From: a virus
Reading direction: 5' to 3' (one strand)
Length of the DNA: 19,658 nt
UHGV virus genome: UHGV-0171543
In this document: one piece after another, positions 1 to 19,658 of the stretch
How positions within the stretch are numbered: the first letter of the stretch is position 1
Layout: every line of letters starts with the position of its first letter
Notes under the pieces: generated by a model
Seen by the model: only the letters and a program-made list of their open reading frames with translations
What the model was told of the DNA's origin: nothing
Database searches by the model: none
Made by a program: the position numbers and the translations under genes

Positions 1-206
1 TTAGCATCAGCAAGCTCCTTTGTGTATCTGGCGTCGAGTTCTGCTACATCACGTTGACGCTTCTGCATGTCAGCGATTGTGGATGTGGCCTTATCGCGCT
101 GCTCTTTGTAGGTGATGGCGTTATCACGGTAATGATTAACAGCCCATGACAGACAGACGATGATGCAGATAATCAGAGCGGAGATAATCGCAGTTACTCT
201 GCTCAT
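1..206 (-). CDS. Rz: Rz-type i-spanin, N-terminal part only (gene runs off the window start)
   Basis: Minus-strand ATG at 206..204 overlaps the R stop codon (ATGA). Hand translation [68 protein letters not shown] shows an N-terminal TM anchor then a charged helical region, typical of Rz. Position after S and R fits. Confidence 0.75.
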
Positions 207-700
207 TGCCGCCCCCACAAACAGACTTCACGCTCAATCTCACGGCGAGTCATCAGCCCTTTCCATTGCTTACCGCCAGCATATGTCCAGCGACGTAGCT
301 GATCACATGCGCCTTTGATATCGCCCTGGTTTATTTTGCGAAGAAGCGTCGATGTTCTGAAATTTCCAGCACCAACGTTGTAAACGAACGAGTAAAGAGC
401 GCCGCGCGTTGTTTCCGGTATATCGACTTTGATGTACGGGTTAATTTGTCTGGCGACAGTGGCAAGGTCTTTATTCAGGAGGGCTTTGCATTCTGCTTCG
501 GTATACGTTTTACCGAGCATAATGTCTTTTCCGGTGTGCCCGTAACATACAGTCCATACACCAACGATATCTTTATATGGTATGTAGCTGACGCCTTCCA
601 GACCATCGTTACCACTTGGGCCAGTGATTAACACAGATGCTATAGCAATAGCCCCGCCACCAATAGCCGCAGCAACGGCTTTTCGTAATGATGGAGGCAT
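203..700 (-). CDS. R: SAR endolysin (phage 21 R-type lysozyme with N-terminal signal-anchor-release domain)
   Basis: 165-aa ORF with a Gly/Ala-rich weakly hydrophobic N-terminus ([20 protein letters not shown]) followed by a lysozyme-like domain. Recalled as matching phage 21 / DLP12 SAR endolysin. Its start overlaps the holin stop. Confidence 0.9.
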
Positions 701-915
701 TATTCACCTCTCGCAGCCTTTCTTCTGTCTTCTCTGATTTTGAAGTACAGATTTGTCAGATAGGTGAGAAAGCCCAACACAAGGCTTCCAAGCACTCCAA
801 TCGCAGCCCACTGTGATGGACTGACCTGATCCAACCACTGTAAAAACCAGTATCCCGCACTACCAGCGGATGTTCCGTAAGCAATGCCAGTTGAGATTTT
901 GTCCATTGATTTCAT
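700..915 (-). CDS. S: Pinholin (S21-type class II holin)
   Basis: 71-aa ORF with two TM segments and a charged C-terminus ([13 protein letters not shown]), beginning MKSMDK (dual-start motif). Recalled as matching phage 21 S / DLP12 EssD. Sits immediately upstream of R. Confidence 0.9.
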
Positions 916-1033
916 AGCAACGCCTCCGCCAGTAACGGATTGCGTAGTTCTTATATTGGGAAGGGGAAAAAAGAAGGCCGCAGCATAACTATCACTGATG
1001 AATTCAGAATAGCCAGTGGCTACGGCTCAGTAA

Positions 1034-1109
1034 TGGTGCTGGTTAACGGACTTGAACCGCTACCCATTCGCTTACAAGGCGACTGCTCTACCATTGGAGC
1101 TAAACCAGC
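1034..1109 (-). tRNA. tRNA, predicted Thr (anticodon UGU)
   Basis: Hand-folded 76-nt cloverleaf on the minus strand: perfect 7-bp acceptor stem (GCTGGTT/AACCAGC), D-arm GCTC-CAATGGTA-GAGC, anticodon loop CTTGTAA, T-arm AGCGG-TTCAAGT-CCGTT, encoded CCA. One G-A mismatch at the top of the anticodon stem. Confidence 0.6.
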
Positions 1110-1114
1110 ATATT

Positions 1115-1189
1115 TGGAGGGGCAGCGTGGACTCGAACCACGATAAGAAGGTTAACGGCCTTCCGTAATGACCTTTATACGACTGACCC
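1115..1189 (-). tRNA. tRNA-like element, possibly degenerate (Asn GUU-like anticodon loop with C at position 33)
   Basis: 75-nt minus-strand sequence with a canonical T-arm (CGTGG-TTCGAGT-CCACG), encoded CCA and a 5-bp anticodon stem with loop CCGTTAA. The acceptor stem has one mismatch (GGGTCAG vs CTGCCCC) and the D-arm is short and atypical. Lies 5 nt from the preceding tRNA. Confidence 0.35.
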
Positions 1190-1252
1190 AAATAAAAAAA
1201 GCCACCGTTGCAACTTAAGAGTCACTAACGGCAGCTTACCTTCTAATTATGG

Positions 1253-1771
1253 CTAAATGGATAATTGCATGTCAAGACTTTTAACAGCAATATGTTTAAC
1301 TTTCTCAACACGTTTACGCATTTTGAAAGCATTTTGCATTGGTTGGTACAAAACAAATAATGATGCTTTCAGGATGTCGTCAATTTCATTTCTACAGGTT
1401 GCCAGTGAAGGTTTTCTCCATCCCTCGCCACCACGTCCACACATCTTGCGTGGCTTTGCAGTCGCGTGATAGTAGGATGCAATTGCTCGCTTAGATGAAC
1501 CATGAGCGTAGTAGCTGAGGAGGATGCCAAAGGCTTTCTTGTCAATGCACATGACGGAATCAACGACCTGAGAAATCAACATTCCATCATCATCATTGCA
1601 CATTGGCCTTGTCATAACTCTTCCCGGTTCTACGCTCTCCATGAACTTCGCTATTACGCTGCTCATGCGCTTTTCCAGACGACCTGAATAAACCCATGCG
1701 CCCCACAGTTCAAGCCAGCCATTCAGCCACTCATGCTGTTCTTTGGTGAGGTTTAGTTCTCTTATGCTCAT
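1253..1771 (-). CDS. Putative late-gene antiterminator (Q-like)
   Basis: 172-aa ORF between NinH and the lysis cassette, the Q position in lambdoid phages. Contains several Cys residues (MCND...MCID...MCGR...TCRN) consistent with a zinc-binding antiterminator. Assignment is by synteny, not strong sequence recall. Confidence 0.5.
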   Translation of the reverse strand: MSIRELNLTKEQHEWLNGWLELWGAWVYSGRLEKRMSSVIAKFMESVEPGRVMTRPMCNDDDGMLISQVVDSVMCIDKKAFGILLSYYAHGSSKRAIASYYHATAKPRKMCGRGGEGWRKPSLATCRNEIDDILKASLFVLYQPMQNAFKMRKRVEKVKHIAVKSLDMQLSI

Positions 1772-1956
1772 CGTCTTCCCCTCTTGCCCTGTTTGACCAT
1801 CAGGACGCCGTTAACTATTACGTGACGCTCGCCTTTGCTGTCTCGGTTGTACTTGAGCACTGTTCCTCTTGCACAGGAAAGCATCCTCGCCACTTCGGTC
1901 TGATTGCCTCGTGTCTGGATAAGAAGCTCTGGTATCGTTTGAATTATGGCGTTCAT
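1768..1956 (-). CDS. ninH: NinH-like protein
   Basis: 62-aa ORF with the core GNQTEVARMLSCARGTVLKY, recalled as matching lambda NinH (GNQTEVARRLKCSRGTVRKY). Overlaps neighbours by 4 nt. Confidence 0.65.
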   Translation of the reverse strand: MNAIIQTIPELLIQTRGNQTEVARMLSCARGTVLKYNRDSKGERHVIVNGVLMVKQGKRGRR

Positions 1957-2315
1957 GCGTTCTCCAGTTCGGTGATTTTTATTCCAAGCCGTCCGCCTGG
2001 TACTTTCACACCACGAATTACGCGAATGTCATCGAATTGCTCGTCGTCTTCCGCAAATCCGGCGTGGATAAGGGAGTCGAGTAAACCTTTCAGGATGTTG
2101 TCGAGGTCGCGGCGGCGGGAGTCTGGAACGTCTGCGATGACTTTGATTCGTAGTCGTGATTTGGTGAAAATGTCTAACTTGAGTTGGCGGATGATTTGCT
2201 GAACGTCTTTTCGGTATTTCTGGCCTTTATCGCTGATGTAGTATTGGCTTCCCCGTCTTCGCCAGTAGGTGTTGACCGACGGCGGGTATGGAAGCACAAA
2301 CTGATATTCGTTCAT
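1953..2315 (-). CDS. rusA: RusA-family Holliday junction resolvase
   Basis: 120-aa ORF with PPSVNTYW, DVPDSRRRDLDNILKGLLDSL and GGRLGIKITE motifs, characteristic of RusA. Confidence 0.85.
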   Translation of the reverse strand: MNEYQFVLPYPPSVNTYWRRRGSQYYISDKGQKYRKDVQQIIRQLKLDIFTKSRLRIKVIADVPDSRRRDLDNILKGLLDSLIHAGFAEDDEQFDDIRVIRGVKVPGGRLGIKITELENA

Positions 2316-2623
2316 GACTTAATCTTCCCCTCCTTCAGCAGTATCGCCTGCGTCCTGATCACGCCTTCGAGGTGGTAAAGTCTGGCGTCTTTGTTGTCGA
2401 GATTATAGGTGCGTCGGTCGATTTCATCGTGACACGCGCTACAAGCCCATGCGCCGATCAGGTCGTCAGGCTTCATTCCCGTTCCGCAAATTCCAGCCAT
2501 CCGGTAATGTGCCAGAACTGTAGTTTCAGGGTTGCCATTGCATACGCCGTAAATACGTACCTGACATTCTCTGCCGCGCGCTTCTTTGCGTAGGTTAGCC
2601 ATTGTGATTTTCCTTTTCGTCAC
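2312..2623 (-). CDS. YbcO-like (DUF1364-type) nin-region protein, putative metal-binding nuclease
   Basis: 103-aa ORF with ARGRECQVRIYGVCNGNPETTVLAH and CSACHDEIDRR motifs, recalled as resembling DLP12 YbcO. Confidence 0.7.
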   Translation of the reverse strand: MTKRKITMANLRKEARGRECQVRIYGVCNGNPETTVLAHYRMAGICGTGMKPDDLIGAWACSACHDEIDRRTYNLDNKDARLYHLEGVIRTQAILLKEGKIKS

Positions 2624-2939
2624 ATTTGCATTTGCAACATTCCATATGGTATGGGAATGAGCTATCCAGTTCGGTAAACCATTCCCTGCATTCAGGGCAA
2701 TACAAAACCTCCCATGGAACTCCGTATTCCGTTATCCATTCGAGGACCTGCTTTGTCATTGGAATTGGCGGTATTGCTGAAACATCGTAATTTTTTATGG
2801 ATAATTCTTTCAAAGCCATGTCGTAACGATGCTGAACTGTCGAAAGGTGTCGATTTGTTATGACTAGCTGGCGTCTTAACTGGTAATTGGCTTCGATTAA
2901 ATCGTTAATCCTTTTTCCTGGATGGGAAAGTGTTTTCAT
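2595..2939 (-). CDS. Hypothetical nin-region protein with C-terminal Cys cluster (possible zinc ribbon)
   Basis: 114-aa ORF. C-terminus CPECREW...HMECCKCKCDE. Overlaps both neighbours, so the true start may be internal. Confidence 0.45.
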   Translation of the reverse strand: MKTLSHPGKRINDLIEANYQLRRQLVITNRHLSTVQHRYDMALKELSIKNYDVSAIPPIPMTKQVLEWITEYGVPWEVLYCPECREWFTELDSSFPYHMECCKCKCDEKENHNG

Positions 2940-3102
2940 CGTCTTCTTCCTCGTACATTGAGCTATTCGGATCGCTCATCAGTTCTGCGCAGCAGTGCTC
3001 ACACACGTGAACTTCCAGCACATGCAGCTTCTGACCGCAGTTAGCGCACGTTAAAGCTCGCTCGACACTTCCTTGTTCGTAACTTCGATTTTGGTCAATC
3101 AC
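2905..3102 (-). CDS. ninF: NinF-like protein
   Basis: 65-aa ORF containing [38 protein letters not shown], recalled as matching lambda NinF. Confidence 0.75.
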
Positions 3103-3281
3103 CTTGTTTTCCTCGCACGTTCTCTAAGCCACCGGATATCCCACAGGTGAGCCGTGTAGTTGAAGGTTTTTACGTCAGATTCTTTTAGGATTGGCTTGGG
3201 TTTATTTCTGGAGCGTTTCGTTGGAAGGTATTTGCAGTTTTCGCAGATTATGTCGGTGATACTTCGTCGCTGTCGCCTCAT
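3099..3281 (-). CDS. ninE: NinE-like protein
   Basis: 60-aa [26 protein letters not shown]...[28 protein letters not shown], recalled as near-identical to lambda NinE. Confidence 0.8.
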
Positions 3282-3688
3282 TCATACCTCCTGTCGGTAA
3301 ATCTGACACCCTGACCAATAGCCCAGGCTGTTGTGTACTCGATCAGACTTGCCATACGCTTCACGCTCATCTGTGCGCTACTCTCCCGAATGTTGACGAA
3401 TTCGCCTTCAAGGCCGGGCAAAACATCAGCTTCCTGTTTTGTTGCCACTGCATGACCGCTGATCAACAAAACCTTCCATTGTTCTGGTTTTAACCATTTG
3501 CCGCACCATTGAACCTGACGAGCGATATCCGCCAGCATCGCGTGAAATTTTGCGTTCTGGTCAAGGTTGCGCTTGTAGTCAGTAATGCGGATGGTGACTG
3601 GCTTGTCTTTATCGAGTGGTGTTGCGAGGATGGCGTTGATTGCGGCTTGCTGTTGTTGCTTAGTTCGGAGGAATATTGTTTGCTTCAC
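3278..3688 (-). CDS. ninB: NinB (Orf) family recombination mediator
   Basis: 136-aa ORF with the [13 protein letters not shown] and WKVLLIS pattern, similar to lambda NinB (RSLDQNRKLWACL). Position is upstream of NinE. Confidence 0.75.
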
Positions 3689-3699
3689 TGAACACTCCT

Positions 3700-3891
3700 T
3701 TATTTTTTATGCCTGTAACCCCATTCTTCCAGCAACCTTGCGGCGTACCACCCAAGAAACAAAGGAAAGAACATTACAATGAGATATTCCCCGCCACGGT
3801 CAATGTTCGAAATTGACCAGATTACGATGTAGCCGGTGCAGGACAGGAATATTACAAACCCCAAAAAGCTACTTCGTCGACTCATGCTCAC
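3700..3891 (-). CDS. Small hypothetical membrane protein (two predicted TM helices)
   Basis: 63-aa ORF with hydrophobic stretches FLGFVIFLSCTGYIVIW and IVMFFPLFLGWYAARLL. Overlaps the next gene by 4 nt. Confidence 0.45.
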   Translation of the reverse strand: MSMSRRSSFLGFVIFLSCTGYIVIWSISNIDRGGEYLIVMFFPLFLGWYAARLLEEWGYRHKK

Positions 3892-4208
3892 TCCTTCACT
3901 TTGATTCCAGCAGCGCGGATGTTTTCCTCATAAGCATCCATTGCATCACCGAAGCCATTGGAATAATCAACAGTAAACCCTTTGGCTAATGCTTCTCTGC
4001 TGTCGATAAACTTTGGCGCGGTTATTTCAATAGCTGCTCGCGATGCCTGCCACGTTTGCCAGTGGCCTTGAACATCGTCCATCACGTATTGACCACCAAT
4101 ATTACCGCTGCCAATTTCATGGTGATTTTCAGGGTAACGGATAAGGTCTGAGTATTCGCCTCCACGTCGCAACCAACTTTCTTCAAACTGCTTTCTTGAT
4201 TCGTCCAT
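3888..4208 (-). CDS. Hypothetical protein
   Basis: 106-aa acidic ORF with no motif I recognise. Embedded in the operon between the helicase and ninB. Confidence 0.5.
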   Translation of the reverse strand: MDESRKQFEESWLRRGGEYSDLIRYPENHHEIGSGNIGGQYVMDDVQGHWQTWQASRAAIEITAPKFIDSREALAKGFTVDYSNGFGDAMDAYEENIRAAGIKVKE

Positions 4209-4225
4209 CGATACTTACCCTCAGT

Positions 4226-4432
4226 TCAACTCACAAAACGCCACGCCATTTTTGCTATAGCGACAGGCGCAACACCGATAATCACCCACATGAGAATGCT
4301 ACCGAAAAGCACACCCACCAGGTCTTTACCTTCGCCTACCAACCGGACAAAACAGCCAGCAACCACAATGAAAGTCGCCACCATCCACATAGCACCGAGA
4401 AGCCTCAATGCAGAGAAAATCAACTCAACCAC
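4226..4432 (-). CDS. Small hypothetical membrane protein (two predicted TM helices; GTG start)
   Basis: 68-aa ORF, almost entirely hydrophobic (MWMVATFIVVAGCFV, VLFGSILMWVIIGVAPVAIA). The start codon is GTG on the minus strand. Confidence 0.4.
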   Translation of the reverse strand: MVELIFSALRLLGAMWMVATFIVVAGCFVRLVGEGKDLVGVLFGSILMWVIIGVAPVAIAKMAWRFVS

Positions 4433-4507
4433 GATTTACTCTCCCCCAAATAAAAAGGCCTGCGATTACCAGCAGGCCTGTTACAAGCTCAGTGATGTAG
4501 ATGGTCA

Positions 4508-5944
4508 TCAGAATCCTCCTTTCTTCTTGGACTGCGGTTCCTCGCGTTCACGTCGGCGCATTTCAGCAGACTGTTGGTCTGTGTCATAAATAGCGCCATT
4601 TGCCTGAATGCAATACACCGTGCCGGTATTGCCATGACGATTGAGACGAAGGATTAGTTCGGTTTCACCAGGTGGAACACTGTCATCAAAAGCGCCTTCA
4701 CGATGGATCCCAACCCAATAATCGCAATCCTGTTCAATCTGCCCTGTATCTCGTGAGTCACTTGGTAATGGGCGTTTATTGGTTCGGCTTTCCAGTGCGC
4801 GGTTAAGCTGTGTCAGAAGCACAACAACGCAATCAAGCTCTTTGGCAAGGTTCTTCAGTCCTTTGGTGATCATGCCGTAAGCAAGGTCGTTGCGATCGGC
4901 CTTCTCAGCGGTCATTAGTGTCAGGTAATCGACCAGAATCATGCCAACACATCCTTTTTCTCGCTTTATTCGACGGCTTTCGCTGACGATTTGAGCCAGA
5001 GATAATCCCGGCGTGTCGTCGATGTAAAGCATGTCGATTTCACTCAAGCGATTAGCTGTTTCGATTGCCCTGTTGAAGTCACCATCGTAATCACCCTGAT
5101 AGCCGTCATCAGCGTCATTTGTCGCCGGAAGGTAAAAAATATTCGGGTTAACACCTGACTTCTGTCCCACCAGTTTTTCCAGTATCTGGTCACCTGGCAT
5201 TTCAAGGCTGAACATCAGAGCGGGCTTTTTCTCATGCACTGCGCAGTTGATTGCCATCTGGCTGTATATCGTCGTTTTCCCCATCTTAGGGCGAGCGCCA
5301 ATGACAAACAGAGAGCCTTTCACCAGACCTTTCGGTGACAGCATCCTGTCCAGCGATGGGATCCCTGTGCTCATTCCTCGTTGTTCTCCTGACGGGTCAA
5401 ATCGCTTCTCAAGGTCGCTAACCCAGTCTTCCATGACCTCACCAAATGAGCGAAGGCCGCGACGCGATCCGGTTTTTGCATGGTCTGTCAGTTGCGTGAA
5501 AATCGCCTGAATAGCTTCGTACTTCTGCGTTGCAGTCATTCCGTTGCGGGAATAGAGCAATTCCGTCGCTTCAGTCATGCGGTTGATGGCGTAGCGTTCC
5601 ATTGCGGTTTCACGAACCTGCATTGCATAGGCAACGATGTTTGCTGCGCTTGGCGTGTTCTTTGCGATCTCAGCGATATAAGCAAAACCGCCAACAGACG
5701 CCGTTAACGATTTACGCTCCAGTTCATCGAAAAGCGTCAGGCCATCTACTGGCTTTTGCTCCCGGTGCATTCTGGTTATTTCTTCGAAAAGGATTTTGTG
5801 TGGTCGGCCGTAAAATGAATCAGGCTTCAGCATCGCCAGAACTTTCTGGACGCGCTCACTGCTGTCATCATCCAGAAGCAATCCACCAATCACCGCCTGC
5901 TCTGCCTCGATGCTATGGGGCGGCGCATAAAAATTATCGGTCAT
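4508..5944 (-). CDS. DnaB-family replicative helicase (lambdoid P-position helicase)
   Basis: About 478 aa from the ATG at 5944, which has an AGGGTG Shine-Dalgarno-like element upstream (the ORF track extends to a GTG at 5959). Walker A GARPKMGKT, DnaB-like N-terminal domain, Walker B-like ILVDYLTLM. Overlaps the O stop. Confidence 0.9.
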   Translation of the reverse strand: MTDNFYAPPHSIEAEQAVIGGLLLDDDSSERVQKVLAMLKPDSFYGRPHKILFEEITRMHREQKPVDGLTLFDELERKSLTASVGGFAYIAEIAKNTPSAANIVAYAMQVRETAMERYAINRMTEATELLYSRNGMTATQKYEAIQAIFTQLTDHAKTGSRRGLRSFGEVMEDWVSDLEKRFDPSGEQRGMSTGIPSLDRMLSPKGLVKGSLFVIGARPKMGKTTIYSQMAINCAVHEKKPALMFSLEMPGDQILEKLVGQKSGVNPNIFYLPATNDADDGYQGDYDGDFNRAIETANRLSEIDMLYIDDTPGLSLAQIVSESRRIKREKGCVGMILVDYLTLMTAEKADRNDLAYGMITKGLKNLAKELDCVVVLLTQLNRALESRTNKRPLPSDSRDTGQIEQDCDYWVGIHREGAFDDSVPPGETELILRLNRHGNTGTVYCIQANGAIYDTDQQSAEMRRREREEPQSKKKGGF

Positions 5945-6833
5945 CGTGTTCACCCTCACGAACTTTCAGGTAGGTATTGTCGTTAAGCAGGAAATCAAAT
6001 CCCTTTTTGTGCCAGACGGTTCCGCGTTGATGGTTTGGGCGTTCTTCGAACATCCATCGGCAATTTTCGCCTACGTAGCTCAAATAATTTCTCCAGTCCT
6101 GCATCGAGAACCCATGCCCGTCAAGCTGGCGGGTTATCACTCCGGCTTTGCGCCAGAACGTTCGGATCTGGTTTTTACGCTTGTCATTCAGTGCGCGGAT
6201 TCTTGGCGCTTCAGGAAGGATTTCGTGGTAAGCATCGACAACATCCTGACAGCTAACGGAAGGTTTTTTCTTGTCAGACTTTTTGTCTGCTGTGGCACTC
6301 TCTAATACGTCAGTATTAGAGATAATATTATTATATTCTTTATCTGTGGTAATTTGCTGGTAATCTGCTGGTACAGTATTGCTTACAGGCATTGGTATTG
6401 CTGGCTTTGAGGTGGTAATTTGCTGGTAATCTGCTGGTACAAAATTTGACTGATAATCGTCATATTTCTCTACCGAGAAAACTGAGAATTTACCGTGTGA
6501 AACCCAGTCAATCATGCCGAGTTTTTTGAACTTTCTAAGCAGGTACTGAACGCGATCTGGTTTGAGTCCTGTTTCAAACGCCAGAGAGTTTCTACCGCCA
6601 AGTAGCTTACCTCTGCCTACCAGAATTTCTCCTGCGTCAGTCATTACATACTCAGGCGTATGCTTTGCTTTGAGGATTAAGTGAACCCACAGATGTGCTG
6701 CTTCTGCGTCCTTGTAAAACGGCACATCCATAATTTTACGGTGCAGCAAGGCATACCCCTTACCGCTGCTTTGATGCGGTTGTTGTAGCCTTCTGGCCTC
6801 TCTGGCTTCGGCTAGATTAGATATGTTACTCAT
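5934..6833 (-). CDS. Replication initiator O-like protein (non-lambda allele) containing the origin iterons
   Basis: 299-aa ORF directly downstream of cII in the O position. The repeated peptide [10 protein letters not shown] is encoded by the DNA iterons. The N-terminal domain does not match lambda O as I recall it. Confidence 0.8.
6300..6441. repeat. Putative replication origin inside the O gene: iterons plus adjacent AT-rich segment
   Basis: GGTAATTTGCTGGTAATCTGCTGGTACA occurs twice (6348..6375 and 6414..6441), each made of two approx. 10-bp GCTGGTA units. A perfect 8-bp inverted repeat (TCTAATAC-GTCA-GTATTAGA, 6301..6320) and an AT-rich run (6321..6345) lie just beyond, downstream in the O reading direction. 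Confidence 0.65.
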
Positions 6834-6972
6834 GACCTTTCTCCTTCTGCATCAGCTTCACCTTTTCCAACTCAGCCCGGAATCGACCAGGCTGCTTGAA
6901 GCTGGACAGGAAGCGATCACGTAGTATGTGTTTGTGAATTTTGTCCTGGTAAGGACTGAGTTGTTTTGTCAT
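6826..6972 (-). CDS. Small hypothetical ORF between cII and O (48 aa, basic)
   Basis: Below the ORF-track length cutoff. Minus-strand ATG at 6972 preceded by AGGAG about 7 nt upstream. Its stop overlaps the O start (ATGAGTAA). Hand translation [48 protein letters not shown]. Confidence 0.35.
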
Positions 6973-7004
6973 AATGACTCCTGTGGATTGATCCAGTAAT
7001 TCCC

Positions 7005-7304
7005 TCAGAATTCCATCTGGATTTGTTCAGAACGCTCGGTCTTGCACACCGGGCGTTTTTTATTGGTGAGTCCATCAAGCGCATACTTAAAAGCCCTGCT
7101 AATCGGACTGATGTCTGATGCCATTCCAAAAGCACACAGAACCGAAGCAATAAATCTCCAGTCCGTTCTGCTTATCTTCGATTCATGACAGCCAATCATC
7201 TTTGCCAGACCGCGCTGGGTAAGCGTGGACAGGTTGATGAGTAAATCTGTTTCTGCGCGATCAACGTCGCGCTGTGATAGTTTGCTGTAACTTGTTTGTT
7301 CCAT
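7005..7304 (-). CDS. cII: cII-like transcriptional activator (mosaic: lambda-type C-terminus, different N-terminal domain)
   Basis: 99-aa ORF at the cII position. The C-terminal [17 protein letters not shown] matches the lambda cII C-terminus as recalled. The N-terminal 75 aa carries a different HTH-like segment ([18 protein letters not shown]). Confidence 0.7.
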
Positions 7305-7368
7305 TTCTTACTATTTCCATAGGTAAATAATCACTAATACTCATCTTTCGATGAGTGCTTAATTAGTT

Positions 7369-7402
7369 ACCGCGTTGTCGGCGGTGCAGATTGATAAAGA
7401 GC
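7369..7402 (-). promoter_or_regulatory. nutR-like site: boxA plus P22-type boxB hairpin
   Basis: In the rightward transcript, CGCTCTTTATCA (boxA-like) is followed by ACCGCCGACAACGCGGT (hairpin with GACAA loop). A second hairpin ACTCATC-GAAA-GATGAGT lies at 7338..7355. Confidence 0.6.
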
Positions 7403-7410
7403 GGTGTTAC

Positions 7411-7620
<210 letters not shown>

Positions 7621-7637
7621 TTAGTACATGCAATCAT

Positions 7638-7705
7638 TATCACCGCTAGAGGTAAAATAGTCAACACGCACGGTGTTAGATATTTATCCCTTGCGGTGAT
7701 AGATT
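7638..7705. promoter_or_regulatory. oR1-oR2-oR3 operators with divergent pR and pRM promoters
   Basis: 17-bp sites TATCACCGCTAGAGGTA (7638..7654), CAACACGCACGGTGTTA (7662..7678), TATCCCTTGCGGTGATA (7685..7701). pR -35/-10 on the minus strand (AGTCAA 7659..7664, ATTATC 7637..7642). pRM -35 TAGATA and -10 TAGATT on the + strand. cI starts at the first ATG, as for the leaderless lambda cI mRNA. Confidence 0.9.
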
Positions 7706-7708
7706 TAA

Positions 7709-8425
<717 letters not shown>

Positions 8426-8432
8426 CACGTAA

Positions 8433-8870
8433 ATGATTAAAGAACGTATTTCTTATATCATTCCGATTGCGATGGATGAAGGCAACCCCGTAACTCCAGT
8501 TCTTATCTATGAAATGGATAAAGACTCCCATGAAGTGGATCTGTCATTTGGCGCTTTTTTTATCGGCCTTAAGGCTACAAAAAAATATTCCATAGGCATT
8601 GAGGTTTTCAATGCTCAAGAAATACCGATACCAATTGACACAAAACTGTACTCCAACCATAAGTTTTTTACGGTAGCAGAAGCCAACGATGGAGAAACCA
8701 TCGTATCAACTTCTATGAGAATTAACTTCCCAAGGGTGAAAATTATCAAGCCTGGGATATTCGAAGTTAGAGCATCACTGGTTAATCCTGAGAAAGGCGA
8801 AGTAATTGATGTAAAAAGTTCGTTTTTTGACGTGAAGATAACAGGATCAGTTCGCGATGAGTTTAGATAA
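8433..8870 (+). CDS. Hypothetical protein A of a two-gene cassette at the rexA position (unknown function)
   Basis: 145-aa ORF starting 7 nt after the cI stop, same strand. No TM segment and no motif I recognise. Confidence 0.7.
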   Translation: MIKERISYIIPIAMDEGNPVTPVLIYEMDKDSHEVDLSFGAFFIGLKATKKYSIGIEVFNAQEIPIPIDTKLYSNHKFFTVAEANDGETIVSTSMRINFPRVKIIKPGIFEVRASLVNPEKGEVIDVKSSFFDVKITGSVRDEFR

Positions 8871-9228
8871 CAAGGTTGCTCAGCTTCGTCCAAATCAAAA
8901 CATATCTCGCCCAATTGGACACTATTACACTGATGATGCATACTCACGGCATGGTGGAGGAAACGGCGGAGGTAACATGCTTGAGGCTAGAGTTGCAAAG
9001 CTAGAGTCTGATGTTGAATACATCAAGCGCGATCTCGCTGAGGTAAAGTCAGATATAAAATCTGTTGATTCTCGTCTGTCAGGTATTGAGACAAGCATTA
9101 GCTCAGCAAAAACCACCATTAAGGCATCTGCGGTCGTTGTCAGTTTCGTGTTCGCATTTTGCGCCTACATTTTTGGAAGTTATGTTTCCAAAATCCTTGA
9201 TGCCTTAAACGGACTCATTCTTAAGTAA
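8857..9228 (+). CDS. Hypothetical membrane protein B of the cassette: Gly-rich linker, amphipathic coiled coil, single C-terminal TM helix
   Basis: 123-aa ORF overlapping gene A by 14 nt. An alternative start at ATG 8977 is preceded by GGAGGT and would give 84 aa. Heptad-like segment LEARVAKLESDVEYIKRDLAEVKSDIKSV, then hydrophobic AVVVSFVFAFCAYIFGSYV near the C-terminus. Confidence 0.7.
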   Translation: MSLDNKVAQLRPNQNISRPIGHYYTDDAYSRHGGGNGGGNMLEARVAKLESDVEYIKRDLAEVKSDIKSVDSRLSGIETSISSAKTTIKASAVVVSFVFAFCAYIFGSYVSKILDALNGLILK

Positions 9229-9235
9229 CACACAA

Positions 9236-9261
9236 CCCGGCCTCAGTGCCGGGTTTTCTTT
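9236..9261 (+). terminator. Rho-independent terminator closing the cI-cassette operon
   Basis: CCCGGC-CTCAGT-GCCGGG stem-loop followed by TTTTCTTT, 8 nt after the gene B stop. Confidence 0.6.
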
Positions 9262-9413
9262 GCCTCTCGATCCCCCTTCCCAACAACACATAACCATTTG
9301 TATTTATTGGAAAACTAATAGATAAAACTTGCTAAACAGTGCAATTCTGATCCCTCACCTACCTAACAATTCACCCCCTGCAAAAAATAAATCCATATAA
9401 AAAACATACAGAT

Positions 9414-9476
9414 AACCATCTGCGGTGATAAATTATCTCTGGCGGTGTTGACATAAATACCACTAGCGGTGATACT
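9414..9476 (+). promoter_or_regulatory. oL3-oL2-oL1 operators and pL promoter
   Basis: AACCATCTGCGGTGATA (9414..9430), TATCTCTGGCGGTGTTG (9434..9450), TACCACTAGCGGTGATA (9458..9474). pL -35 TTGACA (9448..9453) and -10 GATACT (9471..9476) with 17-bp spacing. Near-identical to lambda pL as recalled. Confidence 0.85.
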
Positions 9477-9521
9477 AAACACATCAGCAGGACGCTGGAA
9501 GCCAAACGGAACAGATTGGCA

Positions 9522-9556
9522 TGCTCTTTAACTTCGATGGGGCGCTGACAAAGCGC
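9522..9556 (+). promoter_or_regulatory. nutL-like site: boxA and P22-type boxB
   Basis: TGCTCTTTAAC (boxA-like, 9522..9532) followed by GCGCTGACAAAGCGC (9542..9556, 4-bp stem with GACAA-containing loop), in the pL leader upstream of N. Confidence 0.65.
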
Positions 9557-9720
9557 AAACAGATACCAAACGAGATGGGTTTGGGATTTGATGAATGTGC
9601 AGGTCGATGCACTAACGCTTAGCGGTGAGCACCTGCCTTTGGGGCAGGATGGGTAGCCGCAATCAGGAGATCGACACCTGACATCAAATCACCAAAGCCA
9701 TTTCACATGAGGAAAACATC

Positions 9721-10029
9721 ATGACGGTAATCGTGTACGGAAAATCAACATTTGCAGGAAATGCCAAAACTCGCCGTCATGAGCGGCGCAGAAAGCTGGC
9801 TATCGAGCGTGATGCTATATGCAACATCATCGATTCGATCTTCGGTACAGACAGTGATGAACCTTTTCAGGAAAAACCGAGAAAGCGTTTAAATCTTTCT
9901 GAAAAAGCAATATCACTCAGCAACATTCGTAACCAAAATACCGATGAATGCAGTGGAAGTATTTGTCTTCCAAATGTAGCTCTTTACGCGGCAGGCTACA
10001 GGAAATCAAAACAACTGACGGCGAGATGA
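9721..10029 (+). CDS. N: N-family transcription antiterminator, P22 gene 24 type (arginine-rich motif)
   Basis: 102-aa ORF, first gene after pL, with GAGGA RBS. N-terminal GNAKTRRHERRRKLAIER is the P22 N arginine-rich boxB-binding peptide as recalled. Not lambda N. Confidence 0.85.
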   Translation: MTVIVYGKSTFAGNAKTRRHERRRKLAIERDAICNIIDSIFGTDSDEPFQEKPRKRLNLSEKAISLSNIRNQNTDECSGSICLPNVALYAAGYRKSKQLTAR

Positions 10030-10044
10030 TAAATCATTTGCTAA

Positions 10045-10626
10045 TTACTTGTTTTTGCCATGCTTATCCTGAGCGATAAGTTCATCCATAAGACTGTCTT
10101 TCTTCCCAGCAAACCTAATGTAGCACTCATTTCTATAGCGTTCCGGGATAACAAAACGGTCGATTTCAGGATATCCAGTAGCAGAAGGTATCCGAATAAG
10201 AAGCCCTTTTTCGAGCAATGAGATTGCTTCAGGGCTTCCCTTTTCTGTCTTTAGCTGGTTATTCGCGGCTACAGCGAATGCCAAATACGCTCTTTCTCCA
10301 AGAGTTAACGAATCAAACAAATCTTGCACATATTTTTCTTCTTTAGATTTGCGCTTCTGAGCAGCGGATACCTCAATTCTTTCAGTCACAGCGTGATAAG
10401 CGGAATTAACAACACCGTTAAGCACATAGCTAACGCAGAACAACAGGATGTAATACATCCAATAATGAGGAAGGATTTCTGGATTATGCAGGTTTATCCA
10501 TTCTTTTACGCTTACCGGCATAACAATAATCAATATGATCAGGATGATTAGCATATGAATCAACTGTTTAAGTGTCATTCCTTGCAGGAAAAAATGCATT
10601 AGTTCCTGCCACCATGAGTTGTTCAT
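10045..10626 (-). CDS. sieB: Superinfection exclusion protein B
   Basis: 193-aa ORF opposite in orientation to N, with an N-terminal hydrophobic segment (LIHMLIILIILIIVMPV). Matches lambda SieB as recalled. Confidence 0.8.
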   Translation of the reverse strand: MNNSWWQELMHFFLQGMTLKQLIHMLIILIILIIVMPVSVKEWINLHNPEILPHYWMYYILLFCVSYVLNGVVNSAYHAVTERIEVSAAQKRKSKEEKYVQDLFDSLTLGERAYLAFAVAANNQLKTEKGSPEAISLLEKGLLIRIPSATGYPEIDRFVIPERYRNECYIRFAGKKDSLMDELIAQDKHGKNK

Positions 10627-10769
10627 CGGCGTTTCTCTTTTGCTCGCTGTAGGGGTGAATAGAGTTTATCCGATTTCTCGCTGTAGGGGTACACGAGAAC
10701 CACCGAGCCTGATGTGGTTAAAAGACAGGCACAATCTTTACTACCGCAATCCACTATTTAAGGTGATAT

Positions 10770-10856
10770 ATGGAAGAAGAATTTGAAGAGTTCGAAGAGC
10801 ATCCTCAGGATGTGATGGAACAATACCAGGACTATCCTTATGACTACGACTATTGA
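10770..10856 (+). CDS. Small acidic ORF (28 aa) overlapping the ral start
   Basis: ATG at 10770 preceded by AAGGTGA. Hand translation MEEEFEEFEEHPQDVMEQYQDYPYDYDY. Its stop overlaps the first codons of ral, which has no obvious SD of its own. Confidence 0.3.
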   Translation: MEEEFEEFEEHPQDVMEQYQDYPYDYDY

Positions 10857-11040
10857 TAAAAATCAATGGTGTGGACAATTCAAGCGATGCAATGGATGCA
10901 AGCTGCAATCGGAATGCATGGTTAAGCCTGAAGAAATGTTTCCTGTAATGGAAGATGGGAAATATGTCGATAAATGGGCAATACGAACTACGGCAATGAT
11001 TGCCAGAGAACTTGGTAAACAGAACAACAAGGCTGCCTGA
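10840..11040 (+). CDS. ral: Restriction alleviation protein Ral
   Basis: 66-aa ORF MTTTIDKNQWCGQFKRCNGCKLQSECMVKPEEMF..., matching lambda Ral as recalled. Confidence 0.85.
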   Translation: MTTTIDKNQWCGQFKRCNGCKLQSECMVKPEEMFPVMEDGKYVDKWAIRTTAMIARELGKQNNKAA

Positions 11041-11100
11041 TGTGTGGCCTTTATTTTTTGGCCGTAAATAATTTCATGCTTATTACAATCAAGGGGATAT

Positions 11101-11550
11101 ATGGAAGAACAAGCAAACAAGATTCTCGTAGAACTACTGCAAAAAGCCAGCAATGGAATAGACACGGCTGTTTCATTCAGCCAGGCGCAGATTCCTGATG
11201 TTGTTCATCAGTTGCTGCTATGGAATATGGTTGACAGTCTGATTAAAACATTAATAGCCATTCTAACAATCCCACTGGTTTTCTGGTTTATGAAGAAGCA
11301 GTGCCGAAGAGTTGAGACAGGTAAAATCGGTGATGAAGGATATTCATGGGAGAAGGGAAATCCCAAATACAGGCCGACAATGGTTTGGGATAGCAAAGGT
11401 GATATTAATCTTCTTATCATGCCATTAGTTGGAGTTTTGGCTCTGTGGGGGATTTTTATTATTAGTGCAGTAACCAATATGACATGGTTAAAAATTTTGC
11501 TGGCTCCAAAGCTTTACCTTATCGAATATGCAGCATCATTGGTTAAGTAA
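11101..11550 (+). CDS. Hypothetical inner-membrane protein (two predicted TM helices)
   Basis: 149-aa ORF with AAGGGGA RBS. Hydrophobic segments LIKTLIAILTIPLVFWFM and INLLIMPLVGVLALWGIFIISAV. No lambda counterpart recalled at this position. Confidence 0.6.
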   Translation: MEEQANKILVELLQKASNGIDTAVSFSQAQIPDVVHQLLLWNMVDSLIKTLIAILTIPLVFWFMKKQCRRVETGKIGDEGYSWEKGNPKYRPTMVWDSKGDINLLIMPLVGVLALWGIFIISAVTNMTWLKILLAPKLYLIEYAASLVK

Positions 11551-11737
11551 TTTCAGGCCGCATAGTCGGCCTTTATTTTTGGCACTAACAACAGAATAAA
11601 CACTGCACTGTGTATTCATTCCAACGAGTGAATACACGGAGCAATGTCGCTCGTAACTAAACAGGAGCCGACTTGTTCTGATTATTGGAAATCTTCTTTG
11701 CCCTCCAGTGTGAGGGCAATTTTTTGACGGAGGATAT

Positions 11738-12706
11738 ATGAGTGAAGTAACAGATTTAGTTGTTATTGAAAAAGCAAATGCAATGACTGTATTTCAGTCT
11801 GCCGACCAGATTGAAGAAATCCTTCAAAAGGTTGAACGTGAAGTTATGTCCTTTGTGCCTGATATCACAACGGCAAAGGGCAGAAAGGAGATCGCTTCTC
11901 TGGCGTATAAAGTTGCGCAGACGAAAACATATCTCGATGGTCTTGGCAAAGACCTTGTTGCTGAACTGAAGGAAATTCCAAAGCTAATTGATGCCAACCG
12001 CAAGACAGTGCGCGATCGCCTTGATGAACTGAAAGCCAAGGCACGCCAGCCTCTTACTGATTATGAAGAGGAACAGGCGCGGATTAAAGCCGAAGAAGAA
12101 GCTAAGGCAGCAGCTGAAGCTCTCGCAAAGCAAATTGAGTCTGACCATGAAATAGCGATTTTGATGGATCGCGAATTTGACCGCCAAAGAGAAGAGGCAA
12201 GACTCAAAGCGGAGCAGGAAAAGCGAGAGCATGAAGAACGCTTAAAAAGAGAAGCTGAAGAGAAAGCCAGAGCAGAAGCCGAAGCAAAGGCAAAAGCCGA
12301 AATTGAAGCAGCAGCAAGGCGAGAAGCAGAAGCTAAGGCCGCAGCGGAACGTGCAGAGCGTGAACGCATTGAAGCCGAGCAACGAGCACAGCGCGAAGCA
12401 AAAGAGGCAGCAGAACGAGCTGAAAGAGAAAAGCAGGCGGCAATTGAAGCAGAACGCCGAAAAGCACAGGAGGAGGCTGAACGAATCCGGCGCGAGGCTG
12501 AAGCAAAAGAGCAAGCCAGAATAGCAGAAGAAAAAAGAATCAAGGACGAAGAAGAGCGTAGAGCAAAGGATAAAGCTCACCGGAAAGAAGTAAATAACAA
12601 AATACTTGCTGACCTTATCAAGGTTGGCGCATCAGAAGATGTTGCTAAAAATATCATAACAGCCATCGTAAAAGGCGAAGTATTCGCAACAAAAATAACC
12701 TACTAA
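11738..12706 (+). CDS. Hypothetical protein with a long K/E/A/R-rich low-complexity coiled-coil core between N- and C-terminal domains
   Basis: 322-aa ORF with GGAGG RBS. The central region of roughly 170 aa is an EAEAKAKAE/AERAERE-type charged repeat; the flanks are ordinary sequence. The repetitive DNA creates spurious ORFs on the opposite strand. Confidence 0.65.
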   Translation: MSEVTDLVVIEKANAMTVFQSADQIEEILQKVEREVMSFVPDITTAKGRKEIASLAYKVAQTKTYLDGLGKDLVAELKEIPKLIDANRKTVRDRLDELKAKARQPLTDYEEEQARIKAEEEAKAAAEALAKQIESDHEIAILMDREFDRQREEARLKAEQEKREHEERLKREAEEKARAEAEAKAKAEIEAAARREAEAKAAAERAERERIEAEQRAQREAKEAAERAEREKQAAIEAERRKAQEEAERIRREAEAKEQARIAEEKRIKDEEERRAKDKAHRKEVNNKILADLIKVGASEDVAKNIITAIVKGEVFATKITY

Positions 12707-12729
12707 TAAACCAACATAAGGAACCACCC

Positions 12730-12861
12730 ATGATTTACGCAATCGCGGGAGGCGCTCGCATGGGTGCCTTCCAACTAAATGAATCTTTACTTGAACGAAT
12801 CACCCGTAAATTACGTGACGGATGGAAAAGAGTTGAGGTCTTATTATGCGCAATGAAATAG
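12730..12861 (+). CDS. cIII: CIII-like protein (FtsH/HflB inhibitor), short allele
   Basis: 43-aa ORF, below the ORF-track cutoff, with AAGGA RBS. Contains ESLLERITRKLRDGWKR, the conserved central helix of lambda CIII as recalled. Confidence 0.75.
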   Translation: MIYAIAGGARMGAFQLNESLLERITRKLRDGWKRVEVLLCAMK

Positions 12862-12998
12862 CCATCAATCACCAGATGCTTCGTGCTGCACAGAACAAAG
12901 CAGTAATAGCCCGATTTATTGGTGATTCAAAAATGTGGCTTGAAGCAAATAAAGCGATGAAATCAGCTATCAACCTTCCGTGGTATCGCAGGAAATGA
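12846..12998 (+). CDS. kil: Kil-like protein (putative host cell-division inhibitor)
   Basis: 50-aa ORF overlapping the cIII end. The segment IARFIGDSKMWLEA resembles what I recall of lambda Kil (IATFIGDEKMFREA). Position after cIII fits. Confidence 0.5.
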   Translation: MRNEIAINHQMLRAAQNKAVIARFIGDSKMWLEANKAMKSAINLPWYRRK

Positions 12999-13165
12999 GT
13001 TTTACAGATAACTGGTCAGACGAAGAATTCATTCGTCAGATGAAAGAATTAATCGGTAACGAAGGAGATATTCATGTCACTTGCAACCACAGTGAAGGAG
13101 AGCAAGTTACAGAGACGCATGTACACGCAGCAGGCGTTAATGTATCGCCAGAAGGGAGATCGTGA
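12995..13165 (+). CDS. Small hypothetical protein
   Basis: ATG at 12995 overlaps the kil stop (ATGA), giving 56 aa (MSFTDNWSDEEFIRQMKELIGNEGDIHV...). The ORF track begins it at an upstream GTG (12980). Confidence 0.4.
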   Translation: MSFTDNWSDEEFIRQMKELIGNEGDIHVTCNHSEGEQVTETHVHAAGVNVSPEGRS

Positions 13166-13252
13166 AGGTGTTCGCGTATTTTTAAATGCGGCAAAGACTG
13201 AAGTATTAAATCAGCGTTATTTCCTTGGGCCGTGTCCATTCTGAGGTGAATT

Positions 13253-13960
13253 ATGGATTTGAATAAATTCGATGAGCCATTCAGCCCTGAAGATATCGAA
13301 TGGCGAATACAGCAAAGCGGTAAAACACGCGATGGCAAAGTGTGGGCTATGGTGCTGGCTTATGTCACGAACCGGGCAATCATGAAACGCCTGGACGATG
13401 TTTGCGGCAAAGCAGGATGGCGCAATGAATACCGCGATATTCCCAACAACGGCGGCGTTGAATGCGGCATATCAATCAGGATTGATTCCGAATGGGTAAC
13501 CAAATGGGATGCTGCTGAAAACACGCAGGTAGAAGCCGTCAAAGGTGGTCGTTCCGGTGCAATGAAGCGCGCTGCCGTTCAGTGGGGAATCGGTCGGTAT
13601 CTGTATAACCTTGAGGAAGGTTTCGCACAAACATCTCTCGATAAAAAGCAGGGATGGCACAGGGCAAAACTCAAGGATGGAACAGGATTTTACTGGCTCC
13701 CTCCATCGCTGCCGGGATGGGCAATCCCAACATCAGATAACAAACCATCACCAGAAAATACCAACCAGAAATCTCCATCGGTTGACTGCGAACAAATCCT
13801 GAAAGACTTCAGCGATTATGCGTCAACAGAAACTGACAAGAAAAAACTCATCGAGCGTTATCAGCGTGACTGGCAATTAATGGCTGGTAACGAGGAGGCG
13901 CAGGCTAAATGCGTTCAGGTAATGAACATCAGAGTTAACGAACTAAAACAGGCGGCATAA
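13253..13960 (+). CDS. Rad52-family single-strand annealing protein (Sak-like core) with Erf-like C-terminal tail
   Basis: 235-aa ORF with GAGGTGA RBS. Rad52/Sak-type motif GGVECGISIRIDSEW...AVKGGRSGAMKRAAVQWGIGRYLYNLEE. The C-terminal segment ETDKKKLIERYQRDWQL...CVQVMNIRVNELKQAA resembles the P22 Erf C-terminus as recalled. Confidence 0.8.
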   Translation: MDLNKFDEPFSPEDIEWRIQQSGKTRDGKVWAMVLAYVTNRAIMKRLDDVCGKAGWRNEYRDIPNNGGVECGISIRIDSEWVTKWDAAENTQVEAVKGGRSGAMKRAAVQWGIGRYLYNLEEGFAQTSLDKKQGWHRAKLKDGTGFYWLPPSLPGWAIPTSDNKPSPENTNQKSPSVDCEQILKDFSDYASTETDKKKLIERYQRDWQLMAGNEEAQAKCVQVMNIRVNELKQAA

Positions 13961-14434
13961 ATGGGAAGTAGAGGCGTAAATAAGGTGATCATTATTGGTC
14001 GCCTTGGGCATGATCCAGAAATCAGATATTCACCATCAGGAACGGCATTTGCAAACCTTACAGTTGCTACGTCAGAACAATGGCGTGATAAGCAAACTGG
14101 AGAGCAAAAGGAGCAGACGGAGTGGCACCGCGTGGTAATGAGCGGGAAACTGGCAGAAATTGCCAGCGAATATCTGCGAAAAGGCTCTGAGGTTTATCTT
14201 GAAGGCAAATTGCGGACAAGAAAATGGCAGGATCAAAGCGGACAGGATCGGTTCACTACCGAAGTTATCGTGGGCGTTGGTGGAACCATGCAAATGCTTG
14301 GTGGCAAGCAAGGAGGAAATGAACAGTCTTCACCTCAGCGAAATAACGGTCAGCAACAAAGACAGCAACCTCAGCAGCAAGGGAATCACAGCGAACCACC
14401 TATGAACTTCGACGATTCGGATATTCCGTTCTAG
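13961..14434 (+). CDS. ssb: Single-stranded DNA-binding protein
   Basis: 157-aa ORF starting at the ATG immediately after the annealing-protein stop. OB-fold-like N-terminal region, Gly/Gln-rich linker, acidic C-terminal tail DDSDIPF. Confidence 0.9.
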
Positions 14435-14443
14435 GAGCTGAAT

Positions 14444-14923
14444 ATGAAAATCTGCTCAAGATGCCATCAACAGAAGGAAGAAAGGGACTTTCAAATCAGA
14501 AGAGCATCCAGAGATGGATTAACTGCCGCTTGCCGGGCTTGCCTGGCTGAATACGACAAAGAGCGCGCGGGATTGCCACATCGAGTATCAGCAAGGAGAG
14601 AATATCAATCATCGGAACGCGGCAGAGAACGGTGTAACGCAGCCAAAAAGCGGTTCATTCAGAGCAACCCATGGAAAAGAAAAGCCCACATCATCGTGGG
14701 TAATTTTTTGCGCGACGGTAAGCTAATCCGACCACCACAATGTGAGTGCTGCGGATCAGAATGTAAACCACAGGCGCACCACTGCGACTACAGCAAACCA
14801 ACCGATGTGATGTGGCTCTGCAAGTCATGTCATGTCGAGTGGCACAAACATAACAAACCTATCTACCCAGACGAGGAGCCAGTAACTCTCCCCTTCCCTC
14901 GTCACGCTATTCACGCAATTTAA
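14444..14923 (+). CDS. Putative HNH endonuclease with N-terminal zinc ribbon
   Basis: 159-aa ORF. N-terminal CSRCH...CRAC and C-terminal CECCGSEC...AHHCDYSKPTDVMWLCKSCHVEWH fit an HNH (His-Asn-His) nuclease motif with Cys ligands. Confidence 0.6.
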   Translation: MKICSRCHQQKEERDFQIRRASRDGLTAACRACLAEYDKERAGLPHRVSARREYQSSERGRERCNAAKKRFIQSNPWKRKAHIIVGNFLRDGKLIRPPQCECCGSECKPQAHHCDYSKPTDVMWLCKSCHVEWHKHNKPIYPDEEPVTLPFPRHAIHAI

Positions 14924-14936
14924 TCAGGAGAAAATC

Positions 14937-15230
14937 ATGCCAGCGCCTCTGTATGGTGCGGACGACGCGCGCCGCTGTTCCGGCAATTCCGTATCGGAGG
15001 TGCTGGATAAATTCAGAAAAAACTACGATCGGATAATGTCGCTACCGCAGGAAACGAAAGAGGAAAAGGAATTTCGCCACTGTATATGGCTTGCAGAGAA
15101 AGAAGAACGCGAGCGAATTTACCAGACATCAATCCGACCATTCCGCAAAGCCACATATACCCACTTCCCTGAAATTGACCCGCGCCTGCGTAATTACCGC
15201 TCACGCTATGGTGCTATCAGTAATGACTGA
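14937..15230 (+). CDS. Hypothetical protein
   Basis: 97-aa ORF with GGAGAAAA upstream, in the same operon. No recognised motif. Confidence 0.5.
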
Positions 15231-15403
15231 GGAATTTACCATGAGAGGACTTGCATACAATCCCGGCATTCTTCCGGCAGAAATGATTATTCGCCAACGC
15301 GTAAAGCCAATGCCATCGAGAGAGGAATTGCTTAAGAGAAATTCTTTTCCATCAGTGAATCAAACAAATATCTGAATACGATGTGGCGCAAAGGAGGCAA
15401 CCA

Positions 15404-15964
15404 GTGAGTGTAACGGTTGAAAAGATTGATGTGTTGTCATTCGTTATAACCGGTGCAGAGAGACTAGATCCGGTTCGAGTGATGATTGAAAACTACGAAC
15501 CTGGAAAGGGAAGAATCACCATCACCTGCTACGGAAAAGCGTGGACTGCGGCTTGGTTTGCTATGGGCGGTGATGATGTGCAGACGTTCATTAAGCGAGT
15601 CAGCAACGATTATCTAATCGACAATTTCGACCCTCAACTGCTAAGCACGGTCGACGATGACAACGATGCAAATCTGCTTTTCGTGAAGTCAGAAATCATA
15701 AAGTTACGAAGAGAGAGAGAAATAGACGTCGTACTGGCTCGCGAAATGTGGGACGAGGCGGAAAACGCCGATGACGTAAAAGAAAGCTGCTGCTGTTTCG
15801 GCGTCGGTAACAAACTACTGAATCTCTTTGGTGATGATCCGTGGTATGCCAACTGGCCAACGATACCAAACCCGAAATACCAGTATCTGGAACGCGTACT
15901 TAATGCAGTGAGAGACGGTCTTAAGCAAATAGATGCAGGAGAGCAAAGCGATGAAAAACCGTAA
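15404..15964 (+). CDS. Hypothetical protein
   Basis: Start taken as GTG 15404, preceded by AAGGAGG at 15391..15397 (the ORF track uses an upstream GTG at 15383). About 186 aa, acidic. No recognised motif. Confidence 0.55.
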   Translation: MSVTVEKIDVLSFVITGAERLDPVRVMIENYEPGKGRITITCYGKAWTAAWFAMGGDDVQTFIKRVSNDYLIDNFDPQLLSTVDDDNDANLLFVKSEIIKLRREREIDVVLAREMWDEAENADDVKESCCCFGVGNKLLNLFGDDPWYANWPTIPNPKYQYLERVLNAVRDGLKQIDAGEQSDEKP

Positions 15965-16127
15965 GGCAAAACGACTTTTTTTACAGCGACCTGTGCGTGT
16001 GGTGGAGCTGGTTATTAGCAACCATAAGATAGCGGTACTCCATCCATTTGGTCAGGTGGCTTTTGCCGCAAAGCGTAAGCCTACTGCGTCACAGAACAGG
16101 CGGAAGAAAGGGTACGCTGTAAGATGA
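15951..16127 (+). CDS. Small basic protein, paralog 1 (MKNRKAK... family)
   Basis: ATG at 15951 preceded by AGGAGA, giving 58 aa (MKNRKAKRLFLQRPVRVVELVISNHKIAV...). Its stop overlaps the start of the next paralog. Confidence 0.4.
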   Translation: MKNRKAKRLFLQRPVRVVELVISNHKIAVLHPFGQVAFAAKRKPTASQNRRKKGYAVR

Positions 16128-16315
16128 AAAACCGTAAAGCAAAGATGCTTATTTCCCGTGTATACAGACGTTGCTATCCCAGCCAATGGTTGAGGGTTAG
16201 CAATCGCCGTGTGGTGTTGTTTTCATTTTCTGGAATTGCCAGAGAGGGAGTCAAAGATAAGCGTAGCGCGGCGCAAAACCGCTGGAAAAACCACTTGTGC
16301 ACTAAAGGAGCGTGA
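16124..16315 (+). CDS. Small basic protein, paralog 2 (MKNRKAK... family)
   Basis: 63-aa ORF beginning with the same MKNRKAK heptapeptide as the upstream ORF; both are rich in Arg/Lys. Tandem arrangement. Confidence 0.4.
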   Translation: MKNRKAKMLISRVYRRCYPSQWLRVSNRRVVLFSFSGIAREGVKDKRSAAQNRWKNHLCTKGA

Positions 16316-16316
16316 T

Positions 16317-16832
16317 ATGGCGTTAACACACCGCGAACTCTGTCAGATTGCGTACAAGTTCCTTAAGCGCAACGGGTTCAAGGTTTGTTTTCATGACCGC
16401 TTTATAGCTGTAACCAGTACCGGAGAACAGCCAGATGCTATGGGATTCAGAAATTCAGCATCATGCCTGATAGAGGCGAAGTGTTCTCGTGCTGACTTGT
16501 TGGCAGATAGAAAAAAGCGTTTCCGTAAAAATCCGTCTCTTGGAATGGGCGACTGGCGATTCTTTATTAGTGAGCCGGGAATTATTTCAATTGAGGATTT
16601 ACCTCCCGGCTGGGGATTACTTCACGTTGTTAACGGAAGAGTACGGAAAGTACATGGATGGCCCAAGGGGAATTGCTGTTGGGGTAACCCTGAAGATAAA
16701 CCTTTTATTGGGAATAAGCAGGTTGAATGCGATTACATGTTATCTGCATTAAGGCGCATGGAGTTGAGAGGGCACCTTAATGAAATATATGACGGTGTAA
16801 TTGTTAATAAGAAAGAAGGAAACGCGGCATGA
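16317..16832 (+). CDS. Hypothetical protein with PD-(D/E)xK-like motif (possible nuclease fold)
   Basis: Start taken as ATG 16317, preceded by AAGGAG (the ORF track starts at 16209, inside the upstream paralog). 171 aa. The segment QPDAMGF...CLIEAKCSRAD has the D...E-x-K spacing typical of PD-(D/E)xK nucleases. Confidence 0.5.
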   Translation: MALTHRELCQIAYKFLKRNGFKVCFHDRFIAVTSTGEQPDAMGFRNSASCLIEAKCSRADLLADRKKRFRKNPSLGMGDWRFFISEPGIISIEDLPPGWGLLHVVNGRVRKVHGWPKGNCCWGNPEDKPFIGNKQVECDYMLSALRRMELRGHLNEIYDGVIVNKKEGNAA

Positions 16833-17761
16833 TCACTATTACCAAAGAGTTCACCAAAGAGCAGTTGATTGAGCAGGCTAAGAAGAATATTGAGGTTCTT
16901 CGCGTTGCGGTGGAAAGAGTCCCAGGCGCTTATGATGCGGCGGTTATTCATCTCAAGCTGGCTGAAATTACGCTGGCATCGCTGGAAGCAGAGCCTGTTC
17001 TGTATCAGTCCTGCACACGCCCCACCTGGAATAGCGGAGTTCCGTGGACGGAATGGAAAGAACGTAGTCGTGAGGGCTACGAAGACGATTTGCGCTTTAC
17101 AGACACGCCTGACCATGCCGGTTGGATAAACAAATGTCGAAAACTATATACCACTCCGCCAGCACCGATAGCGTTAGAGGCCATTGAAAACGCAATTGAA
17201 TATATCCGCAGTATCGCTTTTCACATCGATGAAGACGATTACCACGGCAAGCATATTGCGTATTTCATGCGACAAGCACTGGTCTGGCTGGAAGGGCATT
17301 CATGCAGCAACGACAGACAGGGTAAAGCCGAGAATCAACCAGTACGCGGCAACCAGACTGCCGAATCCAATCGCGGTAATGAGTGGACCGGCAATCCTGA
17401 TATTGATAACGCCATCATCATGCTCGATCGCATAGATACGCTGGAAAGTTGCGATGATGACCGTATTGAGGCGGTTAAGGCTGTTTTGCGTAGACTGGCT
17501 GGCAACTATCCGGTAACTCCGGATGGTTGGATAAGCTGTAGTGAGCGAATGCCAGAAATGGGAGAGCGACAATGCTATGTGTTAGCAGCTGACTTTAAAA
17601 ACAACTACCCACCAAACATCCCCAACACTCAGGTCGGCGTATATGGCGACTGGTTTAATGATGGCAATCCCACTTGGGATGACGGTGATGGCGAAGACCT
17701 GTATCTCAAAGAGGTAACCCACTGGATGCCGCTACCGGAACCGCCACAGGAGGTGAAATGA
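16829..17761 (+). CDS. Hypothetical prophage early-region protein (C-terminal region resembles the DUF551-type domain)
   Basis: 310-aa ORF translationally coupled to the upstream gene. The acidic, Trp/Pro-rich C-terminus (VTHWMPLPEPP) resembles DUF551-type prophage proteins; this assignment is from memory only. Confidence 0.5.
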   Translation: MITITKEFTKEQLIEQAKKNIEVLRVAVERVPGAYDAAVIHLKLAEITLASLEAEPVLYQSCTRPTWNSGVPWTEWKERSREGYEDDLRFTDTPDHAGWINKCRKLYTTPPAPIALEAIENAIEYIRSIAFHIDEDDYHGKHIAYFMRQALVWLEGHSCSNDRQGKAENQPVRGNQTAESNRGNEWTGNPDIDNAIIMLDRIDTLESCDDDRIEAVKAVLRRLAGNYPVTPDGWISCSERMPEMGERQCYVLAADFKNNYPPNIPNTQVGVYGDWFNDGNPTWDDGDGEDLYLKEVTHWMPLPEPPQEVK

Positions 17762-17822
17762 TGCTTGGCCTGAAGTATTTTATGTAATTGGTATTGCTAT
17801 ATTTTTATCTGGGGATAAACGA

Positions 17823-18065
17823 ATGTTCTCTCTGATTCAACGTGGTCAGATATACACCGATAGCGCTGGCTATCCAGTAAAAATCATTCGTAGTACTGAT
17901 CACTCAGTGTTCTTCAAGAGGATGGATGGCTATCCTGGAAGGGTGTGCATCAGAAAATTCAATAATTTATTCGAACACATTGATCACAGAGAATATCACC
18001 AGATCCTGGCTGAAACAGAACAGGAGAACCATCTGAAAAAATTACGTGCCATGCAAAGGAGATAA
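17823..18065 (+). CDS. Hypothetical protein
   Basis: 80-aa ORF in the same orientation. No recognised motif. Confidence 0.45.
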   Translation: MFSLIQRGQIYTDSAGYPVKIIRSTDHSVFFKRMDGYPGRVCIRKFNNLFEHIDHREYHQILAETEQENHLKKLRAMQRR

Positions 18066-18145
18066 ACCGGTAAAGGTGTTCGCGATAAAGGTGAATATCG
18101 GCAATGAATAACAATCCTCGAACTCGCGGGGATTTCTTTTATCTG

Positions 18146-18170
18146 AACTCGCTACGGCGAGTTTTGTTTT
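18146..18170 (+). terminator. Putative rho-independent terminator in the pL operon upstream of xis
   Basis: AACTCGC-TACG-GCGAGTT 7-bp stem-loop followed by TTGTTTT. Confidence 0.45.
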
Positions 18171-18183
18171 ATGGAGATGATAA

Positions 18184-18351
18184 ATGCACTTCCGAGTCAC
18201 AGGTGAATGGAATGGAGAACCATTCAACAGAGTTATCGAAGCAGAGAACATCAACGACTGCTATGACCACTGGATGATATGGGCGCAGATAGCACATGCA
18301 GACGTAACCAATATTTGTATTGAAGAACTGAAAGAACACCAAGCCGCCTGA
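18184..18351 (+). CDS. Small hypothetical protein (55 aa) upstream of xis
   Basis: ATG at 18184 with GGAG upstream. Hand translation MHFRVTGEWNGEPFNRVIEAENINDCYDHWMIWAQIAHADVTNICIEELKEHQAA. Size and position resemble the small ORF next to xis in lambda, as far as I recall. Confidence 0.45.
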   Translation: MHFRVTGEWNGEPFNRVIEAENINDCYDHWMIWAQIAHADVTNICIEELKEHQAA

Positions 18352-18363
18352 TGGCGGTTTTTT
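18344..18363 (+). terminator. Putative rho-independent terminator
   Basis: CCGCC-TGAT-GGCGG stem-loop followed by TTTTTT, overlapping the stop of the 55-aa ORF. Confidence 0.5.
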
Positions 18364-18390
18364 CTTGCGTGTAATTGCGGAGACTTTGCG

Positions 18391-18609
18391 ATGTACTTGA
18401 CACTTCAGGAGTGGAACGCACGCCAGCGACGCCCAAGAAGCCTTGAAACAGTTCGTCGATGGGTACGCGAGTGCAGGATATTCCCTCCTCCGGTTAAGGA
18501 TGGAAGAGAGTATCTGTTCCACGAATCAGCGGTAAAGGTTGACTTAAATCGACCAGTAACAGGTAGCCTTTTGAAGAGGATCAGAAATGGGAAGAAGGCG
18601 AAGTCATGA
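18391..18609 (+). CDS. xis: Excisionase
   Basis: 72-aa ORF MYLTLQEWNARQRRPRSLETVRRWVRECRIFPPPVKDGREYLFHESAVKVDLNRP..., matching lambda Xis as recalled. Its 3' end overlaps the int start. Confidence 0.92.
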   Translation: MYLTLQEWNARQRRPRSLETVRRWVRECRIFPPPVKDGREYLFHESAVKVDLNRPVTGSLLKRIRNGKKAKS

Positions 18610-19658
18610 GCGCCGGGATTTACCCCCTAATCTTTATATAAGAAACAATGGATATTACTGCTACAGGGACCCAAGGACGGGTAAAGAGTTTGGATTAGGC
18701 CGAGACAGGAGGATAGCAATCACTGAAGCTATACAGGCCAACATTGAGTTATTTTCAGGACACAAACCACAAGCCTCTGACAGCGAGAATCAACAGTGAT
18801 AATTCTGTTACGTTACATTCATGGCTTGATCGCTACGAAAAAATCCTCGCCAACAGAGGAATCAAGCAGAAGACACTCATAAATTACATGAGCAAAATTA
18901 AAGCAATAAGGAGGAGTCTGCCTGATGCTCCACTTGAAGACATCACCACAAAAGAAATTGCAGCAATGCTCAATGGATACATAGACGAGGGCAAGGCGGC
19001 GTCAGCCAAGTTAATCAGATCAACACTGAGCGATGCATTCCGAGAGGCAATAGCTGAAGGCCATATAACAACAAACCCGGTCGCTGCCACTCGCGCAGCA
19101 AAATCAGAGGTAAGGAGATCAAGACTTACGGCTGACGAATACCTGAAAATTTATCAAGCAGCAGAATCATCACCATGTTGGCTCAGACTTGCAATGGAAC
19201 TGGCTGTTGTTACCGGGCAGCGAGTTGGTGATTTATGCGAAATGAAGTGGTCTGATATCGTAGATGGATATCTTTATGTCGAGCAAAGCAAAACAGGCGT
19301 AAAAATTGCCATCCCTACAACATTGCATGTTGATGCTCTCGGGATATCAATGAAGGAAACACTTGGTAAATGCAAAGAGATTCTTGGCGGAGAAACCATA
19401 ATTGCATCTACTCGTCGTGAACCGCTTTCATCCGGCACAGTATCAAGGTATTTTATGCGCGCACGAAAAGCATCAGGTCTTTCCTTCGAAGGGGATCCGC
19501 CTACCTTTCACGAGTTGCGCAGTTTGTCTGCAAGACTCTATGAGAAGCAGATAAGCGATAAGTTTGCTCAACATCTTCTCGGGCATAAGTCGGACACCAT
19601 GGCATCACAATATCGTGATGACAGAGGCAGGGAGTGGGACAAAATTGAAATCAAATAA
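18587..19658 (+). pseudogene. int: Lambda-type tyrosine integrase disrupted by a +1 frameshift (single extra C near 18767..18768)
   Basis: Residues 1 to about 58 (MGRRRSHERRDLPPNLYIRNNGYYCYRDPRTGKEFGLGRDRRIAITEAIQANIELFSGHK) are in one frame and stop after 70 codons. The rest of Int (HKPLTARINSDNS...DKIEIK, with catalytic-domain motifs) continues in another frame. The span is 1072 nt, not a multiple of 3. Removing one C from CACAAACCACAAG restores the lambda reading HKHKPL. Confidence 0.85.

Follow-up and report, generated by a model that had tools for sequence, protein, structure and literature searches.

The two tRNA genes at 1034..1189 of the window (the whole stretch of 19,658 nucleotides of the virus genome UHGV-0171543 that was analysed) are the late-operon tRNA-Asn/tRNA-Thr pair of phage 21, Sf6 and SfI, an ordinary cassette that is already known and described. 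The overall explanation that we favor, with a probability of about three in four, is that of a phage 21/Sf6-type cassette in which the tRNA-Thr acts against Old, the tRNA-Asn serves as a spare, and the particular tRNA-Asn copy of the window is a rare weakened allele.

The tRNA cassette in the late operon

Using ARAGORN, two tRNA genes were found, both on the minus strand and separated by a 5-nt spacer. Coordinates and lengths agreed exactly with the first-pass annotation, which had described a 76-nt tRNA with the anticodon UGU, 5 nt of spacing and a second tRNA-like element. Both elements were also accepted by the Rfam model RF00005 (61.5 bits, E 2e-11 for tRNA-Thr; 48.8 bits, E 6e-8 for tRNA-Asn), with scores well above the gathering score of 29, and neither was rejected by the tRNA software. 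As both genes are located on the minus strand, tRNA-Asn, formerly counted as the second element, is the one transcribed first. The features of the region are listed in window coordinates.

1253..1771, minus strand: Q, late-gene antiterminator of the Sf6/phage L type, 172 aa (ORF and protein matches)
1246..1275, minus strand: late promoter pR' (TTGACA, 18-nt spacer, CATAAT), overlapping the end of Q
1190..1237, minus strand: intrinsic terminator tR', a hairpin (1237..1199) followed by U7AU3
1189..1115, minus strand: tRNA-Asn(GUU), 75 nt with encoded CCA (ARAGORN; Rfam RF00005)
1110..1114, minus strand: spacer between tRNA-Asn and tRNA-Thr, AAUAU (majority allele AACAU)
1109..1034, minus strand: tRNA-Thr(UGU), 76 nt with encoded CCA (ARAGORN; Rfam RF00005)
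967..1026, minus strand: long imperfect hairpin, then CUUCUUUUUU, in the leader between tRNA-Thr and S
700..915, minus strand: S21 pinholin/antiholin S, 71 aa, identical to phage 21 S in 71/71 residues
203..700, minus strand: R21-type SAR endolysin R, 165 aa, identical to phage 21 R in 160/165 residues

The proposed placement of the pair between Q (1771..1253) and S (915..700) was confirmed and corresponds to the late-operon leader of a lambdoid phage. No minus-strand ORF of at least 50 aa was found between the tRNA genes and S, in agreement with the earlier remark that no toxin or other cargo is carried there. The Q protein of the window shared 167/172 residues with gp59 of Sf6, 168/172 with Q of phage L and 136/172 with Q21; in RefSeq its relatives are labelled 'antiterminator Q family protein'. 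A promoter scan found 11/12 consensus matches for pR', and the sequence is identical to the region of Sf6 that is annotated as late promoter/qut. By homology, the Q-binding/qut region would be located in and just downstream of pR'. The terminator tR' ends one base ahead of position 1 of tRNA-Asn. Its fold energy of -21.5 kcal/mol (z = -4.7) was reached by none of 200 shuffled sequences, and no variation of the hairpin was seen between the window, Sf6, phage 21 and phage L; in the records of Sf6 and phage 21 it is labelled a terminator. A simple terminator scan found no terminator within 850-1400; it missed tR' because of the long structured loop of the hairpin, given that loops of 3-8 nt were the limit of the scan. 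The 118-nt leader between tRNA-Thr and S (1033..916) is structured as well (-36.4 kcal/mol, z = -3.25). The sequence of its hairpin at 967..1026 is mostly kept in phage 21 and Sf6, with the U-run missing in Sf6, and it may form a second terminator or a processing site.

Since pR', qut and tR' are annotated in Sf6 and phage 21 and the tR' hairpin is invariant, both tRNAs are regarded as part of the Q-dependent late transcript. Transcription would start at pR' and, without Q, stop at tR' directly before tRNA-Asn. With Q, readthrough of both tRNA genes into the S21/R21 lysis genes would take place. Both tRNAs are probably excised from the late transcript, presumably through RNase P and 3' processing by the host. 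CCA is already encoded, and both would be made late in the lytic cycle.

The pair is widespread. It is annotated at the same site in phage 21, Sf6, SfI, BTP1, SPN9CC, Oslo, Bas106 and RefSeq E. coli genomes. Searching with a 261-nt region, matches were found in 90 phage records, with Q adjoining tRNA-Asn and tRNA-Thr features, and the best phage records showed 97.7% identity to the window over the 261 nt. The region was matched, partly or fully, in 831 of 5,426 complete E. coli genomes; 364 of the 5,426 carried the tRNA-Asn gene, and the pair was present in 58 phage records. When Sf6, phage 21 and phage L were aligned to the window, the order was the same throughout, namely Q/pR'/tR', tRNA-Asn, 5-nt spacer, tRNA-Thr and lysis genes. 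Compared to the type genes of phage 21 and Sf6, tRNA-Thr of the window is identical (76/76 nt), and tRNA-Asn agrees in 72/75 nt. The pair was listed for Sf6, ST64T, PS3 and phage 21 in the SfI paper, whose authors noted an ACA bias relative to the host and called the significance of tRNA-Asn unclear (PMC3636060). Similar remarks were made for phage L, with 24/25 Asn codons of the major capsid gene being AAC (PMC8022706). The homologues to compare are consequently not ileZ/argN/argO of Stx phages, which had been suggested as the comparison set, but this Asn-Thr pair as annotated in GenBank and RefSeq.

The tRNA-Asn family and the allele of the window

An acceptor-stem mismatch, a short D arm and C33 had been reported for tRNA-Asn, and all three were found. 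In the acceptor stem U4 is opposed to C69 (window 1186 and 1122). The D stem consists of the pairs G10-C25, U11-A24 and A12-U23, then U13 opposite U22. Position 33 is C (window 1157) within the loop C32-C33-G34-U35-U36-A37-A38. A further deviation, absent from the first-pass annotation, is the discriminator, U73 (window 1118) in place of the G of the family. The variable loop is 4 nt long. The bases for tertiary contacts are kept (U8, A14, the D-loop GG, GGUUCGAGUCC) along with the encoded CCA, and the same is true for tRNA-Thr. Position 9 is an unusual C, constant across the collected copies, with the search patterns fixing this base. Relative to Sf6, phage 21 and phage L there are three differences in tRNA-Asn, U33C, U69C and G73U, and one in the spacer, next to an identical tRNA-Thr.

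In order to separate traits of the family from traits of this copy, relatives were collected from IMG/VR and GenBank. Listed were 234 copies (60 distinct), all sharing the D arm, from the E. coli/Salmonella lambdoid clade, a Klebsiella lambdoid clade, T4-like phages and jumbo Erwinia phages. Among these 234 listed copies the anticodon was GUU in 233, G73 was found in 225 and an encoded CCA in 178. Position 33 was U in 231, C in two and A in one of the listed copies. At 4:69, U-U was found in 176 listed copies (the lambdoid clades), a U-A, U-G or C-G pair in 48 and U-C in nine, and the mismatch was retained even next to compensatory changes in the pairs 6:67 and 7:66. Among the lambdoid members this acceptor mismatch is the usual state and, like the short D arm, not a sign of decay. 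The three-pair D stem was common to all members collected, from very different phages, a constancy which is partly given by construction, as the D arm was the search key for relatives. U13 opposite U22 and C9 were considered as independently conserved features and rejected, the D arm being part of every search pattern.

For 47 distinct tRNA-Asn sequences, 92.6% of the cells of the cloverleaf were paired, versus 35-52% in controls with slid partners. Compensatory changes on both sides were observed in 15 of 21 pairs of these 47 sequences, and the covariation score of 0.63 (0.17 in shuffles) was reached by none of 500 shuffles. In the anticodon stem 4/5 pairs showed compensatory change and 100% were paired. 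Nucleotide diversity within the lambdoid clade was 0.008 for tRNA-Asn, 0.012 for tRNA-Thr and 0.041 for the downstream leader; these values refer to 91 sequences with 55 haplotypes, since due to mosaicism a restriction to homologous flanks on both sides would leave 7. Relatives of tRNA-Asn were also found within tRNA clusters of T4-like and jumbo phages that have no Q/tR' context. As judged from these sequence comparisons, the family is a selected, decoding-type tRNA-Asn of a phage lineage, and neither a pseudo-tRNA nor a bare structural element.

These data bear directly on the view that the element does not decode and has a structural or regulatory task, for example as an RNase P entry site that splits the terminated leader from the late mRNA. 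It can point to the position of the element, which abuts the U-tract of tR', to the non-Watson-Crick 4:69 opposition conserved in the lambdoid clade (U-U in 176/234 listed copies) and to the fact that the role of this tRNA has been called unclear (PMC3636060). However, a processing signal needs neither GUU (233/234) nor A37, G73 (225/234) or CCA (178/234 of the listed copies), the anticodon stem covaries as described, the same lineage occurs in T4-like and jumbo-phage tRNA clusters without Q/tR', and PGAP, ARAGORN and Rfam all class the element as a tRNA. We regard a non-decoding element as highly improbable. Three options had been offered for it originally: a divergent functional tRNA, a regulatory RNA or a pseudo-tRNA. 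The first holds for the family, based on covariation and the GUU anticodon; the regulatory RNA found no support; the pseudo-tRNA fails for the family and could at most describe this single allele, damaged recently. Of the features listed as non-canonical, the mismatch recurs in the lambdoid members and the short D arm in all members collected, while C33 is indeed a rare allele of the lineage.

The exact allele of the window was not found in the 364 E. coli genomes with the gene (best match 85/86) or in the 58 phage records (best 83/86), and C33 itself was absent from these 364 genomes. Nor did searches of 185,579 GTDB species genomes and of JGI metagenome contigs find the exact C33 allele. With a C33-specific pattern, the combination C33, C69 and U73 was found in one IMG/VR contig, 3300045988_095810 (here L240). 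The nearest relatives, E. coli VCSW7 and K71-77, have identical tRNA-Asn, spacer and tRNA-Thr save for U33. The C69/U73 allele is itself rare and was seen in three contigs of IMG/VR and in three or four genomes of E. coli. C33 was added later on this C69/U73 background and is not a family trait; the allele of the window would have been derived in two steps, C69 with U73 and then C33. An independent C33 was observed on a different allele in another of the collected copies (L156), with extra changes in both tRNAs, one of them pair-breaking, and lower Rfam scores (46.3 and 53.2 bits), and A33 arose once, in one contig.

L240 and the window are perfectly identical over ~678-1617 (~940 nt), with flanks diverged by 2-4% and a different nin region. 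That L240 could be the window's own contig was considered and rejected, because identity was 97.9% over 1.78 kb, the mismatches were clustered outside of ~678-1617 and the nin region differed. A sequencing or assembly error as the source of C33 would fit the one base by which the window departs here from its nearest E. coli relatives; against it, the same base is present in L240, where the ~940 identical nt are embedded in flanks that differ by 2-4%. An error is unlikely, and we give it hardly any credence. We are aware of the fact that a common metagenome assembly behind both contigs, if there was one, could have put the same reads into the shared block. As a separate observation, the sharing of the C33 block with a contig of diverged flanks indicates that the allele persisted or spread, which a strongly deleterious allele might not.

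Several effects of C33 and U73 can be predicted. In the ViennaRNA ensemble, a model that ignores tertiary contacts and modifications, C33 lowered the probability of the anticodon stem from 0.68 to 0.05, because a competing hairpin (24-27 with 32-35) gains G26-C33 in place of G26-U33; in the same folding model the strict cloverleaf of the majority allele lies 2.5 kcal/mol above the MFE. The cost of C33 in the Rfam model was 4.8 bits. U33 hardly ever varies and is needed for the functional architecture of elongator tRNAs; C33 has been described for exceptions only, eukaryotic initiators among them (PMC5041475). The tRNA-Thr of the window has U33, the tRNA-Asn lacks it. UGU in the loop has been described as the minimal E. 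coli TGT site (Nakanishi 1994, as cited in PMC1635277); as tRNA-Asn of the window is devoid of U33-G34-U35, Q34 should be lost. C33 is also a reported anti-determinant for t6A37, the TsaDBE rule being U36A37A38 without C33. By its sequence, the loop is predicted to be a substrate neither for TGT (Q34) nor for TsaDBE (t6A37). The identity set of E. coli AsnRS comprises G73 and the anticodon (PMC9976931). The copy of the window has the anticodon G34 U35 U36 and is without the discriminator G73, and as G73 is an identity base, U73 should reduce charging. GlyRS and CysRS use U73. That another synthetase might mischarge the U73 allele was considered, but the GUU anticodon would not offer the determinants of GlyRS or CysRS. 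Most likely, the tRNA-Asn copy of the window is a weakened or inactive gene, and it would be carried as a weakened or dead decoder beside an intact tRNA-Thr.

A different view of the same allele takes C33, together with U73, as an adaptive escape from an anticodon-loop nuclease or toxin by way of missing Q34 and t6A37, with decoding still adequate. Within the lambdoid clade position 33 was hit three times independently (C in window/L240, C in L156, one A) among ten segregating sites, the allele is found on two contigs with diverged flanks, and phage tRNAs are reported to evade nucleases by substitutions in the anticodon loop or stem (PMC10264068; PMC12409363). Yet the allele is extremely rare, with 2 contigs versus hundreds with U33 and none of the 5,426 E. 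coli genomes, elongator tRNAs structurally require U33 (PMC5041475), and AriB and P2-OLD cut the stem and not the loop. The extra pair-breaking changes in both tRNAs of L156 look like decay, and the statistic of three hits is weak. Evasion of colicin E5 as the reason for C33 was rejected, as E5 cuts the tRNA-Asn loop and accepts either pyrimidine at position 33 (PMC1635277). In sum, adaptive escape is quite improbable. A more specific version, with tRNA-Asn as the second half of a two-tRNA anti-Toprim cassette and C33/U73 as a selected, hypomodified escape or decoy form (no Q34/t6A37) that would evade or titrate a further, loop-directed nuclease, is likewise very improbable. Recurrence at position 33 (C33 of L156, one A33) was noted as an observation by itself, which would allow for tolerance or selection rather than damage.

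P2 Old, AriB and codon supply

P2 Old, a Toprim nuclease, causes cell death by cutting off the anticodon arm of the host's tRNA-ThrU(UGU), and in the P2-lambda system Old is activated by inhibition of RecBCD through lambda Gam. Phage tRNA-Thr(UGU) genes rescue cells from P2 Old; tRNAThr21 is also protective and resists P2-OLD cleavage by a shorter anticodon stem and C28U/G42A (all Govande et al., NAR 2025, PMC12445682). The tRNA-Thr of the window has the anticodon stem GUCGC/GCGAA with G27 opposite A43, UCG at 28-30 and CGA at 40-42. In UGU anticodon, shortened stem and altered CNG it shows, at the level of sequence, the same resistance features as tRNAThr21. It would decode ACA once ThrU, the only UGU tRNA of the host, is destroyed by P2 Old, and would itself resist Old because of the shortened anticodon stem (G27 opposite A43) and the loss of the paired CNG motif. 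It would in addition serve an ACA-rich phage genome. The phage of the window also encodes Abc2, an anti-RecBCD protein.

For tRNA-Asn, the AriB nuclease of PARIS offers a comparable situation. AriB cuts the host tRNAs Lys(UUU) and Thr(UGU) and, with lower efficiency, Asn(GUU) at 40|41, beside a UAAU motif; it depletes host Asn(GUU), and all three T5 tRNAs were needed for full rescue (Belukhina et al., PMC12409363). Host Asn(GUU) was also compared with ThrU in P2-OLD kinetics, where ThrU was cut fastest (Govande et al., PMC12445682). Host asnT carries CGG at 28-30 and CCG at 40-42, a CNG pair, and UAAUC|C around the cleavage site. The phage stem GAAGG/CCUUC has AAG/CUU and UAACC|U, neither the CNG pair nor the AriB UAAU motif. 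In tRNA-Thr, UAAGC|G replaces the UAAUC|A of the host. Both phage tRNAs carry substitutions at or around the 40|41 cut site and have lost U36AAU39, a pattern that would fit resistance to AriB. By analogy with tRNA-Thr, the normal tRNA-Asn gene may be a nuclease-resistant spare; it would be the companion spare for host tRNA-Asn(GUU), a secondary target of AriB (PARIS). As the cassette is without tRNA-Lys(UUU), the primary AriB target, it could not defeat the characterised PARIS alone. Looking at the family as a whole, the Klebsiella subclade stem GCAGG/CCUGC retains a paired CNG (CAG/CUG), and many non-lambdoid members have kept UAAUCA. Both observations speak against tRNA-Asn as a spare family-wide.

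The cassette has also been seen in terms of codon usage, and codon supplementation as the main or only function, for ACA in Thr codons and for AAC in Asn codons of highly expressed virion genes, with the oddities as neutral drift, is possible although clearly the less favored explanation. In the 29 ORFs of the window ACA made up 31% of the Thr codons (14.7 per 1000), an ACA bias was noted for SfI (PMC3636060), and AAC dominated in the major capsid gene of phage L (24/25 Asn codons, PMC8022706). Nevertheless, Asn codon usage in the ORFs of the window was unbiased, with 54% AAC, and to the SfI authors the significance of tRNA-Asn was unclear. Supplementation alone would not select the anticodon-stem changes of tRNAThr21 that underlie its anti-nuclease phenotype. 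The Asn tRNA, moreover, is not scarce in E. coli, where four tRNA-Asn genes are present. Supplementation and an anti-nuclease role are not exclusive: supplementation is partial and compatible for tRNA-Thr and fails for tRNA-Asn. Loss of ThrU would be more harmful due to the ACA-rich genes.

Comparison with known systems

The pair as such adds nothing new, since hundreds of genomes have it in their annotation and the counter-defence role of its Thr member is published. With UGU and GUU the cassette carries the anticodons of the secondary AriB targets, and UGU is also that of the main P2-OLD target. Neither phage tRNA has kept the stem motifs used by AriB and P2-OLD, which provides a lead on the tRNA-Asn of phage 21, Sf6 and SfI, for long a gene without explanation. 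The pair of alleles C33/U73 versus U33/G73 represents a natural, nearly isogenic contrast for the in vivo contribution of U33 and G73.

In Stx phages, tRNA genes are located at the equivalent place, following Q/pR'/tR' and preceding the cargo and lysis genes. Their ileZ-argN-argO set is set apart by isoacceptor, Ile and Arg there versus Asn and Thr here, and no toxin cargo is found here. Host asnT and thrU share with the phage genes the anticodons, the loops CUGUUAA and CUUGUAA (majority alleles), the T-loop and the encoded CCA, while acceptor, D and anticodon stems differ, and the paired CNG and UAAUC motifs, targets of P2-OLD and AriB, are carried by the host stems and not by those of the phage genes. 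The Thr/Asn tRNAs of T5 have the same pair of anticodons and, like those of the window, substitutions at 39 and 41 versus the host, flanking the AriB cut at 40|41. However, they are unrelated in sequence to the pair of the window, the T5 tRNA-Asn has 78 nt and a different body, and the cassette of the window is without tRNA-Lys. The closest systems are phage 21 (CPT_21_64 for Asn and CPT_21_65 for Thr, OL657228), Sf6 (AF547987), SfI, BTP1 and SPN9CC, which have the same order as the window. Compared to phage 21, the Q/qut specificity region of the window is of the Sf6/L type and not of the phage 21 type. Between tRNAThr21 and tRNA-Thr of the window there is no sequence difference: in both U28-A42 replaces C28-G42 and G27 is opposite A43.

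Hairpin upstream of the lysis genes

The interval between the tRNA-Thr gene and the start of S contains one further structured element:

967-1026, minus strand: long imperfect hairpin, followed by CUUCUUUUUU

Its fold z-score was -3.25. A U-run following this leader hairpin is found in phage 21, while Sf6 has none. The hairpin may act as a second terminator or as a processing site, bracketing the tRNAs.

Early-left operon and P2 Old

Two further regions of the window were noted:

13253-15230, plus strand: early-left operon encoding an Erf-like annealing protein, an SSB, an endonuclease and the anti-RecBCD protein Abc2
10045-10626, minus strand: ORF of PHROG 1301 ("superinfection exclusion; inhibits SieB")

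Abc2 was assigned by a match to PHROG 656, with an E-value of 7.7e-55. The trigger of P2 Old, as described for the P2-lambda system, is the inhibition of RecBCD (PMC12445682).

Variant tRNA alleles in related loci

Deviating forms were observed at the Thr position. In Salmonella phage L (L003 1651-1722) an annotated tRNA-Leu(UAA) takes the place of the Thr gene; both its 5' and 3' acceptor ends are common with the Thr gene and its body is rearranged. ARAGORN made no call for this annotated gene. A chimeric Thr allele, composed of the phage 5' third and a body similar to host thrU (AACTGACTTGTAATCATCAGG...), was present in at least 9 copies in IMG/VR loci among the matches listed from the first scan (L004-L123). 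Its anticodon stem has UCAUC on the 3' side and is thereby shortened here too.

For the Asn gene, C33 had arisen independently in L156 (IMGVR_UViG_643692035_000004, 1439-1594), on a different allele (T20, G29). In the adjoining Thr gene of this locus G41U disrupts the C29-G41 pair, and the Rfam scores of both tRNAs are reduced (46.3 and 53.2 bits). One IMG/VR member of the alignment of relatives with the same D arm carries the anticodon GUC (loop UUGUCUA), which is of the Asp type, while the rest of the lineage is Asn(GUU).

Comparison with Klebsiella phages

In Klebsiella phage ST16-OXA48phi5.2 (L126 1501-1820) the slot between Q and holin is occupied by four consecutive tRNAs (Asn, Phe, Thr and Arg(UCU)), with the Asn and Thr genes related to those of the window. 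Klebsiella phage 2b LV-2017 (L127 2396-2470) possesses a second tRNA-Asn(GUU), whose acceptor stem GGGUCAG/CUGCCCC, with U4 opposite C69, matches that of the window allele, although its body is unrelated. The occurrence of this stem on an unrelated body suggests that the form with U4 opposite C69 is not restricted to a decaying copy.

Follow-up and report, generated by a model that had tools for sequence, protein, structure and literature searches.

Lambda Ren, which protects lambda against Rex exclusion, is encoded at the position adjacent to the replication genes. Small membrane exclusion proteins have precedents in temperate phages (SieA/SieB, HK97 gp15 and Cor), and T4 Imm is expressed early in lytic infection. 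The canonical sites of prophage-expressed genes are the sieB-like and rexAB positions. The lambdoid nin genes (ninB-ninI; ninD/E/X/F in P22) are non-essential, delayed-early genes located in the PR operon between the replication genes and Q, and ATGA-type overlaps between neighbouring genes are typical of nin regions (PMC8022706). The tR2 of lambda is a model terminator (10.1101/453969), and its hairpin sequence serves as the terminator in in vitro transcription templates. In lambda and P22, ninB comes immediately after ninA, the mini-ORF that carries tR2, whereas the DNA analysed here has three further genes between tR2 and ninB.

The window, the whole stretch of 19,658 nucleotides that was analysed, carries on its minus strand, in this order, PR, cII, O, a DnaB-type helicase gene, ninA/tR2, p68, p106, p63, ninB, more nin genes, RusA, Q, tRNAs, holin and endolysin (Table 1). 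PHROG assignments were obtained for CII, O, the DnaB helicase, NinB, RusA, Q, the holin, the endolysin, cI, N and a sieB-like gene, and an oop-like terminator was also found. Behind cI, at the rexAB position, are two ORFs without assigned function. Two tRNAs elsewhere in the window were the only Rfam matches. We consider it likely that positions 3700-4508 are the entry to the nin (N-independence) region in the rightward early operon of a lambdoid E. coli prophage, made up of ninA/tR2 and three independent, N-dependent accessory genes. A ninA/tR2 junction accompanied by ordinary mosaic nin-type ORFs is already known, and is common to hundreds of lambdoid phages and prophages.

Table 1. Coordinates of the features discussed, with the evidence for each
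Feature	Position in window	Strand	Evidence and remarks
Endolysin	203..700		PHROG assignment
Holin	700..915		PHROG assignment
ninB/orf recombination mediator	3278..3688	-	phrog_72, E=2e-53; right-hand border of the slot
p63, 61 aa from ATG 3885	3700..3885	-	AAGGAG Shine-Dalgarno sequence, dN/dS
p106, 106 aa, acidic, soluble, mostly helical	3888..4208	-	phrog_343, E=2.8e-30
p68, 68 aa, GTG start overlapping ninA stop (GTGGTTGA)	4226..4432	-	phrog_1165, E=2.2e-35
ninA mini-ORF, 27 aa, MTIYITELVTGLLVIAGLFIWGRVNRG	4425..4508 (including stop)	-	ORF listing; phrog_5907, E=1e-18
Shine-Dalgarno-like GGGGGAGAG	4439..4447	-	Alignment with lambda
tR2-type intrinsic terminator inside ninA	4448..4479	-	Hairpin AGGCCTGC-TGGTAATC-GCAGGCCT (4479..4456), then TTTTATTT
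DnaB-like replicative helicase	4508..5959	-	phrog_19, E=6e-137; left-hand border of the slot
PR-like promoter TTGACT-17-GATAAT	7636..7664	-	Promoter scan; sole promoter-like site upstream of the cluster on the same strand
N-like gene	9721..10029		PHROG assignment

The four minus-strand ORFs that a first-pass annotation of this DNA had described as tightly packed and overlapping are all present, and all look coding from the ORF listing, dN/dS and invariant lengths; the coordinates given there for the 27-aa ORF, 4427..4507, were one base off. Hydropathy gave two hydrophobic spans for p68, two for p63, none for p106 and one for the 27-aa peptide, in agreement with the earlier description of the 68-aa and 63-aa products as two-TM proteins and of the 106-aa product as acidic and soluble. 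The possibility raised there that purifying selection might be lacking was not borne out, dN/dS being 0.17 for p63, 0.25 for ninA, 0.36-0.68 for p68 and 0.39-0.65 for p106. Constraint on p68 and p106 was only moderate (dN/dS 0.4-0.65), and the value for ninB was 0.08.

The 27-aa hydrophobic peptide had been listed as a possible member of the cluster. The ORF itself stands, and it is the already named ninA carrying tR2; NinA is annotated in HK630, Sf6 (gene 45, 'bsq6 boundary sequence'), Lahn2, P22 and CUS-3. It shares base 4508 with the helicase stop codon and overlaps the GTG start of p68 by 8 nt, and is best explained as translationally coupled to the helicase. Across relatives, the ninA start abuts or overlaps the upstream stop in at least seven different upstream contexts, and the ninA stop always abuts or overlaps the start of the next gene. 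In codons 2-11, upstream of the hairpin, variation is mostly synonymous (Leu8 is CTA, CTT, CTG, TTA or TTG), and P22 ninA differs there from the window by synonymous changes only.

The terminator scan identified an 8-bp stem with six GC pairs followed by the T-tract TTTTATTT inside the 27-aa ORF, a canonical intrinsic terminator that is absent from the first-pass annotation. The ninA/tR2 DNA aligned nearly identically with lambda 40571-40643, located between ren and ninB, over the hairpin, the T-tract and the Shine-Dalgarno sequence, and the element is annotated in deposited records, that of Sf6 labelling it 'terminator, homology to phage lambda; tR2', that of Lahn2 'tR2', and those of P22 and mEp235 marking a terminator. 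As the folding energy of the hairpin was not significant in a shuffle test (z = -0.75), the identification of tR2 rests on identity to lambda and not on energy. Judging from this identity and from the N-like gene in the window, tR2 would stop PR transcription here unless N is present. The Shine-Dalgarno-like GGGGGAGAG is common to lambda and the window, preceding the ninB ATG in the former and the p68 GTG in the latter. A second terminator-like site, at 4380..4357 within p68, had three GC pairs, which is at chance level in the terminator scan, and was dismissed. The ninA/tR2 segment of about 80 bp is best explained as a conserved 'boundary sequence' where lambdoid phages swap replication and nin modules.

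Residues 1-68 of p68 align with positions 1-68 of the phrog_1165 profile, i.e. over the full length. The gene is exactly 68 codons long in 56 distinct DNA versions (pS up to 0.56), and its homologues form 197 protein clusters; among the 120 clusters listed, all are of 68 aa save two of 69 and one of 77, none has a Pfam domain, and the name is 'hypothetical' wherever any is given. The Lahn2 counterpart is 'ORF69'. Two alleles were distinguished (about 85-94% and about 49% identity), both of which have the loop RLV[GN][ED]GKD and the C-terminus WVIIGV.PV..AKMAWRFVS. Profile and sequence searches of p68 against the PDB returned only a chance match to a coat protein, and p68 showed no similarity to p63. 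From its hydropathy, p68 is best explained as a predicted two-segment hairpin in the inner membrane.

The p106 product belongs to the family phrog_343/PF26207, which some RefSeq records name 'phiTE_015 family protein', and its relatives include Sf6 gene 48, 933W L0091 and HK022 gp59. Its homologues form 424 clusters, and 120 of the 120 listed carry precomputed PF26207.1. The frame is open in 82 distinct DNA versions, and the gene is mosaic within itself. With no hydrophobic span and a net charge of -7, p106 is best explained as a predicted acidic, cytoplasmic helical protein. Its AlphaFold2 model (pLDDT 71, pTM 0.51) had no match in the PDB by Foldseek (best E about 1), the profile and sequence search of the PDB was also empty, and only uncharacterised phage proteins matched in BFVD. 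When 50 homologues of p106 were scanned against NCBIfam and Pfam, nothing rose above noise. The literature searched, including the PhiTE/ToxIN paper, contained no mention of the name 'phiTE_015', and the search for literature on 933W L0090/L0091 and on small membrane proteins of nin regions returned nothing relevant.

Read from the GTG at 3891, p63 has 63 aa (3700..3891); other gene callers use the ATG at 3885, which gives 61 aa and is preceded by AAGGAG at a distance of 5 nt. The protein has two hydrophobic segments and positive charge at both of its ends, and its topology is probably N-in/C-in. Of 5426 complete E. coli genomes, 195 carry the gene, with identities of 95-99%; it was also found in only four clusters among 5.8 billion proteins, at one locus, probably a mis-binned MAG, in the genome contigs of 185,579 species representatives, and at 27 metagenomic loci, nearly all at least 95% identical. 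The annotation under the match was 'none' in all eight E. coli records displayed, and the RefSeq loci inspected have an annotation gap at this place. p63 appears to be an orphan gene that RefSeq annotation overlooks and that is confined to lambdoid prophages of the E. coli type. Exhaustive HMMER search of 1.8 billion representatives gave four weak matches (E 4e-9 to 2e-5, none below 1e-10) to long proteins (283-5434 aa) in which several stretches matched; these were taken as compositional, as was a sub-threshold match to Acyl_transf_3. Nothing was found for p63 in the PDB by profile or sequence search. A Cor/Llp-like lipoprotein was also considered, using the lipobox [LVI][ASTVI][GAS]C after a signal peptide, and was rejected; FLS-C16 is not conserved (relatives have FLV-C, FLI-C and FLF-C), and the hydrophobic span runs on past the Cys.

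Locus comparison confirmed the earlier statement that this junction is mosaic among lambdoid phages. Sampling of the loci was subject to bias from the two proteins used as queries. In the 98 distinct ninA-to-ninB regions obtained, p68 in state A, p68 in state B and absence of p68 each occurred with every p106 identity class, nine combinations in total, and each of these p68 states was found both with and without p63; the p106 class below 45% identity was found only with p63, because it was sampled via the p63 query alone. At some loci the element immediately before p63 is ninA or a helicase gene. Since the genes assort independently, we infer that p68, p106 and p63 are separate, dispensable nin-type genes and not one system; the co-inheritance and co-variation of components expected of a toxin-antitoxin or other co-adapted module were not seen. 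The same gene order, with the p68 and p106 families, occurs in HK022, Sf6, mEp235 and Lahn2, and p68 and p63 are found with siphovirus-type, P22-type and Stx-type phages alike. The first-pass annotation had assigned the cluster to the position of ren. A locus with lambda-type P (L002) has the order P-ren-ninA/tR2-p68-p106-p63-ninB, and as the three genes come after both ren and tR2 in phages that have this type of P, the slot they occupy is tR2-ninB and they do not stand in for ren. Profile searches with Pfam, PHROG and NCBIfam gave no ren family match for any cluster protein.

A simple-consensus scan, which can miss a weak or non-sigma-70 promoter, detected no promoter-like site on the coding strand from 7636 to 3277. 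The cluster genes abut or overlap their neighbours and sit behind tR2, and the marks of a moron (its own promoter, usually a terminator, or placement in the repressor operon) were not found. Apparently lacking a promoter or terminator of their own, p68, p106 and p63 would be read as a chain, using the Shine-Dalgarno sequence left by tR2, GAGGG before p106, AAGGAG inside the end of p106, and the stop/start overlaps. Their synthesis would begin only once N-modified RNA polymerase from PR has passed tR1 and tR2, and from their position and the example of lambda it would fall in the delayed-early lytic phase and not in the repressed prophage. Superinfection immunity expressed from the prophage, as proposed previously, is unlikely because no promoter-like site lies between PR and the cluster. 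The cluster is best read as a set of N-dependent delayed-early accessory genes, and not as a prophage-expressed toxin or immunity module. The two membrane proteins would most likely exert a non-essential modulation of the inner membrane of the infected cell during lytic growth.

For two of the ORFs, it has to be considered whether they are genes at all. The ninA frame may be open by accident over tR2 and encode no functional peptide, its conservation then being due only to the terminator and to recombination at the boundary sequence. This is possible but doubtful. The hydrophobic core of ninA is indeed encoded by the hairpin and T-tract (GC stem and T-tract yielding Gly/Leu/Ala/Phe/Ile), the C-terminal residues vary widely (RVNRG, RGKS, RGKCG, RGNWRL and others), and frameshifted (locus L072) and truncated (locus L060) variants exist. 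However, the in-frame dN/dS of 0.25 contrasts with off-frame values of 1.85 and 6.2, and the mostly synonymous variation in codons 2-11 and the constant contact of start and stop with the neighbouring genes described above also argue against an accident. A second ninA allele with a different hairpin (GGGGCTA...TAGCCC followed by TTTTTTATT) retains an open hydrophobic ORF of 26-32 aa, and the diverged copy at locus L152 reads MTAYLTECIVGL. That p63 is a spurious ORF, with 3700-3891 a non-coding spacer before ninB, seems extremely improbable. The annotation gap, the lack of a PHROG or Pfam family and an ambiguous dN/dS among copies of 95-99% identity (0.60 in frame against 0.34 in one off-frame reading) would fit a spacer, but comparison with the L152 relative, which has the same length of 61 aa (72% protein and 74% DNA identity), gave an in-frame dN/dS of 0.17, compared with 0.85 and 1.45 for the off-frame readings. 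A strong Shine-Dalgarno sequence precedes the ATG in both copies, 18 distinct DNA versions are free of stops, a variant with a replaced N-terminus stays in frame, and gene callers other than RefSeq's call p63.

With ninA and p63 read as genes, the remaining alternatives concern function. The PHROG matches in the cluster were all to families without known function. None of the four proteins had a PADLOC match at E<=1 or a Pfam or NCBIfam family match (apart from the sub-threshold match of p63), and no sequence or profile similarity to known defence or exclusion proteins (PADLOC; SieA/SieB, Imm, Cor, gp15) was found in the cluster. The first-pass annotation had suggested a small-membrane-protein toxin, exclusion or superinfection-immunity module at the ren position, which would act in the prophage and protect the lysogen. 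Two small proteins with two hydrophobic segments each, a hydrophobic mini-peptide, a highly mosaic junction and the precedents in temperate phages are in its favour, but it is very unlikely: the cluster belongs to the CI-repressed PR operon, is located beyond tR2 and shows no promoter-like site, it is additional to ren and not a substitute, the p68 alleles, p106 alleles and p63 presence reassort freely into nearly every combination, database matches are absent, and the sieB-like gene and the two rexAB-position ORFs already occupy the canonical prophage-expressed places. Most of the earlier interpretation was not supported: the ORFs, their packing, the mosaicism and the protein types were retained, but not the position, the identity of the peptide, the unit or the prophage expression. 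It is also unlikely that p68, p63 or both are early lytic inner-membrane effectors resembling T4 Imm, which would block the entry of secondary phage DNA or alter the envelope or the timing of lysis. Their predicted delayed-early expression, the hairpin-like pair of segments in each, the end charges of p63 and the purifying selection on both genes are consistent with such a role; against it stand the lack of homology to Imm, Sp, Llp, Cor, gp15 or any holin family, the occurrence in siphovirus-, P22- and Stx-type phages, which indicates that they are not tied to one injection machinery, and the dispensability of the whole lambda nin region for laboratory plaque formation. A class II holin or pinholin was rejected for both proteins, which have two hydrophobic segments but no holin PHROG match and lie in the early operon, away from the holin and endolysin genes.

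In the preferred reading, ninA/tR2 followed by separate accessory genes, the tR2-ninB slot is a recurrent insertion point for small genes, and expression only after N antitermination would limit what these genes can do. Also of modest value are the clear coding signature in ninA despite its housing a model terminator, and the presence, in 3.6% of complete E. coli genomes, of a membrane gene of 61 aa on which purifying selection acts. Two bolder readings, which we regard as speculative and improbable, are that (a) ninA is a translated terminator and (b) the tR2-ninB slot is a hot spot at which small inner-membrane effectors of the lytic phase collect. If (a) were true, ribosomes reinitiating from the replication gene would cross the tR2 hairpin and tune termination, and nin-gene expression would be coupled to translation of the replication protein; a translated terminator would explain why the ORF, the coupled start and the coupled stop are kept despite a replaced hairpin sequence. 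If (b) were true, p63 and p68 would represent new families whose products prevent secondary infection or manipulate the envelope.

Compared with the described systems, T4 Imm, HK97 gp15 and P22 SieA are small and have predicted membrane segments, as do p68 and p63, but show no sequence or profile similarity to them; gp15 and SieA are moreover prophage-expressed with signals of their own, which the cluster genes lack. Lambda Ren is a separate soluble protein of 96 aa without similarity to the cluster, its gene lies upstream of tR2, and both occur together in L002. Full-length HMM matches place p68 in phrog_1165 and p106 in phrog_343, and as these families have no known function, membership is silent on activity. 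p68, p106 and p63 have no homology to the named nin genes, and two of them are membrane-type, unlike the characterised nin products with recombination and phosphatase functions. They nevertheless resemble the nin genes in that they sit in the PR operon, with the replication genes on one side and Q on the other, have stops and starts that overlap or abut, carry no signals of their own, reassort freely and are small. The ninA/tR2 element of lambda (also P22 ninA, phage 21 NinA and Sf6 gene 45/'bsq6') occupies the same place as that of the window, straight after the last replication gene or ren. Apart from the last four to five residues of ninA, RVNRG in the window and RGKS in lambda, the two are nearly identical in DNA, including the hairpin, the T-tract and the following GGGGGAGAG, and deposited records annotate them alike.

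The segment between the helicase gene and ninB consists of the known ninA/tR2 boundary and, behind it, three nin-type accessory genes (p68, p106 and p63) that are independent of one another and have no assigned function. The first-pass annotation was confirmed in its observation and only partly supported in its interpretation: its four minus-strand ORFs were recovered with coordinates right to within one base, and by Kyte-Doolittle analysis the 68-mer and 63-mer contain two hydrophobic spans each, as their two-TM description implied, the hydrophobic 27-mer contains one, and the 106-mer, called acidic and soluble, contains zero and has a net charge of -7. PHROG assigned a CII-like activator, O-like initiator, DnaB-like helicase, NinB, HNH protein, RusA, Q-like antiterminator, holin and endolysin to the minus strand, and a cI-type repressor and N-like antiterminator to the plus strand. 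This gene set, together with PR and an oop-like terminator, marks the window as lambdoid prophage DNA from the immunity and early-right region. The nearest DNA matches were E. coli prophages and phages such as phiv205-1, HK022, mEp235 and HK620-like. Genes for tRNA-Thr(tgt) and tRNA-Asn(gtt) (1034-1189, minus strand) lie between the Q-like antiterminator gene (1253-1771) and the holin (700-915) and endolysin (203-700) genes, a site occupied in Stx phages by tRNA and stx genes; toxin genes are absent from the window there.

Features of the window, with the basis of each assignment
Feature	Position	Strand	Basis and remarks
ninB	3278..3688	-	PHROG; downstream of the four small ORFs
63-aa ORF (p63)	3700..3891	-	From GTG; 61 aa if from ATG at 3885
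106-aa ORF (p106)	3888..4208	-	ORF reading
68-aa ORF (p68)	4226..4432	-	GTG start
27-aa ORF (ninA)	4425..4508	-	ORF reading
tR2 hairpin and T-tract inside ninA	4479..4448	-	Terminator scan: AGGCCTGC-TGGTAATC-GCAGGCCT then TTTTATTT
DnaB-type helicase	4508..5959	-	PHROG; upstream of the four small ORFs
oop-like antisense terminator inside cII-like gene	7029-7059	+	Sequence feature
PR, lambda-like promoter	7664..7636	-	Promoter scan: TTGACT-17-GATAAT
Unknown-function ORF behind cI-type repressor	8433-8870	+	phrog_5893 or phrog_6136 (pair); lambda rexAB position
Second such ORF	8857-9228	+	Same phrog_5893/phrog_6136 pair; lambda rexAB position
SieB-like superinfection-exclusion gene	10045-10626	-	phrog_1301, E=2e-123; adjoins N-like antiterminator gene (9721-10029)

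The 27-aa ORF is identified from its sequence as ninA, carrying the intrinsic terminator tR2. In alignment, it was nearly identical to lambda 40571-40643 (the ren-ninB interval), both running from an ATG overlapping the upstream stop through hairpin and T-tract to GGGGGAGAG, a purine run that precedes the ninB ATG in lambda but the p68 GTG in the window. The element is annotated as 'similar to phage 21 NinA', 'bsq6; boundary sequence' and 'terminator, homology to phage lambda; tR2' for Sf6 gene 45, as 'ninA' and 'tR2' in Lahn2, as 'ninA' and 'terminator' in P22, and as 'rho-independent terminator' in mEp235. The hairpin sequence is the same one that serves as terminator of in-vitro transcription templates, and lambda tR2, with its near-perfect U-tract, is a model terminator (10.1101/453969).

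ninA is probably translated. Its dN/dS was 0.25 in frame versus 1.85 and 6.2 off frame; in codons 2-11, upstream of the hairpin, changes are almost all synonymous or conservative, with Leu8 using five Leu codons and P22 differing from the window only synonymously. In at least seven different upstream settings the ATG lies against the preceding stop or overlaps it, and the ninA stop stands in the same relation to the start that follows. A second allele (MTIYITELITGAIYTVALFYWIK..., HK97 gp56 / CUS-3 type; related loci L073, L055, L012, L088, L058, L062 and L157-L159) has another hairpin (GGGGCTA...TAGCCC + TTTTTTATT) and keeps both terminator and ORF, a hydrophobic frame of 26-32 aa that stays open; a diverged copy reads MTAYLTECIVGL. 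Variable C-terminal residues, a frameshifted copy (L072) and a truncated copy (L060) count against a functional peptide, and the role could rest with the peptide or merely with the act of translating ninA. In HK022 (L003 2053-2800), ninA is interrupted: its first half continues into unrelated sequence as a 34-aa ORF, a 203-aa gene comes next, and the tR2 half reappears ahead of p68, thereby placing a recombination joint within ninA, just before the hairpin.

The proposed placement of the cluster at the ren position did not hold. The gene order in E. coli UTAK-6 is P, ren, ninA/tR2, p68, p106, p63, ninB, so the cluster is additional to ren and downstream of tR2, and the slot between tR2 and ninB is empty in lambda and P22. 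p68 matches phrog_1165 over its full length and has homologues in 197 clusters in 5.8 billion proteins; among the 120 clusters listed, all but three are 68 aa, those named are 'hypothetical', and none carries a Pfam domain. The Lahn2 counterpart is 'ORF69'. The gene has two alleles, at about 85-94% and about 49% identity, in which the length, the C-terminus, the loop RLV[GN][ED]GKD and the pair of hydrophobic segments are all kept; dN/dS was 0.36-0.68, and the window's allele occurs in 521 of 5426 complete E. coli genomes. The GTG start is preferred to the shorter reading in the mEp235 annotation, because the stretch from GTG to the first ATG is conserved at the protein level and an SD inherited from the tR2 region lies 6 nt upstream. 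Two related loci (L006, L007) carry a 2-nt deletion near codon 5 that shifts the N-terminal frame; either p68 is a pseudogene there or a downstream start is used.

p106 matches phrog_343 and has homologues in 424 clusters, with PF26207.1 precomputed on all 120 listed. RefSeq labels the same protein 'hypothetical' or 'phiTE_015 family protein', and record cross-references relate it to Sf6 gene 48 (in mEp235) and gene 48 to 933W L0091 (in Sf6). The alignment of this PF26207/phrog_343 family (A2) revealed mosaicism within the gene, two swappable cassettes lying between conserved blocks (N-terminus ESRKQFE, core W..WQASRAAIE, C-terminus IRAAGxKVK), and many genomes match half of the gene only; dN/dS was 0.39-0.65. 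Some relatives have a Cys-rich or other N-terminal extension (127-140 aa). The AlphaFold2 model contained four helices, two short strands and disorder at residues 24-43 (pLDDT 71, pTM 0.51). No PDB relative was found by the fold of this model or by sequence, and BFVD matches were only uncharacterised proteins, from phages of Salmonella, Pseudomonas, Rheinheimera and Aeromonas.

p63 is a genuine gene of narrow distribution that reference annotation seems to have overlooked. It had no family match in PHROG, Pfam, NCBIfam or PADLOC. Among 5.8 billion proteins it has only four clusters, each starting from ATG; three have 61 aa and the fourth 56 aa, and one of the four is 72% identical. This relative, of the same length and with 74% DNA identity, has a DnaB helicase gene directly upstream and a ninA-like ORF downstream. 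Against it, p63 gave a dN/dS of 0.17 in frame, compared with off-frame values of 0.85 and 1.45, and a strong SD is present in each copy. Exhaustive HMMER searching of 1.8 billion representatives gave no homologue below E = 1e-10, and four weak matches to long proteins were taken as compositional. p63 occurs in 195 of 5426 complete E. coli genomes (95-99% identity) and, among 185,579 species representatives, at one locus; the eight E. coli rows listed all lack an annotated gene under the match, and the RefSeq loci inspected have an annotation gap at its position. A 100% identical copy in lambdoid context was present in L160 (JAEZIN010000021.1), from a MAG labelled 'Bacillota bacterium'; this contig probably derives from an E. 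coli prophage and was mis-binned. In L186 (1960-2183), an indel replaces the N-terminus (MTTRLLGFVIFLFC...), with the remainder in frame. Identification as a lipoprotein was rejected, as the FLS-C motif is not a conserved lipobox.

A toxin, exclusion or superinfection-immunity function had been suggested for the cluster. Among 98 distinct ninA-to-ninB regions (586 to 1406 bp), p68 state (allele A, allele B or absent) and p106 identity class are found in all nine pairings, and p63 is both present and absent with every p68 state; it also directly follows ninA in places, ahead of a distant p106-like gene. Comparison of p63 with p68 detected no similarity. This free reassortment of unrelated genes speaks against a toxin-antitoxin or multi-part module whose components are co-adapted. 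Scanning of the coding strand from PR found no promoter-like site before a weak one inside ninB, and the cluster genes abut or overlap each other, an SD lying within the preceding gene; overlapping stop/start chains are typical of nin regions (PMC8022706). In lambda, every gene past cro needs N antitermination, and plaques still form when the entire nin region is deleted (PMC10695390). Given the lack of a promoter-like site, the abutting genes and this N dependence, p68, p106 and p63 would be delayed-early lytic genes, off in the repressed prophage, which makes immunity or exclusion expressed by the prophage unlikely for the cluster. The window's candidates for that function are the SieB-like gene and the two ORFs behind cI. 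These two ORFs have no significant PADLOC match, and their location suits expression in the lysogen better than that of the nin cluster does.

Two points from this segment are worth keeping: p63, a gene that appears to lack annotation, and the ninA coding signature across a model terminator. A membrane role in the lytic phase, suggested by topology and timing only, is possible, and its logic would be comparable to that of T4 Imm.

What the first reader, a model, noticed from the sequence alone, without database searches (positions are those of the whole stretch)
6300..6441. Origin iterons arranged as two pairs inside the O-like gene, with a flanking palindrome
Seen in sequence: two exact 28-bp copies of GGTAATTTGCTGGTAATCTGCTGGTACA, each holding two approx. 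10-bp GCTGGTA units, are separated by about 38 bp, with a weaker GGTATTGCTGG unit between them. A perfect 8-bp inverted repeat with a 4-bp spacer and an AT-rich run lie alongside. The iterons encode the repeated [10 protein letters not shown] peptide. Established knowledge: lambdoid origins lie within O and consist of iterons bound by the O N-terminal domain plus an AT-rich unwinding segment.
Basis: partly seen in the sequence, partly recalled or inferred. Interest (0 to 1): 0.3.

Follow-up and report, generated by a model that had tools for sequence, protein, structure and literature searches.

The report
Known HK022-type phage replication origin
The repeats are the already-annotated replication origin found inside the initiator gene of HK022/HK620/Sf6/VT2-Sakai-type lambdoid phages: six 11-bp initiator-binding units, an AT-rich melting tract and a palindrome kept intact by compensatory mutations, so it is real and well built but ordinary.

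Summary
An exact 30-bp repeat lies at 6346-6375 and 6412-6441, an AT-rich tract at 6323-6341 and a perfect 10+4+10 palindrome at 6299-6322. All sit in the minus-strand O-like gene (5934-6833), which is followed by a DnaB-type helicase gene.

The gene is 99% identical to O of HK620, HK022 and VT2-Sakai. Their GenBank records already mark these two 30-mers as "ori iteron 1/2" or rep_origin, so it is already known, although I found no direct replication test for this family.

Comparison of 84 distinct alleles adds detail:
- The origin is six 11-bp direct units in one register (3 + 33-bp spacer + 3), read in three codon frames.
- Units are 97.5% conserved where the spacer between them is 59%.
- Unit sequence follows the allele of the N-terminal winged-helix domain.
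- Natural variants carry one to four clusters.
- The palindrome exists in 18 versions, all perfect, with compensatory changes at all 10 pairs.
- The origin sits in the part of the gene that encodes a disordered linker.

The layout matches oriλ, but the iterons are direct, not dyad-symmetric, and no homology to λ O was detected. Interest is low.

The parts
5934..6833 (-). O-like replication initiator gene (299 aa). N-terminal winged-helix domain about residues 26-127, disordered linker 132-191, C-terminal domain 192-299.
   Evidence: ORF and translation. phrog_345 'replication initiation O-like', E 6e-87. 99% identical to HK620/HK022/VT2-Sakai O. AlphaFold2 model and Foldseek matches to winged-HTH proteins only.
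6412..6441 (-). Iteron cluster 1, far from the AT tract: one copy of the exact 30-bp repeat. Units u1 6430-6440, u2 6419-6429, u3 (partial) 6408-6418.
   Evidence: Annotated 'ori iteron 1' in VT2-Sakai.
6375..6407 (-). 33-bp spacer, exactly three unit lengths.
   Evidence: spacer 58.8% identical against 97.5% for the iterons. Column entropy 0.42-0.89 against 0.04-0.23.
6346..6375 (-). Iteron cluster 2, next to the AT tract: second copy of the exact 30-bp repeat. Units u7 6364-6374, u8 6353-6363, u9 (partial) 6342-6352.
   Evidence: Annotated 'ori iteron 2' in VT2-Sakai.
6323..6341 (.). AT-rich tract (18/19 A+T), the presumed DNA-unwinding element. It is also the mosaic junction with the Sf6-type allele.
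6299..6322 (.). Perfect palindrome, 10-bp arms and 4-nt spacer (coding strand TCTCTAATAC TGAC GTATTAGAGA).
   Evidence: DNA hairpin -7.5 kcal/mol, z -4.6. 18 sequence versions in relatives, 98.1% paired, 10/10 pairs with compensatory change, 0/500 shuffles. λ has a 12+4+12 palindrome at the same relative place.
4508..5959 (-). Phage DnaB-family replicative helicase gene, overlapping the end of O. Presumed partner of the O C-terminal domain.
   Evidence: Pfam DnaB/DnaB_C. TIGR03600 phage_DnaB, 581 bits.
7636..7664 (-). pR-like promoter. Transcription from it runs through cro, cII, orf48, O and the origin.
   Evidence: Promoter scan, 10/12 match. Gene order cro-cII-orf48-O-helicase and the HK620 annotation.

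Best explanation
This is the vegetative (theta) replication origin of a lambdoid prophage that carries the HK022/HK620/Sf6/L/VT2-Sakai-type replication module.

Proposed mechanism, step by step:
1. The N-terminal winged-helix domain of the O-like initiator binds the 11-bp direct units TACCAGCA(G/A)AT. The units form two clusters of three in a single 11-bp register, 66 bp apart, so successive units face roughly the same side of the helix (inferred binding).
2. The resulting nucleoprotein complex, helped by pR transcription passing through, melts the adjacent 19-bp AT-rich tract (inferred).
3. The C-terminal domain of the initiator brings in the phage's own DnaB-type helicase (inferred).
4. The 10+4+10 palindrome that bounds the AT tract is part of the origin and is selected as a dyad or hairpin. 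Its role is not known. It may stabilise or delimit the opened region, or mark the helicase or primer entry site (speculative).

The whole origin lies in the gene segment that encodes a disordered interdomain linker. That leaves the DNA free to carry these signals.

Shown here: the sequence anatomy, its conservation, the covariation, the domain layout and the identity of the neighbouring genes. Inferred: binding, melting and helicase loading.
For: Identity and prior annotation:
- 99% identity to HK620, HK022 and VT2-Sakai O. The same 30-mers are annotated as rep_origin or ori iterons.
- Sf6 and phage L annotate the homologous repeats as putative origins.

Selection on the units at the DNA level:
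- The 11-bp units are read in three different codon frames.
- In 80 of 84 distinct alleles, units 1-3 and 7-9 share one 11-bp register.
- In 446 allele pairs with the same unit type but N-domains under 90% identical, the units are 97.5% identical while the spacer they enclose is 58.8% identical. Third codon positions are included.
- Both clusters change together from allele to allele: TACCAGCA, TGTCCAACG, TGTCCAGCC, GTGCCAACA, AATCCAA and others.

Specificity:
- Unit sequence correlates with the N-domain (Mantel r 0.80; partial r 0.80 given the C-domain). It does not correlate with the C-domain (partial r -0.28).
- No allele pair has different units and an N-domain above 80% identical. 74 pairs have different units with C-domains above 90% identical.

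Protein:
- Two confident domains are joined by a linker with pLDDT below 50 at residues 132-191, which is the origin-coding part.
- The structural matches are winged-HTH DNA binders.

Architecture:
- The order iterons, AT-rich tract (GC 0.20), palindrome with a 4-nt spacer is the same as in oriλ.

Palindrome:
- 18 versions, all perfect. 10 of 10 pairs show compensatory change, and 0 of 500 shuffles reach the observed values.

Portability:
- Erwinia phage Eho59 O joins this N-domain, the iterons (a 31-bp exact repeat at 66-bp offset) and the palindrome to a λ-O-type C-domain (70% identical to λ O residues 178-299). Its neighbour is a λ-P homologue.

Partner gene:
- A DnaB-family helicase gene lies immediately downstream.
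Against: - I found no experiment for this family: no origin cloning, footprinting or replication mapping. The literature and records say 'putative' or 'likely'.
- The correlation between units and N-domain is confounded by physical linkage, because the units lie directly after the N-domain coding part.
- No sequence homology to λ O was detected, so the mechanism is carried over by analogy.
- Natural variants with one to four clusters show that the two-cluster layout is not strictly required.
- Structural matches for the N-domain are weak in E-value (0.013 or higher).
Confidence: 0.85

Rival explanations
1. The repeat is only a protein-level duplication of a 22-residue stretch in a flexible linker ([10 protein letters not shown]...), with no function as DNA.
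For: The 66-bp period is in frame, and the peptide is repeated exactly. The segment encodes a disordered linker where duplications are tolerated. Copy number varies from one to four in nature.
Against: The 11-bp sub-period is not a multiple of 3, and the same DNA unit is read in three frames. The units, including third codon positions, are far more conserved than the spacer inside the same duplicated block: 97.5% against 58.8%. The encoded peptide differs completely between alleles while the 3+3 unit geometry is kept.
Confidence: 0.03
2. The palindrome is not an origin element. It is an RNA-level signal, for example an intrinsic terminator for transcription antisense to O, or a processing site in the pR transcript.
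For: The consensus scan flags 6299-6322 as terminator-like on the + strand, followed by a T-rich AT tract. The phage L record annotates a 'terminator' on the opposite strand over the homologous palindrome.
Against: The stem has only 3 G-C pairs and the tail is TAATATTATT, not a T run. No antisense promoter was found in 5800-7800. There is no Rfam match. Of 255 paired cells only 1 is G-U, and no pair changes on one side only except the outermost, which is unusual for RNA helices. The palindrome keeps its place beside the AT tract even when the C-domain and partner are swapped for λ types. λ has one at the same place.
Confidence: 0.1
3. The units are O-binding sites whose main role is regulatory rather than initiation. 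Examples would be autoregulation or roadblock of pR transcription, copy control by handcuffing, or incompatibility. The true start site would lie elsewhere.
For: Iterons of plasmids and of λ also act in control and inhibition phenomena (PMC3349717; PMC5043065). Variable cluster number fits a dosage-type role.
Against: The units lie immediately next to the most AT-rich tract of the gene and a conserved palindrome, in the oriλ order. No other repeat family of this kind was found in the 451-bp stretch 6150-6600 that was scanned for repeats. The unit itself occurs nowhere else in the window apart from one 1-mismatch chance hit. Regulatory and origin roles are not mutually exclusive.
Confidence: 0.05

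Closest known systems
Origin of the HK022 / HK620 / Sf6 / phage L / VT2-Sakai replication module (O-like initiator of phrog_345 plus DnaB-type helicase; called 'Eru3' in Stx phages)
   Same: The O gene is 99% identical to HK620/HK022/VT2-Sakai O. The same two 30-mers are annotated as ori iterons or rep_origin. The neighbours are the same: orf48/DUF2740 upstream and a DnaB-type helicase downstream. Phage L and Sf6 carry the same 3+3 layout of 11-bp units with a different unit sequence.
   Different: Nothing essential; this is a member. The window allele has two clusters, whereas some close relatives have one, three or four.
oriλ (bacteriophage λ origin within gene O)
   Same: It lies inside the initiator gene. 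In the window gene that segment encodes the disordered linker between the two folded domains. The order along pR transcription is iterons, then AT-rich tract, then a palindrome with a 4-nt spacer. Recombination junctions between alleles fall at or next to the AT tract. A natural chimera links this N-domain and origin to the λ O C-domain.
   Different: λ has four 18-19-bp iterons, each a near-perfect inverted repeat bound by an O dimer (PMC5043065). Here there are six 11-bp direct units with no internal dyad. No sequence homology to λ O or Pfam Phage_rep_O was detected. The partner is a DnaB-type helicase rather than a λ P-type loader that captures host DnaB.
Iteron-type plasmid origins (direct, helically phased iterons bound by winged-helix Rep proteins)
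   Same: Direct repeats are spaced at about one helical turn or multiples of it. The initiator has a winged-helix fold. An AT-rich tract lies on one side of the repeats (PMC5043065).
   Different: The units are 11 bp rather than about 17-22 bp. The origin is embedded in the initiator's own coding sequence. There is no DnaA box with at most 1 mismatch anywhere between 4010 and 8416. No homology to plasmid Rep families was found.

Membership tests
HK022/HK620/VT2-Sakai-type O + DnaB-helicase replication module and its in-gene origin | Initiator protein of this family (phrog_345; near-identity to HK022/HK620 O) | tested here: met
   phrog_345 E 6.4e-87 over residues 2-299. 99.2% DNA identity to HK620 O and 98.7-99.3% protein identity to HK620, HK022 and VT2-Sakai O.
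HK022/HK620/VT2-Sakai-type O + DnaB-helicase replication module and its in-gene origin | Two 30-bp repeats, 66 bp apart, at mid-gene, at the place annotated as ori iterons or rep_origin | tested here: met
   The HK620 rep_origin maps to window 6346-6441. VT2-Sakai 'ori iteron 1/2' map to 6412-6441 and 6346-6375.
HK022/HK620/VT2-Sakai-type O + DnaB-helicase replication module and its in-gene origin | DnaB-family helicase gene directly downstream and overlapping; orf48 (DUF2740) directly upstream | tested here: met
   Pfam DnaB, DnaB_C and DUF2740. TIGR03600 at 581 bits, above its cut-off of 498.65.
HK022/HK620/VT2-Sakai-type O + DnaB-helicase replication module and its in-gene origin | Origin activity and initiator binding at the repeats | not testable with these tools
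   No experiment was found for this family. Records and papers say 'putative' or 'likely'.
λ-type origin (oriλ) and λ O family | Origin inside the initiator gene, in the interdomain linker coding part | tested here: met
   The linker at residues 132-191 (pLDDT below 50) is encoded by window about 6261-6440, which spans the units, the AT tract and the palindrome.
λ-type origin (oriλ) and λ O family | Order iterons, AT-rich tract, palindrome, in the direction of pR transcription | tested here: met
   Window. λ: iterons 39034-39118, then a 12+4+12 palindrome at L009 563-590.
λ-type origin (oriλ) and λ O family | Iterons are about 19-bp units with internal dyad symmetry (sites for O dimers) | tested here: not met
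   No inverted repeat lies within 6342-6441. The units are 11-bp direct repeats. The λ iterons show the dyad in the same test (PMC5043065).
λ-type origin (oriλ) and λ O family | Initiator homologous to λ O (Pfam Phage_rep_O N-domain) | tested here: not met
   No Phage_rep_O hit at E <= 0.01. hhalign of a 7-sequence profile against λ O gives probability 0.2. The profile is shallow, so very remote homology is not excluded.
λ-type origin (oriλ) and λ O family | Partner is a λ P-type helicase loader | tested here: not met
   The downstream gene is a DnaB-family helicase. A relative, Erwinia phage Eho59, does pair this N-domain and origin with a λ-type C-domain and a λ P homologue.
Iteron-type plasmid origins | Direct repeats in helical phase next to an AT-rich tract | tested here: met
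   Core 6-mers are spaced 11, 11, 44, 11, 11 in most alleles. The AT tract is shown.
Iteron-type plasmid origins | Rep-family initiator and DnaA boxes in the origin | tested here: not met
   No Rep family appears in Pfam, NCBIfam or PDB sequence searches. There is no DnaA box with at most 1 mismatch between 4010 and 8416. The fold is a generic winged HTH.

The most novel reading that the evidence does not exclude
The 10+4+10 palindrome beside the AT-rich tract may be a structure-selected working part of the origin. It could act as a hairpin or cruciform that fixes the edge of the opened region, or that marks where helicase or primase enters.

It has been kept perfect through at least 18 sequence versions by compensatory change. 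It travels with the N-domain-plus-iteron cassette even when the C-domain and helicase partner are swapped. It is mirrored at the same position in oriλ, whose O protein shows no detectable homology.

If so, it would be a shared and so far functionally unassigned element of lambdoid origins. It would also be a candidate for the transient structured origin DNA that Lamassu-type defences sense (PMC12663957).
Probability: 0.4. Interest if true: 0.45.

Novelty: already known. Interest (0 to 1): 0.18.

Why it matters
For this window it settles the annotation. The origin of this prophage is at 6299-6441, inside the O-like gene, and it belongs to the HK022/VT2-Sakai ("Eru3") replication type. That type is also carried by the Stx2 phage of E. 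coli O157:H7 Sakai.

The comparative data give a ready experimental design for a family whose origin has only been inferred. There are several natural initiator/iteron specificity pairs, natural variants with one to four clusters, and a natural chimera with the λ O C-domain.

The one point that goes a little beyond what I found written down is the strictly compensated palindrome. Its function is not known, either here or in λ.

Tried and rejected
- **Homology to λ O.** Pfam shows no Phage_rep_O hit. NCBIfam gives nothing for O. hhalign against λ O gives probability 0.2. A PDB sequence search gives no hits. 'O-like' therefore rests on position, PHROG membership and the Eho59 chimera.
- **P22 gp18 as the nearest experimentally studied relative.** This was rejected. 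The 'gp18' hits at 65% identity are phage L/ST64T-type alleles. According to PMC8022706, phage L gp18 is only 25% identical to P22 gp18, and P22 has four ~20-bp repeats.
- **DnaA boxes in or near the origin.** None with at most 1 mismatch lies between 4010 and 8416.
- **Known RNA family over the palindrome or origin.** There is no Rfam match at E <= 1.
- **Literature searches for an experimental test of this origin type**. Only sequence-based statements were found. PMC94795 (the P22 genome paper) is not held.
- **Mantel correlation of unit type with the N-domain.** It is significant, but I do not count it as independent proof of binding because of physical linkage. The contrast between units and the enclosed spacer is the cleaner evidence.
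- **First homologous-protein run.** It returned only near-identical sequences. A second run with a divergent family member was needed to build an alignment for structure prediction.

Full report
**What is in the sequence**

The finding lies in a minus-strand ORF, 5934-6833, of 299 aa. Upstream on the same strand are:
- a pR-like promoter (7664-7636),
- cro (7411-7611),
- cII (7005-7304),
- a 48-aa DUF2740 gene (6826-6972).

cI lies on the opposite strand (7712-8425). Directly downstream, and overlapping the end of the ORF, is a DnaB-family helicase gene, 4508-5959. It matches Pfam DnaB and DnaB_C, and TIGR03600 'phage_DnaB' at 581 bits. This is the early-right operon of a lambdoid phage, read on the minus strand.

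Inside the ORF, an exact 30-bp sequence occurs twice, 66 bp (22 codons) apart. On the + strand it reads GTGGTAATTTGCTGGTAATCTGCTGGTACA, at 6346-6375 and 6412-6441. Tandem Repeats Finder reports an 11-bp period within each copy.

Read on the coding strand, each copy is GTACCAGCAGA TTACCAGCAAA TTACCAC.... That is two full units and a third partial one. The unit TACCAGCARAT with at most 1 mismatch occurs 5 times in the 19.7-kb window. Four are exact and all four are here. Chance expectation is 0.70, and 0 of 200 shuffles reach 5.

Downstream in the direction of translation comes a 19-bp tract that is 18/19 A+T (6341-6323). Windows of 30 nt reach the gene's GC minimum of 0.20 there.

Next is a perfect palindrome with 10-bp arms and a 4-nt spacer, 6322-6299: TCTCTAATAC TGAC GTATTAGAGA. 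As single-stranded DNA it folds at -7.5 kcal/mol, z = -4.6.

- 30 bp, not 28;
- arms of 10, not 8;
- three units per copy, not two.

**It is already annotated in public records**

The ORF is 99.2% identical in DNA to gene O of phages HK620 and HK630. Its protein is 98.7-99.3% identical to O of HK620, HK022, mEp235 and VT2-Sakai.
- The HK620 record carries a two-part rep_origin that maps to window 6346-6441.
- The VT2-Sakai record marks 'ori iteron 1' and 'ori iteron 2', bound by 'O protein', on exactly the two 30-mers.
- The Sf6 record calls the homologous repeats 'putative; repeat region reminiscent of the phage lambda origin; similar to phage HK620'.
- In Stx phages this module has been named Eru3: Eru3A is the initiator and Eru3B the DnaB helicase. 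VT2-Sakai is a member (PMC8044961).

I found no paper that tests origin activity or initiator binding for this family. Seven literature searches returned only sequence-based statements.

**Comparative anatomy**

From annotated phages, one genome per species, and IMG/VR contigs, I collected 117 loci that encode relatives of the initiator. They gave 84 distinct origin segments.

In 80 of the 84, the layout is the same in a single 11-bp register: units 1-3, a spacer of exactly three unit lengths (33 bp), units 7-9, an AT-rich tract, then a palindrome. In most alleles the commonest core 6-mer recurs at spacings of 11, 11, 44, 11, 11.

The unit differs by allele:
- TACCAGCA in the window type;
- TGTCCAACG in L, Sf6 and Cronobacter;
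- TGTCCAGCC and GTGCCAACA in Klebsiella and others;
- TTACCAACA;
- AATCCAAAG.

A CCA core is common to all, and both clusters of one allele always carry the same unit.

Distant homologues in Pseudomonas and Vibrio phages (26-28% identity) also carry 11-bp direct repeats in the corresponding part of the gene.

**The units are selected as DNA**

An 11-bp period cannot come from a repeated peptide. The same unit is read in three frames: gTA-CCA-GCA-GAT / TAC-CAG-CAA-ATt / aTT-ACC-ACc.

I took the 446 allele pairs that share a unit type but whose N-terminal domains are less than 90% identical. In these pairs units 1, 2, 7 and 8 are 97.5% identical, while the 33-bp spacer enclosed between them is only 58.8% identical. 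Column entropy is 0.04-0.23 in the units against 0.42-0.89 in the spacer. In three of the four unit-type groups the contrast also holds when only third codon positions are counted. Because the spacer is flanked by units on both sides, linkage cannot explain this.

It is probably not functional.

**Specificity and modularity**

Unit sequence follows the N-terminal domain (Mantel r = 0.80; partial r = 0.80 controlling for the C-domain). It does not follow the C-terminal domain (partial r = -0.28).

No allele pair has different units together with N-domains above 80% identical. In contrast, 74 pairs have different units with C-domains above 90% identical. Since the units lie directly after the N-domain coding part, this is consistent with N-domain recognition but does not prove it.

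The junction between the window allele and the Sf6 allele falls inside the AT tract. The sequences differ up to the last unit and are identical from AATAATAT... onward.

A natural chimera is informative. The O protein of Erwinia phage Eho59 has three relevant properties:
- Residues 6-178 are 47% identical to the window protein. This part includes a 31-bp exact repeat at a 66-bp offset and a palindrome, ATCTAATAC TAAC GTATTAGAT.
- Residues 193-316 are 70% identical to λ O residues 178-299.
- The neighbouring gene is a λ P homologue.

The N-domain, iterons, AT tract and palindrome therefore behave as one portable cassette. It can be joined either to a λ-P-binding C-domain or to the C-domain that pairs with a DnaB-type helicase. 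This is the best evidence here that the protein plays the role of O.

**Copy number**

Close relatives of the window allele exist with:
- one cluster (L101),
- three clusters (L097, L098; 321-aa proteins P0002-P0027),
- four clusters (343-aa P0001).

They differ by whole 66-bp blocks. Unequal exchange between the exact repeats would produce this pattern.

**The palindrome**

Across the 84 origin segments there are 18 different palindromes. All have perfect arms of 9-10 bp and a 4-nt spacer T(A/G)A(C/A).

On 26 distinct rows:
- 98.1% of cells are paired, against 67.3% in shuffles and 31-53% when the partner is slid by 1-3 columns.
- All 10 pairs show changes on both sides (65 cells).
- The covariation score is 0.722 against 0.154, with 0 of 500 shuffles as high.
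- Only one G-U cell occurs, and one-sided changes occur only at the outermost pair.

The encoded peptide changes freely ([32 protein letters not shown]). The selection is therefore on the nucleic acid.

Strict Watson-Crick compensation fits a DNA hairpin or cruciform, or a dyad-symmetric protein site, better than an RNA helix.

λ has a 12+4+12 palindrome at the same relative position, just after its AT-rich tract.

A terminator reading was considered. The consensus scan flags the site on the + strand, and the phage L record annotates a terminator there. However, the stem has only 3 G-C pairs, the tail is not a T run, no antisense promoter was found, and Rfam has nothing.

**The protein**

An AlphaFold2 model built from a 36-sequence alignment has two confident domains: residues 26-127 (pLDDT 80-94) and 192-299 (pLDDT 76-92). 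They are joined by a linker with pLDDT below 50 at residues 132-191. That linker is encoded by the stretch that holds the units, the AT tract and the palindrome.

Foldseek against the PDB returns winged-helix-turn-helix DNA binders throughout the listed top 50: CadC/SmtB/CzrA, the DNA-binding domains of CRP and CodY, and TubR. E-values are weak (0.013 or higher) but the picture is consistent. PHROGs adds weaker similarity of the N-half to 'DnaD-like helicase loader' families.

No homology to λ O was detected:
- there is no Pfam Phage_rep_O hit;
- hhalign gives probability 0.2;
- no solved relative was found by sequence.

**Mechanism proposed**

By analogy with oriλ and with iteron plasmids (PMC5043065; PMC7466680), the likely sequence of events is:
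1. The winged-helix N-domain binds the 11-bp direct units on about one face of the helix.
2. The resulting complex, helped by pR transcription passing through, opens the AT tract.
3. The C-domain recruits the phage DnaB-type helicase.

There is no DnaA box with at most 1 mismatch between 4010 and 8416, so direct DnaA binding at the origin is not indicated. Binding, opening and loading are all inferred.

The palindrome's role is unknown. I suggest a structural role at the edge of the opened region.

**How it compares with what is known**

It is a member of the HK022/HK620/Sf6/L/VT2-Sakai origin type. It works like oriλ in layout. It fails two λ-defining tests: its iterons are not dyad-symmetric, and no homology to λ O was detected. 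It also uses a helicase partner rather than a λ P-type loader. In the direct, phased repeats it resembles plasmid iteron origins.

**Verdict**

The feature is real and correctly interpreted, and the sequence feature and its reading as an origin are already in public records. Interest is low.

The additions from this work are:
- the single 11-bp register (3 + 3 units, 66 = 6 x 11);
- the contrast between conserved units and diverged spacer;
- the copy-number variants;
- the Eho59 chimera;
- the strictly compensated palindrome.

The palindrome is the only item that might repay experiments.

Noticed in passing
L097, L098 (three clusters), L101 (one cluster); proteins P0001 (343 aa, four copies of [10 protein letters not shown]) and P0002-P0027 (321 aa, three copies): Close relatives of the window's O allele differ by whole 66-bp blocks, giving one to four iteron clusters. 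Unequal exchange between the exact 30-bp repeats would produce this.
   Followed up: partly
L010 (Erwinia phage vB_EhrS_59, MH443101) 686-1636: A natural chimeric O. Its N-domain, 11-bp iterons and palindrome are of the window's family (47% identity over residues 6-178). These are fused to a λ-O-type C-domain (70% identical to λ O 178-299), next to a λ P homologue.
   Followed up: yes
window 7029-7059 (+ strand): A strong terminator-like hairpin with a T run on the strand antisense to cII (7005-7304, minus). The position and orientation are those of the λ oop RNA terminator.
   Followed up: no
window 6826-6972 (- strand): A 48-aa DUF2740/orf48 gene overlaps the start of O. PHROGs (phrog_1913) and several RefSeq records label its homologues 'tail protein'. 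That looks like a propagated misannotation for a tiny early-operon gene.
   Followed up: no
L019 (Chryseobacterium sp. 18061, 799-kb contig) and L042 (Catenulispora yoronensis, 501-bp contig): Enterobacterial-type O genes (61% and 56% identity, with TGTCCAACGG-type iterons in L019) occur in assemblies labelled as a Bacteroidota and an Actinomycetota species. Contamination or mislabelling is likely.
   Followed up: no
L034 (Leclercia MAG) and L035 (Silvania hatchlandensis): These two alleles have ATTACC-type units spaced 12 bp apart, not 11, and a longer linker. They are the only departures from the 11-bp register apart from the copy-number variants.
   Followed up: no
window 5934-5959: The mechanical ORF list starts the helicase at GTG 5959. 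The HK620 annotation implies a start equivalent to window 5944, which overlaps the end of O by 11 nt. The true start was not examined.
   Followed up: no
L011 (Pseudomonas phage Orisa01) 383-1126 and L012 (Vibrio phage 1.228.O) 925-1671: Distant homologues of the initiator (26-28% identity), each next to a helicase gene, also carry 11-bp direct repeats in the mid-gene region (GAACCAGCAGT..., T(A/C)GCAAACGAA...). No perfect palindrome with arms of 8 bp or more was found in either.
   Followed up: partly

Follow-up and report, generated by a model that had tools for sequence, protein, structure and literature searches.

The stretch of DNA analyzed here, virus genome UHGV-0171543 over its full 19,658 nucleotides (the window, in what follows), contains the early genes of a mosaic lambdoid (pro)phage, whose early-right operon, by the ORF listing, runs on the minus strand. 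The same listing gives the gene order cII, orf48, initiator, helicase, which puts orf48 on the strand of the early-right (pR) operon. A previous sequence-only reading of the window had pointed to a possible extra small gene between cII and O. The features of the region, with the basis of each, are as follows.

4508..5959, minus strand: DnaB-like replicative helicase of the HK022 "P" type (Pfam DnaB, 1e-30; DnaB_C, 6e-60)
5934..6833, minus strand: replication initiator of the HK022 "O" type, 299 aa (PHROG 345, "replication initiation O-like," E=6e-87; HK022 and VT2-Sakai annotation)
6826..6972, minus strand: orf48 (DUF2740), 48 codons plus a TAA stop (ORF listing; Pfam PF10872, E=8.9e-29)
6826..6833, minus strand: 8-nt overlap ATGAGTAA of the initiator start and the orf48 stop (sequence reading; identical in 176 of 178 loci)
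6841..6846, minus strand: Shine-Dalgarno (SD) sequence AAGGAG of the initiator, in orf48 codons 43 to 44 (sequence reading; 7 nt before the initiator ATG)
6943..6956, no strand assigned: near-palindrome or small hairpin GTCCTTACCAGGAC, 14 nt, with CCAGG, in orf48 codons 6 to 10 (terminator-like scan)
6947..6975, plus strand: predicted oop promoter pO (corresponds in position to the oop promoter of the P22 record and agrees with PMC3349717)
6978..6982, minus strand: SD sequence AGGAG of orf48 (sequence reading; 5 nt before the ATG)
6983..7064, plus strand: predicted oop antisense RNA, convergent to cII (near-identity to the lambda oop region; alignment with lambda and P22; P22 annotation; PMC3349717)
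7005-7304, minus strand: cII (Pfam Phage_CII, E=6e-35)
7029-7059, plus strand: hairpin-plus-T-run terminator of oop, at which the predicted oop ends (terminator scan)
7411-7611, minus strand: cro, lambda-like, 98% identical (ORF listing)
7712-8425, plus strand: cI (ORF listing)

The 48-codon minus-strand ORF with an AGGAG, as described in the sequence-only reading, lies at 6826-6972, with its ATG at 6970-6972, its TAA stop at 6826-6828, and the AGGAG at 6978-6982. The initiator ATG is at 6831-6833, and orf48 ends 5 nt inside this next gene, which in other loci, too, is normally the replication initiator. The gap between cII and the initiator, given earlier as about 170 bp, measures 171 bp, from the cII stop ending at 7005 to the initiator start at 6833. 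The distance given there for lambda, a few tens of bp between cII and O, was also right: that spacer is 32 bp (38654-38685), the same as the cII-orf48 spacer of the window. The gene that had been called O, on the other hand, has no BLASTP similarity to lambda O; it is an initiator of the HK022 type, and the gene after it encodes a DnaB-like helicase rather than lambda P. By sequence reading, the initiator gene contains an iteron-like repeat, ggtaatttgctggtaatctgctggtaca, at ~6348-6375 and 6414-6441. The body of cII is HK022-like, and its last 12 aa are identical to those of lambda cII in a comparison of the two proteins.

An alignment showed the window to be nearly identical to lambda from the 3' end of cII via oop to CAGGAGTCATTATGAC, with divergence right after the start codon. 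Since the match extends up to the start codon, orf48 uses lambda's O initiation region. The AGGAG belongs to this conserved initiation region, as seen in an alignment of lambda, P22, and the Erwinia phage. Across the cII-oop-O junction, lambda and the window thus share the 32-bp gap, the ribosome-binding site, and an ATGAC start; in lambda that start opens O directly, whereas in the window it opens orf48, and the initiator begins 139 nt further on. The predicted 5' end of oop was placed by reference to the start of lambda oop. Read on the opposite strand, the orf48 start codon falls within the -10 element of pO, CATAAT (6970-6975), and the candidate -35 element, TGGTAA (6947-6952), lies within codons 7 to 9, so that pO overlaps codons 1 to 9. 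A strict sigma-70 scan of 6700-7450 found no promoter, and pO is a weak consensus match assigned by homology alone. Rfam at gathering thresholds returned only two tRNAs in the window, with no match in the cII-O region and no oop family.

orf48 is a known protein-coding gene

We have very little doubt that the 48-codon ORF is the known lambdoid-phage gene represented by orf48 of P22, orf48 of HK022, hkaW of HK620, and Pfam family DUF2740. The peptide scored 99.4 bits against PF10872 (DUF2740), for which the cut-off is 27, over model positions 1 to 43 of 43, and matched PHROG 1913 with an E value of 2.7e-28. In tblastn searches, orf48 was present in 127 of 50,697 phage records. The protein is 100% identical in HK022 orf48, HK620 hkaW, VT2-Sakai H0097, mEp043, mEp235, and many Stx phages; identity to the window orf48 is 85% in P22 and its relatives and 58% in the Erwinia phage. 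The 147-nt sequence also occurs in 400 of 5426 complete RefSeq Escherichia coli genomes (~7%), where its PGAP name is "DUF2740 family protein." The genes of P22, HK022, HK620, and VT2-Sakai agree with that of the window in length (147 nt), in lying between cII/oop and the initiator, and in the ATGAGTAA overlap. Nothing of substance sets the window apart from those phages; it is a mosaic in which lambda-like cI and cro are combined with an HK022-type initiator and helicase. In the curated P22 record, orf48 stands between c1 and gene 18, and its start is overlapped by the oop promoter.

The extra small gene proposed by the sequence-only reading is therefore genuine, and lambda lacks it (sequence comparison; PMC3349717), but it is not an unrecognized gene, being annotated in P22, HK022, Pfam, and PGAP. 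It is a rediscovery of a gene that is already known. Annotation of orf48 in P22 and HK022 goes back to the 1980s-90s. As a discovery, a gene that has long been annotated, has its own Pfam family, and is common in E. coli carries little weight. Its interest is that a conserved early gene of model phages and Shiga-toxin prophages has no function in the searchable literature or in family libraries. Literature searches found no paper on DUF2740 or PF10872, only unrelated matches for hkaW, and nothing beyond annotation on the function of orf48. Three uses of the name refer to other genes: the "orf48" of the lambda interaction map (PMC3224144) and the "ORF48" of a Citrobacter prophage paper are unrelated genes that share the name only, and "orf48:gnarl1" (PMC12373910) is a coincidence of names from lytic phages. 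The database label "tail protein," widespread for the DUF2740 family, is almost certainly wrong.

Comparisons across loci draw on 178 homolog loci plus the window, taken from GenBank phages, GTDB genomes, and IMG/VR; a scan of GTDB species representatives had given 7 loci only, too few for statistics, and the IMG/VR loci were used for this reason. Conservation in related phages had been named as one check on the ORF, and frame, length, and overlap are kept in ~180 loci. The product is 48 aa in 174 of the 178 loci and 47 aa in the other 4. The stop overlapping the next start, also noted in the sequence-only reading, is almost universal: the terminal 8 nt of orf48 read ATGAGTAA in 176 loci and ATGGGTAA or ATGGATAA in the remaining two, and the two most distant homologs have a 4- or 8-nt overlap. 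Codons 43 to 44 vary (KE, KR, or RG), and GGAG or GAGG is always kept 7 to 9 nt before the initiator ATG. The 3' part of orf48 is thus dual-coded as the initiator SD.

Selection on the protein was assessed over codons 10 to 39, chosen because they lie outside the parts that overlap pO or the initiator start signals. Pairwise Nei-Gojobori counts, uncorrected for phylogeny, over 58 distinct 147-nt sequences gave a pS of 0.307, a pN of 0.068, and a ratio of 0.22, the lowest of the six frames; the other five frames over orf48 had pN/pS values of 0.43 to 2.2. Fourteen residues are invariant—H13, K14, I16, R18, D19, R20, L22, F25, Q27, P28, R30, R32, V38, and K39—and synonymous codon changes occur at I16, L22, F25, R30, R32, V38, and K39 among these, several with two to five codons. 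The motif HKxI[LI]RDR[FY]L...QPGRFRAE persists down to the Erwinia phage homolog (58% identity), and part of it to the distant members P0057 and P0062. We conclude that orf48 is a real protein-coding gene under purifying selection. A chance frame in an intergenic spacer, with no protein expression, has next to no probability as an explanation: the frame is short, at 48 codons, and the literature searched held no direct translation evidence, but the match to a Pfam family, the low pN/pS in this frame, the strong SD at optimal spacing, and above all the conservation of frame and length in ~180 loci from several enterobacterial genera effectively refute it.

A profile search of 1.84 billion representative proteins showed DUF2740 to be a small family of enterobacterial phages and prophages only, made up of stand-alone proteins of ~46 to 48 aa, with no fusions to an initiator or helicase. 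Four candidates were rejected, P0060 as a c1-orf48 frameshift artefact and the other three (P0058, P0063, and P0067) as tandem-repeat noise. As the sequence-only reading had it, the product is a small basic protein, with a mass of 5.8 kDa, a pI of 10.1, and 12 K+R against 6 D+E. AlphaFold2, run with a 30-sequence alignment, predicted two helices (residues 7 to 23 and 28 to 44) joined at the conserved QPG, with a mean pLDDT of 79.8. Foldseek searches with this model gave 0 matches in the PDB and a nonsignificant best E value of 1.7 in BFVD. A sequence profile search of the PDB gave a meaningless best E value of 0.21 (PhnI or CD63), and NCBIfam gave 0 matches. Likeness to helicase-loader families (DnaC, lambda P, DciA, and DnaD-like) was seen in none of the Pfam, NCBIfam, PHROG, PDB, and Foldseek searches. 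PADLOC, whose models cover defence proteins only, gave no match at E values up to 1.

Position at the start of the replication block

Synteny of cII, orf48, initiator, and helicase extends to HK022, P22, VT2-Sakai, the Erwinia phage, and loci L181 and L183. The order DUF2740, initiator, DnaB helicase is kept in the Erwinia phage (~58% identity) and in the most distant family members, P0057 and P0062, with an 8- or 4-nt overlap. In most loci the cII-orf48 gap is 32 to 36 nt, and there orf48 adjoins cII and oop. An extra gene lies between cII and orf48 in 27 loci and in L183. Of the two most distant family members, one carries such an insertion ahead of DUF2740. The extra gene of the 27 loci codes for one of two products: a 265-aa protein containing a ParB HTH domain, or a 178-aa protein that has a weak, beta-clamp-like match. 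There, orf48 begins 9 nt after the inserted gene or overlaps it by 4 nt, and the 8-nt initiator overlap is kept. The pO -10 is lost before orf48 in loci with genes inserted after cII. Between orf48 and the initiator, an extra gene was found only in L088, where a T5orf172 gene follows orf48, having taken over the ATGAGTAA junction and the "MSN" start. Because orf48 stays with the initiator despite insertions, its constant neighbour is the start of the replication block rather than cII or oop; orf48 travels as the first cistron of that block (orf48, initiator, helicase), not with cII or oop.

Beyond this attachment, the partners of orf48 are diverse. Each of its subtypes X0, X1, and X2 occurs with both of two unrelated initiator N-terminal types (lambda-O/P22-18-like and HK022-like), and the gene as a whole is found with at least five initiator C-terminal types. 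Its helicase partners comprise two DnaB-like families, a 626-aa Toprim/DnaB_C primase-helicase, and, once, lambda P (L092). We saw no co-segregation of the orf48 subtypes with initiator or helicase types, which argues against a specific contact of Orf48 with initiator or helicase. At least three dissimilar types of cII lie upstream of orf48.

HK97 has a different small ORF at the position of orf48 (Hayes et al., PMC3349717). This ORF, HK97 gp53/Sf6 gene 42, has 54 codons including the stop, for a protein of 53 aa, and occupies the same slot. Like orf48, it uses the same initiation region, shares the first ~11 codons (MTKxxxxYQ[DE]K), is small and basic (gp53 pI 10.7), overlaps the initiator start, and precedes the same DnaB-type helicase modules. 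It differs in the length of the overlap, 14 nt against 8, and in the initiator that follows, which begins MGVV... rather than MSN..., and no similarity between the two proteins was detected beyond residue 11.

Occupancy of the slot was compared between helicase types in two sets of IMG/VR loci, the 80 nearest to lambda P and the 80 nearest to the window helicase, keeping those with enough upstream DNA. A small ORF was present in 77 of 77 DnaB-type loci, 33 with orf48 and 44 with the HK97 gp53 type. Neither type was found in any of the 74 lambda-P-type loci; in 62 of them the conserved initiation region leads straight into O, with the CAGGAGTCATTATGAC motif immediately preceding it. Among lambda-type O/P modules, the exception to the absence of orf48 is the recombinant locus L092. 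The contrast of 77/77 to 0/74 is suggestive, although these loci are close relatives and not independent evidence; common descent of neighbouring DNA, and not function, may lie behind it. Among the DnaB-type loci, the type of small ORF tracks the first residues of the adjacent initiator (MSNISNLA versus MGVVKLAD), as simple linkage would give.

It is conceivable, though a long shot, that Orf48 serves as a minimal cofactor required by those lambdoid replication modules which encode a DnaB-family helicase of their own, and that the gp53 peptide, by analogy, does the same. To give examples, such a peptide might assist the initiator, as a two-helix adaptor, in loading the phage helicase, or it might displace a host factor; lambda-type modules would dispense with Orf48 because lambda P does that job. 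This would explain a slot that is filled in 77 of 77 DnaB-type loci and empty in 74 of 74 lambda-P-type loci. Together, the attachment to the initiator and the all-or-none contrast between helicase types make a concrete and cheaply testable hypothesis.

Probable initiator coupling and possible roles of Orf48

The orf48-initiator junction resembles the ATGA-type overlap of lambda O and P, with the upstream stop in or next to the downstream start and the SD inside the upstream coding sequence. It differs from coupled cistrons such as lambda O-P in that here we infer coupling from the sequence and the downstream SD is strong by itself. The fold predicted for 201 nt of the window mRNA has an energy of -57.1 kcal/mol (z = -2.9); in it, orf48 codons 16 to 22 form a long-range helix with the initiator AUG and SD. 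In this helix, CUUCCU (codons 21 to 22) pairs with the initiator SD, and CGUGAU (codons 18 to 19) pairs with the GUCAUG that holds the initiator AUG. RNAalifold kept the 6-bp CGUGAU/GUCAUG helix in all 92 distinct sequences; its columns are all invariant, with a covariation term of -0.75 kcal/mol and no covariation. From this model, it is possible that mRNA structure occludes the initiator start. Coupling as had been proposed in the sequence-only reading is fairly probable, yet unproven, because the helix shows no covariation and the initiator has a good SD of its own, strong enough to act alone.

We lean slightly toward a reading in which orf48 opens the replication block as a cistron translationally coupled to the next one, its product being an accessory peptide that can be dispensed with. 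orf48 would be translated from the site used by lambda for O, translation would run into the initiator start, and ribosomes on orf48 would deliver or enhance initiation there. The basic, two-helix Orf48 would serve replication modules equipped with their own helicase as a dispensable accessory factor, and it would act on something conserved—a host factor or protein, or nucleic acid—and not on a variable phage partner. A conserved target is probable because Orf48 shows no co-variation with its phage partners. Considering that lambda-type modules work without orf48 and that gp53 can fill the slot, any role is nonessential or replaceable. A role in replication initiation, which the sequence-only reading had offered as one possibility, is plausible from position only, and we regard an accessory replication role for Orf48 as tentative.

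The same features of the junction would also fit a gene that acts mainly in cis, which we consider rather unlikely. orf48 would then be a leader or spacer cistron that sets initiator synthesis by termination-reinitiation or by unfolding an inhibitory helix, and that would also keep the initiator start away from two elements that directly adjoin the O start in lambda, the oop promoter and the OOP-mRNA duplex; the peptide would have little or no function of its own. This is consistent with the use of lambda O's initiation region adjoining the inferred oop 5' end (PMC3349717), with the near-universal overlap (176 of 178 loci), with the initiator SD embedded in orf48, with the predicted helix sequestering the initiator AUG and SD, and with the nonhomologous HK97 gp53, similar in size, in the same slot with its 14-nt overlap. 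However, a spacer whose peptide does little would not be expected to show protein-level purifying selection in central codons free of known overlapping signals (pN/pS of 0.22), a length fixed at 47 to 48 aa, and a motif conserved to 58% identity, and the helix that it would unfold lacks covariation.

Small basic phage peptides often target host proteins, and Orf48 might be a moron-like accessory of host takeover or anti-defence, carried in a recombination-prone slot with conserved boundary sequences. The gene is optional: lambda lacks it, and 97 phage records have the unrelated gp53 in its place. Its DNA is highly conserved while both flanks are mosaic, and the Sf6 record annotates a "boundary sequence" (bsq5) at the slot. 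Yet orf48 sits within an operon with no promoter or terminator of its own, its strict 8-nt initiator overlap and its position are kept across genera, and it has no PADLOC or other family match of this kind, all of which make this explanation quite unlikely.

Less probable again is a modulator of the lysis-lysogeny decision acting on cII, such as a cIII-like protector from FtsH or a partner of the OOP antisense RNA, and the modulation of cII that the sequence-only reading had suggested is disfavoured. In most loci orf48 does adjoin cII and oop at a gap of 32 to 36 nt, and Orf48 resembles lambda cIII in its similar size, its (predicted) helical structure, its place among the early genes, and an 11-residue resemblance to cIII RLIDILNQPGV. 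However, cIII belongs to the other operon arm and Orf48 is linked to the initiator rather than to cII; comparison with the FtsH inhibitor cIII showed no significant relationship, with an hhalign probability of only 0.9% over 11 aligned residues. The occurrence of orf48 with dissimilar cII types, its keeping to the initiator when genes are inserted after cII, and the loss of the pO -10 in those insertion loci also argue against a role tied to cII or OOP.

The sharing of only the first ~11 codons by orf48 and HK97 gp53 fits a DNA-level constraint on that stretch at the start of the gene. Codons 6 to 10 of orf48 carry the near-palindrome at 6943..6956, which reads GTCCT(T/G)ACCAGGAC; its hairpin is kept by RNAalifold in 92 sequences and is conserved where the pO -10 is absent.

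Small genes in the slot upstream of the replication initiator

Occupancy of the slot upstream of the initiator was compared between loci whose replication module is closest to lambda P (L184 to L263) and loci closest to the DnaB-like helicase of the window (L264 to L343). All 77 DnaB-type modules carried a small ORF there, either orf48, the DUF2740-family gene (33 loci), or an ORF of the HK97 gp53 type (44 loci). The slot was empty in the lambda-P-type modules (74 of 74). Both orf48 and HK97 gp53-type peptides are small and basic but are unrelated past the first 11 residues.

Additional genes were found around orf48. In L088, the order is orf48, a T5orf172-domain gene, and then the replication protein; the T5orf172-domain gene begins with "MSN" at the ATGAGTAA junction, both of which are normally features of the initiator and have here been taken over. 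Some Enterobacterales phages have an additional gene between cII and orf48.

Genes inserted next to orf48
L088, about 3905-4700: T5orf172-domain gene directly 3′ of orf48 (Pfam E = 4e-15)
L102, 3455-3991: between cII and orf48; 178-aa protein, weak DNA polymerase III beta-like match
L122, 3207-4004: between cII and orf48; 265-aa protein, ParB HTH domain
L183, 3255-4004: between cII and orf48; unannotated 249-aa ORF, no family match on record

The "tail protein" label of the orf48 family

PHROG 1913, to which the orf48/DUF2740 family corresponds, carries the label "tail protein," and this label is now found in RefSeq and GenBank phage records. Members concerned are orf48 of the window (6826-6972), P22 orf48 (NC_002371), and those of Stx2-converting phage 86, mEp043, and Erwinia phage Midgardsormr38 (L004, 2501-2647). 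Because orf48 sits in the early-right operon, with cII on one side and the replication initiator on the other, the label is almost certainly a mis-annotation passed between records.

A near-palindrome within orf48 and a hybrid cII

A short conserved element lies within the orf48 coding sequence.

Window 6943-6956: 14-nt near-palindrome GTCCT(T/G)ACCAGGAC, inside orf48 codons 6-10

Synonymous variation is very low across this element, which includes CCAGG, a Dcm site, and coincides with the predicted −35 of pO, the putative promoter of the oop antisense RNA. The near-palindrome persists even in loci without a pO −10. It may bind a protein, fold as an RNA hairpin, or simply be a promoter element.

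The adjacent cII (window 7005-7304) is a hybrid, with 42% overall identity to lambda cII and a final 12 residues identical to it. The oop RNA overlaps this identical end segment, which is shared as a mosaic boundary sequence. In the Sf6 record, "bsq5" is annotated beneath the match to the small ORF adjoining the cII segment.

Genes following cI and a tandem tRNA pair

The window cro is 98% identical to lambda cro, and cI probably resembles its lambda counterpart as well. Two ORFs co-directional with each other directly follow cI.

Window 8433-8870, + strand: 145 aa; PHROG 5893, unknown function
Window 8857-9228, + strand: 123 aa; PHROG 6136, unknown function

The first had no match in Pfam, and the second had weak XhlA/hemolysin-like and CorA-like matches. 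They stand where the lambda map has rexA and rexB, and they may be accessory or exclusion genes expressed from the prophage. The end of the window that holds the late genes also carries a phage-borne tandem pair of tRNA genes.

Window 1034-1109, − strand: tRNA-Thr (tgt)
Window 1115-1189, − strand: tRNA-Asn (gtt)

Follow-up and report, generated by a model that had tools for sequence, protein, structure and literature searches.

An ordinary phage 21-type cII gene and its overlapping predicted oop terminator in a lambdoid phage genome

The open reading frame at 7005-7304 of virus genome UHGV-0171543 (the window analysed here is the whole stretch of 19,658 nucleotides) is in all probability, which we put at about 0.88, a normal member of the lambda cII / P22 C1 family, in an allele that first became known from phage 21 and is frequent among Shiga-toxin phages. 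To judge from its sequence, every feature that could be examined fits membership of this family, and the gene is an ordinary one that is already known in the literature. The gene and the neighbours that define its setting are as follows.

7005..7304, minus strand: cII gene, ATG start, 99 aa, TGA stop; phage 21/phi24B-type allele of the lambda cII / P22 C1 family
7369-7403, minus strand: nutR, with boxA CGCTCTTTA and boxB ACCGCCGACAACGCGGT
7411-7611, minus strand: cro, lambda-type, upstream of cII (Pfam Cro, E 2.5e-34)
7712-8425, opposite strand to cII: cI, lambda-type
6826-6972, minus strand: orf48 (48 aa, DUF2740; 'orf48' of HK022, gp53 of HK97), between cII and the O-like gene
5934-6833, minus strand: O-like gene
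4508-5959, minus strand: DnaB-like gene
9524-9556, plus strand: nutL, with boxA and boxB GCGCTGACAAAGCGC
9721-10029, plus strand: N, 68.6% identical to P22 gp24

The full-length protein matches the Pfam profile PF05269 (Phage_CII) over residues 1-93 and profile positions 1-91 of 91 (E 6.3e-35; 119.7 bits against a curated cut-off of 21.3 bits), and it also matches PHROG 191, 'CII-like transcriptional activator' (E 5.7e-39), and the lambda CII structure PDB 1xwr (E 2.1e-7). NCBIfam has no model that matches this cII, nor one that matches lambda cII. In its locus the gene occupies the pR operon slot, where it follows cro, nutR and tR1 and precedes the replication genes. The first-pass annotation, made from the sequence alone, had called the protein a mosaic cII and had kept in view the possibility that it lies outside the cII family; PF05269 and PHROG 191 place it within the family, with an N-terminus that is diverged from that of lambda.

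The allele is widespread. In a tblastn search, this cII was found in 322 phage records, 254 of them at least 80% identical, and this cII DNA type is present in 1803 of 5426 complete E. coli genomes, with the PGAP label 'CII family transcriptional regulator'. The protein is 94% identical to the cII of HK629, and it resembles two further relatives over all 99 residues, VCK insertion included: phage 21 cII (AJ237660; 93% identity) and the CII of phi24B and Stx2a phages (HM208303; 98 of 99 residues identical), phi24B having D92 where this protein has E92. Phage 21 and phi24B also have the same oop overlap and the same position and sequence type of the pRE box, the second pRE repeat being TTGC in phage 21 and TTGT here. 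The flanks are unlike those of either phage, with lambda-type cro and cI upstream and an HK022-type orf48 downstream. In the cII proteins of HK97, HK022, mEp234 and HK106, the N-terminal 77 residues are 92-99% identical to those of this protein, whereas at the tail these phages carry the other allele, TKKKSPAATEDFKQIDMQF, and show corresponding compensatory changes in the oop terminator; HK97, mEp234 and HK106 also pair a lambda-like cI/cro with this cII type. The likeness to lambda cII (NC_001416; PDB 1xwr, 1zpq, 8igr) extends to family, length class, position of the helix-turn-helix (HTH) and the invariant residues A, G, S and SR, and the two loci share the gene order cro-nutR-cII, the oop overlap, the TTGC-N6-TTGC boxes and a 13-nt gap to the -10 element. 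Compared with lambda cII, the N-terminus is 4 residues longer, and a 2-residue and a 3-residue gap follow the recognition helix.

The combination of a lambda-like tail with an N-terminus unlike that of lambda was published for phi24B in 2015. Specifically, the body of phi24B CII was described as similar to 933W CII and its carboxyl terminus as lambda-like and a target of FtsH, and the TTGCN6TTGC repeat was found 'in the same locations', with one nucleotide changed (Veses-Garcia et al. 2015, PMC4651098). An earlier example is phage epsilon34, in which N-terminal similarity is weak and C-terminal identity is 16/18, and which nonetheless has TTGCN6TTGC/T at both pRE and paQ (Villafane et al. 2008, PMC2629481).

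The C-terminal part of the protein is the following.

7008..7073, minus strand: C-terminal tail, residues 78-99, lambda-like; corresponds to the FtsH degradation signal of lambda cII

Aligned with lambda cII, 18 of these 22 residues are identical, in keeping with the first-pass description of the last 20 or so residues as a lambda match; the tail reads LTNKKRP(VCK)..., with VCK where lambda has AA. Residues K82, K83, P85, T89, Q94, M97 and F99 are invariant across the cII lineages compared. The same annotation had linked the retained C-terminus to proteolytic control, which agrees with reports that tie this region to FtsH proteolysis (PMC5869508; PMC4651098); according to the statement in PMC5869508 that cites Kobiler 2002, the C-terminal 16 residues of lambda cII are both required and enough for degradation by FtsH. 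By likeness to lambda, the sole phage in which this function is known, the tail of the present protein would act as an FtsH signal.

At the DNA level, similarity to lambda near cII is confined to 6965-7070, and the next lambda match begins at 7397, at the 3' end of cro; cII codons 1-77 and the nutR/tR1 region have no detectable DNA similarity to lambda. The closest relatives change along the locus. Codons 1-77 share 96-99% DNA identity with mEp234 and phi24B, and for codons 78-99 the figure is 96% with phage 21, 88% with lambda and 68-71% with mEp234, HK022 and HK97. After the stop codon the DNA is 97% identical to HK022 and HK97, and the 5' part of orf48 is 100% identical to HK022. On the other side of the gene, the nutR-tR1 segment (7305-7396) is unlike mEp234, phi24B, 21, lambda, HK022 and HK97, shares 99% identity with a group of Stx2a phages and has further matches in P22-like Salmonella phages. 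Because the identity partners switch at the tail and again past the stop codon, the pattern calls for recombination joints on either side of the tail. The mosaic cII of the first-pass annotation is borne out in so far as there is a joint near codon 77/78, visible in the segment identities and in the phage 21 record AJ237660, which annotates a 'border lambda immunity' inside cII; what does not stand is a fusion to a different DNA-binding domain. By these comparisons the joint is no new fusion but the one classically placed at the right edge of imm21.

Hairpins, labels and module types in this region call for some remarks of their own. A hairpin, ACTCATCGAAAGATGAGT (7339-7356, minus strand), lies between the nutR boxB and the cII start, in the place of tR1, but has no clean T-run. 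The N/nut module is P22-type, whereas cI, cro, OR and OL are lambda-type; the boxB sequences of nutL and nutR are, we assume, those of P22. The PHROGs label of the orf48 family, 'tail protein', seems to be a mis-annotation in view of where the gene lies.

It could be argued that the gene is not mosaic at all, and that the tail resembles that of lambda through purifying selection only, on the FtsH signal and the oop terminator, without recent DNA exchange. The seven invariant tail residues, found in every cII lineage, and the preservation of the terminator hairpin by compensatory changes would both be expected on such an account. However, the synonymous sites are nearly identical to lambda as well, with 1 difference in the last 12 codons, and in mEp234, HK022 and HK97 the N-terminal coding part is 96-99% identical, yet the tail reaches only the 68-71% given above; the second switch of partners, past the stop codon into HK022/HK97-like DNA, also argues for exchange. 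Selection as the only cause is therefore unlikely. Our reading is that the lambda-like tail has, as far as the sequence indicates, two causes: a short recombining DNA module (6965-7070) that carries oop, and dual coding with the oop terminator. The elements of this module are:

6982..7062, plus strand: predicted oop antisense RNA gene, overlapping the last ~19 cII codons and colinear with the oopRNA of phage 21 (644..724 in AJ237660)
7029..7061, plus strand: oop terminator tO, a 12-bp hairpin plus T-run (terminator scan), antisense of cII codons KKRP..TERS
6967..6975, plus strand: probable pO promoter with the extended -10 TGTCATAAT; the orf48 start codon, on the opposite strand, overlaps it

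The interval 6965-7070 is 91.5% identical over 106 nt to lambda 38693-38591, which is the oop interval; in lambda, 52 bases of oop overlap the 3' end of cII (PMC5869508). The -10 of pO lies in a block, TTTTGTCATAAT, that is invariant in all six lineages aligned, and the position of the promoter is inferred relative to the 5' end of lambda oop. An Rfam scan of the window at gathering thresholds returned two tRNAs and nothing for oop.

Read on the cII strand, the codons AAA AAA form the T-run of the terminator, CGC CCG G one arm of its stem and CC GAG CG the other, and the VCK/AA difference from lambda falls in the loop. The terminator fold is the same in every cII lineage looked at (12 phages). 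Among 7 distinct sequences, which amount to about 3 independent lineages and from which the structure itself was read, pairing extends to 98.7% of cells, with changes on both sides in 5 of 11 pairs; slid controls gave 40-65% pairing and at most one pair changed on both sides. These figures are supportive rather than conclusive evidence that the pairing of the oop terminator has been kept through compensatory changes across cII lineages. Correspondingly, the residue pairs that distinguish the two tails, R..R of the lambda type (R84/R91, CGC/CGT) and S..D of the HK97 type (TCC/GAT), are base-paired partners. We tentatively suggest, as a possibility that we hold to be rather doubtful, that the cII tail is an exchangeable cassette and that its amino acids are for the most part set by the antisense oop terminator, R84/R91 changing to S/D together in the HK97/933W-type tail. 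It has been speculated that the tail alleles differ in FtsH sensitivity (PMC4651098); if the two do, recombination at the oop module would reset how often lysogeny occurs and leave DNA recognition untouched. That tail residues are coupled through the oop terminator, and that the tail may be exchanged as a cassette, is the only mildly new angle here, and it is mildly instructive that one and the same stretch of ~60 bases holds the degradation tail of cII as well as the oop terminator and a recombination joint.

One gene of the window is not intact. The lambda-like integrase (18587-19658, plus strand) carries one extra C relative to lambda near 18767 and so falls into two ORFs (18587-18799 and 18744-19658), which reflects either a true frameshift in a defective prophage or a sequencing error; in the former case the pI arm of the circuit may be dead, as the integrase it would serve is frameshifted. 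The split integrase could be taken to mean that cII, too, is a decaying, non-functional remnant in a defective prophage, a view we regard as improbable: the cII frame is intact and shares 98-99% identity with its counterparts in sequenced Stx2a phage genomes, its pRE and oop module and the neighbouring genes (cro, cI, N, O-like, DnaB-like) are all open, and the interruption in int could itself be an error of sequencing.

The claim that residues 1 to about 75 are unlike lambda is confirmed by alignment. BLASTP against lambda cII (NC_001416) gives 37 identities in 89 positions, and residues 1-77 are about 27-30% identical to lambda cII; when the N-terminal 77 aa are compared alone with lambda residues 1-75, BLASTP returns no alignment, being too insensitive at such lengths. 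Low identity of this order is compatible with homology. Residues 1-77 alone match PF05269 over profile positions 1-76 (E 2.4e-26, 92.2 bits), and lambda cII residues 1-75 cover the same positions of the profile. Within this part lies the following feature.

7164..7217, minus strand: helix-turn-helix region, about residues 30-47, aligned with the HTH of lambda cII

We take the limits of the lambda cII HTH to be residues 26-45. In an hhalign comparison of N-terminal profiles (7 sequences of 21/HK97 type against the lambda/P22 type) the probability is 95.4% and E is 1.7e-8; residues 1-52 pair with lambda 1-48, and the HTH segments superpose. Additionally, A34, G38, S42, S45 and R46 are invariant in an alignment of 10 cII sequences of all types. 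A single-sequence AlphaFold model, poor at a mean pLDDT of 50.6, has helices at 11-27, 30-37, 46-58 and 65-80 that are only loosely suggestive. Because the N-terminus matches PF05269 on its own, because its HTH aligns with that of lambda by hhalign and because these residues are invariant, the sequence identifies it as the homologous cII helix-turn-helix domain, diverged, not foreign, and the proposal of a different N-terminal DNA-binding domain is refuted by the same three observations. Apart from S42, S45 and R46, the residues of the recognition helix are not those of lambda, and given these differences a subtle shift in half-site or spacer preference may be possible.

The same annotation had expected the protein to read a motif other than TTGCN6TTGC, and pRE, pI and paQ to have co-varied with it; the check it had proposed, a search of the cII 5' region, the xis region and the Q region for a shared direct repeat, gives the opposite outcome, as the shared repeat is TTGC-N6-TTG(C/T) itself. 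This motif was searched for as an exact match on both strands of the 19.7-kb window, and the relevant sites are:

7282..7295, plus strand: predicted cII box of pRE, TTGCTGTAACTTGT, an exact match, antisense to cII codons 4-8
7309..7314, plus strand: pRE -10 hexamer TACTAT, 13 nt past the box, spaced as AAGTAT is in lambda; its coordinates match the -10 annotated in EF120460
18365..18378, plus strand: predicted cII box of pI, TTGCGTGTAATTGC, immediately before the xis start region and reaching into it
18392-18397, plus strand: pI -10 TGTACT, 13 nt past the box
1446..1459, plus strand: predicted paQ-type cII box, TTGCGTGGCTTTGC, antisense inside Q
1473-1478, plus strand: paQ -10 TAGGAT, 13 nt past the box
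1253-1771, minus strand: Q (Pfam Phage_antitermQ)

There are three exact matches in the window, all on the plus strand, which is the strand of pRE, pI and paQ. This total is what chance alone would give (2.88 expected over 39,316 strand positions), and allowing one mismatch brings in nothing but noise, with 46 matches where 49.6 are expected. The placement of the three is another matter: the joint chance of matches in the 30-nt pRE zone, the 80-nt pI zone and the 506-nt Q antisense, estimated from the chance density, is ~5e-7. The gap of 13 nt to a -10-like hexamer is found at all 3 window sites and at pRE, pI and paQ of lambda.

Each of the three sites has counterparts in other phages. The pRE motif lies at the same position in 9 cII loci (lambda, 21, HK629, mEp234, HK97, HK022, a P22-like Salmonella phage, Hafnia yong1 and Dewey); the equivalent box is annotated as 'CII binding site at pRE' in the mEp234 record EF120460, and a putative cII site is annotated at the pRE equivalent in the HK629 record JQ182735. 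Affinity at pRE may differ owing to TTGT in the second repeat. The pI box is identical to lambda 29104-29091 at 14 of 14 positions, in a 1.55-kb block that is 97.7% identical to lambda. The Q gene is of the 21/Sf6/P22 group, its Pfam family name being presumably different from that of lambda Q. Its paQ box occurs at the same Q codons in phage 21, Stx2a_F349, Hafnia yong1, Edwardsiella GF-2 and a Providencia phage (5 Q genes, four genera), with two wobble positions constant across those genes while spacer and flanks vary; the conservation could partly reflect the conserved amino acids A-x-P-R. The Q of HK639, at 48% identity the most distant homologue compared, is without the TTGC-N6-TTGC box that the other Q genes keep.

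Since a lambda-type repeat with lambda spacing is found at all three expected sites, the evidence points to a recognition motif unchanged from that of lambda, and co-variation of the promoters is contradicted by a pI box that is that of lambda though the cII type differs. It is thus highly improbable that a foreign DNA-binding domain was swapped onto a lambda tail and reads another motif at co-varied pRE, pI and paQ, for although the N-terminal identity of ~27%, the failure of BLASTP on the N-terminal parts alone and the lack of DNA similarity to lambda over codons 1-77 would suit such a swap, the Phage_CII match and HTH-to-HTH alignment of the N-terminus and the lambda-type repeats at the three promoters speak against it, as does the record of a lambda h434 imm21 hybrid, which joins a 21-type cII to a lambda backbone. 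In classical genetics, lambda imm21 hybrids lysogenise. Low identity in the N-terminus of a cII protein does not, then, imply a new target motif.

A cII replaced by a genuinely non-homologous protein has a different appearance. YdaT of CP-933P occupies the equivalent slot after cro and acts at a pRE-like promoter, but has a POU-type domain, no detectable cII similarity and an inverted repeat, TTGATTN6AATCAA, as its site (PMC9986795); the protein encoded at 7005-7304 has none of these traits.

As a normal cII, the protein would work as in lambda, whose cII architecture is summarised in PMC9986795; the sequence itself shows family membership, the limits of the module, the placement and spacing of the motif and the terminator pairing, and from homology we infer DNA binding, activation, proteolysis and oop expression. 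On the lambda model, cII would be made from the pR transcript after cro-nutR-tR1, and as a tetramer it would bind TTGC-N6-TTG(C/T) straddling the -35 region at pRE, pI and paQ. Once activated, these promoters would drive cI, int and the anti-Q RNA, respectively, and the level of cII would depend on FtsH, through the C-terminal tail, and on the antisense oop RNA. The window can thus be described as a standard lysogeny-establishment circuit assembled from familiar lambdoid modules, namely lambda-type cI/cro, P22-type N/nut and 21-type cII and Q, and its significance beyond correct annotation is small.

Three further observations concern the surroundings. Downstream of cI, in the place of lambda rexA/rexB, lie two plus-strand ORFs (8433-8870 and 8857-9228; PHROGs 5893 and 6136) that could be exclusion genes expressed in the lysogen; PADLOC gave no defence match to either save a weak CorA-like one, and the ORF at 8857-9228 has a weak XhlA-like coiled coil. 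Two minus-strand tRNA genes (1037-1109 and 1118-1189) are located between Q and the lysis genes, an arrangement also annotated in Sf6, as 'similar to phage 21'. The lysis genes are also 21-type, with a 71-aa holin and a 165-aa lysozyme.

What the first reader, a model, noticed from the sequence alone, without database searches (positions are those of the whole stretch)
8857..9228. Cassette gene B has holin/XhlA-like architecture and an ambiguous start
Seen in sequence: an N-terminal Gly-rich stretch (HGGGNGGGN), an amphipathic heptad-like segment of about 45 aa and a single C-terminal hydrophobic helix. There are two candidate starts: ATG 8857, overlapping gene A with a weak SD, or ATG 8977 with a strong GGAGGT SD, which would give an 84-aa coiled-coil plus TM protein. 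Inference: this layout resembles small membrane-disrupting phage proteins (XhlA-type or holin-like), so it could be the effector that collapses membrane potential, functionally analogous to RexB but structurally unrelated.
Basis: partly seen in the sequence, partly recalled or inferred. Interest (0 to 1): 0.7.

Follow-up and report, generated by a model that had tools for sequence, protein, structure and literature searches.

The report
Tail-anchored prophage membrane protein, two starts
Gene B is a small protein made of a floppy tail, a coiled coil and one membrane anchor, probably produced in a long and a short form, that sits with a partner gene just behind the prophage repressor (where phage lambda keeps rexAB) and is most likely part of an uncharacterised phage-exclusion module rather than a true XhlA or holin.

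Summary
ORF 8857-9228 encodes a 123-aa protein with three parts: a disordered 40-aa N-terminal tail ending in HGGGNGGGN, an unbroken 14-position heptad coil (residues 41-88), and one C-terminal TM helix (about 90-111).

Both candidate starts are conserved in about 60 non-redundant homologues.
- **Long start:** it abuts or overlaps the stop codon of an upstream partner gene, and the tail stays open for 21-59 codons.
- **Internal start:** it is ATG, GTG or TTG in 49/51. It is preceded by an exact GGAGG in 37/51, against 15±3 under synonymous recoding. The Gly codon at position -4 is GGA in 66%, against 4-23% at most other Gly positions.

B is therefore probably made as two isoforms, of 123 and 83 aa.

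B is not a demonstrable XhlA member. It scores 21.6 bits against a cut-off of 34.7, only 28 coiled-coil columns align to true XhlA, the XhlA motif is absent, and there is no lysis-gene context. It is unrelated to RexB and hits no known defence model.

The order repressor → small partner → B recurs across Gammaproteobacteria, with interchangeable partners and swapped membrane modules.

My best reading is a lysogen-expressed two-gene exclusion module. The membrane-depolarising role remains untested inference.

The parts
7712..8425 (+). cI-type (LexA/S24 family) prophage repressor, first gene of the operon that carries A and B
   Evidence: ORF list. Annotated as a LexA family protein in a 99.8% identical E. 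coli prophage. The cro-cI segment is 93.4% identical to those of the lambda-immunity phages mEp234 and HK106.
8433..8870 (+). Gene A: 145-aa soluble all-beta (Ig-like sandwich) partner protein with no Cys and no TM. It starts 7 nt after the cI stop.
8857..9228 (+). Gene B long ORF (B-long, 123 aa). The ATG overlaps the end of A by 14 nt, which suggests translational coupling.
   Evidence: phrog_6136 matches the full length, 1-123. The same 14-nt overlap occurs in phage epsilon34 gp45/gp44. In nearly all of 63 loci the first ATG lies between 23 nt of overlap and 6 nt beyond the stop of the upstream gene.
8857..8949 (+). Variable, predicted-disordered N-terminal tail (residues 1-31), present only in B-long. 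It co-varies with the partner gene type.
   Evidence: pLDDT below 50. Variable in sequence but always open, 21-59 codons. Tail identity tracks partner-A identity: 76/68, 47/44, 36/39 %. dN/dS is 0.3-0.8.
8950..8976 (+). Gly-rich motif HGGGNGGGN, which doubles as the internal ribosome-binding site (GGAGGT at 8968-8973, 3 nt before ATG 8977; GGAGG core 4 nt before)
   Evidence: G37 and G38 are nearly invariant. Exact GGAGG lies 3-11 nt upstream of the internal start in 37/51 loci, against 15.3±3.0 under synonymous recoding. GGA is used at codon -4 in 31/47, against 4-23% at most other Gly positions (42% of 12 at -6) and 14.8% background. Non-Gly substitutions keep the SD: GGG AGG in L003 and GAA GGA GG in L056.
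8977..9228 (+). Nested internal ORF (B-short, 83 aa), which is exactly the helical part of the protein
   Evidence: The internal start codon is ATG 44, TTG 3, GTG 2, other 2 of 51. The SD duplex averages -10.1 kcal/mol, against -5.3 for the long start, and is stronger in 54/59. The predicted helix begins at M41. A gene caller chose this start in one homologue, P0055, although the long ORF is open there.
8977..9120 (+). Coiled-coil segment (residues 41-88). Its first 25 residues, MLEARVAKLESDVEYIKRDLAEVKSD, are the family-wide conserved core.
   Evidence: Heptad analysis. R45 V46 A47 L49 E50 D52 I56 D59 D66 are at least 90% conserved. The core recurs in representatives from many phyla.
9124..9189 (+). 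Single C-terminal transmembrane helix (residues about 90-111)
   Evidence: Kyte-Doolittle peak 2.1. F99 C102 F106 G107 Y109 S111 are nearly invariant within this C-terminal module type.
9190..9225 (+). Short conserved C-terminal tail KILDALNGLILK, inferred to be periplasmic
   Evidence: K112 I113 D115 N118 L120 L122 K123 are at least 90% conserved within the module type. The topology is inferred from the absence of a signal peptide and the long N-terminal soluble part.
9234..9265 (+). Intrinsic terminator that ends the cI-A-B operon (counterpart of lambda Timm)
   Evidence: The terminator scan finds an 8-bp stem with 6 GC pairs and a T-rich tail. The same sequence ends other cargo cassettes in E. 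coli prophages. Timm is annotated at the equivalent place in mEp234.
9448..9476 (+). PL-like promoter (TTGACA-17-GATACT) that marks the downstream border of the cargo slot
   Evidence: The N antiterminator gene follows at 9721-10029 (PF25694, 136.8 bits).

Best explanation
A and B form a two-gene cargo module of a lambdoid prophage. It is transcribed with the cI repressor, so it is expressed in the lysogen, and it occupies the slot that holds rexAB in lambda.

B is a tail-anchored inner-membrane protein: a cytoplasmic coiled coil, one C-terminal TM helix and a 12-aa outer tail.

B is probably made in two nested forms.
- **B-long (123 aa)** is translationally coupled to A. It carries a disordered tail that is specific to the partner type.
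- **B-short (83 aa)** starts at a strong, conserved internal ribosome-binding site built into the Gly codons.

The most likely role is phage exclusion or abortive infection. B would be the constant membrane component, and the interchangeable upstream partner would be the specificity or sensor component, docking on the B-long tail. Here that partner is the beta-sandwich protein A; elsewhere it is a split zinc-ribbon protein or a helical protein. The long:short ratio would tune or restrain activity.

**Shown:** the architecture, conservation of both starts, the operon structure, the synteny and the mosaicism.
**Inferred:** that both isoforms are made, that A binds the tail, that the module defends against phage, and that B damages the membrane.
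For: **Architecture:**

**Long start**
- It is juxtaposed to the upstream gene's stop in about 60/63 loci.
- Tails of 21-59 codons are always open, while the other frames carry 0.045-0.115 stops per codon.

**Internal start**
- ATG, GTG or TTG in 49/51, and GGAGG in 37/51 against 15.3±3.0 expected.
- A position-specific GGA at codon -4 (66%), with a spacing of exactly 7 nt in 26/36.
- An SD stronger than that of the long start in 54/59.

**Operon:** the cI-A gap is 7 nt, there is no internal terminator, and a terminator follows B directly.

**Synteny repressor → partner → B**
- Seen with S24, HTH-only, CI-type and Mu-like repressors in Escherichia, Salmonella, Enterobacter, Serratia, Vibrio, Shewanella and Pseudoalteromonas.
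- 40 of 60 genes upstream of the partner cluster with cI.

**Cargo slot:** it holds hicAB in mEp234 and rexAB or bstA in other phages (PMC8585504).

**Modularity:** partners are interchangeable, and the tail co-varies with A while the membrane module assorts independently.

**Retention:** a defective UMNF18 prophage has a truncated cro but keeps cI-A-B intact.
Against: - There is no experimental datum on expression, localisation, toxicity or phage resistance, and no paper mentions these proteins.
- There is no significant PADLOC hit.
- SD-like Gly codons can occur without initiation. An energy-based SD test was not significant for most single sequences, because any Gly run pairs with the anti-SD.
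- The sequences are phylogenetically related, so the recoding p-value is overconfident.
- In broader family representatives, about 25% have Leu, Ile or Val instead of Met at this site, and their codons could not be checked.
- In this window the GGAGG-to-ATG spacing is only 4 nt, the short end of the range.
- N-tail dN/dS of 0.3-0.8 shows only weak constraint.
- The cargo slot also carries non-defence cargo.
Confidence: 0.5

Rival explanations
1. B is a genuine XhlA-type holin-like lysis protein, as in B. subtilis PBSX XhlA and SPP1 gp24.1. On this reading it permeabilises the membrane together with a holin partner during lytic growth.
For: - The size and layout of B-short match those of SPP1 gp24.1: 83 aa, a coiled coil and a C-terminal TM (PMC6316719).
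- Pfam XhlA hits 26/41 family members at E of 0.01 or better, the best at 8.3e-6.
- hhalign gives probability 88%.
- NCBI names many homologues 'hemolysin XhlA'.
Against: - All scores are below the Pfam cut-off (21.6 against 34.7), and FlaC_arch, another coiled-coil model, hits as many members.
- Only 28 coiled-coil columns align.
- The residues invariant in XhlA (R21 E26 R27 D30 H32 D33 Q34 Q35 … N49 T50 T51 W52 I53 K54 R55) have no counterpart in B.
- True XhlA proteins carry PF10779 in the precomputed annotation, and B homologues carry none.
- The gene lies in the repressor operon, not beside an endolysin or a two-TM holin.
- XhlA and gp24.1 act only together with XhlB or gp26 (PMC6316719), and no such partner is adjacent.
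Confidence: 0.1
2. B, with A, is a superinfection-exclusion factor. It sits in the inner membrane and blocks DNA entry of incoming phages, as P22 SieA or HK97 gp15 do. It does not kill the cell or depolarise the membrane.
For: - B is a lysogen-expressed small inner-membrane protein in a prophage immunity operon.
- The short outer tail DALNGLVLK is conserved, which suggests a specific contact at the periplasmic face.
- Prophage inner-membrane proteins such as SieA are known to act this way (PMC10883804).
Against: - Almost all of B's mass is cytoplasmic, and only about 12 residues face the periplasm.
- A soluble cytoplasmic partner that varies between lineages looks more like a sensor than a gatekeeper.
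- The same prophage already has a SieB homologue, although that does not exclude a second system.
Confidence: 0.2
3. Only one start is used. Either ATG 8977 is the real start and the upstream frame is open but untranslated, or ATG 8857 is the only start and the GGAGG run is merely a by-product of Gly codons or a pause site.
For: - A gene caller picked the internal start in one homologue.
- For single sequences the SD energy is within the range that synonymous Gly recoding gives.
- The long start has a weak SD.
Against: **Against short-only**
- In 61 distinct tails the frame is open for 21-59 codons back to an ATG that abuts the partner's stop.
- The tail is conserved at protein level within partner types.
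- phrog_6136 covers residues 1-123.

**Against long-only**
- There is a position-specific synonymous preference for GGA at codon -4, with a 7-nt spacing.
- Replacements of Met are TTG or GTG in 5 of 7 cases.
- Gly-to-Arg and Gly-to-Glu changes preserve GGAGG.
Confidence: 0.25
4. A-B is not a defence module. It modulates the prophage's own lysis-lysogeny switch or induction, as has been proposed for lambda RexA, or it provides some other host-fitness trait.
For: - It is tightly linked to the repressor across many phage types.
- Lambda RexA and RexB have been reported to assist the lysogenic-to-lytic transition (bioRxiv 10.1101/2021.04.19.439022, listed).
Against: - Neither A nor B has a detectable DNA-binding domain.
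- B is membrane-anchored.
- The module combines freely with unrelated repressor families, which argues against a repressor-specific regulatory role.
Confidence: 0.1

Closest known systems
Lambda RexA/RexB abortive-infection system
   Same: - It occupies the same genomic slot, between cI and the Timm terminator and PL.
- It is co-transcribed with the repressor.
- It has the same two-gene layout, a soluble protein followed by a membrane protein (PMC8585504).
- RexB can be expressed separately from RexA (from pLit), so the stoichiometry is adjustable. B-short from the internal start would give the same freedom. This last point is inference.
   Different: - There is no sequence relation, and no PADLOC hit.
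- RexB is a polytopic membrane protein with four TM helices (established knowledge), whereas B has one TM and a long coiled coil.
- A is a 145-aa beta sandwich, not the larger DNA-binding RexA.
- The extra supply of the membrane partner comes from an internal ribosome-binding site, not an internal promoter.
XhlA (PBSX) / SPP1 gp24.1 holin-like proteins, Pfam PF10779
   Same: - About 83-89 aa with an N-terminal cytoplasmic coiled coil and a single C-terminal TM (PMC6316719).
- Weak profile similarity in the coiled coil.
   Different: - B scores below the family threshold and lacks the XhlA invariant motif.
- It is not in a lysis cassette and has no XhlB- or gp26-type holin partner.
- It has an extra 40-aa tail, a Gly motif and a family-specific core RVAKLESDVEYIKRD.
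- It is found in Proteobacteria prophage immunity regions rather than in Bacillota late operons.
Dual-start holin/antiholin pairs (lambda S107/S105)
   Same: Two in-frame starts in one small phage membrane-protein gene would give a longer and a shorter product with potentially opposed or graded activity. This comparison rests on established knowledge.
   Different: - The starts are 40 codons apart rather than 2. The extra segment is a disordered, partner-specific tail, not one or two charged residues.
- The gene is expressed in the lysogen, not late in infection.
- The use of both starts is not demonstrated.
Other cargo of the cI-N slot: BstA (BTP1), hicAB (mEp234/HK106), and a 106-aa + 227-aa 'CCDC90 family' pair in other E. 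coli prophages
   Same: - The insertion slot is the same, and in E. coli so is the downstream terminator sequence (PMC8585504).
- The CCDC90-annotated protein is also a coiled coil with a C-terminal TM, preceded by a small soluble protein.
   Different: These cargoes are unrelated in sequence. BstA is a single large soluble protein, and hicAB is a toxin-antitoxin pair.

Membership tests
XhlA (Pfam PF10779) | Score at or above the curated Pfam gathering threshold (34.7 bits) | tested here: not met
   B-long scores 21.6 bits and B-short 22.4 bits. The best E-value among 41 family members is 8.3e-6, well short of the positive control. The positive control, SPP1 gp24.1, scores 53 bits.
XhlA (Pfam PF10779) | Family-invariant motif (SPP1 gp24.1 numbering: R21 E26 R27 D30 H32 D33 Q34 Q35 I36 … N49 T50 T51 W52 I53 K54 R55) | tested here: not met
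   The motif was defined from a 29-sequence alignment. hhalign aligns only 28 columns, upstream of the motif, at probability 88%. B has no RHDQQ or NTTWIKR equivalent.
XhlA (Pfam PF10779) | Architecture: short cytoplasmic coiled coil plus a single C-terminal TM helix | tested here: met
   B-short and gp24.1 are both 83 aa.
XhlA (Pfam PF10779) | Location in a lysis cassette with a two-TM holin (XhlB/gp26) and an endolysin | tested here: not met
   B is flanked by cI, A, a terminator, PL and N. The same holds in homologous loci. The SPP1 cassette is shown for comparison.
XhlA (Pfam PF10779) | Lethal membrane disruption only when co-produced with the partner holin | not testable with these tools
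   This is the functional definition given in PMC6316719. It needs expression experiments.
Canonical holins (classes I-III) | Two or three TM helices, or one TM with a large periplasmic domain, encoded next to an endolysin | tested here: not met
   B has one TM and a C-terminal tail of about 12 aa. No lysis genes are adjacent. The PHROG holin/antiholin hit is only E = 0.0034.
RexB / known anti-phage defence proteins (PADLOC-DB) | Sequence match to a model of a described defence system | tested here: not met
   The best PADLOC hit for B is CorA-like at E = 0.0047, 15 bits. A has no hit.
RexAB-like system (functional class) | A two-gene operon directly downstream of, and co-transcribed with, the prophage repressor, with the second gene a membrane protein | tested here: met
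   The synteny is conserved.
RexAB-like system (functional class) | Excludes superinfecting phage through loss of membrane potential | not testable with these tools
   This needs plaque assays and membrane-potential dyes.
PHROG 6136 (B) / PHROG 5893 (A), unknown function | Full-length match to the family profile | tested here: met
   B matches at 1.9e-45 over residues 1-123 of a 120-position profile. A matches at 3.4e-64 over residues 1-140 of 140 positions.
CCDC90/DUF1640 (the name NCBI gives to a neighbouring cassette's protein) | Match to the family model | tested here: not met
   No DUF1640 or CCDC90 family appears among B's Pfam or NCBIfam hits, even at E up to 10.

The most novel reading that the evidence does not exclude
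B may define a widespread, undescribed class of prophage immunity-operon defence systems. The core of such a system would be one universal tail-anchored coiled-coil membrane effector: a Gly-rich linker, the RVAKLESDVEYIKRD core and swappable TM modules.

The effector would plug into interchangeable cytoplasmic sensors (beta sandwich, split zinc ribbon or helical) through a partner-specific disordered tail.

It would be made as two nested isoforms from a ribosome-binding site hidden in Gly codons. The long:short ratio would act as a built-in trigger threshold or as self-immunity for the resident prophage.
Probability: 0.25. Interest if true: 0.8.

Novelty: new variant of a known kind. Interest (0 to 1): 0.55.

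Why it matters
The slot behind the prophage repressor is among the most strongly expressed places in a lysogen, and it holds classic but poorly understood exclusion systems such as RexAB and BstA.

This cassette belongs to an uncharacterised family found behind repressors of many unrelated temperate phages across Gammaproteobacteria. No current defence model detects it.

If it is a defence system, it offers a simple and tractable pair: a 145-aa sensor and an 83/123-aa membrane protein. That pair could be used to ask how a cytoplasmic signal is converted into a membrane event.

The conserved ribosome-binding site encoded inside a Gly-rich linker is a clear, testable case of nested isoforms. It also explains why gene callers disagree on the start.

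Finally, the results warn that the database name 'hemolysin XhlA' attached to these proteins is not supported.

Tried and rejected
- **SD energy test.** I compared the SD duplex energy of each sequence with synonymous recodings. It did not discriminate, because any Gly run pairs with the anti-SD. I replaced it with an exact-motif test and a position-specific codon test.
- **dN/dS of the N-tail.** There are too few sites, and values of 0.3-0.8 are inconclusive.
- **Internal promoter.** A promoter-like site at 8916-8944 could give a B-short-only transcript, by analogy with lambda pLit. It matches 9 of 12 positions, and the number of such sites in the region equals the shuffle expectation. I did not pursue it.
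- **Fold search of A.** The matches are generic Ig-like and carbohydrate-binding sandwiches and uncharacterised phage proteins, which give no functional lead. The afdb50 library was unavailable.
- **PDB sequence searches.** B gives only weak, generic coiled-coil hits, such as tail needle gp26 at E = 4e-4. A gives none.
- **Literature.** No paper mentions the protein accessions. Degnan et al. 2007 on lambda-immunity phages could not be read, so I used its GenBank record instead. One search failed on term length.
- **Profile search of 1.84 billion representatives.** The count of 2,235 hits is inflated by long repetitive coiled-coil proteins, so I use it only as an upper bound.
- **Repressor upstream in all distant loci.** This is not universal. 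L019 has a SPOR/TPR protein there and L024 an ATP-synthase-B-like protein, and several have no Pfam hit.
Full report
**1. Setting**

The window is a mosaic lambdoid prophage of E. coli. On the + strand the order is:
- cro (7411-7611, minus strand);
- cI (7712-8425);
- gene A (8433-8870);
- gene B (8857-9228);
- an intrinsic terminator (9234-9255 plus its T-rich tail);
- a PL-like promoter (9448-9476);
- an N antiterminator gene (9721-10029, PF25694).

The 901 bases around A and B are 99.8% identical to a prophage of E. coli UMNF18, where they are annotated as a LexA family protein followed by two hypothetical proteins. The full cassette is found in only 14 of 5,426 complete E. coli genomes.

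The cro-cI segment is 93.4% identical to those of the lambda-immunity phages mEp234 and HK106. In mEp234 the space between cI and the Timm terminator holds hicA, hicB and a hypothetical gene. In lambda it holds rexAB, and in BTP1 it holds bstA (PMC8585504). A and B are therefore cargo of a known mosaic slot. The cI-A gap is 7 nt and no terminator precedes position 9234, so they belong to the repressor operon.

**2. The observation**

It is correct. B is 123 aa.
- Residues 32-40 are HGGGNGGGN.
- Residues 41-88 show one unbroken heptad register: L42 V46 L49 V53 I56 L60 V63 I67 V70 L74 I77 I81 A84 I88. In that register 81% of positions are L/I/V/M, against at most 44% in the other registers.
- There is one hydrophobic peak, Kyte-Doolittle 2.1, around residues 88-111.
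- AlphaFold2, run with a 40-sequence alignment, predicts residues 1-40 as disordered (pLDDT below 50) and residues 41-122 as a single helix (pLDDT about 80-91).

The helix starts exactly at the internal Met.

ATG 8857 overlaps A by 14 nt and has only a weak AGGA upstream (-4.1 kcal/mol against the anti-SD). ATG 8977 follows GGAGGT (-10.1 kcal/mol). The internal product is 83 aa, not 84.

**3. Which start?**

I collected 76 protein homologues and about 100 loci. These gave 65 non-redundant B genes.

*Long start.*
- In nearly all of 63 loci, the first ATG of the long frame lies between 23 nt of overlap and 6 nt beyond the stop codon of an upstream same-strand gene. The 14-nt overlap seen here recurs in Salmonella phage epsilon34 gp45/gp44.
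- The tails are 21-59 codons long (mean 37) and always open. The other two frames of the same DNA carry 0.045 and 0.115 stops per codon.
- phrog_6136 matches residues 1-123.

A non-coding spacer would not keep the frame and the junction in this way.

*Internal start.*
- The codon is ATG in 44, TTG in 3, GTG in 2, and ACG or GTA in 2 of 51 distinct sequences.
- An exact GGAGG lies 3-11 nt upstream in 37/51. Recoding the same peptides with local codon usage gives 15.3±3.0, with a maximum of 25 in 2,000 trials.
- The signal is position-specific. The Gly codon four codons before the start is GGA in 31/47 (66%). At most other Gly positions it is 4-23% (5 of 12 at codon -6), and in neighbouring genes it is 14.8%. 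The GGAGG-to-start spacing is exactly 7 nt in 26 of 36.
- Where the peptide motif is broken, the nucleotides still spell an SD: GGG AGG (Gly-Arg) before a TTG in L003 and L004, and GAA GGA GGC (Glu-Gly-Gly) in L056.
- The internal SD is stronger than that of the long start in 54/59 loci, with means of -10.1 and -5.3 kcal/mol.
- A gene caller chose the internal start in one homologue although the long frame is open there.

*Caveats.*
- The sequences are related, so the recoding test overstates significance.
- In this window the spacing is only 4 nt.
- In the wider family about a quarter of representatives have Leu, Ile or Val here, and their codons are unknown.
- Tail dN/dS of 0.3-0.8 is uninformative.

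My reading is that both starts are real (about 0.65) and give B-long and B-short.

**4. What the family looks like**

All members share four elements in order:
- a variable tail;
- a Gly-rich linker;
- a conserved core, (M/L)E.R[VI]A[KR]LE[SA]D[VI].[YH]I[KR].D;
- a variable coil ending in a C-terminal TM helix.

A profile search of 1.84 billion representatives gave 171 hits at E of 1e-10 or better and 2,235 at E of 1e-3 or better. The larger figure is inflated by long repetitive coiled-coil proteins.

B is a mosaic. Tail identity follows partner-A identity (76/68, 47/44, 36/39 %). The membrane module assorts independently, at 12-20% with the closest A genes and 70-84% with distant ones. At least four membrane-module types are seen.

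**5. Partners and context**

The upstream gene is an A-family member in 44 of 63 loci (iterated HMM).

In other loci the partner is a protein of 75-150 aa with a split CxxC…CxxCG zinc-ribbon signature. This is seen in Vibrio, Shewanella, Pseudoalteromonas and some Enterobacterales. A few loci have a helical protein instead.

The gene before the partner is a phage repressor in every enterobacterial context inspected (S24+HTH or HTH-only) and in 5 of 10 distant loci (S24+HTH, CI-type or Mu-like). By clustering, 40 of 60 upstream genes group with cI. Some distant loci differ.

A published survey independently noted an XhlA-domain, single-TM gene next to cI in Mannheimia lambda-like prophages (PMC4553209).

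**6. Comparison with XhlA, holins and Rex**

*XhlA.*
- Pfam XhlA is among B's top two Pfam hits for the family, but it is below threshold: 21.6 against 34.7 bits, with a best member E-value of 8.3e-6. The unrelated coiled-coil model FlaC_arch hits as many members.
- As a positive control, SPP1 gp24.1 scores 53 bits.
- A profile-profile comparison of the B family with 29 true XhlA proteins aligns only 28 coiled-coil columns, at probability 88%. It misses the XhlA invariant block (RTSDRHDQQI…NTTWIKR), which B lacks.
- True XhlA proteins carry PF10779 in the precomputed annotation, and B homologues carry none.
- XhlA and gp24.1 sit in lysis cassettes and kill only together with a two-TM holin (PMC6316719, PMC6834076). 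B sits in the repressor operon beside a soluble protein.

B therefore resembles XhlA in layout but is not a demonstrable member. The 'hemolysin XhlA' names in databases should not be read as function.

*Holins and known defence systems.* B does not fit canonical holin classes. PADLOC finds no known defence protein, RexB included.

**7. Mechanism**

*Shown:*
- a tail-anchored coiled-coil protein;
- two conserved initiation signals;
- co-transcription with the repressor;
- a conserved repressor-partner-B order;
- swappable partners and membrane modules.

*Inferred:* the module acts in the lysogen against incoming phage, as other cargo of this slot does.
- B-short, made from the strong internal site, would form the bulk membrane assembly.
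- B-long, made in step with A through coupling, would recruit A or its analogues through the partner-specific tail.
- A signal sensed by the partner would change the B assembly and harm the membrane, or block a membrane step of infection.

A defective UMNF18 prophage keeps cI-A-B intact while cro and the replication genes are lost. That is consistent with a host-beneficial role.

My confidence in a defence or exclusion role is about 0.5. My confidence in depolarisation specifically is about 0.25.

**8. Verdict**

The added value of this analysis is the evidence for nested isoforms and for a broad, modular, repressor-linked family that current defence catalogues do not contain.

I rate the novelty as a new variant of a known kind (a Rex-like two-gene immunity-operon module built from unrelated parts) and the interest as 0.55.

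Noticed in passing
window 10045-10626 (- strand): A 193-aa ORF just downstream of N, on the opposite strand, is a SieB superinfection-exclusion homologue (PF14163, 90.1 bits). The prophage therefore carries at least one recognised exclusion gene besides the A-B cassette.
   Followed up: partly
L111 1500-2503 (E. coli CRECJHTL34 prophage): Another E. coli prophage carries a different two-gene cassette in the same cI-to-terminator slot. It consists of a 106-aa soluble protein and a 227-aa 'CCDC90 family' protein, which is again a coiled coil with a C-terminal TM. It is followed by a terminator sequence about 87% identical to the window's. The pairing 'small soluble protein + tail-anchored coiled coil' may be a recurrent design in this slot.
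   Followed up: partly
L005, L006, L008, L009, L012, L014, L018, L019, L021, L023, L024, L049, L074-L076 (gene directly upstream of the B homologue): A second partner family unrelated to A: proteins of 75-150 aa with a split CxxC … CxxCG zinc-ribbon signature, found from Enterobacterales to Vibrio, Shewanella and a Desulfobacterota MAG. It was not characterised further.
   Followed up: partly
L002 9138-9212 and neighbours (E. coli UMNF18): In UMNF18 the prophage is defective. cro is truncated and fused to virion DNA-transfer genes, and intS is frameshifted. Yet cI-A-B is intact and 99.8% identical to the window. This looks like retention of the immunity operon in a decaying prophage.
   Followed up: no
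L001 3427-3738 (Salmonella phage epsilon34 gp44): Epsilon34 gp44 shares the tail and Gly motif with B, but from about residue 42 it carries a different, shorter coil and TM module (103 aa). Nucleotide identity to the window stops inside B, at query position 582 of 901. A recombination joint therefore lies inside the gene.
   Followed up: partly
window 8916-8944 (+): A sigma-70-like hexamer pair (TGGACA-17-CATACT, 9/12) lies inside the B tail-coding region. It could in principle give a transcript encoding only B-short, by analogy with lambda pLit. The number of such sites in the region equals the shuffle expectation.
   Followed up: no
proteins P0099, P0100, P0102, P0111 and others: Very long proteins (about 900-2,400 aa) match the B profile in 9-13 separate stretches, with E down to 1e-37. 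They are either repetitive coiled-coil proteins with the same heptad signature or true tandem arrays of the core. They were not examined.
   Followed up: no
window 7712-8425 and 9721-10029: The prophage combines a lambda-immunity cI/cro/operator set (93.4% identical to mEp234 and HK106) with a different N protein (PF25694). From memory, this N resembles the P22 gene 24 type. It illustrates the mosaic joints on both sides of the cargo slot.
   Followed up: no
PMC4553209 (Mannheimia haemolytica lambda-like prophages): A 161-aa single-TM 'XhlA-domain' gene lies next to cI in these prophages. It was discussed there as a possible haemolysin or virulence factor. The present analysis suggests it belongs to the same repressor-linked class, and that the haemolysin label comes from the family name only.
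   Followed up: no

Follow-up and report, generated by a model that had tools for sequence, protein, structure and literature searches.

The interval between cI and N of lambdoid prophages is a classic site of exclusion genes, where many cassettes continue to be annotated as 'hypothetical'. Here we asked what the two genes, A and B, that occupy this position in the virus genome UHGV-0171543 might do for the prophage that carries them. The stretch of DNA analysed (hereafter the window) is 19,658 nucleotides long and covers the early part of a lambdoid/P22-like prophage of mosaic make-up, in an orientation opposite to that of the standard lambda map. A sequence-only reading of this DNA had proposed, by analogy with two-component abortive-infection systems, that A is a soluble protein which may sense a phage cue and activate a membrane protein, its partner. 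The best-supported reading of the present analysis is that A-B is an exclusion or abortive-infection cassette, built of uncharacterised parts and carried in a repressor operon. More specifically, we assign a probability of roughly 45% to the proposal that A is the soluble, cytoplasmic subunit, acting in recognition or regulation, of a module (A-B) that lysogens express for exclusion or abortive infection and that would be like RexAB of lambda but not homologous to it.

The cI-A-B unit in the rexAB position

The minus strand of the window carries the replication genes O and DnaB, then cII and cro. The cro gene (7411-7611, minus strand) borders the OR/PR/PRM control region (7612..7711), which lies between cro and cI and harbours a match to a PR-like promoter (7664..7636, minus strand). 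The first gene of the operon, cI (7712..8425, plus strand), encodes a 237 aa repressor of the lambda immunity type (Pfam Peptidase_S24, 5e-28; HTH_3, 4e-11). The cI/cro/operator block shares 92-93% nucleotide identity with lambda, window 7397-8421 corresponding to lambda 38255-37231 at 92.8%. Gene A (8433..8870, plus strand) follows the cI stop codon (8423-8425) after a gap of 7 nt, and its last 14 nt (8857-8870) overlap the start of B (8857-9228, 123 aa). An intrinsic terminator, with an 8-pair stem followed by a T-run (9234..9255, plus strand), is the counterpart of lambda t_imm; it lies directly after B and closes the cI-A-B unit. The next operon, a lytic one, starts at the PL promoter inside OL (9448..9476, plus strand; match to TTGACA-17-GATACT). 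A promoter scan found no promoter-like site between cI and A, and no internal promoter was found in cI-A-B. From this layout we infer that cI, A and B are co-transcribed in lysogens from PRM, the presumed promoter, placed by its homology to lambda. No Shine-Dalgarno motif was evident in the 20 nt upstream of A, and the translational coupling of A to cI that had been noticed earlier appears plausible from the spacing of the two genes.

Comparison with lambda by BLASTN defined the limits of the cassette. Homology stops at position 8421 of the window, in the last codons of cI, and restarts at 9234, at the rexB stop codon and t_imm; from there, window 9234-9495 is 90.5% identical to lambda 35826-35570, with the terminator at the start of this block. 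The lambda segment lost between these points, 37230-35827, comprises the cI-rexA spacer, rexA and rexB (1.4 kb), and in its place stand 812 bp (8422..9233, plus strand) with no similarity to lambda. Since homology stops at the end of cI and restarts at the rexB stop codon/t_imm, A-B replaces rexAB precisely. In other lambda-immunity phages the same slot is occupied by rexAB, hicAB or other hypothetical genes. The cassette is rare in E. coli, being present in 16 of 5,426 complete genomes, including EPEC E2348/69 and UMNF18, and none of 50,697 phage records covered at least 80% of a query made of positions 7400-9500. For two E. coli genomes, H50 and H51, the match extended over no more than about 70% of the cassette and came in two pieces.

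The resemblance of A-B to RexA/RexB extends beyond position. In both cases a soluble protein is followed by a small membrane protein, just downstream of cI, in a PRM operon that ends at t_imm, and both pairs are low in GC and moron-like. The proteins themselves are different. RexB, described as having four TM segments, is a 144-aa membrane protein, whereas in B a long coiled coil is combined with a single TM helix at the C-terminus. RexA is 279 aa long and is reported to bind DNA (PMC12894663), whereas A is a 145-aa beta-sandwich. Profiles of A and B compared with RexA and RexB gave hhalign probabilities of 0.1-0.4% (0.39% for B against lambda RexB), and homology of the two pairs was rejected on these values, all below 0.5%. 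The RexA/RexB system is further characterised by abortive exclusion of T4 rII and other phages, for which both of its genes are needed. The positional analogy to rexAB is not new, as Villafane et al. drew it in 2008 for genes 45/44 of Salmonella phage epsilon34, which are placed like rexA/rexB and were then without database matches (PMC2629481).

A cassette expressed by the prophage could also serve the lysogen in a manner unrelated to phages, by altering envelope physiology, stress tolerance or virulence of the host. Morons expressed from prophages include such lysogenic conversion genes, for example bor and lom of lambda (PMC7067206), and the cassette is present in pathogenic E. coli such as E2348/69. 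We consider such a role improbable, as this slot is known in the literature for exclusion or defence genes such as rexAB and bstA, neither A nor B shows any sign of secretion or surface exposure, and the swapping of soluble and membrane modules described below is typical of conflict systems.

Sequence, composition and predicted fold of A

Gene A had been described earlier as a 145-aa open reading frame at 8433-8870, free of TM segments and of any recognisable catalytic motif. The open reading frame was confirmed on the plus strand with an ATG start, and its product is acidic (pI 5.4), predicted to be cytoplasmic and all-beta. The Kyte-Doolittle maximum over 19 residues was 0.81 for A as compared to 2.1 for B, in agreement with the absence of a TM segment. 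No significant Pfam, NCBIfam or PADLOC match was obtained with A; the single Pfam match was noise (E=0.054), and NCBIfam and PADLOC returned none. A PDB sequence search likewise gave no match, and in PHROGs A matched phrog_5893 alone, a family without known function. Clear homology to a structural or regulatory housekeeping protein of phages would have spoken against the role proposed for A; it was looked for in Pfam, NCBIfam, PADLOC, PHROGs and by fold comparison, and none was found.

The sequence-only reading had also counted by hand 23 G+C in the first 60 nt of A and 27 of 60 at the start of cI, suspected a lower GC content of A, and suggested a sliding-window and codon-usage comparison with the rest of the prophage. 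Both counts were exact and the low GC proved real. The value for A is 37.9% (GC3 35.6%), as compared to 43.7% for cI and 45.9% for the whole window, and no 438-nt stretch of the window is lower (0.1 percentile). The same trend was seen in related loci, where the GC of the A-family gene was below that of the rest of the locus in 58 of 58 distinct loci, with a mean deficit of 10 points, and that of B was also lower, by 8 points. In its use of rare codons, A was no different from its neighbours. By its base composition, A appears to be moron-like.

Comparisons with unsaturated dS gave dN/dS values of 0.07-0.2 for A (for example, dN 0.075 and dS 0.49 between the A genes of loci L001 and L146), and by this sequence measure A is under purifying selection. 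The possibility that A is a spurious open reading frame was rejected on the basis of its conservation and these dN/dS values. The A family is a small one. A word-indexed search of 5.8 billion proteins returned 20 clusters of A, all from Enterobacterales (E. coli, Salmonella, Edwardsiella and Dryocola). An exhaustive HMMER profile search of 1.84 billion representative proteins returned 19 matches, of which about a dozen were small proteins of 131-149 aa. The rest were single repeats in giant multi-repeat proteins, which we read as generic beta-sandwich similarity to A. No paper in the literature searched names the accessions of the proteins, the PHROG ids or DUF6941.

The structure of A was modelled as an Ig-like beta-sandwich of two sheets with a pLDDT of 87.5. 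In fold comparison its neighbours were Ig-like binding domains, on which the model could be superposed. No enzymatic family was matched by A in Pfam, PHROGs, PADLOC, NCBIfam or the PDB sequence search. As a single Ig-like beta-sandwich without catalytic signature, A is therefore read as a probable binding module on the strength of the predicted structure.

Among predicted viral structures, the best matches of A were full-length uncharacterised phage proteins of 134-142 aa. The second-best full-length match was a 134-aa protein of Anoxybacillus phage A403 (Foldseek E 2e-8, TM 0.65-0.70), which passes the threshold of Pfam DUF6941 (PF22091) with 29.3 bits against a cut-off of 27, and which is scored at 34-36 bits by A-family profiles. 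Matches to DUF6941 below threshold were obtained with 3 of 19 A-family members (best E 0.002). A of the window itself gave no DUF6941 match even at E<=1, short of the gathering threshold of 27 bits. A probably forms a distant branch of DUF6941, to which it is linked, transitively and remotely, by the A403 protein and the sub-threshold relatives.

Pairing of A with B and exchange of their parts

The product of B has two distinct halves. Codons 1-39 (8857..8973, plus strand) encode a predicted disordered N-terminal peptide and a Gly-rich joint (HGGGNGGG), with residues 1-36 mostly modelled at pLDDT <50 (segments 1-6, 14-16 and 18-36). Codons 40-123 (8974..9228, plus strand) encode the coiled coil, the C-terminal TM helix and a tail of 12 aa. 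Residues 40-122 were modelled as one continuous helix, the last third of which is the TM segment (about residues 92-118; Kyte-Doolittle maximum 2.1 at residues 92-110), with the 12-residue tail after it. No second hydrophobic segment was present in B, the single one being at the C-terminus. The conserved coiled-coil motif of B is MLEARVAKLESDVEYIKRD, and nearly all complete B-type proteins follow the same plan of a short N-terminal peptide, a Gly-rich tract, M(L)E-RVAKLE(S/A)DV-YI and a C-terminal TM helix. By its modelled topology, B is predicted to be a tail-anchored protein of the inner membrane.

Such a layout brings to mind Pfam XhlA, a PBSX-type phage membrane protein in which, as in B, a short coiled coil leads into a TM helix at the C-terminus. 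Some NCBI records of B homologues are indeed named 'hemolysin XhlA', a membership not borne out by the Pfam threshold. XhlA (PF10779) membership of B was rejected, as B scored 21.6 bits (E 2.4e-4) against a cut-off of 34.7, and five other B variants, including other C-terminal types, gave no XhlA match at E<=0.01. The setting is also unlike that of XhlA, since B is located in an immunity operon and not beside a holin or endolysin gene. PADLOC-DB v2.0.0 (2023) gave solely coiled-coil noise with B (CorA-like, E 0.0047; LmuB), 0 matches with A, and none with variant B proteins or with the alternative partner proteins described below.

We weighed on these grounds a toxin/antitoxin-like or lysis-control pair, in which B is a membrane toxin or an XhlA-like holin accessory and A is its neutraliser, the pair acting in prophage stability or lysis timing without sensing any foreign phage. 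The neutraliser-first gene order, the 14-nt overlap, the sub-threshold resemblance of B to XhlA and the 'hemolysin XhlA' name would all suit it. It nevertheless seems very unlikely to us. Type II toxin-antitoxin pairs have a DNA-binding upstream protein and an autoregulated promoter of their own, whereas A lacks HTH, RHH or AbrB domains for DNA binding and no separate promoter precedes the pair; A-B belongs to an immunity operon, silenced upon induction, and not to a lysis cassette; and no B variant tested reaches the Pfam XhlA threshold. In addition, one related locus (L147, IMGVR_UViG_2541047671_000003, about 3501-3934) has an intact B next to an A homologue that is apparently frameshifted, its tblastn match spanning 434 nt and its longest open reading frame 69 aa. 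This frameshift could be a sequencing error, or B could be tolerated without A, and the broken A beside an intact B argues weakly against B being strongly toxic or lethal without A.

Beyond the window, 155 related loci, anchored on B or on A, were gathered from one-genome-per-species contigs and IMG/VR. A B-type gene was located directly downstream of the A-family open reading frame in 119 of 123 loci, the remaining 4 being ORF-start artefacts or a truncated contig. Pairing of A with B is obligate in this collection, and it persists down to about 20-25% identity of A, for example in Serratia, Symbiopectobacterium, Phaseolibacter and Entomohabitans. The gene upstream of the pair almost always encodes a repressor-type DNA-binding protein. 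These proteins are diverse and unrelated, with several S24+HTH families, short HTH-only proteins and Arc-like RHH proteins among them. With so many unrelated repressors upstream, what is constant is therefore expression in the lysogen, and not one particular repressor.

Expression in lysogens and a membrane anchor would equally be expected of superinfection exclusion that leaves the cell unharmed, in the manner of SieA or HK97 gp15, with A-B blocking genome entry at the inner membrane. The pair is borne by a prophage, and such genes are common in P22-like and lambdoid phages, this window carrying sieB as well. We judge this version unlikely from the predicted topology, as all of A and almost all of B would be in the cytoplasm, neither has a signal peptide, and no more than roughly 12 residues of B lie past the TM helix. 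An injection apparatus in the periplasm would not easily be blocked by such a pair.

Comparison of closely related loci showed that the two halves of B are inherited separately. Locus L106 is 99.2% identical to the window at the nucleotide level from cI through A to position 8973, and is then unrelated until the terminator. This locus stands for 7 loci, which have the same cI, A and B codons 1-39 and a different coiled-coil/TM module. The epsilon34 locus, compared with the window, has its breakpoint also at 8973, just past the Gly tract, so that two independent comparisons gave the same point. The protein gp45 of epsilon34 is a true homologue of A over its full length (73% amino-acid identity), and gp44 has the N-terminal peptide and Gly joint of B, with another coiled-coil/TM module beyond the joint. 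Both genes follow directly after a different S24 repressor, gp46, and gp40/39 of g341c and phage NM-3 group with gp45/gp44. The shared breakpoint at 8973 makes A plus B codons 1-39 the unit of inheritance. The annotated start of gp45 in epsilon34 (L001, 2968-3438; 156 aa, MMDKGCLGDIQ...) lies 11 codons before the MIKERISY start of the E. coli protein and overlaps the repressor stop; the true start in the Salmonella phages may differ from the annotated one.

The same pattern was seen across A-paired systems. Identity of A correlated with identity of the B N-terminal peptide (Spearman 0.50) as compared to 0.09 with that of the C-terminal module. In pairs of systems with A at least 60% identical, the N-terminal peptide was at least 50% identical in 97% of cases and the C-terminal module in 41%. 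About six sequence types of C-terminal module, sorted by eye, are found behind near-identical A and N-terminal peptide. This co-inheritance fits a docking of A onto the N-terminal peptide of B; it could also be plain linkage, with the tract of Gly codons prone to recombination. The partnership of A with a membrane protein, as proposed by the sequence-only reading, gains from the fixed A-B unit, the rexAB slot, the distinct composition and the lack of any housekeeping identity of A, and the tracking of the N-terminal peptide by A fits a physical partnership; the sensing and activating part of that proposal is retained here in conditional form.

Conservation of A together with the N-terminal peptide, in front of a membrane half that comes in about six types by eye, would also suit a generic anchor. 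In that case the roles may be reversed as compared to those we favour, A being the active anti-phage factor that blocks a phage protein, and B a membrane tether whose N-terminal peptide keeps A sequestered or in position. The gp30/gp31 pair of mycobacteriophage Butters provides a precedent (PMC12894663), and A has a pure binding fold. The core motif of B (RVAKLESDV.YI) is, however, conserved well beyond the needs of an inert anchor, as are, in type I, the TM helix and the tail of 12 aa, and B-type proteins retain the core while the soluble partner switches class. The reversed arrangement thus has a low probability in our estimate.

The switch of partner class was evident in 86 distinct combinations of partner and B. 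A-family proteins were the upstream partner in 60 of these. In 15 it was a small zinc-ribbon protein bearing a pair of CxxC motifs, in 4 a protein marked by the sequence FGYSSFG, and the remaining 7 had some other partner or none. Neither the zinc-ribbon nor the FGYSSFG partners matched any Pfam or PADLOC family. The zinc-ribbon partners (loci L006, L007, L009, L010, L013, L015, L019, L020, L024, L049, L073-L076 and L100) are proteins of 81-154 aa that stand in place of the A-family protein, in Vibrio, Shewanella, Pseudoalteromonas, Symbiopectobacterium, Desulfobacterota MAGs and others; examples behind S24-type repressors are L013, L015 and L019. The partners of the third class (L069, L102, L103 and L104) are about 90 aa long and are encoded between an Arc-like RHH repressor and the B-type gene.

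A pair of similar build is present in Anoxybacillus phage A403 (L160, 35864-36822). Its DUF6941 A-like gene (35864-36268) is followed by an overlapping-start gene for a tail-anchored protein of 184 aa that has a coiled coil and, at its C-terminus, a TM helix. Both genes belong to the lysogeny module and lie between the integrase gene on one side and the immunity repressor/ImmA genes on the other. The pair looks like a remote Gram-positive counterpart of A-B. Ahead of it are two genes, one for a bPH/SHOCT protein and the other for an SNase/Excalibur nuclease with a membrane anchor.

A wider interpretation of these loci is offered tentatively, and we hold it to be somewhat doubtful. A-B may be the founder of a widespread, uncatalogued family of modular two-gene systems in immunity operons, carried by temperate phages that infect Proteobacteria and remotely represented in one Bacillaceae phage. 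Interchangeable recognition proteins (DUF6941-like beta-sandwich, zinc ribbon and others), each with its cognate docking peptide, would be shuffled onto interchangeable tail-anchored coiled-coil effectors at the Gly-rich/'RVAKLESDV' joint, giving a combinatorial sensor-effector defence.

Proposed mechanism, precedents and genomic neighbours

A two-part sensor/effector design would be expected to show such swapping of soluble and membrane modules, and A-B is a credible candidate for a two-gene anti-phage module. In the mechanism that we favour, A would hold the N-terminal peptide of B, and the complex would be kept inactive in this way. A component of a superinfecting phage would engage A and alter its contact with B, upon which the coiled-coil/TM modules of B could assemble in the membrane. 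Membrane integrity or energisation would then be compromised, and the infection aborted or excluded. We infer each of the main elements of this scheme, namely the binding of A to B, the sensing of phage, the damage to the membrane and the defence phenotype. Prophage-expressed pairs of a soluble and a membrane protein are reported in lambda RexAB, Sbash gp30/31 and RexAB of P. putida (RexABpp) (PMC6426596, PMC12894663), and CarolAnn gp44/43, another RexAB-type pair, serves as functional precedent alongside Sbash gp30/31 and RexABpp. Some considerations count on the other side. A tail-anchored protein with a single TM helix forms no obvious channel, neither protein matches any PADLOC v2 defence model, and neither is homologous to RexA or RexB.

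The analysis turns an orphan cassette into a defined target, with an obligate pair, a confident fold for A, and a domain joint of B mapped at 8973. Nature has already provided the swaps, one A being found with different membrane modules and one membrane module with different classes of partner, which makes the system experimentally tractable. Many candidate defence systems have already been described. If A-B is protective, it would be an analogue of RexAB assembled from unrelated parts, and its chimeras would help to work out how gating of a membrane effector by a soluble sensor is brought about, which for RexAB itself has been a question for decades. If it is not protective, the widespread co-expression of the pair with repressors needs another explanation.

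Regulation in the prophage is mosaic, as the immunity region is lambda-like while the early-left genes (Erf, SSB, HNH) are not those of lambda. Past OL/PL lies an N gene of the P22 type (9721-10029; Pfam N_peptide, 3.9e-40), followed by sieB (10045-10626, minus strand; Pfam SieB, 1.4e-25; phrog_1301) and then by cIII/kil, Erf, SSB and HNH genes. The N protein carries an arginine-rich motif (GNAKTRRHERRRKLAIERD) of the P22 type. The superinfection-exclusion gene sieB, just past N on the opposite strand, gives the prophage a second, known exclusion locus less than 1.5 kb from the A-B cassette. Further along, an open reading frame at 11738-12706 (plus strand, 322 aa) matched solely phrog_1376 and phrog_21365, both of unknown function, and its counterpart in the E2348/69 prophage is annotated as hypothetical. 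The central 200 or so residues of its product are an almost pure charged repeat of E, R, K and A (EAKAKAE...), which resembles a single alpha-helix and gives rise to the AT skew, reaching 0.75, seen in the composition profile.

What the first reader, a model, noticed from the sequence alone, without database searches (positions are those of the whole stretch)
11101..12706. Two unfamiliar genes between ral and cIII: a polytopic membrane protein and a protein with a very long charged coiled-coil core
Seen in sequence: a 149-aa protein with two strong hydrophobic helices, then a 322-aa protein whose central region of roughly 170 aa is an EAEAKAKAE/AERAERE-type repeat between ordinary N- and C-terminal domains; both have good ribosome-binding sites. 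Established knowledge: in lambda this position holds ea10, and the ral/sieB neighbourhood encodes host-takeover and exclusion functions. Inference: this is a second accessory cargo site; the pair could be a membrane-associated exclusion or anti-defence function.
Basis: partly seen in the sequence, partly recalled or inferred. Interest (0 to 1): 0.55.

Follow-up and report, generated by a model that had tools for sequence, protein, structure and literature searches.

The report
Recombination-module helper plus unrelated membrane gene
The two genes are real but are not a pair: the small membrane-protein gene is an optional insert, while the long charged-helix protein belongs to a very large, uncurated phage family (phi80 Agt, Pseudomonas phage D3 gp53) that sits ahead of phage recombination genes and probably affects how the host RecBCD enzyme deals with linear DNA ends.

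Summary
Both ORFs exist as described. They are orf149 (11101-11550, two TM helices) and orf322 (11738-12706, with a ~170-aa E/K/R/A-rich helical core). Both are already sequenced in known phages: Sf6 genes 34 and 33, and HF4s g37 and g36.

They are not a functional pair. In 80 near-identical loci, orf322 is always followed by cIII, but an orf149-type gene lies upstream in only 12. orf149 also occurs without orf322, including in virulent phages. It is a discrete cassette inserted into the ral terminator.

orf322 occupies lambda's ea10 slot and has no TM segment or signal peptide, so the "TolA" label reflects composition only. It is a full-length homolog of phi80 Agt/Mog ("anti-toxin for Gam") and of D3 gp53, which a 2025 preprint found to be one of three redundant factors that license Gabija restriction. 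The other licensing factors in that study include known RecBCD-excluding end-binding proteins.

The N-terminal domain defines a family of at least 3,500 50%-identity clusters with no Pfam model. In 56 species-level prophage loci the family lies directly upstream of ERF, RecT, Rad52 or Sak4 annealing proteins, exonucleases and SSBs.

Interest is moderate.

The parts
11029..11058 (+). ral terminator-like hairpin plus T-run; left copy of the sequence that brackets the orf149 cassette
   Evidence: Terminator scan. The alignment with lambda shows that ral's 3' flank continues to here and then diverges into the cassette.
11101..11550 (+). orf149: two-pass inner-membrane protein of phrog_3054. It has a conserved N-terminal amphipathic region (aa 1-42), TM1 at 43-64, a basic loop at 65-104, TM2 at 105-127 and a conserved C-terminal helix at 128-149.
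   Evidence: No Pfam, NCBIfam, PADLOC or PDB match.
11555..11582 (+). Second copy of the terminator-like hairpin (GGCC..GGCCTTTATTTTTGGC). Homology with lambda resumes here.
11562..11737 (+). Conserved lambdoid intergenic segment (lambda tL2 region / Sf6 'bsq4' boundary). It contains a 22-nt-arm inverted repeat at 11600-11647, the tL2A-type terminator at 11698-11719 and the orf322 RBS.
   Evidence: ~95% identical to lambda 33911-34087. Sf6 annotation. RNA fold -66.5 kcal/mol, z = -5.9. Inverted repeat.
11738..12082 (+). orf322 N-terminal domain (aa 1-115), the family-defining helical domain. In a 16-sequence alignment of closer relatives G48, R49, K63, G70, K71, K78, K82, D85, R88, R92, P105, E110 and Q113 are invariant. 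Across the 70-sequence set only R49, G70, R88 and E110 stay invariant.
   Evidence: AF2 pLDDT 73-88.
12083..12187 (+). orf322 aa 116-150: start of the long helix, carrying the conserved E-x-DHE-x-A-x-LM-xx-FDR motif (aa 134-150). Some natural variants lack this motif.
12188..12592 (+). orf322 aa 151-285: E/K/R/A-rich helical spacer of the ER/K single-alpha-helix type. AF2 draws it as a hairpin with its tip at aa 191-193. Natural 11-77-aa in-frame indels fall here or just upstream of it (all within aa 128-235).
12593..12706 (+). orf322 C-terminal domain (aa 286-322; motif H-x-K-x-V/I-N ... G-x-x-E-x-x-A ... I-x-Y at the C terminus) plus the stop codon. The domain is shared with phi80 Agt and D3 gp53.
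12730..12998 (+). cIII (12730-12861) and kil (12846-12998). cIII immediately follows orf322 in all 80 close relatives examined; kil follows in most.
13253..15230 (+). Recombination module downstream: Rad52-like annealing protein (13253-13960), SSB (13961-14434), an optional Cys-rich ORF (14444-14923) and Abc2 anti-RecBCD (14937-15230).

Best explanation
The finding covers two independent genes of the N-antiterminated early-left (pL) operon of a P22-like/lambdoid phage.

1. orf322. It is a cytoplasmic member of the Agt/gp53 family. Its parts are a conserved N-terminal helical domain, a length-variable E/K/R/A-rich helix that acts as a spacer, and a small conserved C-terminal domain. The family is the usual leading gene of phage recombination modules. 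My inference is that it acts on the contest between RecBCD and linear DNA ends. It would either keep RecBCD off phage DNA ends or modulate the phage's RecBCD inhibitor (Abc2 here, GamL in phi80). This would favour phage recombination and circularisation, and it would also make the phage visible to defences that sense loss of RecBCD activity, such as Gabija. Homology, architecture and synteny are shown here. The link to RecBCD rests on two homologs studied elsewhere. The molecular target is inferred.

2. orf149. It is an unrelated two-pass membrane protein carried on a ~0.5-kb cassette inserted into the ral terminator. It has its own terminator copy but no recognisable promoter, so it is probably expressed early in lytic growth by read-through from pL. 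Its function is unknown. An early-lytic membrane role such as superinfection exclusion or host takeover is plausible but untested.
For: Homology of orf322:
- 51% identity over the full length with phi80 Agt/Mog (E 1e-64). The GenBank entry calls Agt 'anti-toxin for Gam' and describes gamL as 'toxic without Mog'.
- Both the N- and C-terminal domains are shared with D3 gp53 and JBD44 gp65 (N-domain 52% identity, E 1e-37).
- D3 orf53 lies directly upstream of erf-exo.
- D3 orf53 independently licenses Gabija in trans, on heterologous phage and on transduced plasmids. In the same study MuGam and Exo-Erf also license Gabija, and absence of RecBCD is what sensitises DNA (PMC12407980).

Family size:
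- 5,037 50%-identity clusters at E <= 1e-3 and 3,587 at E <= 1e-10.

Synteny in 56 species-level loci:
- The three downstream ORFs include ERF 20, RecT 6, AAA_24 5, Rad52 3, SSB 16 and YqaJ 16 among 143 ORFs.
- The upstream ORFs include RecT 2, YqaJ 2 and SSB 1 among 94 ORFs.
- Fisher p = 1.4e-6 for annealing proteins.
- About 19 loci have an 8-11-nt gap between the family gene and the next ORF, which in most of them is an identified annealing-protein gene.

Independence of the two genes:
-.

Cytoplasmic location and rejection of TolA:
-.

Spacer behaviour of the charged helix:
- Natural 245-333-aa variants have indels confined to aa 128-235. Two of them (the 77-aa and 22-aa deletions) have endpoints at degenerate DNA repeats.
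Against: - No experiment exists for this protein or for any enteric P22-like homolog.
- The phi80 claim is known to me only from a GenBank note, because the paper could not be read.
- The D3 result is a preprint that does not say what gp53 does biochemically.
- Near-identical orf322 alleles sit beside four different annealing-protein families, and beside Abc2, lambda Gam or no recognised inhibitor. A specific partnership with any one phage protein is therefore unlikely.
- Co-residence with Abc2 in 63 of 69 loci means orf322 is not simply a substitute for an anti-RecBCD gene.
- In this window cIII and kil separate orf322 from the recombination genes.
- A 2025 survey of lambdoid Rec modules does not list this family.
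- Fold searches gave nothing informative.
Confidence: 0.55

Rival explanations
1. One reading: orf149 and orf322 work together as a membrane-associated superinfection-exclusion or anti-defence pair.
For: - The genes are adjacent and co-oriented in the accessory zone next to ral and sieB.
- The same pair occurs in Sf6, HF4s, CUS-3 and HK633.
Against: - Only 12 of 80 close orf322 loci have an orf149-type gene upstream.
- orf149 occurs with a different downstream gene in phage Oslo, inside a tail module in Vibrio phage K366, and in virulent phi92-like phages.
- Sf6 carries a 49%-identical orf149 allele next to a ~97%-identical orf322, so the two have separate histories.
- Terminators and a mosaic boundary lie between them.
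- orf322 has no membrane segment.
Confidence: 0.07
2. orf322 is specifically an antitoxin or modifier for a Gam-type RecBCD inhibitor. It binds the inhibitor and limits its toxicity, which is the literal phi80 'Agt/Mog' reading.
For: - phi80 annotation.
- The homolog lies immediately upstream of gamL in phi80, Klebsiella phage Mulock and a Brenneria prophage.
Against: - This window and 63 of 69 close relatives carry Abc2, not GamL.
- Most Pseudomonas and Burkholderiales loci show no recognised Gam or Abc2 in the four downstream ORFs.
- D3 gp53 acts alone in trans.
Confidence: 0.15
3. orf322 is a recombination mediator or scaffold for the annealing protein, exonuclease or SSB (loading, bridging or tethering to replication forks). 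It would have no direct action on RecBCD.
For: - Tight, often 8-11-nt, coupling to ERF, RecT or Rad52 genes.
- The two-headed spacer architecture suits bridging.
Against: - The same allele serves four non-homologous annealing-protein families.
- D3 gp53 licenses Gabija independently of Exo-Erf.
Confidence: 0.18
4. orf322 is a TolA-like cell-envelope protein, as PGAP and several phage records name it.
For: 'TolA' names in the databases.
Against: - TIGR02794 tolA_full scores 9.2 bits against a cut-off of 59.45 (E 0.62).
- No Pfam TolA domain.
- No TM anchor.
- The similarity is confined to the low-complexity helix.
Confidence: 0.01

Closest known systems
Phage phi80 Agt / Mog (PHI80_40, 'anti-toxin for Gam')
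   Same: Both are 322 aa with 51% identity end to end. They share the same N-domain, charged helix and C-domain. Both lie in the pL operon ahead of the recombination genes.
   Different: In phi80 the gene directly precedes gamL-recT-exo. Here it precedes cIII-kil and a Rad52-like/SSB/Abc2 module with no GamL. The phi80 function is known to me only from the GenBank note.
Pseudomonas phage D3 gp53 (Orf53), a Gabija 'licensing factor' (Hong et al. 2025 preprint, PMC12407980)
   Same: The N-domain is 52% identical and the C-terminal motif is conserved. The overall architecture is the same. It lies at the head of the Rec module (erf-exo).
   Different: The middle region differs: D3 has an extra ~40-aa insert and lacks the DHE..LLM..FDR motif. 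The host and defence context (P. aeruginosa Gabija) has not been tested for the enteric protein.
Shigella phage Sf6 gene 33 and gene 34; Escherichia phage HF4s g36 and g37
   Same: These are essentially the same genes. Nucleotide identity is ~97% across the locus for HF4s, and the same order ral-34-33-cIII is seen in Sf6.
   Different: Sf6 gene 34 is a divergent allele, 49% identical in amino acids to orf149. All are annotated as hypothetical, apart from HF4s's 'antitoxin' transfer from phi80.
Known phage RecBCD antagonists (lambda Gam, phi80 GamL, P22 Abc2, Mu Gam)
   Same: Genomic neighbourhood. For D3 gp53, the same phenotype of licensing Gabija as Mu Gam.
   Different: No sequence or fold similarity. 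orf322 co-occurs with Abc2 rather than replacing it. The mechanism is unknown.
ER/K single-alpha-helix (SAH) spacers, such as those of myosin VI/X and TolA domain II
   Same: Composition: 61% charged, 26% Ala, 7% hydrophobic, dense i/i+4 salt-bridge pairs and no heptad pattern. The region is predicted to be a continuous helix.
   Different: Monomeric SAH behaviour has not been shown. AF2 draws an antiparallel hairpin instead, with a low-confidence tip.
Lambda Ea10 (occupant of the same slot)
   Same: Identical position, after the conserved ral-tL2 segment and before cIII.
   Different: No homology. Ea10 is 122 aa and is annotated 'ssb'.

Membership tests
Agt / D3 gp53 family (uncurated; phrog_1376) | Homologous N-terminal helical domain (~115 aa) | tested here: met
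   E 1e-64 to phi80 Agt and 1e-37 to D3 gp53. phrog_1376 E 2e-110.
Agt / D3 gp53 family (uncurated; phrog_1376) | Conserved small C-terminal domain ending in I-x-Y, joined to the N-domain by a long charged helix | tested here: met
   Alignments A3 and A7.
Agt / D3 gp53 family (uncurated; phrog_1376) | Position in an early operon upstream of the recombination module | tested here: met
   The window order is orf322-cIII-kil-SSAP-SSB-Abc2. Family-wide synteny is shown.
Agt / D3 gp53 family (uncurated; phrog_1376) | Function: relieves Gam toxicity (phi80) or licenses Gabija (D3) | not testable with these tools
   Needs genetics. Only the annotation and the preprint are available.
TolA (cell envelope integrity protein) | N-terminal membrane anchor | tested here: not met
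   Maximum 19-residue hydropathy is 1.03, at aa 293.
TolA (cell envelope integrity protein) | Match to the TolA profile, including C-terminal domain III | tested here: not met
   TIGR02794 scores 9.2 bits against a cut-off of 59.45. No Pfam hit.
Canonical coiled coil | Heptad periodicity with hydrophobic a/d positions | tested here: not met
   The best phase has 14% LIVMFWY at a/d positions.
ER/K single alpha-helix | High E/K/R content, i/i+4 opposite charges, few hydrophobic residues, predicted helix | tested here: met
ER/K single alpha-helix | Stable monomeric helix in solution | not testable with these tools
   Needs CD, SEC-MALS or SAXS.
Moron (orf149 cassette) | Discrete insertion between conserved flanks, with its own terminator | tested here: met
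   The ral terminator hairpin is duplicated on both sides, and lambda homology resumes after the cassette. The gene stands alone on the opposite strand inside a tail module in Vibrio phage K366.
Moron (orf149 cassette) | Own promoter that allows expression from the prophage | tested here: not met
   No sigma-70-like site on the + strand between 11040 and 11100. This was a simple consensus scan only.
Known superinfection-exclusion or defence proteins (SieB, PADLOC set) | Profile match | tested here: not met
   No Pfam, NCBIfam or PADLOC hit for orf149.

The most novel reading that the evidence does not exclude
The Agt/gp53 family, of which orf322 is a member, would be a previously unrecognised and very widespread class of phage factor that excludes or redirects RecBCD at linear DNA ends. 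It would use two small binding domains held apart by a length-tunable single-alpha-helix 'ruler'. That would make it a fifth kind of anti-RecBCD or end-protection function in Rec modules, and a general trigger for defences that sense loss of RecBCD activity (Gabija, Old, retron Ec48) across Proteobacteria.
Probability: 0.3. Interest if true: 0.65.

Novelty: new member of a known kind. Interest (0 to 1): 0.4.

Why it matters
orf322-type genes occur in about 10% of complete E. coli genomes (530 of 5,426). The family spans thousands of sequence clusters. Despite this it has no Pfam or NCBIfam model, is widely mislabelled "TolA", and is absent from a 2025 survey of lambdoid recombination modules.

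Three facts had not been connected before: phi80 Agt, D3 gp53 (a Gabija licensing factor) and the enteric "TolA" prophage proteins are one family with conserved synteny. That connection gives a concrete, testable hypothesis about RecBCD and DNA-end antagonism. It bears on three questions:
- how phages protect linear DNA;
- why Gabija-type defences see them;
- whether recombineering systems lack a helpful accessory factor.

The orf149 result mainly corrects the idea of a two-gene system.

Tried and rejected
- Curated profile searches. Pfam, NCBIfam and PADLOC searches of both proteins, and of the separated N- and C-domains, gave no significant family.
- PDB sequence searches. Single-sequence and profile searches returned only coiled-coil noise for orf322 and nothing for orf149.
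- Other fold searches. Foldseek against BFVD returned only unnamed family members for orf322 and nothing for orf149, whose model is low-confidence anyway at pLDDT 65. The afdb50 library was unavailable.
- Rfam on 9000-13300 found nothing.
- The Rotman et al. 2012 phi80 paper could not be retrieved, so the Agt evidence rests on the GenBank note.
- Repeat counting.
- correction. I first read its 333 matching phage records as carriers of the genes. Most of them match only the conserved lambda-type intergenic segment. Records that truly carry orf322 are far fewer: 155 by tblastn, of which 35 are at >=95% identity.
- DUF1351 relationship. I considered one from memory. No Pfam hit appeared for any of 70 diverse members, so I do not claim it.
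- AF2 hairpin. I did not accept it as shown. The tip has pLDDT below 50, and natural asymmetric deletions (for example aa 128-204) would re-register the arms.
Full report
**Observation.**
The window carries a lambdoid/P22-like immunity and early-left region on the + strand. The gene order is:
- cI (7712-8425), N (9721-10029), sieB (10045-10626, minus strand), ral (10840-11040);
- the two ORFs of the finding;
- cIII (12730-12861), kil (12846-12998), a 61-aa phrog_2123 ORF;
- a Rad52-like annealing protein (13253-13960), SSB (13961-14434), a Cys-rich ORF and Abc2 (14937-15230).

Both have good Shine-Dalgarno sequences.

orf149 has two hydrophobic helices, aa 43-64 and 105-127.

orf322 has a ~170-aa charged core. 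Residues 151-285 are 61% charged, 26% Ala and 7% hydrophobic. No heptad register stands out, so the core is better described as an ER/K-type single-helix spacer than as a coiled coil. It also has no discrete repeat unit.

**The genes are already in the databases.**
The locus is ~97% identical in DNA to Escherichia phage HF4s (g37, g36). With a divergent orf149 allele, it also matches Shigella phage Sf6 (genes 34, 33), CUS-3 and HK633.

orf322 alone is found in mEp213, mEp234, mEp043, HK544, IME10, Sf101 and Stx1a phages. It is present in 530 of 5,426 complete E. coli genomes, against 238 for orf149.

Many of the 333 megablast hits match only the 187-nt intergenic segment. That segment is ~95% identical to lambda 33911-34087, the tL2-containing stretch between ral and ea10. 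orf322 therefore sits precisely in lambda's ea10 slot.

**Not a pair.**
- In 80 IMG/VR loci with 98-100% identical orf322, cIII always follows. The upstream neighbour varies: N alone, ral, sieB, Sf6 gp36, or an orf149-type gene in only 12 of 80.
- orf149 occurs without orf322 in Salmonella phage Oslo. It stands alone on the opposite strand inside the tail module of Vibrio phage K366. It also occurs in virulent phi92-like myoviruses and a Ralstonia jumbo phage.
- Alignment with lambda shows that the orf149 cassette (~11070-11575) is inserted into the ral terminator. A copy of the hairpin GGCC..GGCCTTTATTTTTGGC lies on each side.
- No promoter-like site precedes orf149. Expression is therefore probably by N-antiterminated read-through early in lytic growth.
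- The family (phrog_3054) conserves its N-terminal amphipathic region and the C-terminal WLKIWLAPKLYLIEYAASL helix far better than the TM helices.
- Nothing further could be learned about its function. The AF2 model is poor (pLDDT 65) and all profile and fold searches were empty.

**What orf322 is.**
It has no Pfam, NCBIfam, PADLOC or PDB relative. The "TolA" name fails on both counts tested: tolA_full scores 9.2 bits against a 59.45 cut-off, and there is no membrane anchor.

It is a full-length homolog of phi80 PHI80_40, agt. The two proteins are 322 aa each and 51% identical (E 1e-64). The GenBank record annotates agt as "anti-toxin for Gam; Mog (modifier of Gam)", and the adjacent gamL as "toxic without Mog". 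HF4s's annotators had already transferred that name.

It also shares both terminal domains with Pseudomonas phage D3 Orf53 and JBD44 gp65. Sf6's original annotation noted the D3 similarity.

The N-terminal 160 aa recover 5,037 clusters (50% identity) at E <= 1e-3 and 3,587 at E <= 1e-10. The top 150 all align from residue ~1.

**Architecture.**
AF2 with 70 diverse homologs gives pLDDT 84. It predicts short helices at 12-38, one helix at 46-190, a low-confidence turn at 189-201, a helix at 194-295 and a small C-terminal element.

Natural variants of 245-333 aa differ by in-frame indels confined to aa 128-235. For two of them the endpoints coincide with degenerate DNA direct repeats. The 77-aa deletion spans nt 12119-12349, between repeat copies at 12092 and 12323. 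The 22-aa deletion lies between copies at 12329 and 12395.

Strongly asymmetric deletions are tolerated. This argues for a register-free spacer rather than a specifically paired hairpin.

**Genomic association.**
In 56 species-level prophage loci from GTDB genomes, I examined the three ORFs downstream of the family gene. The hosts include Enterobacterales, Pseudomonas, Burkholderiales and Methylococcaceae. The 143 downstream ORFs include ERF (20), RecT (6), AAA_24/Sak4-like (5), Rad52 (3), SSB (16) and YqaJ exonuclease (16).

The two upstream ORFs contain almost none of these: RecT 2, YqaJ 2 and SSB 1 among 94 ORFs. Fisher p = 1.4e-6 for annealing proteins.

By my own profiles, 32 of 56 loci have an ERF, RecT or Rad52 gene within three ORFs. 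About 19 have only 8-11 nt between the family gene and the next ORF, which in most of them is an identified annealing-protein gene.

phi80 and Klebsiella phage Mulock have the order agt-gamL-recT/bet-exo. D3 and JBD44 have gp53-erf-exo.

Among close E. coli relatives the same orf322 allele sits upstream of four different annealing-protein families. It also sits with Abc2 (63 of 69), lambda Gam (2) or no recognised inhibitor (4). A host target or DNA therefore seems more likely than a dedicated phage partner.

A 2025 survey of lambdoid Rec modules does not mention this family.

**Functional lead.**
Hong et al. (bioRxiv 2025, PMC12407980) studied how D3 escapes Pseudomonas Gabija. Escape requires loss of three redundant "licensing factors": Exo-Erf (gp51-52), gp53 and gp66.

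Expressing orf53 alone restores Gabija targeting, even of an unrelated JBD30 escape phage. It also lowers transduction of a plasmid that carries it.

[quoted passage not shown] The authors propose that exclusion of RecBCD from linear DNA is what Gabija detects. They offer no mechanism for gp53.

Together with the phi80 "modifier of Gam" note, this places the family on the RecBCD/DNA-end axis. That placement is my inference for orf322. The biochemical target and the roles of the two domains are unknown.

**Verdict.**

- orf322 is a new member of a known but barely characterised family.
- orf149 is a member of an uncharacterised phage membrane-protein family.

Interest is moderate. Its value lies in joining three previously separate observations into a testable hypothesis about a very common, mislabelled phage protein.

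Noticed in passing
window 11551-11737: The intergenic segment is ~95% identical to lambda 33911-34087 (between ral and ea10; tL2 region; Sf6 'bsq4' boundary). It folds unusually well (-66.5 kcal/mol, z = -5.9). It contains a 22-nt-arm inverted repeat at 11600-11647 plus the terminator at 11698-11719. The same segment is conserved in ~330 phage records whatever gene follows it.
   Followed up: partly
window 11029-11058 and 11555-11582: Two copies of the ral terminator hairpin (GGCC..GGCCTTTATTTTTGGC) bracket the orf149 cassette. This suggests that cassettes are swapped by recombination at terminator hairpins.
   Followed up: partly
window 12092-12431: Degenerate 27-37-nt GAAGC-rich direct repeats inside orf322 coincide with the endpoints of natural in-frame deletion variants. 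The 245-aa and 300-aa forms are common in E. coli and Salmonella prophages. The 245-aa form lacks the conserved DHE..LLM..FDR motif.
   Followed up: yes
window 8433-8870 and 8857-9228: Two co-oriented ORFs (145 and 123 aa) lie immediately after cI, in the position of lambda rexA/rexB. Neither has a significant Pfam family; there is only a sub-threshold XhlA match. They are possible lysogen-expressed cargo.
   Followed up: no
window 14444-14923: A Cys-rich 159-aa ORF (CxxC motifs) lies between SSB and Abc2 and corresponds to Sf6 gene 26. It is present in only a minority of otherwise identical Rec modules and has no Pfam hit.
   Followed up: no
window 12980-13165: A 61-aa ORF (phrog_2123, labelled 'recombinase') lies between kil and the Rad52-like gene, in the position that Arf holds in P22-like phages. 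It is present in most but not all close relatives.
   Followed up: no
L153 (phage D3) 2989-4814; L118 and L133: In D3 the gp53 ORF as annotated overlaps the start of erf by ~65 nt. In several Burkholderiales and other loci the family gene overlaps or abuts the next ORF. This is consistent with translational coupling.
   Followed up: no
L150 (phage phi92) 2483-4060: In phi92 the orf149 homolog gp220 is immediately followed, 12 nt later, by gp221, a predicted AAA ATPase or Zn-metalloprotease-like protein. This is a possible functional neighbour in virulent phages.
   Followed up: no

Follow-up and report, generated by a model that had tools for sequence, protein, structure and literature searches.

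Introduction

Phage P22 encodes its homologous recombination functions in the arf-erf-abc1-abc2 module, which follows cIII and kil in its operon. The cIII product inhibits FtsH in the establishment of lysogeny, and Kil is an inhibitor of host cell division. P22 Erf carries an annealing core of the ERF family (PF04404) and a C-terminal domain that Poteete et al. are reported to have defined as its second domain in 1983. A different core is found in Sak (ORF252) of Lactococcus phage ul36, a characterised phage protein homologous to human RAD52. Phage lambda accomplishes the same overall task from the same operon position using gam, bet and exo. Lambda Gam blocks RecBCD, and Exo loads the annealing protein Red-beta onto the strand during resection. 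Red-beta is built from an annealing core and, at its C-terminus, a small helical domain that docks on both the nuclease partner of Red-beta and the C-terminal tail of SSB (PMC11611040). What Abc2 does, and how the Red-beta C-terminal domain works with SSB, has been summarised (PMC12315714, PMC11611040).

Domain exchange in phage annealing proteins is already known from the literature. An 'Erf domain swap' was described in the 2008 genome paper of phage ε34, which cites the Sf6 and ES18 genome papers as having noted the swap before. Horizontal exchange of one Erf domain was also reported in the 2020 genome paper of phage L (PMC8022706). Shuffling of partner-interaction domains was expressly left out of the analysis in a survey of lambdoid recombination modules published in 2025 (PMC12315714). 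Here, we describe an annealing protein encoded in a 19,658-nt stretch of viral DNA, hereafter the window, and compare it with its homologues. The new element is that, judged by this comparison of sequences, the Erf/Rad52 domain swap is recurrent.

Results

A P22-type recombination module with Sf6-type genes

By its identity and architecture, region 12730-15230 of the window is very probably the homologous-recombination module in the early-left (pL) operon of a P22-like E. coli prophage (Sf6/ES18/epsilon34-type, Lederbergvirus). The module contains cIII, kil, orfA/orfB, the annealing protein gene, SSB, a putative HNH nuclease gene and abc2 in this order (Table 1), and outside it the window comprises a lambdoid early region with a DnaB-type helicase, cII, cro, cI, N, sieB, ral and integrase. 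Over positions 12700-15400, the window shares 98.2% DNA identity with phage N7 and 97.6% with Sf6, and both phages display an identical gene order. Around its genes 30-25, Shigella phage Sf6 has cIII, kil, two small ORFs, a 235-residue annealing protein, SSB, an endonuclease and abc2, arranged as in the window. The same module is present in Escherichia phages N7, IME10 and HK75 and in Salmonella phages ES18 and epsilon34, and allelic differences alone separate the window from these phages and Sf6. The genes 3' of abc2 are not alike among the window, Sf6 and N7. The module is thus a real and ordinary example of an already described Sf6-type recombination gene set. It carries little weight as a discovery because it has been sequenced in many phages and portions of it occur in 1344 of 5426 complete E. 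coli genomes (approximately a quarter); its genes have already been named by routine annotation.

Table 1. Features of the recombination module and its upstream neighbour in the window
Feature	Position	Strand	Evidence and remarks
cIII	12730..12861	+	Pfam Lambda_CIII, E 4e-15; lambda cIII, tblastn 64% identity, E 2.6e-10; upstream neighbour of the module
kil	12846..12998	+	Pfam Lambda_Kil, E 1.7e-20
orfA, 56 aa (61 aa from alternative GTG start at 12980)	12995..13165	+	phrog_2123, E 5e-40; equivalent to Sf6 gp30 and HK97 gp42.1
orfB, 56 aa	13074..13244	+	phrog_1723, E 4.5e-34; equivalent to Sf6 gp29 and HK97 gp42
Annealing protein, N-terminal Rad52/Sak-type ssDNA-annealing core, aa 1-159	13253..13729	+	Pfam Rad52_Rad22, ul36 Sak, AlphaFold2, Foldseek
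Annealing protein, linker, aa 160-179; disordered, unconserved, recombination joint	13730..13789	+	pLDDT, homologue identity, DNA homology
Annealing protein, C-terminal domain, aa 180-235; 'Erf-type' three-helix bundle, presumed partner docking	13790..13957	+	P22 Erf match, AlphaFold2
Phage SSB, bacterial type, acidic C-terminal tip ...NFDDSDIPF	13961..14434	+	Pfam SSB (PF00436), E 1.7e-38; TIGR00621; E. coli SSB structures
HNH-type endonuclease-like gene, equivalent to Sf6 gp26	14444..14923	+	phrog_2340 'endonuclease', E 2.6e-47
abc2, P22-type anti-RecBCD	14937..15230	+	Pfam Anti-RecBCD_p2 (PF11043), E 5.6e-63, full length; P22 Abc2

An earlier note on this DNA described a recombination module swap in place of gam-bet-exo. 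The absence of Gam, Bet and Exo after cIII and kil is borne out, given that tblastn detected no homologue of these three lambda proteins in the whole window (best E 0.46), and the module does differ from the lambda set. However, the better reference is the arf-erf-abc1-abc2 module of P22, of which the set in the window is a variant. The window resembles P22 in the operon position after cIII and kil, in the C-terminal domain of the annealing protein (65% identity), in abc2 (93% identity) and presumably in reprogramming RecBCD rather than blocking it; unlike lambda Gam, the Abc2 protein of the window would modify RecBCD. It departs from P22 in the annealing core, which is of the Rad52/Sak family (PF04098) instead of ERF, in orfA/orfB, which stand against P22 arf, and in SSB and HNH, which stand against P22 abc1. 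Salmonella phages BTP1 and L share the chimeric 235-residue annealing protein with the window (87% DNA identity over the whole gene) but surround it with P22-type arf and abc1 neighbours and carry no phage SSB or HNH gene. Lactococcal phage ul36 has an SSB gene directly 3' of its annealing gene, as in the window, but its Sak ends in its own 90-residue tail, unrelated to the C-terminal region of the window protein, and it is without abc2.

Two-part architecture of the annealing protein

The annealing gene (13253-13960, + strand; TAA stop at 13958-13960) encodes a 235-residue protein, for which the earlier note had proposed a Rad52/Sak-type core, an Erf-like C-terminus of approximately 50 residues and an origin in domain shuffling. 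Domain-level alignment upholds all three proposals and reveals two families with a chimeric junction rather than one uniform family. The core matches Pfam Rad52_Rad22 (PF04098) over aa 4-136 (E 7e-26; 91.4 bits against a cut-off of 20.3) and is 58% identical to ul36 Sak over 155 aa (aa 6-159; E 2e-66). Residues 166-235 are 65% identical to aa 135-205 of P22 Erf (BLASTP, E 6e-30; 71 aligned positions with 70 window residues), and BLASTP finds no similarity to P22 Erf outside this segment. The protein has no match to Pfam ERF (PF04404) at E up to 0.1, whereas P22 Erf matches that family, which differs from that of the window core, over aa 5-146 with an E-value of 4.6e-46. At the DNA level, homology between the window and P22 is limited to cIII, positions 13790-13968 (79% identity to erf) and abc2. 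The DNA joint at approximately nt 13790 (aa 180) coincides with the start of the predicted three-helix C-terminal domain after the disordered linker.

The AlphaFold2 model built with a 57-sequence alignment (mean pLDDT 83), which was used because a single-sequence model was unusable (pLDDT 47), contains two domains and a disordered linker. The core is predicted with a pLDDT of ~90 over most of its length and dips to 61-76 near aa 61-100, and pLDDT falls below 50 at aa 162-175 in the linker. The C-terminal domain is predicted to form helices at aa 179-192, 196-209 and 214-234, with pLDDT values of 76-92 per 10-residue block, and R227 and E230 mark a conserved surface on it. In a Foldseek search with the whole model, in which the core dominates, the top 16 PDB matches are Mgm101 and human RAD52 with probabilities of 0.91-1.0; the matches are modest by E-value (2e-3 to 3e-2) and TM-score (0.3-0.44), since a single chain that includes an additional domain was compared. 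Linker identity drops to 0-30% among homologues once overall identity is below ~85%.

Given the separate, highly significant matches to two families and the sharp boundary at both the protein and DNA levels, the annealing protein is a true chimera, with a Rad52/Sak core and an Erf-type C-terminal domain joined by domain shuffling. RefSeq and PHROGs label the whole protein an 'Erf-like ssDNA annealing protein', which would suit membership in a single family with a tail that resembles Erf by chance or low complexity, but the two matches and the confinement of the 79% identity to the 3' part of the gene refute this reading, and the label originates in a PHROG built by remote-homology clustering. 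This common label is wrong for the Rad52/Sak annealing core; it misleads because the core has no ERF match and the Erf similarity is restricted to aa 166-235.

Recurrence of the domain swap

The recurrence of the swap was assessed using 111 homologues with a Rad52 core and 119 with an ERF core, whose C-terminal domains were clustered at 70% identity. Four clusters hold both ERF-type and Rad52-type cores, and identity across core types reaches 98%. Homologue P0046 has a core that is almost exactly that of the window but a different C-terminal domain, which is 92% identical to that of the ERF-core protein P0235 (BLASTP, 66 aa) and 98% identical over the last 58 aa. Between P22 and BTP1, homology runs up to the start codon of erf and resumes at Erf aa 150 (BTP1 aa 180), from where it extends across abc1 and abc2; the annealing core alone has been replaced. 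The C-terminal domain is conserved across enterobacterial homologues, with 26-98% identity compared with 69-99% for the core. An exhaustive search of representatives with a 60-residue domain query found the domain on ERF as well as on Rad52 fragments, with only 14 matches because one protein represents each cluster; a word-indexed search with the 70-residue domain returned short fragments only and was uninformative on cores. On this sequence record, core and C-terminal domain have been exchanged at the linker repeatedly among enterobacterial prophages.

SSB, HNH and abc2 genes

The phage SSB begins at the codon after the annealing gene, as the earlier note had read it, with its start directly behind the TAA stop. 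It has an OB-fold SSB domain, scores 181.8 bits against TIGR00621 (cut-off 53.95) and matches E. coli SSB structures (1eqq/4mz9) with an E-value of 5e-63, and its tip aligns with PPMDFDDDIPF of 7f2n, the top-scoring SSB chain. The HNH-type gene is an optional member of the module, being present in 20 of 73 related loci and missing from the 53 otherwise similar ones. Its ORF has no Pfam or NCBIfam match, and the Cys pairs and HH...H...H motif in its translation were recognised by eye only.

What is the RecBCD modulator of the module? The earlier statement that no RecBCD inhibitor is evident is wrong, since abc2 lies ~500 bp past the end of SSB at 14434, three genes 3' of the annealing gene and outside the coordinates then considered. 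The window protein covers 97 of 97 positions of PF11043 (209.6 bits; cut-off 25) and is 93% identical to P22 Abc2. From sequence, the predicted RecBCD modulator of the module is abc2. Both the phage SSB and abc2 accompany the annealing protein in all 73 related IMG/VR loci with enough flank.

Discussion

A working scheme for the module can be drawn from P22 genetics and biochemistry. Abc2 would bind the RecC subunit and stop the response of RecBCD to Chi, and the Abc2-modified host RecBCD would serve as the end-resection engine of the phage. The resulting single strand would be coated by phage or host SSB, and oligomers of the annealing protein, assumed to be rings like those of Rad52 and Sak, would pair the coated strand with a complementary one. 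The C-terminal domain would serve as an adaptor, docking the annealing core onto a partner. The least certain step is the identity of this partner, for which the acidic C-terminal tip of SSB is our most likely candidate, put forward tentatively and at less than even confidence. Docking on the SSB tip is plausible by analogy with the C-terminal domain of lambda Red-beta, which is its sole basis.

The analogy does not extend to sequence. [quoted passage not shown] The SSB tip varies very little among enterobacteria, and the C-terminal domain is more variable than the core; a partner that itself varies would match this pattern better than SSB does. In addition, tail and phage SSB gene do not always go together, given that P22 and BTP1 have the former without the latter.

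A broader reading, possible but doubtful, is that the three-helix domain is a portable partner-docking cassette that is restricted to Enterobacterales and has been exchanged at least 3-4 times between ERF and Rad52/Sak cores, and that its specificity, for example for the SSB tip or hijacked RecBCD, sets the usable hosts of the annealing core, which the core would not do by itself. The swappable domain offers a natural experiment on the host specificity of phage annealing proteins, with a bearing on the design of recombineering tools once the partner is identified experimentally.

Docking of the C-terminal domain on Abc2-modified RecBCD or on Abc2 itself, with the annealing protein loaded during resection in the way that lambda Exo loads Red-beta and SSB not the primary partner, is an unlikely alternative with several points in its favour. 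The abc2 gene is found at all 73 E. coli or IMG/VR loci that have the annealing protein and sufficient flanking sequence. P22, BTP1 and the window pair the type-A C-terminal domain with abc2 while the core, the upstream small gene and the downstream gene differ, and in Red-beta the site on the C-terminal domain that binds the nuclease overlaps the one for SSB (PMC11611040). However, the co-occurrence in E. coli may merely be linkage within one phage lineage. Moreover, tblastn detects no Abc2 within 5 kb of the homologues in species representatives of Enterobacter, Lelliottia, Pantoea, Rahnella, Yersinia and Symbiopectobacterium, although it detects the C-terminal domain in only 6 of these 17 loci, despite the conservation of the domain across enterobacterial homologues. 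Abc2, Arf, orfB, abc1, HNH and the phage SSB are each missing from some loci that retain the domain, and no phage gene that always travels with the domain was found outside the E. coli lineage.

A small upstream protein, namely Arf in P22 and orfB and/or orfA here, could instead partner the C-terminal domain as an accessory factor tuned to it. A small gene is always located directly 5' of the annealing gene (resembling Arf at loci L090-L092 and L102, and orfB at L095, L099 and L103 as in the window), and P22 Arf aids recombination (PMC12315714). We nevertheless regard this alternative as quite improbable, because one type of C-terminal domain occurs with Arf in P22 and BTP1 and with orfA/orfB in the window, because Arf and orfB are unrelated in sequence, and because orfA and orfB are both absent from 7 of 73 loci whose annealing protein is at least 99% identical to that of the window.

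The one or two small ORFs that the earlier note saw between kil and the annealing gene are two, and they overlap by 92 nt in different frames. Both occupy the position of P22 arf, and orfB is a positional alternative to arf directly 5' of the annealing gene. Homology to Arf was rejected: neither ORF matches Pfam Phage_Arf (PF17585) at E up to 0.1, P22 Arf itself matches this family with an E-value of 1.9e-35, and orfA has only a 7-residue motif ('SDEEFI'; E 0.013) in common with Arf. The earlier note had also nominated the ORFs (12995-13244) as candidate RecBCD inhibitors. Their position in the module and lack of an assigned function are all that favour this role, which is highly improbable and unnecessary in view of a bona fide anti-RecBCD gene, abc2, whose product closely matches the characterised P22 protein; the ORFs have no match to the Gam, GamL, Abc2 or MuGam families in Pfam, PHROGs and NCBIfam, and arf, whose site they occupy, does not belong to the anti-RecBCD genes. 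In the non-overlapping part of orfA, variable sites per codon position number [5,3,9], a weak third-position bias, and substitutions in the overlap lie mostly at third positions of orfB ([7,3,13]). orfB is kept at 41-50% identity directly 5' of the annealing gene in Pantoea, Sodalis and another Enterobacterales genome.

Results

The module is a lambdoid early-left (pL) arrangement (table) in which the SSB start codon follows the TAA stop of the annealing-protein gene with no spacer. A tblastn search found no homologue of λ Gam, Bet or Exo anywhere in the window (best E-value 0.46). Gene calls, Pfam matches and this search agree with everything that the earlier note reported as seen in the sequence. 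The remainder of the window belongs to a lambdoid early region with DnaB-type helicase, cII, cro, cI-type repressor, N, sieB and ral genes, and an integrase gene lies at its far end.

Features of the recombination module and neighbouring genes
Feature	Coordinates	Strand	Match or remark
sieB (superinfection exclusion)	10045-10626	-	Pfam SieB E 1.4e-25
322-aa protein	11738-12706		Sf6 gp33 equivalent, phrog_1376
cIII	12730-12861	+	Pfam E 4e-15
kil	12846-12998	+	Pfam E 1.7e-20
orfA, 56 aa	12995-13165	+	alternative GTG start at 12980
orfB, 56 aa	13074-13244	+	overlaps orfA
Annealing protein, 235 aa	13253-13960	+	Pfam Rad52_Rad22 E 7e-26, aa 4-136
SSB, 157 aa	13961-14434	+	Pfam SSB E 1.7e-38
HNH-like endonuclease gene, 159-aa ORF	14444-14923	+	PHROGs "endonuclease"
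abc2, 97 aa	14937-15230	+	Pfam Anti-RecBCD_p2 E 5.6e-63, full length
193-aa ORF, function unknown	15383-15964

Minor features flank the module. As in P22, sieB lies on the opposite strand inside the pL operon, between N and ral. The 322-residue protein has no match in Pfam or NCBIfam; its long middle part, rich in Glu, Ala, Arg and Lys, is a likely coiled coil and accounts for the pronounced AT skew at 11.5-13 kb, and many Enterobacterales prophages keep its gene upstream of cIII. A second, weak tblastn match to λ cIII (39% over 28 aa, E 5e-4) at 15848-15931 is in frame with the C-terminal part of the 193-residue ORF. By eye, its motif LER...RDG.K.ID looks similar to the cIII central helix, and the match may be due to chance or to a cIII-like FtsH-binding helix.

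Across 12700-15400, DNA identity is 98.2% with Escherichia phage N7 and 97.6% with both Shigella phage Sf6 and phage IME10. Gene order is conserved, and Sf6 genes 30 to 25 correspond one-to-one to orfA, orfB and the genes for the annealing protein, SSB, endonuclease and Abc2. Of 5426 complete E. coli genomes, 1344 contain parts of the module and 97 the full arrangement, and at least 575 confirmed IMG/VR stretches encode a relative. RefSeq already supplies the names "Rad52/Rad22 family DNA repair protein", "ssb" and "phage anti-RecBCD protein". Among the 73 IMG/VR loci with enough flank and an annealing protein at least 99% identical to that of the window, SSB and abc2 are both present in all, orfA and orfB in 66, and the HNH gene in 20. 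The HNH-like gene, which lies between SSB and abc2, has the behaviour of an insert that is optional or mobile. Some relatives, namely mEp235, mEpX2 and some E. coli prophages, have a 3'-5' exonuclease gene there instead.

The chimeric nature of the annealing protein, proposed in the earlier note, is borne out by separate Sak and Erf matches in BLASTP and by a sharp joint at the DNA level. Residues 6-159 match the Sak protein of lactococcal phage ul36 (58% identity, E 2e-66) with no alignment beyond, and only residues 166-235 match P22 Erf (its residues 135-205; 65% identity, E 6e-30). The Pfam ERF family, which covers P22 Erf residues 5-146, is distinct from the Rad52_Rad22 family of the window protein. 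DNA similarity between the window and P22 is confined to three places: cIII (12712-12828), 13790-13968 (79%) and abc2 (14927-15382; 85%). An AlphaFold2 model (57 homologues; mean pLDDT 83) predicts a folded N-terminal domain, a disordered linker (residues 162-175, pLDDT <50) and a C-terminal three-helix bundle (helices 179-192, 196-209 and 214-234), and the DNA joint near nt 13790 (residue 180) falls where the first helix of this bundle begins. Foldseek matches yeast Mgm101 and human RAD52 to the model with probability ~1, at modest E-values from 2e-3 up. The name 'Erf-like ssDNA annealing protein' (phrog_1097, RefSeq) covers Rad52/Sak-core proteins; 'Erf-like' is warranted solely by the common C-terminal domain and is therefore misleading in family-level surveys.

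Is this exchange of domains a single event? In P22 and Salmonella phage BTP1, DNA homology reaches the last base of arf, the annealing cores are unrelated, and homology is back from Erf residue 150 (BTP1 residue 180) through abc1 and abc2; in this pair, the annealing core alone was replaced. The last 58 residues of 111 full-length Rad52-core homologues (all Pfam PF04098) and 119 ERF-core homologues (all PF04404) were aligned and clustered at 70% identity. Four C-terminal-domain clusters mix the two core types, and identity between proteins of different core type is as high as 98% for the homologues P0046 and P0235 and 95% for P0034 and P0221. P0046 combines a core almost exactly that of the window with a different C-terminal domain, common to Escherichia ERF-core proteins. 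Judged from these alignments, the swap between annealing cores and C-terminal domains is recurrent. Rad52-core homologues are 69-99% identical to the window protein in the core and 26-98% in the C-terminal domain, and linker conservation is lost below ~85% overall identity.

In GTDB (one genome per species), full-length matches that include the C-terminal domain occur almost only in Enterobacterales-labelled contigs. The two exceptions are JAFADF010000066.1 ('Actinomycetes MAG', L086), whose proteins are 99-100% identical to those of the window (orfA/orfB 82-88%), and CACSKA010000001.1 ('Chryseobacterium sp.', L090), whose annealing protein is 78% identical; both are probably enterobacterial prophage DNA, through mis-binning or contamination. 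The core alone is found at 47-60% identity over ~150-200 residues in Gemmatimonadota, Deltaproteobacteria, Lactococcus, Bacillus and candidate phyla (loci L108-L165), with a different C-terminal region in each. Given these distributions, the core is widespread and the C-terminal domain is an addition to it confined to one lineage. The conservation of the Sak/Rad52 annealing core is unusually high for a phage protein.

The statement "No RecBCD inhibitor is evident" in the earlier note is false, given that abc2 starts 503 bp past the end of the region it described (12995-14434) and its product shares 93% identity with the characterised Abc2 of P22. The observation in that note is accurate and its interpretation half right: the chimera stands, and the missing inhibitor does not. 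Its candidates for that role, orfA and orfB, are rejected, as they match no anti-RecBCD family and abc2 is present. The two ORFs occupy the position of P22 arf and do not match Arf; they overlap by 92 nt in different frames, and almost all of 57 distinct sequence variants keep both reading frames open. Substitutions in the overlap concentrate at the third codon positions of orfB (7, 3, 13), and in other genera a 41-50% identical orfB immediately precedes the annealing-protein gene, so that orfB appears to be a genuine gene. The case for orfA is weaker; in a second allele, orfA stops four codons sooner. The 'recombinase' label on both ORFs (PHROGs, RefSeq) is without evident basis.

Discussion

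The module is better described as a variant of the P22 arf-erf-abc1-abc2 module that keeps the C-terminal domain and abc2 but has orfA/orfB instead of arf, a Rad52/Sak core instead of the ERF core, and SSB and HNH genes instead of abc1. It is well known and abundant, and earlier papers have described its chimeric annealing protein. The authors of the ε34 genome paper describe such a domain swap for gene 36 and find it consistent with the two-domain Erf structure (Poteete et al. 1983). The phage L paper reports 89% identity over the last 55 residues versus 13% in the N-terminal part and explains the contrast by one domain having been exchanged horizontally (PMC8022706). A 2025 survey of 325 lambdoid phages catalogues such modules, including the Sf6 and ES18 SSB and HNH genes, and regards shuffling of partner-interaction domains as likely but "beyond the scope" (PMC12315714).

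With the components identified here, a pathway can be drawn from P22 work (PMC12315714) and from the studies of Murphy and Poteete. Abc2 would bind RecC and block the Chi response, so that RecBCD, rather than destroying the phage, would resect ends on its behalf. Phage or host SSB would then coat the single strand, and annealing-protein oligomers, assumed to be rings like those of Rad52 and Sak, would pair it with its complement. Poteete reportedly found the Erf C-terminal domain dispensable for ring formation and DNA binding, yet needed in vivo.

What is the partner of this portable domain? By analogy with λ Redβ, the domain would act as a docking adaptor, and we tentatively favor the SSB tip as its possible docking site, given that in ul36 and most enterobacterial loci an SSB gene comes immediately after the annealing-protein gene and that the phage SSB carries a host-type tip (...DDSDIPF). 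However, the domain has no sequence relationship to the Redβ domain and its variability exceeds what so constant a partner as the SSB tip would predict. Docking on RecBCD-Abc2 is unlikely: abc2 is retained beside the domain in P22 and here, but Abc2 is undetectable near the domain in other genera. Docking on Arf or orfB is still less probable, as the two alternate beside the annealing-protein gene. P22 and BTP1 lack a phage SSB. Because the C-terminal domain occurs without each phage-encoded candidate, a host factor is the most economical partner, a further point in favor of SSB.

Follow-up and report, generated by a model that had tools for sequence, protein, structure and literature searches.

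Free-standing endonuclease genes of phage T4 often take the form of cassettes that lack a promoter. One of them, segG, is transcribed in an existing operon beside gene 32, the T4 SSB gene, and its product cuts gene 32 of relatives lacking segG (PMC2988022). I-KsaII is a group I intron-encoded endonuclease in polA of Staphylococcus phage K/A5W (Kayvirus) (PMC5618024). The characterised zinc-ribbon HNH enzymes are site-specific nickases with a role in packaging, and their genes adjoin cos sites and terminase genes (PMC3592412). In phage recombination modules, a 2025 survey regards tightly packed HNH genes as likely members and, provisionally, as the nuclease component (PMC12315714). MmcB is described as a PD-(D/E)xK endonuclease required for tolerance of mitomycin C and cisplatin (PMC9578287).

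Here, we compare with these systems two genes, termed A and B, in a 19,658-nt stretch of UHGV virus genome UHGV-0171543 (the window). Judged by fold and conserved catalytic residues, both are real phage nuclease genes, each a new member among known nuclease kinds. The combined reading that we favour by a small measure is that gene A is a homing-type endonuclease cassette at the 3' end of ssb and that gene B encodes an MmcB-homologous, probably metal-dependent endonuclease.

Gene A lies inside the recombination module and gene B downstream of it

All features described below are on the + strand. The recombination module starts with a Rad52/Rad22-type single-strand annealing protein (13253..13960; Pfam PF04098, E 7e-26), followed by a phage SSB ending in the canonical tip ...DDSDIPF (13961..14434; PF00436, E 2e-38), gene A (14444..14923, 159 aa) and, as the last member, the anti-RecBCD protein Abc2 (14937..15230; PF11043, E 6e-63). 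Gaps of 9 nt and 13 nt separate gene A from ssb and abc2, respectively, and the gene is contiguous with the annealing-protein, SSB and anti-RecBCD genes in the sense of the Casjens/Smith 2025 Rec-module scheme. At the ssb/A junction (14420..14443), the D-I-P-F codons (GATATTCCGTTC) are followed by TAGGAG and a 6-nt spacer. The sequence TAGGAG has a dual use, as the ssb stop and as the Shine-Dalgarno sequence of gene A, about 6-7 nt 5' of its ATG at 14444.

Gene B (16317..16832, 171 aa) has an AGGAG 6 nt 5' of its ATG at 16317. Two tandem paralogous small basic ORFs of PHROG 1380 lie directly 5' of it (15951..16315). These ORFs, 15951-16127 and 16124-16315, both begin MKNRKAK and share 41% amino-acid identity, and the stop of the second overlaps the start region of gene B. 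On the other side, the ATG of a gene for a DUF551 protein (16829..17761) overlaps the gene B stop (ATGA). A scan of positions 13000-18700 for promoters and terminators revealed nothing that would set A or B apart as a transcription unit of its own: promoter-like sites numbered 3, fewer than the shuffled mean, and terminator-like sites 11, roughly double the shuffled mean.

A first-pass annotation of the window had called both ORFs and quoted a motif in each, AHHCDY...WLCKSCHVEWH in gene A and QPDAMGF...IEAKCSR in gene B; ORFs and motifs are present as described. It had also placed both genes between the recombination module and xis, in the ea region, which is correct for gene B but not for gene A, located within the module between ssb and abc2.

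Gene A encodes a zinc-ribbon HNH protein

In the gene A protein, a linker of four helices joins an N-terminal zinc ribbon to a C-terminal HNH unit, which has a [CxxC]2 zinc site. The zinc ribbon (14453..14542), C4-x2-C7 ... C30-x2-C33, is indicated by cysteine conservation and by beta strands modelled in residues 1-30. The HNH (beta-beta-alpha-metal) unit (14741..14845) comprises C100-x2-C103, H112-H113, D121, C126-x2-C129-H130 and H134. In the AlphaFold model (pLDDT 92), the beta-beta-alpha fold typical of HNH (His-Me finger) nucleases occupies residues 110-136, with strands 110-113 (containing H112-H113) and 122-125 and helix 127-136 (containing H130 and H134). The equivalent of the canonical HNH Asn is D121, 5 residues before C126, an assignment made by spacing only; the homologs shown carry Asp or Glu.

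Across 38 homologs with 34-97% identity, residues C100, C103, H112, H113, D115, Y116, P119, W124, L125, H130, W133 and H134 are invariant, and C4, C7, C30, C33, C126 and C129 are at least 90% conserved, C129 being replaced by His in a few homologs. The protein matches PHROG 2340 'endonuclease' (E 3e-47), and a Foldseek search of viral models gave 33 matches at E <= 1e-3, many of them named HNH endonuclease, HNHc or endonuclease VII. The full protein was not matched by Pfam HNH PF01844. Its isolated HNH domain aligned collinearly with model positions 1-45 of 47 at 9.8 bits, below the gathering cut-off of 21.4 (E 1.2), and the best family member reached E 0.0045. Single-sequence searches of the PDB with either protein returned no matches, and the gene A profile obtained chance matches only, the isolated HNH domain reaching a 'nicking endonuclease' at E about 1. 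The fold search against the PDB placed the HNH enzymes Cap5 and PacI at E about 1.7, amid zinc fingers.

Relatives of gene A occupy diverse genomic positions

The Shigella phage Sf6 gene 26 protein (Q716E9, AAQ12215; RefSeq 'endonuclease') is 100% identical to the gene A protein, and its gene likewise lies between ssb and abc2, with no differences. We found neither experimental characterisation nor genetic data for it in the literature. The Sf6 record notes 14 residues in common with an E. coli SSB, which is accounted for by a 45-nt element at 14879..14923 encoding the last 14 residues of gene A (PVTLPFPRHAIHAI*).

I-KsaII is 34.9% identical over 84% of the gene A length (residues 2-134, E 1e-20), and the homology takes in the zinc ribbon, the linker and the HNH unit. 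For neither protein was biochemical characterisation found in the literature searched (PMC5618024). The I-KsaII gene resides inside a polymerase-gene intron, whereas gene A is free-standing behind ssb. Another relative, in Bacillus phage W.Ph., is situated between two CDSs annotated DNA polymerase, and some family members adjoin tail-fibre genes. The zinc-ribbon HNH nicking endonucleases (Xu and Gupta 2013) resemble the gene A protein in being small and in combining a [CxxC]2 HNH unit with an extra zinc ribbon, but they are encoded near cos and terminase rather than behind ssb, and no sequence match between them and gene A was obtained. The behaviour proposed for gene A is that of segG, which likewise is a free-standing endonuclease gene beside an SSB gene. 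SegG, however, is a GIY-YIG enzyme of unrelated fold whose activity and marker exclusion have been demonstrated, while those of gene A are predicted. The 90% cluster of gene A also contains SSB entries, which we rejected as true relatives; they are ordinary SSBs and probably joined the cluster through rare SSB-HNH chimeras.

Genomes with and without gene A differ by an insertion directly behind the last codon of the SSB tip

An SSB ORF ends at most 60 nt 5' of the A-like gene in 76 of 79 IMG/VR loci. The gene directly 5' is an SSB gene in Vibrio D79, Klebsiella VLCpiS13b, Escherichia Sortsne and Ralstonia GP4; in phiEB49 it is gp26, an unnamed ERF-adjacent protein that ends in IPF plus an extension. 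The annealing proteins partnering A-like genes are of the Rad52, ERF or Sak4 type, and the SSBs come from two families. In all 14 junctions read, a D-[IV]-P-F motif lies at or near the SSB C-terminus, and two loci, L049 and L083, have the same ssb/A junction architecture as the window.

Pairs of genomes with and without the gene define its boundaries. Between the T1-like phages Rogue1 (without) and phiEB49 (with), the insertion starts right after the IPF codon and its right end falls before a terminator common to both. When E. coli W, which lacks gene A, is compared with MB06231 or the window, the left boundary is again right after the ssb IPF, and the right flank is identical. The indel boundary at ssb is located exactly 3' of the Phe codon in the T1-like and lambdoid lineages, which are unrelated. 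Presence of the gene is sporadic: it is carried by 98 of 5426 E. coli genomes, whereas about 300 others lack it and retain just the final 45 nt, joined to ssb, and in most T1-like relatives an A-like gene is missing and homology stops at ssb. RefSeq annotation omits gene A at every E. coli site inspected.

In the prophages without gene A, the 45-nt element forms a 15-codon extension of ssb past IPF, which we read as the probable scar of an earlier cassette. That the 15-residue extension is an ancestral SSB feature was rejected, as T1-like phages encode it in the left end of the cassette. The ssb gene of a carrier also diverges locally. The window and E. coli W differ at 0-3 positions per 60 nt across about 1120 nt, but at 15 positions, mostly synonymous, in the last 60 nt of ssb at the junction. 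Sporadic presence, a defined site at a conserved gene and divergence of the candidate target in the carrier, three features of free-standing homing genes, are found here.

Of the roles raised in the first-pass annotation, a homing-type endonuclease is the one best supported for gene A, and on the strength of insertion boundaries, relatives and divergence we consider it the most likely. The junction 14420..14443 would be where the cassette inserted and is its candidate target site. From these data we infer cleavage, target and mobility as follows. The cassette, placed right after the final Phe codon of ssb and having no promoter of its own, would be transcribed with the early-left operon. Its enzyme would nick or cut the ssb 3' end of related phages and prophages without the cassette, and repair by recombination from the carrier genome, assisted by the adjacent annealing protein and SSB, would transfer the cassette to the recipient together with about 30-60 nt of the ssb sequence beside it. 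The carrier's synonymous changes in the last ssb codons may guard against self-cutting. Homing predicts cutting or nicking near GATATYCCNTTY in cassette-free ssb 3' ends and protection of the carrier junction.

Lambdoid phages commonly undergo mosaic exchange at gene boundaries, which could account for presence, absence and local divergence without homing. A constant site behind SSB, moreover, is equally expected of a partner of SSB or the recombination module. Such a partner would be a dedicated module nuclease, a nickase or structure-specific enzyme that works with the annealing protein, SSB and Abc2-modified RecBCD, is possibly recruited via SSB and creates or processes recombination substrates. 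We regard this explanation of gene A as rather unlikely, though several observations fit it. The gene is tightly packed between ssb and abc2, and the order SSB then A is kept across Rad52, ERF and Sak4 modules of temperate and virulent phages. The survey cited above assigns such HNH genes to the module as likely members (PMC12315714), an analogous order of annealing protein, SSB and HNHc_6 exists in staphylococcal phages (PMC8093625), and zinc-ribbon HNH enzymes have so far proved to be nickases (PMC3592412). Against a module nuclease argue the close relatives in E. coli and among T1-like phages that mostly do without gene A, its presence in modules already holding exonuclease VIII or a DnaQ-like exonuclease, and the family members in the polA intron, between DNA polymerase CDSs and beside tail-fibre genes. 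Nor does that role predict clean single-position insertions with clustered synonymous divergence.

Within the homing reading, the family as a whole may recognise the sequence coding for the SSB tip (GAT ATT CCN TTY) and so invade unrelated ssb genes of temperate and virulent phages. We put this forward as a tentative proposal, somewhat short of probable. It would explain why the family is found behind unrelated SSB genes, since the D-I-P-F coding sequence is universally conserved.

Gene B encodes an MmcB-like PD-(D/E)xK protein

The catalytic candidates of gene B are D27, E37, D40 (16434-16436), E53 (16473-16475) and K55 (16479-16481). Among 65 homologs with 34-60% identity, D40, D60, G78 and R81 are invariant, and E37, P39, E53, K55, S57, R58, D64, K67 and R70 are at least 90% conserved. 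In the AlphaFold model (pLDDT 87), P39-D40 immediately precede strand 41-45, and E53-x-K55 stands at the end of strand 48-54 with K55 just beyond it, which agrees with the alpha-beta-beta-beta-alpha-beta core of the PD-(D/E)xK superfamily, where strand 2 begins with an Asp and strand 3 carries (D/E)xK. Nearly all top PDB fold matches are PD-(D/E)xK proteins (R2 endonuclease domain, AF1548, Hjc, BspD6I and Bax1), at Foldseek E-values that are weak throughout, the best being about 0.02.

The family profile matches PDB 3dnx, an MmcB-family protein (E 5e-5). An hhalign comparison with the MmcB family gave a probability of 97.8% and E 1e-12 over 120 columns including ExK-SRxDF-D-K, so that the homology spans the core. 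The protein itself has no Pfam match at E <= 1 and fails the gathering score of MmcB-like PF06319, which is matched weakly by 4 of 65 family members (best E 0.0027). Because this protein has no match and no more than those 4 members do, we treat gene B as representing a putative sister family of PF06319 rather than a member. It shares with the MmcB family (PF06319; PDB 3dnx SPO1766; Caulobacter MmcB) the D, ExK and SRxDF-D-K motifs and the C-terminal helix. It differs in being phage-borne, in an extra conserved segment (GMGDWRF, WGLL) and in having no known link to SOS regulation or translesion polymerases.

For both genes, the nuclease folds proposed in the first-pass annotation were borne out. 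The catalytic residues, whose absence on alignment would have spoken against them, are present and conserved in 38 and 65 homologs, respectively, and by our alignments this conservation is far above chance; both models are confident (pLDDT 92 and 87). The HMM libraries to which that annotation had pointed as a check, Pfam, NCBIfam and PADLOC, recognised neither protein as a member of any family at threshold, though the folds are real.

Gene B is widespread and has no constant partner

The gene B family comprises 3313 clusters at 50% identity and occurs in 643 phage records and in 910 of 5426 E. coli genomes. Neighbour clustering of 80 loci identified no conserved partner, the best cluster being present in 22 loci; a DUF551 gene is the commonest downstream neighbour but is not constant. 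As to its biological role, we infer that gene B most likely encodes an endonuclease that depends on metal and works on damaged or branched DNA, and that would be made from the early-left operon upon prophage induction.

Hjc-like resolution of Holliday junctions or branched DNA for phage recombination and packaging could also be considered for gene B, as weak matches to Pfam Hjc are seen for 10 of 65 family members (best E 3.8e-4) and archaeal Hjc structures are among the fold matches. We think it improbable: genes for a RusA resolvase and a YbcO nuclease are already present in the nin region of this phage, MmcB gives a much stronger profile-profile match, and gene B has no linkage to the recombination module.

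The first-pass annotation had also offered an anti-restriction or exclusion role, for which we found no support in either gene. In such a role, A, B or both would be an anti-restriction, anti-defence or superinfection-exclusion nuclease directed at host or competitor DNA or at defence signalling molecules. The early-left operon is indeed accessory and is shared with SieB and other accessory genes, gene B is sporadic with variable neighbours, and the N-terminal 69 residues of gene A show a weak match to a Lar-like restriction-alleviation PHROG (E 7.5e-7). That match, however, is confined to the zinc ribbon, and PADLOC matches neither protein. There is neither an immunity partner nor a defence-island context (for gene B, in PADLOC and the neighbours examined), and the closest characterised relatives of gene B are repair enzymes. 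We consider both the role and the targets it implies very improbable.

Discussion

For gene B, the link to MmcB provides a first testable hypothesis, namely processing of damaged or branched DNA upon induction. For gene A, the insertion-site evidence suggests that HNH 'module nucleases' of the kind surveyed are mobile cassettes landing at the ssb 3' end. If so, the gene content of lambdoid recombination modules would have to be read differently. On the homing reading, there should be a natural endonuclease whose specific target sequence occurs in nearly all bacterial and phage ssb genes. A cassette at this position would also account for an unusual group of prophage SSBs in which the C-terminal tip is blocked. 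If the SSB-tip coding sequence is the target, HNH genes now counted as module nucleases would be parasites of the module rather than parts of it, and successive rounds of invasion and decay would have left scars. Among these would be the prophage SSBs, found in about 5% of complete E. coli genomes, in which 15 extra residues bury the IPF tip.

[quoted passage not shown] The genes for lysozyme, holin, Q, RusA, YbcO, and NinB lie on the minus strand at its left end, and the early-left operon runs on the plus strand towards xis and int. It begins with a Rad52-type annealing protein (13253-13960), SSB (13961-14434), gene A (14444-14923), and Abc2 (14937-15230). After a DUF2737-like ORF come a 193-aa protein of unknown function (PHROG 3451, 15383-15964), two small paralogous ORFs (15951-16127 and 16124-16315), and gene B (16317-16832), followed by DUF551, DUF4222, and Xis, all on the plus strand. 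The phage Sf6 annotation has the identical order from a 322-aa protein through Abc2. Ribosome-binding sites are good for both gene A and gene B. In the PADLOC scan, residues 66-122 of the 193-aa protein match a model for a type II restriction enzyme at a borderline E-value (0.003). The nin region encodes RusA resolvase, the putative nuclease YbcO, and NinB (1953-2315, 2312-2623, and 3278-3688, all on the minus strand), so that the element carries at least 4 nuclease-type genes.

The first-pass annotation had described genes A and B by their nuclease-like motifs. Both ORFs and the two motifs it cited were found in the window, and the motif residues are invariant or almost so among homologs down to ~35% identity. 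Its proposed search of HMM libraries for nuclease families gave no support, as Pfam, NCBIfam, and PADLOC recognise neither gene at threshold. PHROG 2340 ('endonuclease') matches gene A; gene B matches PHROGs 9263 and 631, both of unknown function.

Gene A encodes a zinc-ribbon HNH protein

Gene A, found on at least 1000 contigs, encodes a protein whose sequence is 100% identical to that of Sf6 gene 26. The AlphaFold model of this protein (pLDDT 92) comprises a zinc ribbon (C4, C7, C30, C33), four helices (residues 31-91), and a beta-beta-alpha unit (110-136) with H112/H113, C126-x2-C129-H130, and H134, preceded by C100-x2-C103. The isolated HNH domain is collinear with the whole Pfam HNH model, below threshold. 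Foldseek against viral models returned 33 matches at E ≤ 1e-3, many of them labelled HNH endonuclease, HNHc, or endonuclease VII. The corresponding search of the PDB gave weaker matches, Cap5 and PacI HNH at E ~1.7, interspersed with zinc fingers. The architecture is shared with zinc-ribbon HNH enzymes, the characterised members of which are site-specific nickases (PMC3592412).

RefSeq/PGAP annotation of E. coli genomes misses the intact gene ('none' for 8/8 full-length matches listed, H81-H88). An unannotated gap of ~500 nt separates ssb from the next gene in all three prophages inspected (L002, L164, and L165); those of L164 and L165 were checked and hold an intact 159-codon gene A.

Gene A follows ssb in diverse phages

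Upstream sequence was long enough in 79 IMG/VR loci, of which 76 have an SSB ORF ending no more than 60 nt from the gene A ORF. In two exceptions (L081 and L083) another SSB family (PHROG 743) takes this place, after a Sak4-type annealing protein; in the third (L067) gene A is 5'-truncated and no SSB was detected. Relatives at ~40% identity are again preceded by ERF-SSB pairs. The SSB-A pair recurs in the annotated phages Vibrio D79 and Ralstonia GP4, and the order is Sak4, Mu Gam, SSB, A in Klebsiella VLCpiS13b; exo VIII, Erf, SSB, A in Sortsne; and exo VIII, Erf, gp26 (an unnamed SSB-like protein), A in the T1-like phiEB49. A few relatives lie elsewhere. In Vequintavirinae and phiTE-like phages some adjoin tail-fibre genes; in Staphylococcus phage A5W, I-KsaII (34.9% identity over 84%) is encoded within a polA group I intron (PMC5618024); and in Bacillus phage W.Ph. 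a relative is flanked by two CDSs that carry a DNA polymerase annotation. Of the SSBs read upstream of A-family genes, 14/14 have a D-[IV]-P-F motif at or near the C-terminus, whichever the SSB family, which would make the coding region of the motif a plausible common target of the family.

Many relatives, whether or not they carry gene A, have an optional 3'-5' exonuclease gene (Rv2179c-like, PF16473) that separates the ssb/A junction from abc2 (L165 2033-2581; L049 5483-6040; L166 1554-2102). In the T1-like Escherichia phage C119, erf and ssb are separated by an inserted gene for a different HNH endonuclease (L182 1007-1501), indicating that the recombination module has been invaded at more than one boundary.

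Insertion boundaries and scars at the 3' end of ssb

Of 5426 complete E. coli genomes, 98 have full-length gene A and ~300 others hold only its last 45 nt, inside an ssb gene. In most T1-like relatives of phiEB49 similarity stops at the end of ssb. Rogue1, which has no gene at this position, reads ...GATATTCCGTTT TAA with the terminator next, whereas phiEB49 reads ...GATATTCCGTTT, ~510 nt with the A-family gene, and a terminator identical to that of Rogue1. Comparing the E. coli W prophage (no gene A) with MB06231 or the window (gene A present) reveals an indel whose left boundary falls right after the Phe codon, as in the T1-like pair, and whose right flank is identical. In phiEB49-type insertions the ssb frame extends 15 codons into the cassette (APIGLQYGMSNIYVL), as also in L082 and L167. 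The E. coli W SSB bears a homologous 15-residue extension without an endonuclease; in the window the same 45 nt form the 3' end of gene A, 14 codons plus the stop. Most simply, the site would have been invaded, the cassette lost with a left-end scar remaining, and that nucleotide invaded a second time, a history that would also explain why the Sf6 record notes 14 residues in common with an E. coli SSB.

In the ~300 genomes, the prophage SSB continues for 15 residues (APVTLPFPRHAIHAI) beyond the canonical tip ...DDDIPF; the extension is encoded by the 45 nt that end gene A (window 14879-14923; L166 1501-1545 in E. coli W ssb). The free C-terminal Phe of SSB normally binds SSB partner proteins; it would be buried in the extended SSBs.

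Over 1182 aligned nt, the window and E. coli W show 0-3 differences per 60 nt in the annealing-protein gene and ssb, compared with 15, mostly synonymous, in the final 60 nt of ssb (...FDD(S)DIPF codons). Such local divergence is as expected from target-site immunity or a co-conversion tract.

Other ssb 3' ends adjoining A-like genes are also unusual: D79 has a 9-nt insert with a stop codon before an otherwise intact GACATCCCGTTCTAA (L173 2390-2420), and VLCpiS13b has the last 12 nt of ssb partly duplicated directly after the stop (L174 2430-2460). E. coli also has rare chimeric ORFs (P0131, P0134, and P0173) of two kinds: in one an SSB N-terminal part is joined in frame to an HNH C-terminal part at a shared IVG, and in the other residues 1-57 of gene A precede part of a 3'-5' exonuclease. 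Such chimeras presumably arose by deletion in decaying prophages, and probably account for the ordinary SSBs within the 90% cluster of gene A.

Sporadic presence, clean boundaries, scars with site re-use, and local divergence incline us, by a modest degree, to regard gene A as a mobile, homing-type cassette. T4 segG provides a precedent: this free-standing endonuclease gene lies between genes 32 and 59 and cuts gene 32, and several such T4 genes lack a promoter of their own and lie as cassettes in host operons (PMC2988022). The ssb-A synteny, which also serves this reading, is the basis for a more doubtful one, that gene A is a nuclease dedicated to the recombination module. A recent survey supports that proposal and itself advises caution, HNH genes being mobile (PMC12315714). 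The two views are compatible, since a resident cassette could have been co-opted.

Gene B is related to MmcB

At E ≤ 1e-3 the gene B family matches 3313 representatives of 50%-identity clusters. Its members occur in 910/5426 E. coli genomes and in 643 phage records, among them Stx phages, Klebsiella and Vibrio phages, and Ackermannviridae. In the model (pLDDT 87), whose core is alpha-beta-beta-beta-alpha-beta, P39-D40 immediately precede strand 2 and E53-x-K55 lie where strand 3 ends. P39, D40, E53, K55, S57, R58, D60, D64, K67, R70, and R81 are conserved family-wide. PDB fold matches are individually weak (best E 0.02) and almost all PD-(D/E)xK nucleases. The family profile matches PDB 3dnx (E 5e-5), a protein of the MmcB family (PF06319), and profile-profile alignment with MmcB covers 120 columns (probability 97.8%, E 1e-12). 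Some members have weak Pfam Hjc or MmcB-like matches. On this profile, fold, and homology evidence, gene B represents a phage-borne sister family of MmcB.

The small ORFs directly upstream (58 and 63 aa; PHROG 1380, unknown function) are very basic, tandem, and 41% identical, and both begin MKNRKAK. PHROG 9263 includes versions with such a segment fused to the B domain.

According to PMC9578287, tolerance of mitomycin C and cisplatin in Caulobacter requires MmcB, an SOS-induced PD-(D/E)xK endonuclease. Gene B has no constant neighbour among the compared loci and no PADLOC defence-system signature, and its phage already encodes RusA. From its homology we would guess that gene B encodes an endonuclease acting on damaged or branched DNA, which would be useful upon prophage induction by DNA damage.

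The initial proposal of homing, anti-restriction, or exclusion nucleases was right in part. For gene A, an ORF already known as Sf6 gene 26, the reading is new and testable; the uncharacterised family of gene B can now be linked to MmcB. Neither gene represents a novel type of system.
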